Source: Naegleria gruberi (taxonomy: Eukaryota). Taken from it: 1,467 nucleotides of DNA. Position numbers and translations under genes: made by a program. The notes below the pieces were generated by a model. It did no database searches. It saw only the letters and a list, made by a program, of their open reading frames with translations, and was not told the DNA's origin. Where the stretch lies: the NCBI GenBank assembly GCA_000004985.1, contig GG739416.1. The stretch is one strand, 5' to 3'. Below, piece after piece: positions 1-1,467 of this stretch (within the stretch, counting starts at the first letter, position 1; the number at the start of each line of letters is the position of its first letter).

Positions 1-1467
1 CATAGCGAGAACAATGAATTGGAAAACCTAAAACAGCAAACAATTCAAATGGTGGAACATTGTAAGAATGTAAATGGAGAGGTTATTGTGCCATTCTTTG
101 GTTATACTGGCGTGGGAAAGTCTCTGCTCATCAATCTTCTATCCAATTGTAAACTCATAACTGTTAAGAATGAAATGGACCTTGATGTTTTGGATTTTGA
201 AGATGCAAAGACTAAAGTTGGCCAAACTCTTGAATCAGAAACTTCTACACCAATATGTGTGAGAAATAATGATTGTGAATACATCATATTGGATTGTCCT
301 GGATTTTTTGATAACAGAGGCGATTTGACTCGATTAATGGTAAATCTATCCATTAGGTTATCAATTCAACAAGCTCTCCAAGTGAAAGGAATTGTAATTA
401 TGATAGATATTGATGATTTAATTAACAGGAGTTCAAAATTCAATGAAACTGCCTCATTATTTGGAACCATGTTGAAGGAAGATTTTCCAGAAAAGTCTAT
501 GATTGTTGTTATCAACAATAAGAAAGGTAACAAGGTCAACAGGTACACAGTTAACAAAGCTATTGAATTACAACTACAAGGAGCGAAATCAAGATGGTTG
601 AGATTAGCTCAACAGACTGCATCCTTTTTGAAATTTTGTTCTGATGGAGAGAAAGAATCTGCCAGCGTTAGATTTCTCAATTTACTTCATTCAAATCTTG
701 ACAGAGTATTCCTGTTAGATGTAAACAATCAAAATTCCATAGTAGAAATCAAAAAAGCAATTAATAATCTATGTCCTGTCAGTTGTGAATATTTTGAAAC
801 CAATACTTTCGATGAAACATGGAATAGATACAACAATGTTATCAGGAAGGTTATGGAAGAATCTATCAAGTTTTATGATAATTATGTAAACATCAAACGA
901 TTAATGGATCAACAAAAAACTAACATTGCTGAATTGAACACCAGAATTGAAAGTTATTCAGATAGGCTCAAAGAAATTCAAAAAACAAATATTGAGAAAG
1001 AGTCTGAGCAGGTTGATTATGGATTACAACGACTTTATTCTGAAAAGAAGGATGAAATCAAACGTCTTACTCAAGAATTGGATGCACTGAATTTATTAAT
1101 CAAAAAAACTCAGTTTTCAAGAGATGAATTGTTAAAGAAACAAAAGGAGCTTGATAGTGAAGAAGAAAAACAAATTTTCAAGGAGCAAATTAGTGAAAAA
1201 CGAAATTCTATTCTGGGATGGATTTCATATACTGCTAAAACCATTGAATATGATGCTCAATGTCCATTCAGGGAAGAAAAAACAATTACCACTGGAAAAT
1301 TACAAGAATCAAAGAAACATTCTTCAACTTATTATCACAAGTATTATTTTACTAATTGGGGAGAAGATGCTGAAATGAGCTTAATTCTTTTTGCAAAGAA
1401 AAAAGATCTTCCTGGTAACATAATTATGTCCGCAATTAATAGAAATGATTACAAAACATTGAGGAAG
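1..1467 (+). CDS. Internal fragment (partial at both ends, at least 489 aa) of a large multi-domain P-loop GTPase: AIG1/GIMAP-like (septin-like TRAFAC class) G domain followed by a long coiled coil
   Basis: Frame +1 is open for all 489 codons at roughly 1/3 G+C; a random open frame of this length is extremely unlikely (a hand estimate with ~7% stop probability per codon gives about 1e-15). All five other frames are broken by frequent stops. The translation carries recognisable GTPase motifs in the canonical order and spacing. There is no start or stop inside the window, so the gene continues upstream and downstream. Confidence 0.88.
100..123 (+). other. G1 / Walker A P-loop motif GYTGVGKS (GxxxxGK[ST])
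   Basis: Codons 34-41 of frame +1, ggt tat act ggc gtg gga aag tct, are read directly from the sequence. Next comes LLINLLSNC, matching the 'GKS-hLhN-Lh' helix typical of TRAFAC GTPases (Era, EngA, septin, GIMAP). Confidence 0.85.
241..258 (+). other. Candidate G2 / switch-I element TSTPIC (T-x-x-C signature of AIG1-type G domains)
   Basis: Codons 81-86 are act tct aca cca ata tgt. They lie about 12 residues upstream of the DxPG motif, the spacing seen in AIG1/GIMAP proteins. Which Thr is catalytic cannot be decided by eye. Confidence 0.45.
289..312 (+). other. G3 / Walker B motif LDCPGFFD (hh-D-x-P-G-h-F-D)
   Basis: Codons 97-104 are ttg gat tgt cct gga ttt ttt gat. DxPG preceded by hydrophobics (IIL) is the canonical switch-II start. 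The trailing G-h-F-D resembles GIMAP (DTPGLFD) and septin (DTPGFGD) rather than Ras-like DTAGQE. Confidence 0.8.
505..528 (+). other. G4-equivalent element VVINNKKG (degenerate [NT]KxD: Gly in place of the guanine-specificity Asp)
   Basis: Codons 169-176 are gtt gtt atc aac aat aag aaa ggt, a hydrophobic strand followed by N-N-K-K-G. This is in the position where GIMAPs have hhhFT[RH]K[DE]D and classical GTPases have hhhNKxD. The preceding 'ASLFG' parallels the GIMAP 'hFG' segment. The alignment is by eye only. Confidence 0.45.
886..1206 (+). other. Predicted coiled-coil region (~105 aa), E/K/Q/L-rich with heptad-like hydrophobic spacing
   Basis: Translation: ESIKFYDNYVNIKRLMDQQKTNIAELNTRIESYSDRLKEIQKTNIEKESEQVDYGLQRLYSEKKDEIKRLTQELDALNLLIKKTQFSRDELLKKQKELDSEEEKQIFKEQISEKRN. 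It is continuous charged/helix-favouring sequence with I/L/V/Y recurring at about 3-4 residue intervals and no Pro, and one Gly (in VDYGLQRL). Confidence 0.6.

Follow-up and report, generated by a model that had tools for sequence, protein, structure and literature searches.

A Naegleria gruberi scaffold encodes an internal fragment of a GTPase–helical hairpin–β-sandwich protein, probably fused to a U-box and related to effector-like proteins of intracellular bacteria

Effector modules containing a "GIMAP-type GTPase" have been described from Candidatus Amoebophilus and other intracellular bacteria in passages of two papers (Zhang et al., 2012, PMC3482391; Aravind et al., 2012, PMC3417536), which give U-box, OTU, and lipase domains and a SecA-like neighbor as their partners and place them in endosymbiotic and parasitic bacteria. 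We analyzed a 1,467-nt stretch of DNA (hereafter the window) that constitutes an entire small, unplaced scaffold of the Naegleria gruberi assembly. The protein encoded here resembles those modules, as the passages describe them, in its GTPase family, in the fusion partners and SecA-like neighbor of its relatives, in the endosymbiotic or parasitic habit of the bacteria that carry those relatives, and in that many of the related loci belong to Amoebophilaceae. It differs from them in that the present copy lies in a eukaryotic nuclear genome, and in a hairpin-plus-β-sandwich extension that goes unmentioned in those passages and is defined here from structural models. A keyword search of the same passages gave no mention of Naegleria, and literature searches returned no such report.

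Frame +1 of the window is stop-free across 489 codons (positions 1–1467; all coordinates are given on the plus strand), with P ~1e-19 at the window's composition. The other five frames contain 21–59 stops each, and ORFs outside frame +1 reach at most 83 aa. The long ORF is open at both ends, and comparison with orthologs of 766–787 aa indicated that ~18 N-terminal and ~260–280 C-terminal residues, including the U-box, are missing; in a HMMER alignment, window residues 4–473 correspond to residues 22–491 of the 766-aa ortholog P0003. The translation is 100% identical to a deposited N. gruberi "predicted protein, partial," whose gene model begins at Met59, so that the P-loop is left out. An Rfam scan of the window detected no RNA families. 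We consider it probable, though well short of certain, that the window derives from the interior of a nuclear N. gruberi gene for a multidomain protein, this judgment applying to the explanation as a whole, with its domain order and off-contig U-box.

Word-indexed homology searches gave 2, 2, and then 28 matches, mostly metagenomic fragments, with candidates probably chosen largely on coiled-coil or P-loop words; an exhaustive HMMER search recovered 546 relatives at E ≤ 1e-3. The closest full-length relatives, from N. lovaniensis and from one other eukaryotic contig, are 31–36% identical to the window protein and carry a C-terminal U-box. Pfam U-box matches (PF04564, 35–53 bits) were found in P0003, P0004, P0007, P0008, P0009, and P0011, falling at residues ~640–730 of the orthologs P0003 (48.1 bits) and P0004 (51.1 bits), and the family profile matched the U-boxes of PUB12, LubX, and CHIP in the PDB. 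A U-box protein of Ca. Amoebophilus (P0016) is a direct homolog. Other partners include an OTU domain in P0011 and ankyrin in P0014 and P0018, with Lipase_3, LRR, and N-terminal U-box fusions also present among the bacterial loci, and a SecA-like neighbor was seen as well. Because the domain falls beyond the contig end, we infer the U-box of the N. gruberi protein from these relatives. The window most probably encodes the N-terminal portion of a GTPase–coiled-coil–U-box ubiquitin ligase related to effector-like proteins of intracellular bacteria.

The initial annotation had read the window as an AIG1/GIMAP-type (paraseptin) GTPase on the basis of four elements, and all four are present in frame +1 where it had placed them: GYTGVGKS-LLINLL (residues 34–47), TSTPIC (residues 81–86, positions 241–258), IILDCPGFFD (residues 95–104, positions 283–312), and LINRSSKF...VVINNKKG (residues 140–176, positions 418–528). 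The protein is a real TRAFAC-class GTPase, as attested by the open frame, a Pfam MMR_HSR1 match, the 546 relatives, the invariant G1, T81, and G3, and a predicted structure with pLDDT 90. Its GTPase domain (residues ~26–262, positions 76–786) is of the TrmE-Era-EngA-YihA-septin-like superfamily and distantly AIG1/GIMAP/Toc-like.

In a 41-sequence alignment, G34, G39, K40, S41, T81, D98, and G101 are invariant. The G1 motif or P-loop, GYTGVGKS (residues 34–41, positions 100–123), follows the GxxGxGKS pattern, its fourth residue being Gly and not Asn (GNTGAGKST in the family); its counterparts are GKTGSGKSAT in GIMAP7 and GRPNVGKST in Der/EngA. Switch I/G2, S-E-T81-S-T-P (positions 235–252; consensus S-E-T-x-x-P), retains T81 in 41/41 sequences, S79 in 34/41, and P84 in 29/41. 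The G3/switch II segment LDCPGFFDNRG (residues 97–107, positions 289–321) bears the family hallmark (Y)CDCPGFxDNRG, with D98 and G101 conserved in 41/41 sequences, F102 in 38/41, C99 in 37/41, R106 in 36/41, P100 in 35/41, and D104 in 32/41; the hydrophobic F102 takes the position of Ras Gln61. Arg143 (positions 427–429), in the loop after strand β4, occupies an alignment column with R in 27/41 sequences and K in 9/41, and HMMER aligned it four residues from the GIMAP7 motif LGR103YT. GIMAP7 has R103 in the corresponding loop, which makes Arg143 a candidate arginine finger.

The G4 motif is degenerate, reading NNKKG in the window (residues 172–176, positions 514–528), NNKFN in P0003, and NDKTN in P0004, each without the Asp. 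The family consensus is [TN]K, with an Asp two residues on in only ~7–13 of the 41 sequences; canonical G4 motifs are retained in P0018 (TKAD) and P0128 (TKTD). Guanine specificity is uncertain given the missing Asp; the window protein may recognize a different nucleotide or be a weak catalyst. Between G4 and the last G-domain strand, the AF2 model shows a two-helix insert (residues 181–204 and 209–231, positions 541–693), into which the GIMAP7 alignment reaches. Past the last strand, the window has LLDVNNQ, unlike the family consensus DVFDxGxS.

Pfam matched MMR_HSR1 to the whole protein at 27.1 bits and to the isolated domain at 31.6 bits (cut-off 21.9), and neither gave any AIG1, Septin, IIGP, or Dynamin_N match at E ≤ 10. 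Formally, this is the outcome that the initial annotation had named as speaking against its own label, a higher score for a different TRAFAC family than for AIG1; we judged it a weak discriminator because the MMR_HSR1 model is short and covers G domains generically. Across 36 family GTPase domains, MMR_HSR1 matched every one and AIG1 (PF04548) matched 30 at E ≤ 1. Against the AIG1 gathering score of 27 bits, P0148 (29.4 bits), P0022 (29.1), and P0016 (27.6) passed, the matches of the latter two spanning approximately positions 3–206 of the 212-position model, whereas P0170 (24.7), L003 (20.4), and P0007 (19.3) fell below. Septin (PF00735) matched 10 of the 36 relatives at E ≤ 1 (best E = 0.0014).

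A single-sequence PDB search with the window protein yielded nothing significant. Legionella LepB (4jw1) appeared as a weak, non-significant match (E = 0.038, residues 211–318). Since U-box matches dominated the PDB search with the full-length family profile, a GTPase-only alignment was used instead. Its best sequence match was GIMAP7 (E = 1.5e-7), which among the matches listed gave the only alignment that ran beyond the P-loop to take in G3 and G4; septins 3 and 9 and Cdc10 came next (E ~5e-5), aligned from G1 to G3. The structural comparison that the initial annotation had proposed leaned the same way, with Foldseek placing Toc34 first (5.5e-6), GIMAP1 second (1.4e-4), and Toc33 seventh. 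These comparisons support AIG1/GIMAP/Toc (paraseptin) proteins and septins as the closest characterized relatives at the family level; within the TrmE-Era-EngA-YihA-septin superfamily, the GTPase probably falls on the septin/AIG1-like side. The AIG1-like call for the family was made independently by Aravind's group in the passages cited above ("GIMAP-type GTPase").

The AIG1/GIMAP-type label therefore survives as a family-level affinity, seen in GIMAP7, Toc34/GIMAP1, and the three members that pass Pfam AIG1, and falters on the window protein, which has no AIG1 match and lacks T-x-x-C, the conserved box, and the G4 Asp. C86, taken earlier as part of a T-x-x-C hallmark, is unique to the window, relatives carrying Y, F, V, or A there. 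The D-x-P-G-h-F-D hallmark is present as DCPGFFD and is not exclusive to AIG1, since Era/EngA and septins have comparable DTPG motifs. Between G3 and G4, where AIG1 proteins have the conserved box PGPHA..hLVh..GR[YF]TxEE, the window reads QALQVKGIVIMIDIDDLINRSSKFNE and has in common with GIMAP7 only a strand and one basic residue (R143); in place of the acidic G4 FT[RH]K[DE][DE]L it has VINNKKG. Like AIG1/GIMAP/Toc34 paraseptins, the family has a GxTGxGKS P-loop, a DxPGhxD switch II, a hydrophobic residue for the catalytic Gln, and a basic residue following β4, in the loop that holds R103 in GIMAP7. Unlike them, it has a [TN]K G4 and its own signature CDCPGFxDNRG, the window fails PF04548, and the G domain is followed by the hairpin, β-sandwich, and U-box rather than by amphipathic or transmembrane helices. 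The likeness to septins lies in the G1–G3 alignment and a G3 context resembling DTPGFGD; septins differ in having AKAD at G4.

The AF2 model of the window protein (mean pLDDT 90.3) predicts an N-terminal helix before the G domain (residues 3–24, positions 7–72) and, after it, a long antiparallel helical hairpin or "stalk" (helices 272–328 and 335–384, positions 814–1152). Hairpin pLDDT is mostly >90, dipping at the turn (residues 332–334), and searches of the hairpin against Pfam, the PDB, and PADLOC gave only coiled-coil-type noise. There follows a compact all-β domain, predicted as a β-sandwich (residues 389–466, positions 1165–1398; pLDDT 94), which matched no Pfam family and, among solved structures, only generic sandwich folds rather than a specific relative. 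A further helix (residues 471–488, positions 1411–1464) leads toward the absent linker and U-box. Homologs are alignable up to window residues 476–486, and the bacterial locus L010 aligned to residues 19–471; the GTPase–hairpin–sandwich unit is a conserved module, widespread among intracellular bacteria of protists, which we equate with the "GIMAP-type GTPase" effector module of Zhang et al. (2012) and Aravind et al. (2012).

A GTDB locus search seeded with six closer sequences found 38 loci, all bacterial and mostly from protist-associated intracellular lineages (Legionella, Coxiellaceae, Amoebophilaceae, Odyssella, Holosporales, Caedibacter, Finniella, Chlamydiae, Rickettsiales, and others), with E-values of 1e-4 to 5e-17 against the window. 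On the eukaryotic side, N. lovaniensis has its genes on contigs of 107 and 45 kb; the ortholog is neighbored by kinase, MBOAT, and Iso_dh genes, and a surplus of ~97 nt, the size of an intron, makes it likely that one is present. ERG4/ERG24 is encoded on the same contig as P0003. The three eukaryotic sequences form one clade (bootstrap 92/100), which points to host–symbiont gene exchange. One possibility is that an effector gene passed from a bacterium to the amoeba and was domesticated there, perhaps for use against intracellular bacteria; another is that the heterolobosean gene is the eukaryotic source of a widespread effector family. Tentatively, and with rather less than even confidence, we propose that Naegleria has intron-bearing nuclear genes for a complete GTPase–stalk–β-sandwich–U-box protein otherwise seen in effector-like proteins of intracellular bacteria, and that, under either history, the conserved GTPase–hairpin–sandwich unit would represent a structurally uncharacterized class of nucleotide-regulated E3 ligase or effector scaffold.

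The only match among viral contigs was a 32-residue P-loop segment, not a true relative, and a giant-virus origin was set aside on this ground. PADLOC defense models returned only weak matches, mostly to coiled-coil or P-loop segments (LeoC 15.8, LmuB 22.9, and mad8 21.9 bits), so membership in a prokaryotic immunity system was rejected. The initial annotation had offered two scenarios, a bacterial or phage immune or effector protein and a member of a eukaryotic immunity-associated GTPase expansion; the first fails because the contig is eukaryotic and the second because Naegleria species carry single or double copies only.

An Era/EngB/EngA-type ribosome-assembly GTPase, rather than an AIG1/septin-like one, would fit MMR_HSR1 being the sole Pfam model above threshold for the window (27–31 bits), its presence in all 36 family domains, and the names EngB, Era, or RbgA that metagenome pipelines gave to some relatives. 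In the family-profile search, however, Der/EngA aligned over the P-loop or weakly beyond it and EngB and Era over the P-loop only, whereas GIMAP7 aligned through G4, and the P-loop Gly replaces the Asn of the GxxNxGKS motif of Der/EngA. The family also lacks a KH/RNA-binding domain, having instead the hairpin, the β-sandwich, and a U-box, OTU, or lipase partner, and it is seen in mostly protist-associated bacteria and Naegleria, where a ribosome-assembly GTPase would be near-universal. The long helical hairpin that AF2 predicts after the G domain could alternatively be the membrane-remodeling stalk of a dynamin/GBP/IRG-like large GTPase, with RNF112 (a GBP-like GTPase plus RING) as the closest analog; Dynamin_N touches 32 of the 36 family domains (best E = 3.5e-8), and GBP1, IRG, Fzo1, and RNF112 appear in the Foldseek list at E ~1e-3. 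Yet among the Dynamin_N matches listed most span only profile positions 1–26, that is, the P-loop, and at ~235 residues the G domain is small, without the large insertions of dynamin or GBP. We regard these two identities as improbable to the same degree.

Slightly less improbable, though still doubtful, is that the Naegleria copies are pseudo-GTPases or have switched nucleotide and serve as a mere static scaffold for the E3 ligase. The G4 Asp is missing from all three eukaryotic sequences (the window, P0003, and P0004), the LLDVNNQ segment is off the family consensus, and the window stands alone among the sequences tested in having no AIG1 match at all. Against this, all three retain G1, the switch-I Thr, and DxxG, and most bacterial members lack the G4 Asp as well, which makes its absence a family trait and not decay; Toc34 likewise binds GTP with a non-canonical G4. 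That the scaffold is contamination of the N. gruberi assembly by a symbiont or food bacterium seems to us very unlikely. The scaffold is indeed tiny and unplaced, and every source-identified relative other than the three eukaryotic sequences is bacterial. But the two closest relatives are eukaryotic, judging from the neighbors and likely intron of the one in N. lovaniensis and from the ERG4/ERG24 adjoining P0003; the three sequences cluster with the bootstrap support given above; and the window's GC content of 29–34% agrees with the AT-rich Naegleria genome.

For the reading that we favor, an internal fragment of a nuclear Naegleria GTPase–U-box protein, the order of domains would be N-terminal helix, GTPase, helical hairpin, β-sandwich, and, off the contig, a linker and C-terminal U-box E3. 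By analogy with GIMAP, Toc, and septin proteins, nucleotide binding would drive dimerization or oligomerization across the G interface, and R143 (after β4) or R106 (switch II) might complete the partner's active site, comparable to R103 of GIMAP7 and R130 of Toc33, which we take to be arginine fingers acting across that interface. The hairpin would serve as a stalk and the β-sandwich as a binder of a target or membrane. Assembly would then cluster the U-boxes, so that E2~ubiquitin is recruited and nearby substrates are modified; U-box ligases are usually dimeric in action.

A nucleotide switch and an E2-recruiting domain also share one polypeptide in RNF112/ZNF179 (GBP-like GTPase plus RING; 9jjw in the Foldseek list, E = 1.5e-3) and TRIM23 (RING plus ARF), which differ in GTPase lineage, domain order, and intervening domains, so that the likeness is one of analogy and not homology. 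The Legionella U-box effectors LubX and GobX share the ecological setting, and the family U-box profile matches LubX (E = 4e-11). To our knowledge neither has a GTPase module, unlike the protein described here, in which the U-box lies outside the window.

These results do not overturn current understanding, since the 2012 passages had already reported this GTPase family and its kinship with GIMAP proteins (Zhang et al., 2012; Aravind et al., 2012). They give an unannotated "predicted protein, partial" a concrete identity and show that free-living Naegleria, too, have in their nuclear genomes a module thought to be confined to bacterial endosymbionts and parasites, offering a clean case for the study of gene exchange between amoebae and intracellular bacteria. 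The module includes a confidently predicted β-sandwich without known relatives, and its architecture suggests the hypothesis that GTP-driven assembly may control the activity of a U-box ligase.

Frame +1 of the window is open across all 489 codons of its 1,467 nt (chance ∼1e-19 at the window's base composition, GC about 31%); the remaining five frames contain 21–59 stops each, and a six-frame scan recovered no ORF >83 aa in the window outside frame +1. The sequence constitutes one whole small scaffold of a eukaryotic genome, and its translation is 100% identical to the NCBI entry "predicted protein, partial [Naegleria gruberi]," whose contig likewise measures exactly 1,467 nt. The deposited NCBI model (P0001, 413 aa) runs from Met59 to Pro471, leaving window positions 1–174 and 1414–1467 outside, and with them the P-loop (residues 34–41) and the final 18 codons. 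The open frame and HMMER homologue alignments extend through both omitted regions, and the seeming absence of G1 from the annotated protein looks like a product of model building only.

All four elements on which the initial annotation had based an AIG1/GIMAP-type GTPase were found in place in the frame +1 translation (+ strand): the P-loop/G1 motif GYTGVGKS (residues 34–41, nt 100–123), TSTPIC (residues 81–86), IILDCPGFFD (residues 95–104), and the segment LINRSSKF...VVINNKKG (residues 140–176). Across a 41-sequence alignment, G34, G39, K40, S41, T81, D98, and G101 are invariant, and the family signature is G(N)TGAGKST.INYLLG ... S-E-T-x-x-P ... (Y)CDCPGFxDNRG. The proposed T-x-x-C hallmark did not survive this comparison, as C86 is conserved in no relative. 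F102 stands where Ras has its catalytic Gln, R106 is kept in 36/41 sequences, and position 143 is basic (R in 27/41, K in 9/41). G4 takes the form [TN]K in the family, with Asp only in a minority (e.g., TKAD in P0018 and TKTD in P0128), and reads NNKKG, NNKFN, and NDKTN in the three eukaryotic sequences; with the G4 Asp missing, the protein may or may not be specific for guanine.

In Pfam, the window protein exceeded the cut-off for MMR_HSR1 (21.9 bits) only (27.1 bits whole, 31.1–31.6 bits as a domain), with no match at E ≤ 10 to AIG1, Septin, IIGP, or Dynamin_N; RsgA and EF-Tu gave sub-threshold matches. Across 36 family domains, MMR_HSR1 touches all 36 (best 2.8e-9), Dynamin_N 32, AIG1 30 (best E = 1.1e-9), and Septin 10. 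Three members exceed the AIG1 gathering score, namely P0022 (29.1 bits, model positions 3–205 of 212), P0148 (29.4 bits), and P0016 of Ca. Amoebophilus (27.6 bits, positions 3–206), with MMR_HSR1 about equal to AIG1 or slightly above in each. The best PDB sequence for a profile of the GTPase domains only (A2) was GIMAP7 (E = 1.5e-7), in an alignment covering G3, the beta4–alpha3 region, and G4 (FVITKAEEK vs. LFTRKEEL), into the helices beyond. Septins 3 and 9 and Cdc10 aligned with A2 from G1 to G3 (∼5e-5), Der/EngA matched on the P-loop or weakly past it, with scores raised because of two tandem G domains, and GIMAP4, Toc33, EngB, and Era ranked lower.

AlphaFold2 modeled the window protein with confidence (pLDDT 90.3). 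The leading Foldseek hit was Toc34 (5.5e-6), followed by GIMAP1 in second place and Toc33 in seventh, with FeoB, MnmE, GBP, HflX, and IRG behind or interspersed. In the 2002 classification of Leipe et al., all of these reportedly fall in one TrmE-Era-EngA-YihA-septin-like superfamily, and placement there is firm. The narrower AIG1/GIMAP assignment is partly supported by the GIMAP7 match and the three members passing AIG1, but the window itself lacks an AIG1 match, and no "conserved box" of the AIG1 type (PGPHA...LGRYT.EE in GIMAP7) is present. We place the family beside AIG1/GIMAP, as a divergent sister or fringe group and no regular member; the window copy is among its most divergent. The initial observation was confirmed, and its interpretation supported in part.

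In the same model (+ strand), an N-terminal helix (residues 3–24) precedes the G domain (residues about 26–262, with a two-helix insert at 181–231), an antiparallel helical hairpin (residues 272–328 and 335–384), an all-beta domain (residues 389–466), and a further helix (residues 471–488). The beta domain modeled separately reached pLDDT 94 and matched no Pfam family. In a single-sequence search, residues 211–318 (window 631–954) weakly matched Legionella "Effector protein B" (LepB, PDB 4jw1); the match was non-significant (E = 0.038 over 108 residues), and is curious since the family occurs in Legionella-like bacteria.

HMMER, run exhaustively against 1.84 billion representatives (E ≤ 1e-3), returned 546 relatives, many aligning over almost the entire query. 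The two closest are P0003 (766 aa, 36% identity, its residues 22–491 corresponding to query 4–473) and P0004 (787 aa), a Naegleria lovaniensis protein named "U-box domain-containing protein." Pfam scans of full-length relatives placed a G domain N-terminally (MMR_HSR1, 19–38 bits) and a U-box C-terminally (35–53 bits), with an additional OTU domain in P0011 and ankyrin repeats in P0014 and P0018; the full-length-alignment profile matched the U-boxes of plant PUB12, Legionella LubX, and CHIP in the PDB. Measured against P0003, the window would lack about 18 N-terminal and about 260 C-terminal residues, the U-box among the latter.

As judged by alignment, the whole three-part module of GTPase domain, hairpin, and beta-sandwich is conserved in bacteria: locus L010 matches residues 19–471, and 40 of the 151 best relatives span from below residue 40 to above residue 440. 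Scanning GTDB with one genome for each species yielded 38 loci, mostly in intracellular bacteria of protists, from Legionella, Coxiellaceae, and other Gammaproteobacteria; Amoebophilaceae and Cytophagales (several copies per genome); Ca. Odyssella, Holosporales, Caedibacter, Ca. Finniella, and Rickettsiales; Chlamydiae, including a Rhabdochlamydiaceae symbiont of Dictyostelium; and Bacteriovoracia. The contigs of relatives P0005 (Suf operon) and P0006 (HicAB) are clearly bacterial. No relatives were found in the viral contigs searched, and the window protein matched no PADLOC defence model. Partner domains differ: L025 has a U-box at its N-terminus, L010 and L006 have Lipase_3, and L038 has LRR. 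The annotation of P0016 names it a U-box protein of Ca. Amoebophilus. In some bacterial members the module occurs twice: P0006 (L044 6060–8885) contains another P-loop region around residues 617–650, with a further paralogue two genes downstream (11131–13263), and an L033 ORF (3208–8628, 1806 aa) matches the window G domain at residues 330–460 and 1295–1390. On L001, P0153 (560–5848, 1762 aa) is directly followed by a SecA_DEAD-like protein (6088–9834, 1248 aa).

Contamination is an unlikely source of the scaffold. The N. lovaniensis orthologue (L045 7001–9461, PYSW02000062.1) lies among protein-kinase, MBOAT, and isocitrate-dehydrogenase genes, and its span, ∼97 nt over coding length, suggests one intron. 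A second copy (P0152, ≥90% identity) lies on a separate 45 kb contig, so that N. lovaniensis has at least two, and the P0003 contig carries ERG4/ERG24 fragments. A neighbor-joining tree built from 82 G domains groups the three eukaryotic sequences in one clade (92/100), which midpoint rooting puts five nodes deep, beside Coxiellaceae, Rhabdochlamydiaceae, and gammaproteobacterial members. This fits one exchange, in either direction, between the Naegleria lineage and a bacterium; midpoint rooting is a weak guide to direction where branches are long.

Aravind et al. (2012; PMC3417536) had described GIMAP-type GTPase effector modules. In Zhang et al. (2012; PMC3482391), "GIMAP-type GTPase domains" stand alongside U-box, OTU, lipase, and SecA-like modules, and "SecA-like helicase-related domains" are counted among Amoebophilus effector modules; the partners found here agree with that list, including the SecA_DEAD-like neighbor of P0153. 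The literature searched contained no mention of Naegleria copies, and the window is a eukaryotic addition to this already described kind of GTPase. If the protein behaves like its GIMAP, Toc, and septin analogues, binding of nucleotide would probably drive G-interface dimerization or oligomerization, with R143 or R106 as candidate arginine acting in trans, the hairpin as a putative stalk, and the beta-sandwich as a putative binder of target or membrane. Such assembly would bring U-box domains side by side and might thereby recruit E2∼ubiquitin. We tentatively raise the possibility, short of favoring it, that the Naegleria protein is a domesticated effector, or the progenitor of one, and may define an uncharacterized GTP-regulated E3 scaffold.

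What the first reader, a model, noticed from the sequence alone, without database searches (positions are those of the whole stretch)
505..528. G4 guanine-specificity aspartate appears to be replaced (NNKKG instead of [NT]KxD)
G1 and G3 are canonical, so nucleotide binding and hydrolysis machinery look intact. At the position where the hydrophobic beta-strand should end in [NT]KxD (TRKD/THKE in GIMAPs), the sequence reads V-V-I-N-N-K-K-G-N-K-V-N, with no Asp or Glu until the Glu of KAIEL. The G4 Asp hydrogen-bonds the guanine base. Losing it typically relaxes or switches nucleotide specificity (for example to ATP or XTP) or marks a regulatory pseudo-GTPase.
This would be functionally informative for an immune or effector NTPase.
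Basis: inference. Interest (0 to 1): 0.5.

Follow-up and report, generated by a model that had tools for sequence, protein, structure and literature searches.

The report
GTPase-like switch lacking guanine-reading aspartate
This Naegleria gene fragment encodes a nucleotide-driven switch domain that lacks the aspartate that normally reads guanine, but the same is true of nearly all of its large, uncharacterised family (shared by amoebae and their intracellular bacteria and often fused to a ubiquitin-ligase domain), so it is a family trait and not a one-off loss.

Summary
Nt 505-528 encode V169-V-I-N-N-K-K-G176, and there is no Asp or Glu from residue 165 to 188. A confident AlphaFold model (pLDDT 91), the end of the Pfam MMR_HSR1 match and a profile alignment to GIMAP7 all place this segment at the true G4 position, the end of strand beta5. 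G1, the switch-I Thr81 and G3 are intact and invariant.

The interpretation needs changing. This is not a private loss in a GIMAP. The window is the first ~60% of a Naegleria gruberi member of a distinct, uncharacterised AIG1/Toc/Era-like family. Its layout is G domain, coiled coil, novel beta-sandwich, coiled coil, U-box.

Among 145 family G domains, only 4% have [NT]KxD and 16% have any acid at that position. [TN]-K is kept. Here the Lys sits one residue later (N-N-K).

Loss of the Asp does not by itself predict specificity. The closest fold, Toc34, has T-H-A-Q and binds GDP and GMPPNP, whereas SpoIVA (N-S-x-R) became an ATPase.

Most likely this is an active NTPase with non-canonical, probably relaxed, purine recognition. 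A pseudo-GTPase is unlikely. Biochemistry is needed to settle specificity.

The parts
4..72 (+). N-terminal helix (aa 2-24) that precedes the G domain
   Evidence: AlphaFold2 model, helix 2-24. It aligns with the same region of P0003 and P0004.
76..870 (+). G domain (aa 26-290), a TRAFAC-class P-loop NTPase fold
100..123 (+). G1 / P-loop, G34-Y-T-G-V-G-K-S41
   Evidence: G34, G39 and K40 are present in 148 of 148 family members, and S41 (or Thr) in all.
235..252 (+). G2 / switch I, S79-E-T81-S-T-P84, with the sensor Thr81
   Evidence: T81 is present in 149 of 149 members. The family motif is I-G-x-x-x-S-E-T-x-x-P.
292..321 (+). G3 / switch II, D98-C-P-G101-F-F-D-N-R106-G107
   Evidence: D98 and G101 are present in 149 of 149, F102 in 134 of 150, D104 in 126 of 150 and R106 in 133 of 150. 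F102 lies at the Ras Gln61 position.
499..528 (+). Strand beta5 plus the degenerate G4, M167-I-V-V-I-N172-N173-K174-K175-G176. This is the finding.
   Evidence: Model strand 167-172, loop 173-180. The MMR_HSR1 match ends at residue 172. Family columns: position 1 is T100/N34/S9; position 2 is K103; position 4 is P49/E16/N13/S11/T10/D9.
541..693 (+). Helical hairpin (aa 181-231) between G4 and beta6, longer than in minimal G domains
   Evidence: Model helices 181-204 and 209-231.
706..741 (+). Strand beta6 plus the G5-equivalent loop, V236-F-L-L-D240-V-N-N-Q-N-S246-I
   Evidence: Model strand 236-239. The family motif after beta6 is [D73/N47]-[PVIL]-[LF]-D89-x-G-x-S-[RK]. The window keeps D240 but has Asn in place of the second Asp.
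814..1155 (+). Long helical, coiled-coil-like linker (aa ~272-385)
   Evidence: Model helices 272-289 and 375-384. Only weak matches to coiled-coil families across 279-395.
1165..1398 (+). Conserved six-stranded beta-sandwich module (aa 389-466) with no Pfam family
1411..1464 (+). Start of the second helical segment (aa 471-488). The gene runs off the contig here.
   Evidence: Model helix 98-115 of the aa 374-489 construct. P0003 and P0004 continue into a coiled coil and a U-box at about aa 640-730.

Best explanation
What it is (shown). The window is the whole of a 1467-nt Naegleria gruberi contig and holds the first ~60% of one gene. The gene belongs to a large, uncharacterised family of TRAFAC-class NTPases related to AIG1/GIMAP, Toc34 and EngB/Era. 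In the closest full-length relatives the layout is: N-terminal helix, G domain, ~100-aa coiled coil, small beta-sandwich, second coiled coil, C-terminal U-box E3-ligase domain.

Nt 505-528 are the true G4 position, at the end of beta5. The family keeps the first two G4 residues, [T/N]-K, which form the floor and hydrophobic wall of the purine pocket. It does not conserve the fourth residue, the Asp that hydrogen-bonds guanine N1/N2. The window's subclade has N-[N/D]-[K/R], with the Lys one residue later.

How it most likely works (inferred).
- All phosphate-, Mg2+- and gamma-phosphate-sensing residues (G1, T81, D98xxG101) are invariant, so it binds and hydrolyses a nucleoside triphosphate.
- Position 4 of G4 is free to vary, and the conserved residue after beta6 alternates between Asp and Asn. 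The base pocket is therefore probably not tuned strictly to guanine. I expect relaxed purine specificity: GTP and ATP both accepted, so effectively ATP-driven at cellular concentrations.
- A hydrophobic residue (F102) replaces the catalytic Gln, as in Toc, GIMAP, MnmE and Era-type proteins. Hydrolysis is therefore probably stimulated by nucleotide-dependent G-domain dimerisation, helped by the coiled coils.
- In the full-length protein that dimerisation would gate the U-box ligase.

Sub-confidences: true G4 and family-wide degeneracy 0.9; active NTPase 0.8; relaxed or ATP-leaning specificity 0.45. The overall confidence given is that of the weakest step, the specificity call.
For: - Sequence and frame.
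- Source organism: the window is identical to an NCBI partial protein of N. gruberi.
- Family size: an exhaustive HMMER search found 700 cluster representatives at E<=1e-3 and 47 at E<=1e-10.
- Motif conservation over 150 G domains: G34, G39, K40, T81, D98 and G101 are invariant.
- G4 statistics: [NT]KxD in 6 of 145; [NT]KxE in 11; other acid at position 4 in 6; [NTS]K with no acid in 83; N-[ND]-[KR] in 8, including the window.
- Structure: pLDDT 91.1, strand 167-172, G4 loop pLDDT about 95.
- Fold neighbours: Toc34, GIMAP1, EngB, GIMAP4, Toc33, GIMAP7. The profile aligns G4 to GIMAP7 T-R-K-E.
- Architecture: a U-box in P0003, P0004, P0006, P0007, P0009, P0011 and P0026, collinear with the window.
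- Precedent for a G-fold turned ATPase: SpoIVA has G4 N-S-x-R, and Era engineered to NSxR plus SAE prefers ATP (PMC7952092). With N172 as position 1, the window reads N-N-K-K: no Lys at position 2 and a basic residue at position 4, like SpoIVA.
- The position-4 residue varies even within the window's own subclade (K, F, T, T, N, Y, F).
Against:
- Toc34, the best Foldseek match, lacks the G4 Asp (T-H-A-Q) yet binds GDP and GMPPNP. This shows that guanine binding can survive the loss.
- Family-wide retention of [TN]-K and of an Asp/Asn directly after beta6 (D240 here) is what a still guanine-shaped pocket would look like.
- The register is uncertain by one residue: N172-N-K-K or N173-K-K-G.
- The dimerisation and U-box-gating steps are inferred by analogy, and the U-box is not in the window.
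Confidence: 0.45

Rival explanations
1. The protein is still guanine-specific, through a relocated acid as in Toc34. D240, the first residue after beta6, lies at the position of Ras Ser145 and Toc34 Glu210. Its carboxylate would read guanine N1/N2 in place of the missing G4 Asp, making the protein an ordinary GTPase with a non-canonical G4.
For: - The closest fold, Toc34, has G4 T-H-A-Q and an acid (E210) directly after beta6, and was crystallised with GDP and GMPPNP.
- The family conserves Asp/Asn at that position in 120 of 139 members, and a second Asp three residues later in 89 of 139.
- [TN]-K is retained.
- In a PDB survey, 20.5% of guanine complexes use an Asp or Glu outside NKxD (PMC11594714).
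Against: - The position alternates between Asp (73) and Asn (47). That is not expected if a carboxylate must accept two hydrogen bonds from guanine.
- Acids at G5 show no covariation with the presence or absence of an acid at G4 (Fisher p = 0.81 and 1.0), so there is no sign of compensation.
- The second conserved Asp is Asn in the window and in P0003.
- That Toc34 E210 contacts the base is my recollection. I could not verify it in the held literature.
Confidence: 0.35
2. The domain is a pseudo-GTPase. It no longer binds or cycles nucleotide and serves only as a structural or dimerisation scaffold for the ligase.
Against: G1, T81 and D98xxG101 are invariant across 148-149 family members at about 20-36% overall identity. 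This is strong purifying selection on exactly the residues that bind phosphate and Mg2+. Pseudo-GTPases usually lose several of these.
Confidence: 0.07
3. The G4 is misassigned, or the sequence is an artefact. Either the real base-contacting loop lies elsewhere and carries an Asp, or the contig is a decaying pseudogene or a bacterial contaminant.
For: The contig is only 1467 nt and the gene is cut at both ends. Single-sequence profile alignments to Ras and Toc34 aligned only the P-loop or nothing, so residue-level equivalence rests on the model's topology.
Against: - Three independent placements agree on residue 172.
- All 489 codons are open.
- Two N. lovaniensis paralogues sit on 45-kb and 107-kb nuclear contigs and are collinear with the window.
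- The same acid-free G4 recurs in relatives from many sources.
Confidence: 0.04

Closest known systems
Toc34/Toc33 chloroplast import GTPases (PDB 1h65, 3bb1, 3bb3)
   Different: Toc34 also lacks the G4 Lys, which this family keeps. Toc34 is a tail-anchored plastid receptor with no coiled coil, beta-sandwich or U-box. Sequence similarity is too low for hhalign to align the two. Toc34 binds GDP and GMPPNP, whereas nothing is known for this family.
GIMAP/AIG1 GTPases (GIMAP1, 4, 7; Pfam PF04548)
   Different: GIMAP7 has an acid at G4 position 4 (T-R-K-E). This family mostly has Pro or other non-acidic residues there. The AIG1 model does not match the window protein. The C-terminal architecture is different.
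SpoIVA, an Era-derived TRAFAC ATPase
   Same: It is a G-fold with intact G1-G3 and a degenerate G4 (N-S-x-R) lacking both the Lys and the Asp. In the strict register the window reads N-N-K-K, again with no Lys at position 2 and a basic residue at position 4.
   Different: SpoIVA's ATP preference also needs an S-x-E in G5, whereas the window has D240-V-N. SpoIVA polymerises on the forespore and has no ligase domain. There is no specific sequence relationship between the two.
EngB/YsxC and Era ribosome-assembly GTPases (Pfam MMR_HSR1)
   Different: As established knowledge, not tested here, these have a canonical NKxD. They lack the helical hairpin insert and all of the C-terminal modules.
RNF112 (ZNF179), a GTPase plus RING E3 ligase (PDB 9jjw)
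   Same: It is an E3 ligase that contains a G domain. It appears among the Foldseek hits (rank 28, E 1.8e-3).
   Different: This is my recollection and was not tested: the RNF112 G domain is of the GBP/atlastin type, and its ligase domain is an N-terminal RING, not a C-terminal U-box. The resemblance is in architecture only.

Membership tests
TRAFAC-class P-loop GTPase fold | Walker A / G1 motif GxxxxGK[ST] | tested here: met
   G34-Y-T-G-V-G-K-S41, invariant across the family.
TRAFAC-class P-loop GTPase fold | Conserved sensor Thr in switch I (G2) | tested here: met
   T81 is present in 149 of 149 family members.
TRAFAC-class P-loop GTPase fold | Walker B / G3 motif DxxG | tested here: met
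   D98-C-P-G101, present in 149 of 149.
TRAFAC-class P-loop GTPase fold | Overall G-domain fold | tested here: met
   [not shown]
Canonical guanine-specific GTPase | G4 motif [NT]KxD, with the Asp reading guanine N1/N2 | tested here: not met
   The window has N172-N-K-K-G176 with no acid in residues 165-188. Only 6 of 145 relatives have [NT]KxD.
Canonical guanine-specific GTPase | G5 motif S-A-[KL] after beta6 | tested here: not met
   The window has D240-V-N. The family has [D/N]-[PVIL]-[LF]-D.
Canonical guanine-specific GTPase | Measured preference for GTP over ATP | not testable with these tools
   This needs binding and hydrolysis assays, or a ligand-bound structure.
Pfam MMR_HSR1 (PF01926) | Score above the curated gathering threshold | tested here: met
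   27.1 bits against a cutoff of 21.9, residues 32-172.
AIG1/GIMAP (PF04548) | Score above the curated gathering threshold | tested here: not met
   No AIG1 match to the window protein even at E<=10. Relatives P0011 (27.6 bits) and P0013 (29.1 bits) just pass the cutoff of 27, and P0009 (19.3 bits) does not.
AIG1/GIMAP (PF04548) | G4 with an acid at position 4 | tested here: not met
   The profile alignment puts the family's variable position opposite the Glu of GIMAP7 T-R-K-E. The window has Lys or Gly there.
Toc34/Toc159 family | Close fold and sequence relationship to the Toc G domains | tested here: inconclusive
   [not shown]
U-box E3 ligase (PF04564) | A U-box domain in the same polypeptide | not testable with these tools
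   The window ends about 150 aa before the point where the U-box lies in the collinear relatives P0003 (639-710) and P0004 (660-729). The only record of the N. gruberi gene is this 1467-nt contig.
SpoIVA-type G-fold ATPase | Degenerate G4 together with an S-x-E motif in G5 | tested here: inconclusive
   The G4 is degenerate in a similar way (N-N-K-K against N-S-x-R). The G5 is D-V-N, not S-x-E.
Known anti-phage defence proteins (PADLOC) | A significant match to a defence-system model | tested here: not met
   Only weak P-loop or coiled-coil matches, E 3e-3 to 7e-5.

The most novel reading that the evidence does not exclude
The whole family would be a lineage of G-fold NTPases that has drifted from GTP to ATP or promiscuous purine use, an independent repeat of the transition seen in SpoIVA, YchF and kinesin. 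It would act as a nucleotide-gated, dimerisation-activated U-box ubiquitin ligase, with a previously undescribed beta-sandwich module. The family would have been exchanged horizontally between heterolobosean amoebae and their intracellular bacteria (Legionellales, Chlamydiales, Amoebophilaceae, Holosporales, Rickettsiales), making it a shared weapon in host-symbiont conflict over the ubiquitin system.
Probability: 0.25. Interest if true: 0.65.

Novelty: new variant of a known kind. Interest (0 to 1): 0.4.

Why it matters
If specificity is relaxed or ATP-leaning, this would be another independent case of a GTPase fold changing its nucleotide. It would come with hundreds of natural sequence variants at G4 and G5, which could be used to map which residues set base specificity.

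Independently of that, the work defines a large family of NTPase-coiled-coil-beta-sandwich-U-box proteins that matched no dedicated model in Pfam or NCBIfam. The family is shared by Naegleria and by intracellular bacteria of protists. Such proteins are candidates for nucleotide-controlled manipulation of host ubiquitination, and none has been studied biochemically in the literature I could search.

For annotation, the practical lesson is that a missing NKxD Asp in an AIG1/Toc-like domain cannot be read as 'inactive' or 'ATP-specific' without looking at the family.

Tried and rejected
- The word-indexed protein search found only the protein itself plus one distant hit. Repeating it with the family alignment found nothing new.
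A tighter alignment, A2, worked.
- hhalign of the family profile against single sequences failed for the G4 register. With pea Toc34 it gave no meaningful alignment, and with H-Ras it aligned only the P-loop. Residue equivalence therefore rests on model topology, the end of the Pfam match and the GIMAP7 profile alignment.
- Model coordinates are not exposed to scripts, so no distances to a modelled base could be computed.
- The afdb50 fold library was unavailable.
- Literature searches for which Toc34 residue reads guanine, or for XTP-switch mutants, found nothing usable. The GIMAP2 structure paper is not held.
- Compensation test: acids in G5 do not co-vary with acids in G4 (Fisher p = 0.81 and 1.0). 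I therefore dropped the idea that statistics alone could show a relocated specificity residue.
- PADLOC gave no defence-system match.
- I considered bacterial contamination and rejected it, because the N. lovaniensis paralogues lie on long nuclear contigs.
- The weak PDB hit to Legionella LepB (4jw1, E 0.038) lies in the helical region. I treated it as chance.
Full report
**1. The observation**

The window is one open reading frame in frame 1: 489 codons, no stop, 31% G+C. The other frames hold only short ORFs. Nt 505-528 encode V169-V-I-N172-N173-K174-K175-G176. Residues 165-188 contain no Asp or Glu, and the first acid is E189. G1 (G34YTGVGKS41) and G3 (D98CPG101) are canonical, and a switch-I Thr (T81) is present. 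On its own, an acid-free tetrapeptide is unremarkable (P about 0.53 at this protein's composition). Its meaning depends entirely on whether this is the G4 position.

**2. Is it the G4 position?**

Yes, by three independent routes.

- The Pfam MMR_HSR1 match, the only model above its threshold (27.1 bits against 21.9), runs from residue 32 to 172 and covers profile positions 4-112 of 113. From memory, that model ends in '...lvlNK'.
- A profile of 38 family members aligns 'SilfvitkaEE' to GIMAP7 'KHMVILFTRKEE'.
- An AlphaFold2 model built on that alignment is confident: mean pLDDT 91.1, pTM 0.89, residues 171-180 about 95. It shows the canonical order: beta1 28-33, P-loop; strand 95-98, DxxG; strand 131-136; strand 167-172; loop 173-180; helix 181-204; a helical hairpin; strand 236-239; the G5 loop.

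The first G4 residue is normally the last residue of its strand (PMC7952092). That makes N172 position 1, so the motif reads N-N-K-K, with Lys shifted from position 2 to 3 and Lys at the 'Asp' position. If there is a one-residue bulge, the motif is N173-K-K-G176. Neither register has an acid.

**3. What the gene is**

- *Source.* The sequence is identical to an NCBI 'predicted protein, partial' of Naegleria gruberi on a 1467-nt contig, so the window is the whole contig.
- *Family size.* An exhaustive HMMER search with aa 1-290 found 700 cluster representatives at E<=1e-3 and 47 at E<=1e-10.
- *Architecture.* The nearest named relative is N. lovaniensis XP_044542194, 787 aa, which UniRef names 'U-box domain-containing protein'. 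Pfam scans show a recurring layout of G domain, coiled coil and C-terminal U-box in P0003, P0004, P0006, P0007, P0009, P0011 and P0026. The window aligns collinearly with residues 22-491 of P0003 and 27-509 of P0004. It therefore covers about the first 60% of such a protein and stops about 150 aa before the U-box.
- *Distribution.* In bacterial and archaeal genomes, 39 confirmed loci come almost entirely from intracellular associates of protists: Legionella and Legionellales, Chlamydiales, Amoebophilaceae and Cytophagales, Holosporales, Rickettsia and Tisiphia. In those bacteria the C-terminal partners vary: a U-box in L001, PPR repeats in a Chlamydiales protein, and often nothing recognisable.
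- *Prior mention.* Comparative-genomics papers have mentioned 'GIMAP-type GTPase' effector domains in Amoebophilus (PMC3417536, PMC3482391). I found no biochemical study and no discussion of their G4.

**4. The key result: the missing Asp is a family trait**

In a MAFFT alignment of 150 G domains, G34, G39, K40, T81, D98 and G101 are invariant, while overall identity to the window is only about 20-36%.

At G4, read without gaps from the aligned strand end:

| Position | Residues (counts among 145) |
|---|---|
| 1 | T 100, N 34, S 9 |
| 2 | K 103, R 9 |
| 4 | P 49, E 16, N 13, S 11, T 10, D 9, G 8 |

By motif class:

| G4 class | Members | Share |
|---|---|---|
| Canonical [NT]KxD | 6 of 145 | 4% |
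| Any acid at position 4 | 23 of 145 | 16% |
| [NTS]K with no acid at position 4 | 83 of 145 | 57% |
| N-[ND]-[KR], the window's type | 8 of 145 | 6% |

The eight N-[ND]-[KR] sequences are the window, P0003, P0004, P0006, P0007, P0011, P0031 and P0040. In them the following residue is K, F, T, T, N, Y or F, so it is unconstrained.

**5. A second conserved element**

Directly after beta6, at the G5 position, the family has [D 73 / N 47]-[PVIL]-[LF]-[D 89]-x-G-x-S-[RK]. The window keeps the first residue (D240) but has Asn for the second Asp, as does P0003. These acids do not co-vary with an acid at G4 (Fisher p = 0.81 and 1.0). The statistics therefore neither show nor exclude a relocated specificity residue.

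**6. Structural neighbours and what they teach**

- Foldseek ranks pea Toc34, GIMAP1, FeoB and Toc33 first (E 2.5e-5 to 5e-4, TM 0.4-0.5).

The domain is thus a genuine TRAFAC G-fold on the AIG1/Toc/Era side, but it is not close to any solved family. I confirmed from the PDB sequence that Toc34's G4 is T162-H-A-Q165, with E210 directly after beta6. The entries are GDP and GMPPNP complexes.

The nearest fold therefore shows that guanine nucleotides can be bound without the G4 Asp. In the other direction, SpoIVA (G4 N-S-x-R plus S-x-E in G5) is an ATPase, and Era engineered to NSxR plus SAE prefers ATP. A PDB survey reports that 43.3% of guanine-bound complexes lack NKxD and that 20.5% use an Asp or Glu from elsewhere. 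Loss of the Asp is informative but not decisive.

**7. Most likely mechanism**

*Shown:* the G-fold, intact G1-G3, a degenerate G4 across the family, and the modular architecture.

*Inferred:*
- It is an active NTPase (about 0.8), because the residues under the strongest conservation are exactly those for phosphate, Mg2+ and the gamma-phosphate sensor.
- Its base recognition is non-canonical and probably relaxed (about 0.45, against about 0.35 for Toc34-like guanine specificity through D240). The reasons are that G4 position 4 varies freely and that the G5 residue alternates between Asp and Asn, which is odd for a residue that would have to accept two hydrogen bonds from guanine.
- Phe102 occupies the Ras Gln61 position, as in the hydrophobic-substituted GTPases (Toc, GIMAP, MnmE, Era). 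Hydrolysis is therefore likely to be stimulated by nucleotide-dependent dimerisation, assisted by the coiled coils. In the full-length protein this would bring two U-boxes together.
- A pseudo-GTPase is unlikely (about 0.07).

**8. Novelty and score**

A degenerate G4 in a TRAFAC domain is a known phenomenon, so a specialist would not be greatly surprised. New here:
- The degeneracy characterises a large family with no dedicated model in the two curated libraries searched, Pfam and NCBIfam.
- The family pairs the G domain with a conserved and apparently novel beta-sandwich, and in the window's clade with a U-box.
- The family is shared between Naegleria and intracellular bacteria.

I rate it a new variant of a known kind, with interest 0.4.

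**9. Limits**

- No ligand was modelled, and no coordinates were available to measure contacts.
- The register is uncertain by one residue.
- Family statistics come from the best 150 of 700 representatives.
- The U-box is inferred from relatives, not seen in the window.
- That Toc34 E210 contacts the base is my recollection and is unverified.

Noticed in passing
[not shown]
   Followed up: yes
window 1-174: The public NCBI gene model (P0001, 413 aa) starts at Met59 and so omits the P-loop (aa 34-41), although the frame is open from nt 1 and relatives align from aa 4. It also ends at Pro471, which may reflect a predicted splice donor at cct|ggtaac, while the homology continues past that point.
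   Followed up: partly
window 292-321: Switch II reads D-C-P-G-F-F-D-N-R-G. Phe102 lies at the catalytic-Gln position (134 of 150 members), Arg106 is highly conserved (133 of 150) and Asp104 is conserved (126 of 150). Arg106 could be a catalytic or interface arginine. Cys97 and Cys99, which flank Asp98 in the family consensus 'CDCPGF', are also unusually conserved.
   Followed up: no
window 541-693: A ~50-residue helical hairpin (helices 181-204 and 209-231) is inserted between G4 and beta6, where minimal G domains have a single helix. It is confidently modelled.
   Followed up: no
L001-L039 (genome-contig loci): Bacterial family members are nearly confined to intracellular symbionts and pathogens of protists: Legionellales, Chlamydiales, Amoebophilaceae, Holosporales, Rickettsia and Tisiphia, and one Marinamargulisbacteria MAG. 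Some genomes carry many copies, for example at least 6 loci in Amoebophilaceae SS36425bin_2. The C-terminal partners differ: a U-box in L001 and PPR repeats in L005. The direction of transfer between amoebae and bacteria was not analysed.
   Followed up: partly
P0044 (2721 aa), from the exhaustive search: One hit matches the window's residues 73-111 (switch I to G3) in 19 separate stretches, which suggests a protein built of many repeats of that segment or of tandem degenerate G domains.
   Followed up: no
window 631-954 (aa 211-318): There is a weak sequence match (E 0.038) of the helical region to Legionella effector LepB (PDB 4jw1, 'Effector protein B'). I treated it as chance, but it is curious given the family's distribution in Legionellales.
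   Followed up: no

Follow-up and report, generated by a model that had tools for sequence, protein, structure and literature searches.

The window analyzed here, a stretch of 1,467 nt that makes up an entire small scaffold in the nuclear assembly of Naegleria gruberi, is probably a fragment of a nuclear gene for a multidomain nucleotide-binding protein, predicted to end in a U-box, from a family that spans bacteria and eukaryotes. Its eukaryotic origin rests on database identity, not on codon usage: the NCBI entry "predicted protein, partial [Naegleria gruberi]" (P0001) is 100% identical to the window, and the window forms one clade with the Naegleria proteins P0003, P0004 and P0152 in 200/200 neighbor-joining bootstraps.

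Coding frame and gene model

Frame +1 runs through 489 codons with 0 stops and is open at both ends, against 21 to 59 stops in each other frame (Table 1). Residues 4-473 of the translation are collinear with residues 22-491 of P0003 (766 aa; intronless), so the window needs no intron, in agreement with the first-pass annotation, which had described the ORF as intron-free. Judged against relatives of 766 to 787 aa, the ORF is predicted to come from the interior of a longer gene and to be free of introns; compared with the full-length relatives, ~20 N-terminal and ~290 C-terminal residues are missing, the U-box included. The public gene model is wrong at both ends. P0001 (413 aa, window residues 59-471) begins past the P-loop, at an internal Met, and so leaves that motif out; it ends directly before GGTAAC at position 1414, while conserved sequence continues beyond. 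Residues 471-488 are nonetheless a confident helix in the AlphaFold model.

The GC content of the window (31.8%; GC3 27.4%) is compatible with that of the published N. gruberi assembly (29.4%; PMC11702301, Table S1). CpG observed/expected (o/e) was 0.33, close to the 0.36 of the Naegleria contig L002, and all bacterial loci were higher (0.42 to 1.21). The richest residues of the protein are Leu (50), Lys (49), Glu (44), Asn (41) and Ile (39), which bears out its earlier description as Asn/Lys/Ile-rich. Rfam and tandem-repeat searches of the window returned nothing, NCBIfam profiles gave nothing close to cutoffs, and neither a phage search (tblastn) nor a scan of IMG/VR found relatives of it. 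PADLOC gave only marginal matches, and the gene is therefore not a known antiphage system. A PDB match to Legionella LepB (4jw1; E = 0.038) was taken as chance. No other N. gruberi copy was seen and the window has no flanks; it may be a truncated or dying copy.

Table 1. Positions of the features of the window (strand and basis as given)
Feature	Position (nt)	Strand	Basis
Single open reading frame, 489 codons, open at both ends	1..1467	+	Frame-1 stop count; P0003 alignment
NCBI gene model P0001, 413 aa	175..1413	+	Database match
N-terminal helix before G domain, residues 3-24	7..72	+	AlphaFold model
P-loop GTPase (G) domain plus helical extension, residues ~27-262; predicted TRAFAC class, nearest GIMAP/Toc34 (AIG1-like)	79..786	+	
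G1/Walker A P-loop GYTGVGKS, residues 34-41	100..123	+	G34, G39, K40 and S41 nearly invariant in family
G2/switch I SET	235..243	+	T81 invariant across family
G3/switch II DCPGFFDNRG, residues 98-107	292..321	+	D98 and G101 invariant; P100, F102 and R106 nearly so
G4-like NNKK, residues 172-175	514..525	+	Family consensus [NT]K, no conserved Asp after
Long antiparallel helical hairpin, helices 272-331 and 338-384, stalk-like/coiled-coil	814..1152	+	AlphaFold, pLDDT mostly >90
Conserved beta-rich domain, residues 389-466	1165..1398	+	AlphaFold strands; conserved G/F/Y/P columns
Start of next helix, residues 471-488, cut by contig end	1411..1464	+	AlphaFold model

Domain architecture

The AlphaFold model of the window (pLDDT 90.8) comprises a G domain, a long helical hairpin and a beta domain; a prediction from the window sequence alone reached pLDDT 41 and was unusable. 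At the Pfam level the window matched MMR_HSR1 (PF01926; 27.1 bits, E = 4.7e-6, residues 32-172; gathering score, 21.9 bits), as did 41 of its 43 relatives, and had no match to AIG1 (PF04548; gathering score, 27 bits) at E ≤ 1. AIG1 was matched by 12 of the 43 relatives at E ≤ 0.01, and one of them, P0016 from "Candidatus Amoebophilus", scored above the cutoff (27.6 bits, profile positions 3-206 of 212). In the predicted model the G domain is closest in fold to GIMAP and Toc structures: the best Foldseek matches were Toc34, GIMAP7 and GIMAP1, and the nearest solved G domains were those of GIMAP7, GIMAP4 and Toc34. The family G-domain profile searched against the PDB also placed GIMAP7 first (E = 8.4e-8), and the best viral match was an "AIG1 family protein" of a pithovirus. 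The AIG1/GIMAP label given by the first-pass annotation thus stands at the level of profile and fold, and fails at the level of Pfam, where MMR_HSR1 at 27.1 bits is the only match.

In a test of GIMAP/AIG1 motifs, the window carried both G1 (G....GK[ST]; residues 34-41) and G3 (D.PG followed by hydrophobic-x-D; DCPGFFD, residues 98-104). The base-specificity Asp of G4 is absent (NNKKG, residues 172-176), and the family consensus [NT]K is followed by no conserved acidic residue; GTP specificity is therefore not assured. GIMAPs have a "conserved box" between G3 and G4. The stretch of the family profile between these two motifs aligns (HMMER) with GIMAP7 residues 63-196, and the GIMAP-specific residues are not conserved. 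Identity between the window and human GIMAP7, GIMAP4, GIMAP1 and GIMAP2 (PDB 3zjc, 3lxx and 3v70) is only 13 to 16%; the human proteins lack the combination of hairpin, beta domain and U-box, and differ from the window in its want of a Pfam AIG1 match and of the G4 Asp. Toc34/Toc33 (PDB 1h65, 3bb1 and 2j3e), the best Foldseek matches (E = 3.5e-6), share the AIG1-type fold and are GTPases that dimerize through the G domain. In contrast to the family studied here, they are membrane-anchored chloroplast import receptors with no E3 module, at 12 to 16% identity. The hairpin gave only weak coiled-coil-type Pfam and PDB matches, and the beta domain (predicted strands 389-399, 412-418, 424-436, 444-450 and 457-466) had no Pfam match.

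A Naegleria clade

The two closest Naegleria relatives matched the window at E = 2e-69 and 3e-51, the next relative at 3e-29. P0004 is the Naegleria lovaniensis "U-box domain-containing protein" XP_044542194/KAG2373020, P0152 (XP_044544003) is its N. lovaniensis paralogue (99% identical), and P0003 is a protein of a Naegleria sp.; to our knowledge, none of the three has been characterized. The P0004 gene contains one spliceosomal GTAAGT...CAG intron, and its neighbors on a 107-kb N. lovaniensis contig are Pkinase, MBOAT, Iso_dh and TFIIB/BRF1 genes. The P0003 gene is flanked by DJ-1-like and ERG24 genes with 82 to 86% nucleotide identity to those of N. lovaniensis, and at this syntenic site the two Naegleria species differ in the presence or absence of the family gene. 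A search for repeats flanking the inserted P0003 gene gave only short chance matches.

The full-length Naegleria proteins are collinear with the window over the G domain, hairpin and beta domain (29 to 36% identity) and have the same G1, G2 and G3 motifs. They differ from it in length (766 to 787 aa), in the intron of P0004, in using almost no AGG, and in what follows the part seen in the window: another coiled coil and, at the C terminus, a U-box (residues 639-710 in P0003 and 660-729 in P0004). The window itself is without a U-box in Pfam because the contig ends first, ~150 residues before the U-box position of P0003 and P0004. The gene thus belongs to a small, fast-diverging Naegleria clade that is prone to gain and loss.

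Arginine codons and base composition

The first-pass annotation had counted Arg codons of AGA 10, AGG 7, CGA 4 and CGT 1, exact on recount (CGC and CGG, 0), and had read the split as a sign of eukaryotic origin. Mononucleotide composition alone predicts 62% AGR and 19% AGG (P[≥17 AGR] = 0.10; P[≥7 AGG] = 0.12), and composition together with the observed CpG depletion (o/e 0.33) predicts 83% AGR and 26% AGG (P[≥7 AGG] = 0.35). Bacterial family members equal the split, namely L034 from Rickettsiales (AGA 10, AGG 10, CGA 2 and CGT 2) and L027 from "Candidatus Megaera" (AGR 73%, AGG 27%). As composition predicts the split and AT-rich bacterial homologues match it, it does not tell a eukaryote from a bacterium. 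The equation of AGG-rich with eukaryote-like also fails within the family, since the closest Naegleria relatives hardly use AGG (0 to 6% of AGR); in a comparison that covers Naegleria relatives only, AGG made up 7/22 Arg codons in the window versus 1/32 in L002 (Fisher P = 0.006) and 12/243 in L001 (P = 0.0003). Derivation of AGG from AAG Lys codons, suggested by similar ratios (AGA:AGG 10:7; AAA:AAG 30:19), was rejected: it is not seen in P0003, and some of the AGG codons fall where Arg is conserved. No codon-usage reference for N. gruberi was found in the literature and supplements. As a caution on method, the Arg split of a 489-codon AT-rich gene holds no taxonomic signal past base composition. 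The conclusion drawn from it, that the gene is eukaryotic, is nonetheless right on other evidence, namely the N. gruberi scaffold and the clade shared with nuclear genes of Naegleria, among them one with an intron and eukaryotic neighbors.

Bacterial relatives and distribution

Bacterial loci were found by a profile scan of genome contigs, using a 12-sequence sub-alignment and the G3/switch II pattern; a word-indexed profile search with alignment A1 gave 3 matches only. The 33 bacterial genome loci fall in Legionella, Coxiellaceae, Holosporales, Amoebophilaceae, Chlamydiae and Rickettsiales, all protist-associated intracellular bacteria. Bacterial gene neighborhoods surround P0005, P0006, P0009 and P0011 (four contigs), and further bacterial evidence comes from one "Ca. 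Amoebophilus" protein and two members on Mb-scale contigs. Relatives in a bacterial context match across the G domain, hairpin and beta domain (E = 3e-29 to 1e-10), and a U-box is present in 18 of the 43 family members, both Naegleria full-length proteins included. Outside the Naegleria clade, relatives whose source could be placed were all bacterial, bar two protist members known from transcriptomes only, from the choanoflagellate Didymoeca costata and from MMETSP. The family is thus not "overwhelmingly eukaryotic," as it had been called from sequence.

GIMAP-type GTPase effectors of intracellular bacteria were described by Zhang et al. in 2012 (PMC3482391) and Aravind et al. in 2012 (PMC3417536); some carry OTU or U-box domains, and both papers describe them as confined to bacteria that are endosymbionts or parasites (PMC3482391, PMC3417536). 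Such proteins of "Ca. Amoebophilus," Legionella, Chlamydiae, Holosporales and Rickettsiales are homologous over the whole region of the window (E down to 3e-29) and share with it the motifs G.TG.GKS, SET and CDCPGF.DNRG; many also have the same hairpin and beta domain along with a U-box, and some have OTU as well. They differ in having bacterial genomes, neighbors and composition and in being presumably secreted into hosts, whereas the window gene is host encoded: it lies on an N. gruberi scaffold and groups with intron-bearing Naegleria nuclear genes.

Origin of the Naegleria genes

Because the family outside the Naegleria clade consists largely of effector-type proteins of protists' intracellular bacteria, it has crossed the boundary between bacteria and eukaryotes at least once. 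The first-pass annotation had envisaged, in case the contig were bacterial, a bacterium acquiring a eukaryotic immune-type GTPase; horizontal transfer is plausible, but the roles are swapped, since it is the contig that is eukaryotic and most of the wider family that is bacterial. We regard it as a reasonable possibility, short of probable, that the Naegleria clade derives from a bacterial effector gene of an intracellular symbiont or prey and has since been domesticated. A bacterial origin was proposed by Aravind and colleagues for the eukaryotic GIMAP/AIG1 GTPases (PMC3417536). The diversity of the family lies largely in bacteria of four phyla, with a patchy eukaryotic occurrence (Naegleria and the two transcriptome-only cases), and the difference between two Naegleria species at a syntenic site, the 0 to 1 intron of the Naegleria genes and an AGG share in the window that is atypical of its Naegleria relatives and found in Rickettsiales members point the same way. 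The best sister candidate of the Naegleria clade, however, was recovered in only 30/200 bootstraps and comes from a choanoflagellate transcriptome, the CpG depletion and composition of the window are fully host-like, and eukaryotes are otherwise the typical setting of U-box and GIMAP-type domains. A U-box in a bacterium is usually interpreted as acquired from a host. The alternative is transfer in the other direction, by which an old protist gene was captured by amoeba-associated bacteria as a "eukaryote-like" effector and then spread among them. The domain set of U-box, OTU, ankyrin, EF-hand and LRR is of eukaryotic type, members occur in choanoflagellate and MMETSP transcriptomes, and every bacterial lineage with the gene is intracellular and associated with protists, as is classic for eukaryote-like effectors (PMC3417536). 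We rate this direction only slightly lower than the first. Against it, a single eukaryotic genus is confirmed at genome level, the transcriptome matches could stem from cocultured bacteria, and bacterial sequence diversity is far above the eukaryotic diversity seen.

Two further readings are much less likely. That the gene came down by vertical descent as a usual eukaryotic AIG1/GIMAP family member is very improbable: GIMAP and Toc34 do rank first both among solved structures and among PDB sequences compared with the family profile, but the window has no Pfam AIG1 match, the nearest homologues that could be placed beyond Naegleria are bacterial, named AIG1/GIMAP proteins of plants or animals are absent from the relatives whose source was looked up, and an architecture of hairpin, beta domain and U-box is not GIMAP-like. 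About as improbable is that the scaffold is not Naegleria DNA and entered the N. gruberi assembly from a contaminant or symbiont. It is a very short orphan without flanks, close family members occur in amoeba symbionts, AGG use resembles that of some Rickettsiales members, and a look-up of the exact protein gave no other record. The three relatives that stand far closer to it than any other, however, are Naegleria nuclear genes in a clade recovered in every bootstrap replicate, and its CpG o/e is below that of every bacterial locus and about that of L002. The sequenced N. gruberi strain, NEG-M, is grown axenically, which we count against contamination as well.

Proposed function and significance

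Taking the window as part of an N. gruberi GTPase-U-box protein, the complete product would carry, in order, an N-terminal helix, an AIG1/GIMAP-like G domain, the hairpin and the beta domain and then, as in its relatives, a second coiled coil and the U-box. GTP bound at the intact G1-G3 motifs may drive dimerization or oligomerization of the G domain, as in GIMAP, Toc and septin-type GTPases, with the hairpin as a putative stalk and the beta domain as a candidate target-binding module. The U-box would then recruit a ubiquitin-charged E2 and ubiquitinate whatever the assembly sits on, making the protein a nucleotide-gated, self-assembling E3 ligase. E3 function for the window gene is extrapolated from relatives that are only 29 to 36% identical to it. 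The C-terminal module of the family, which lies outside the window, is matched by the U-box E3s Legionella LubX, plant PUB12 and CHIP and by TRIM-type E3s (E = 1e-13 to 1e-9) over U-box/RING and coiled-coil stretches; unlike the family, none of these has an N-terminal GTPase.

We tentatively suggest that the Naegleria GIMAP-like GTPase-U-box ligases, as a genus-specific, fast-diverging and copy-variable clade, act in the cell-autonomous defense of the amoeba, whether as domesticated bacterial effectors or as the ancestral source from which a widespread effector family of amoeba symbionts arose. If so, the clade would be a protist analogue of the animal GIMAP, GBP, IRG and TRIM systems. The gene ties an amoeba host to a family that is otherwise largely one of intraprotist bacteria, a concrete case of gene traffic between host and symbiont, and it may be relevant to how GIMAP/AIG1-type immune GTPases arose, a group with a proposed bacterial ancestry (PMC3417536).

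Gene extent, public model and protein architecture

Frame +1 of the window is free of stops over 489 codons, with 21 to 59 stops in each of the remaining five frames, and the window spans an entire orphan scaffold from the N. gruberi assembly (784 scaffolds, GC 29.4%; PMC11702301, Table S1). A search of 5.8 billion proteins returned a match at 100% identity, “predicted protein, partial [Naegleria gruberi]” (P0001, 413 aa), encoded by a contig of exactly 1467 nt; the window gene is part of an annotated, uncharacterised Naegleria gene. The public model starts at an internal Met59, downstream of the P-loop, which it therefore omits, and stops at residue 471, ahead of a GGTAAC at nt 1414, probably interpreted as a splice donor; the open frame runs on to the contig end, and the AlphaFold model gives the added residues as a confident helix.

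When 1.84 billion cluster representatives were scanned exhaustively with HMMER, 546 relatives of the window protein were recovered (E ≤ 1e-3), led by P0003 from Naegleria sp. (766 aa, 36% identity) and P0004 from N. lovaniensis (787 aa, 31%). Query residues 4-474 align to both, starting at their residue 22 or 28, so that by comparison ∼20 residues are missing from the N terminus of the window protein and ∼290 from its C terminus. The N. lovaniensis annotation of P0004 reads “U-box domain-containing protein”, and the U-box (residues 639-710 in P0003, 660-729 in P0004) lies at a position past the contig end of the window. The structure of the window protein was modelled confidently (pLDDT 90.8) from a 43-sequence family alignment. 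No Pfam match was obtained for its beta-rich domain; a viral fold search of this domain gave a weak, non-significant likeness to phage tail-fibre-like proteins (E ∼0.2-0.5).

Features of the window protein and of related loci
Feature	Position	Detail	Source
P0001 public model	window 175-1413, residues 59-471	frame +1	database gene model
N-terminal helix		before G domain	AlphaFold model
G domain and helical extension	residues ∼27-262		AlphaFold model
G1	residues 34-41	G.TG.GKS	family-wide motif
Switch-I Thr	T81	invariant	family-wide motif
G3	residues 98-107	(C)DCPGF.DNRG	family-wide motif
G4, reduced		[NT]K without Asp	family-wide motif
Long antiparallel helical hairpin	residues 272-384		AlphaFold model
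Beta-rich domain	window 1165-1398, residues 389-466	conserved	AlphaFold model
Further helix		after beta-rich domain, off contig end	AlphaFold model
P0004 single intron	L001 11457-11553	GTAAGT...CAG, ∼97 nt, inside beta domain (YDKRY|VSKFG)
P0003 gene site	L002 1073-4340	ERG24 to DJ-1/PfpI-like gene
Empty syntenic site, N. lovaniensis	L040 8886-9455
P0011 gene	L003 1785-4751
Three large consecutive genes	L038 6060-13263

The first-pass annotation assigned the gene to the AIG1/GIMAP family, which holds for the fold of the G domain. The top Foldseek matches in the PDB were pea Toc34, GIMAP7 and GIMAP1 (E 3.5e-6 to 2e-4). When a family profile restricted to the G domain was run against PDB sequences, GIMAP7 came first (E 8.4e-8), with G1 and the stretch from G3 to G4 in the alignment. 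The top viral match was a pithovirus “AIG1 family protein”, and Pfam AIG1 was matched by 12 of 43 relatives, one of which cleared its cut-off. Taken together, these matches make the G domain an outlying relative of AIG1/GIMAP/Toc. The assignment does not extend to formal membership: the sole Pfam match on the window was MMR_HSR1 (27.1 bits, cut-off 21.9), no match to AIG1 was obtained in the window at E ≤ 1, and the window is not an AIG1 member by the Pfam criterion. Outside the G domain, the architecture is unlike that of GIMAPs.

Codon usage and base composition

The suggestion that the gene is eukaryotic had been drawn in part from its Arg codons, whose counts were exact on recount (AGA 10, AGG 7, CGA 4, CGT 1, CGC 0, CGG 0). 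In a window of 31.8% GC (GC3 27.4%) with strong CpG depletion (observed/expected [o/e] 0.33; TpG 1.40, CpA 1.30), mononucleotide frequencies alone predict 62% AGR and 19% AGG, and inclusion of the observed CpG depletion predicts 83 and 26%, respectively. The observed values of 77 and 32% fall between or near these predictions (all binomial P ≥ 0.1), and the Arg split is no more than base composition yields. Although the 33 bacterial family genes pooled showed 39% AGR and 13% AGG, those that are AT-rich equal the window (L034, Rickettsiales: AGA 10, AGG 10, CGA 2, CGT 2; L027, Ca. Megaera: AGR 73%, AGG 27%; L019: AGR 74%, AGG 21%; L030, Caedibacter: AGR 75%). AGG is scarce in the Naegleria relatives, making up 1 of 17 AGR codons in P0003, none of 10 in exon 1 of P0004, and 12 of 243 Arg codons across all long open reading frames of the P0004 locus (L001). 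The AGG share of the window (7/22 Arg codons) is far above that of the Naegleria sp. contig with P0003 (L002; 1/32, Fisher P = 0.006) and that of N. lovaniensis L001 (P = 0.0003), although it fits the window's own composition; the excess over these two Naegleria sources may be species-wide or specific to the gene. Codon usage therefore does not discriminate eukaryote from bacterium here; the observation was numerically right yet uninformative, and the eukaryotic conclusion was correct for the wrong reason.

CpG depletion is a more host-like signal than the Arg split: the o/e of the window (0.33) and that of L002 (0.36) lie below the 0.42-1.21 of bacterial genes, of which those in Rickettsiales come close. 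The N. lovaniensis locus L001 has a CpG o/e of 0.73, a marked difference in depletion among Naegleria lineages. Cytosine-methylation and Tet enzymes are present in N. gruberi and might have a bearing on CpG depletion.

A dynamic gene clade within Naegleria

That the window gene belongs to a eukaryote is upheld by its N. gruberi scaffold and by its relatives. The window, P0003, P0004 and P0152 (a 99% identical paralogue of P0004) formed one clade in 200 of 200 neighbor-joining (NJ) bootstraps; the commonest sister of this clade, P0085, was weakly placed (30/200). The neighbours of P0004 on its 107-kb contig include kinase, MBOAT, isocitrate/isopropylmalate dehydrogenase and TFIIB/BRF1 genes, and P0004 carries an intron, at the homologous position of which the window and P0003 are uninterrupted. 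Members of the Naegleria clade are real eukaryotic genes.

P0003 is flanked by a DJ-1-like gene and ERG24, both 82-86% identical in nucleotide sequence to those of N. lovaniensis. The paralogues of the two species are just 33% identical, versus 91% for the adjoining ERG24 genes. In N. lovaniensis only ∼570 bp, holding no gene, separate the same two neighbours, so that the two species differ in gene presence at a syntenic site; no flanking repeats were found around the P0003 gene. N. lovaniensis holds its two 99% identical copies on separate contigs. Divergent paralogues, the empty syntenic site and the two-copy state of N. lovaniensis point to a family that is dynamic within Naegleria.

Relatives in intracellular bacteria of protists

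The family had also been described as overwhelmingly eukaryotic, and its distribution contradicts this: beyond the Naegleria clade, all relatives with a placed source were bacterial, except for two transcriptome-only cases. P0011 adjoins a two-component system, DsbD and GroES, P0005 a suf operon, P0006 HicAB and P0009 a D-Ala-D-Ala ligase; P0016 is a Ca. Amoebophilus protein, and P0074 and P0123 lie on contigs of 2.7-3.9 Mb that we read as bacterial chromosomes. With each bacterial and archaeal species represented by one genome, a scan confirmed 33 loci, and all 33 belong to bacteria that are intracellular associates of protists (Legionella/Legionellaceae; Coxiellaceae; Odyssella/Caedibacter/Holosporales; Amoebophilaceae/Cytophagales; Chlamydiae/Parachlamydiaceae; Rickettsiales/Ca. 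Megaera). Bacterial members vary modularly, P0011 having an OTU deubiquitinase added after its U-box. At locus L038, the first and third of three large consecutive genes have MMR_HSR1-type G-domain matches, whereas Pfam gave nothing for the gene between them.

The transcriptome-only members come from the choanoflagellate Didymoeca costata (P0085) and from an MMETSP protist (P0056/P0197; a 2111-aa protein with ankyrin, EF-hand and LRR domains), and may be either truly eukaryotic or from co-cultured bacteria. “GIMAP-type GTPase” domains have been reported in effectors of Amoebophilus and other endosymbionts, sometimes with OTU or U-box, and described as a strategy confined to bacteria that are endosymbionts or parasites; eukaryotic GIMAP/AIG1 has been suggested to stem from bacteria (PMC3482391, PMC3417536). 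Our literature search found no paper connecting Naegleria with this family. The boundary between bacteria and eukaryotes has been crossed by the family at least once, in a direction that the NJ tree does not give.

Predicted function

With its P-loop, switch-I Thr and DxxG all intact, the window protein would appear to be a working NTPase; lacking the G4 Asp, it may bind guanine or another base. In GIMAP, Toc and septin-type GTPases, nucleotide binding drives G-domain dimerisation or oligomerisation, and by analogy the same may apply here, with the hairpin as a putative stalk and a candidate binding module in the conserved beta domain. In full-length proteins, a second coiled coil and the U-box would recruit E2 and ubiquitinate nearby targets. 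Bacterial members are presumably secreted effectors, and the host-encoded Naegleria copies could serve in cell-autonomous defence or in membrane/organelle quality control. The gene is of moderate interest, on account of the host-symbiont distribution of its family.
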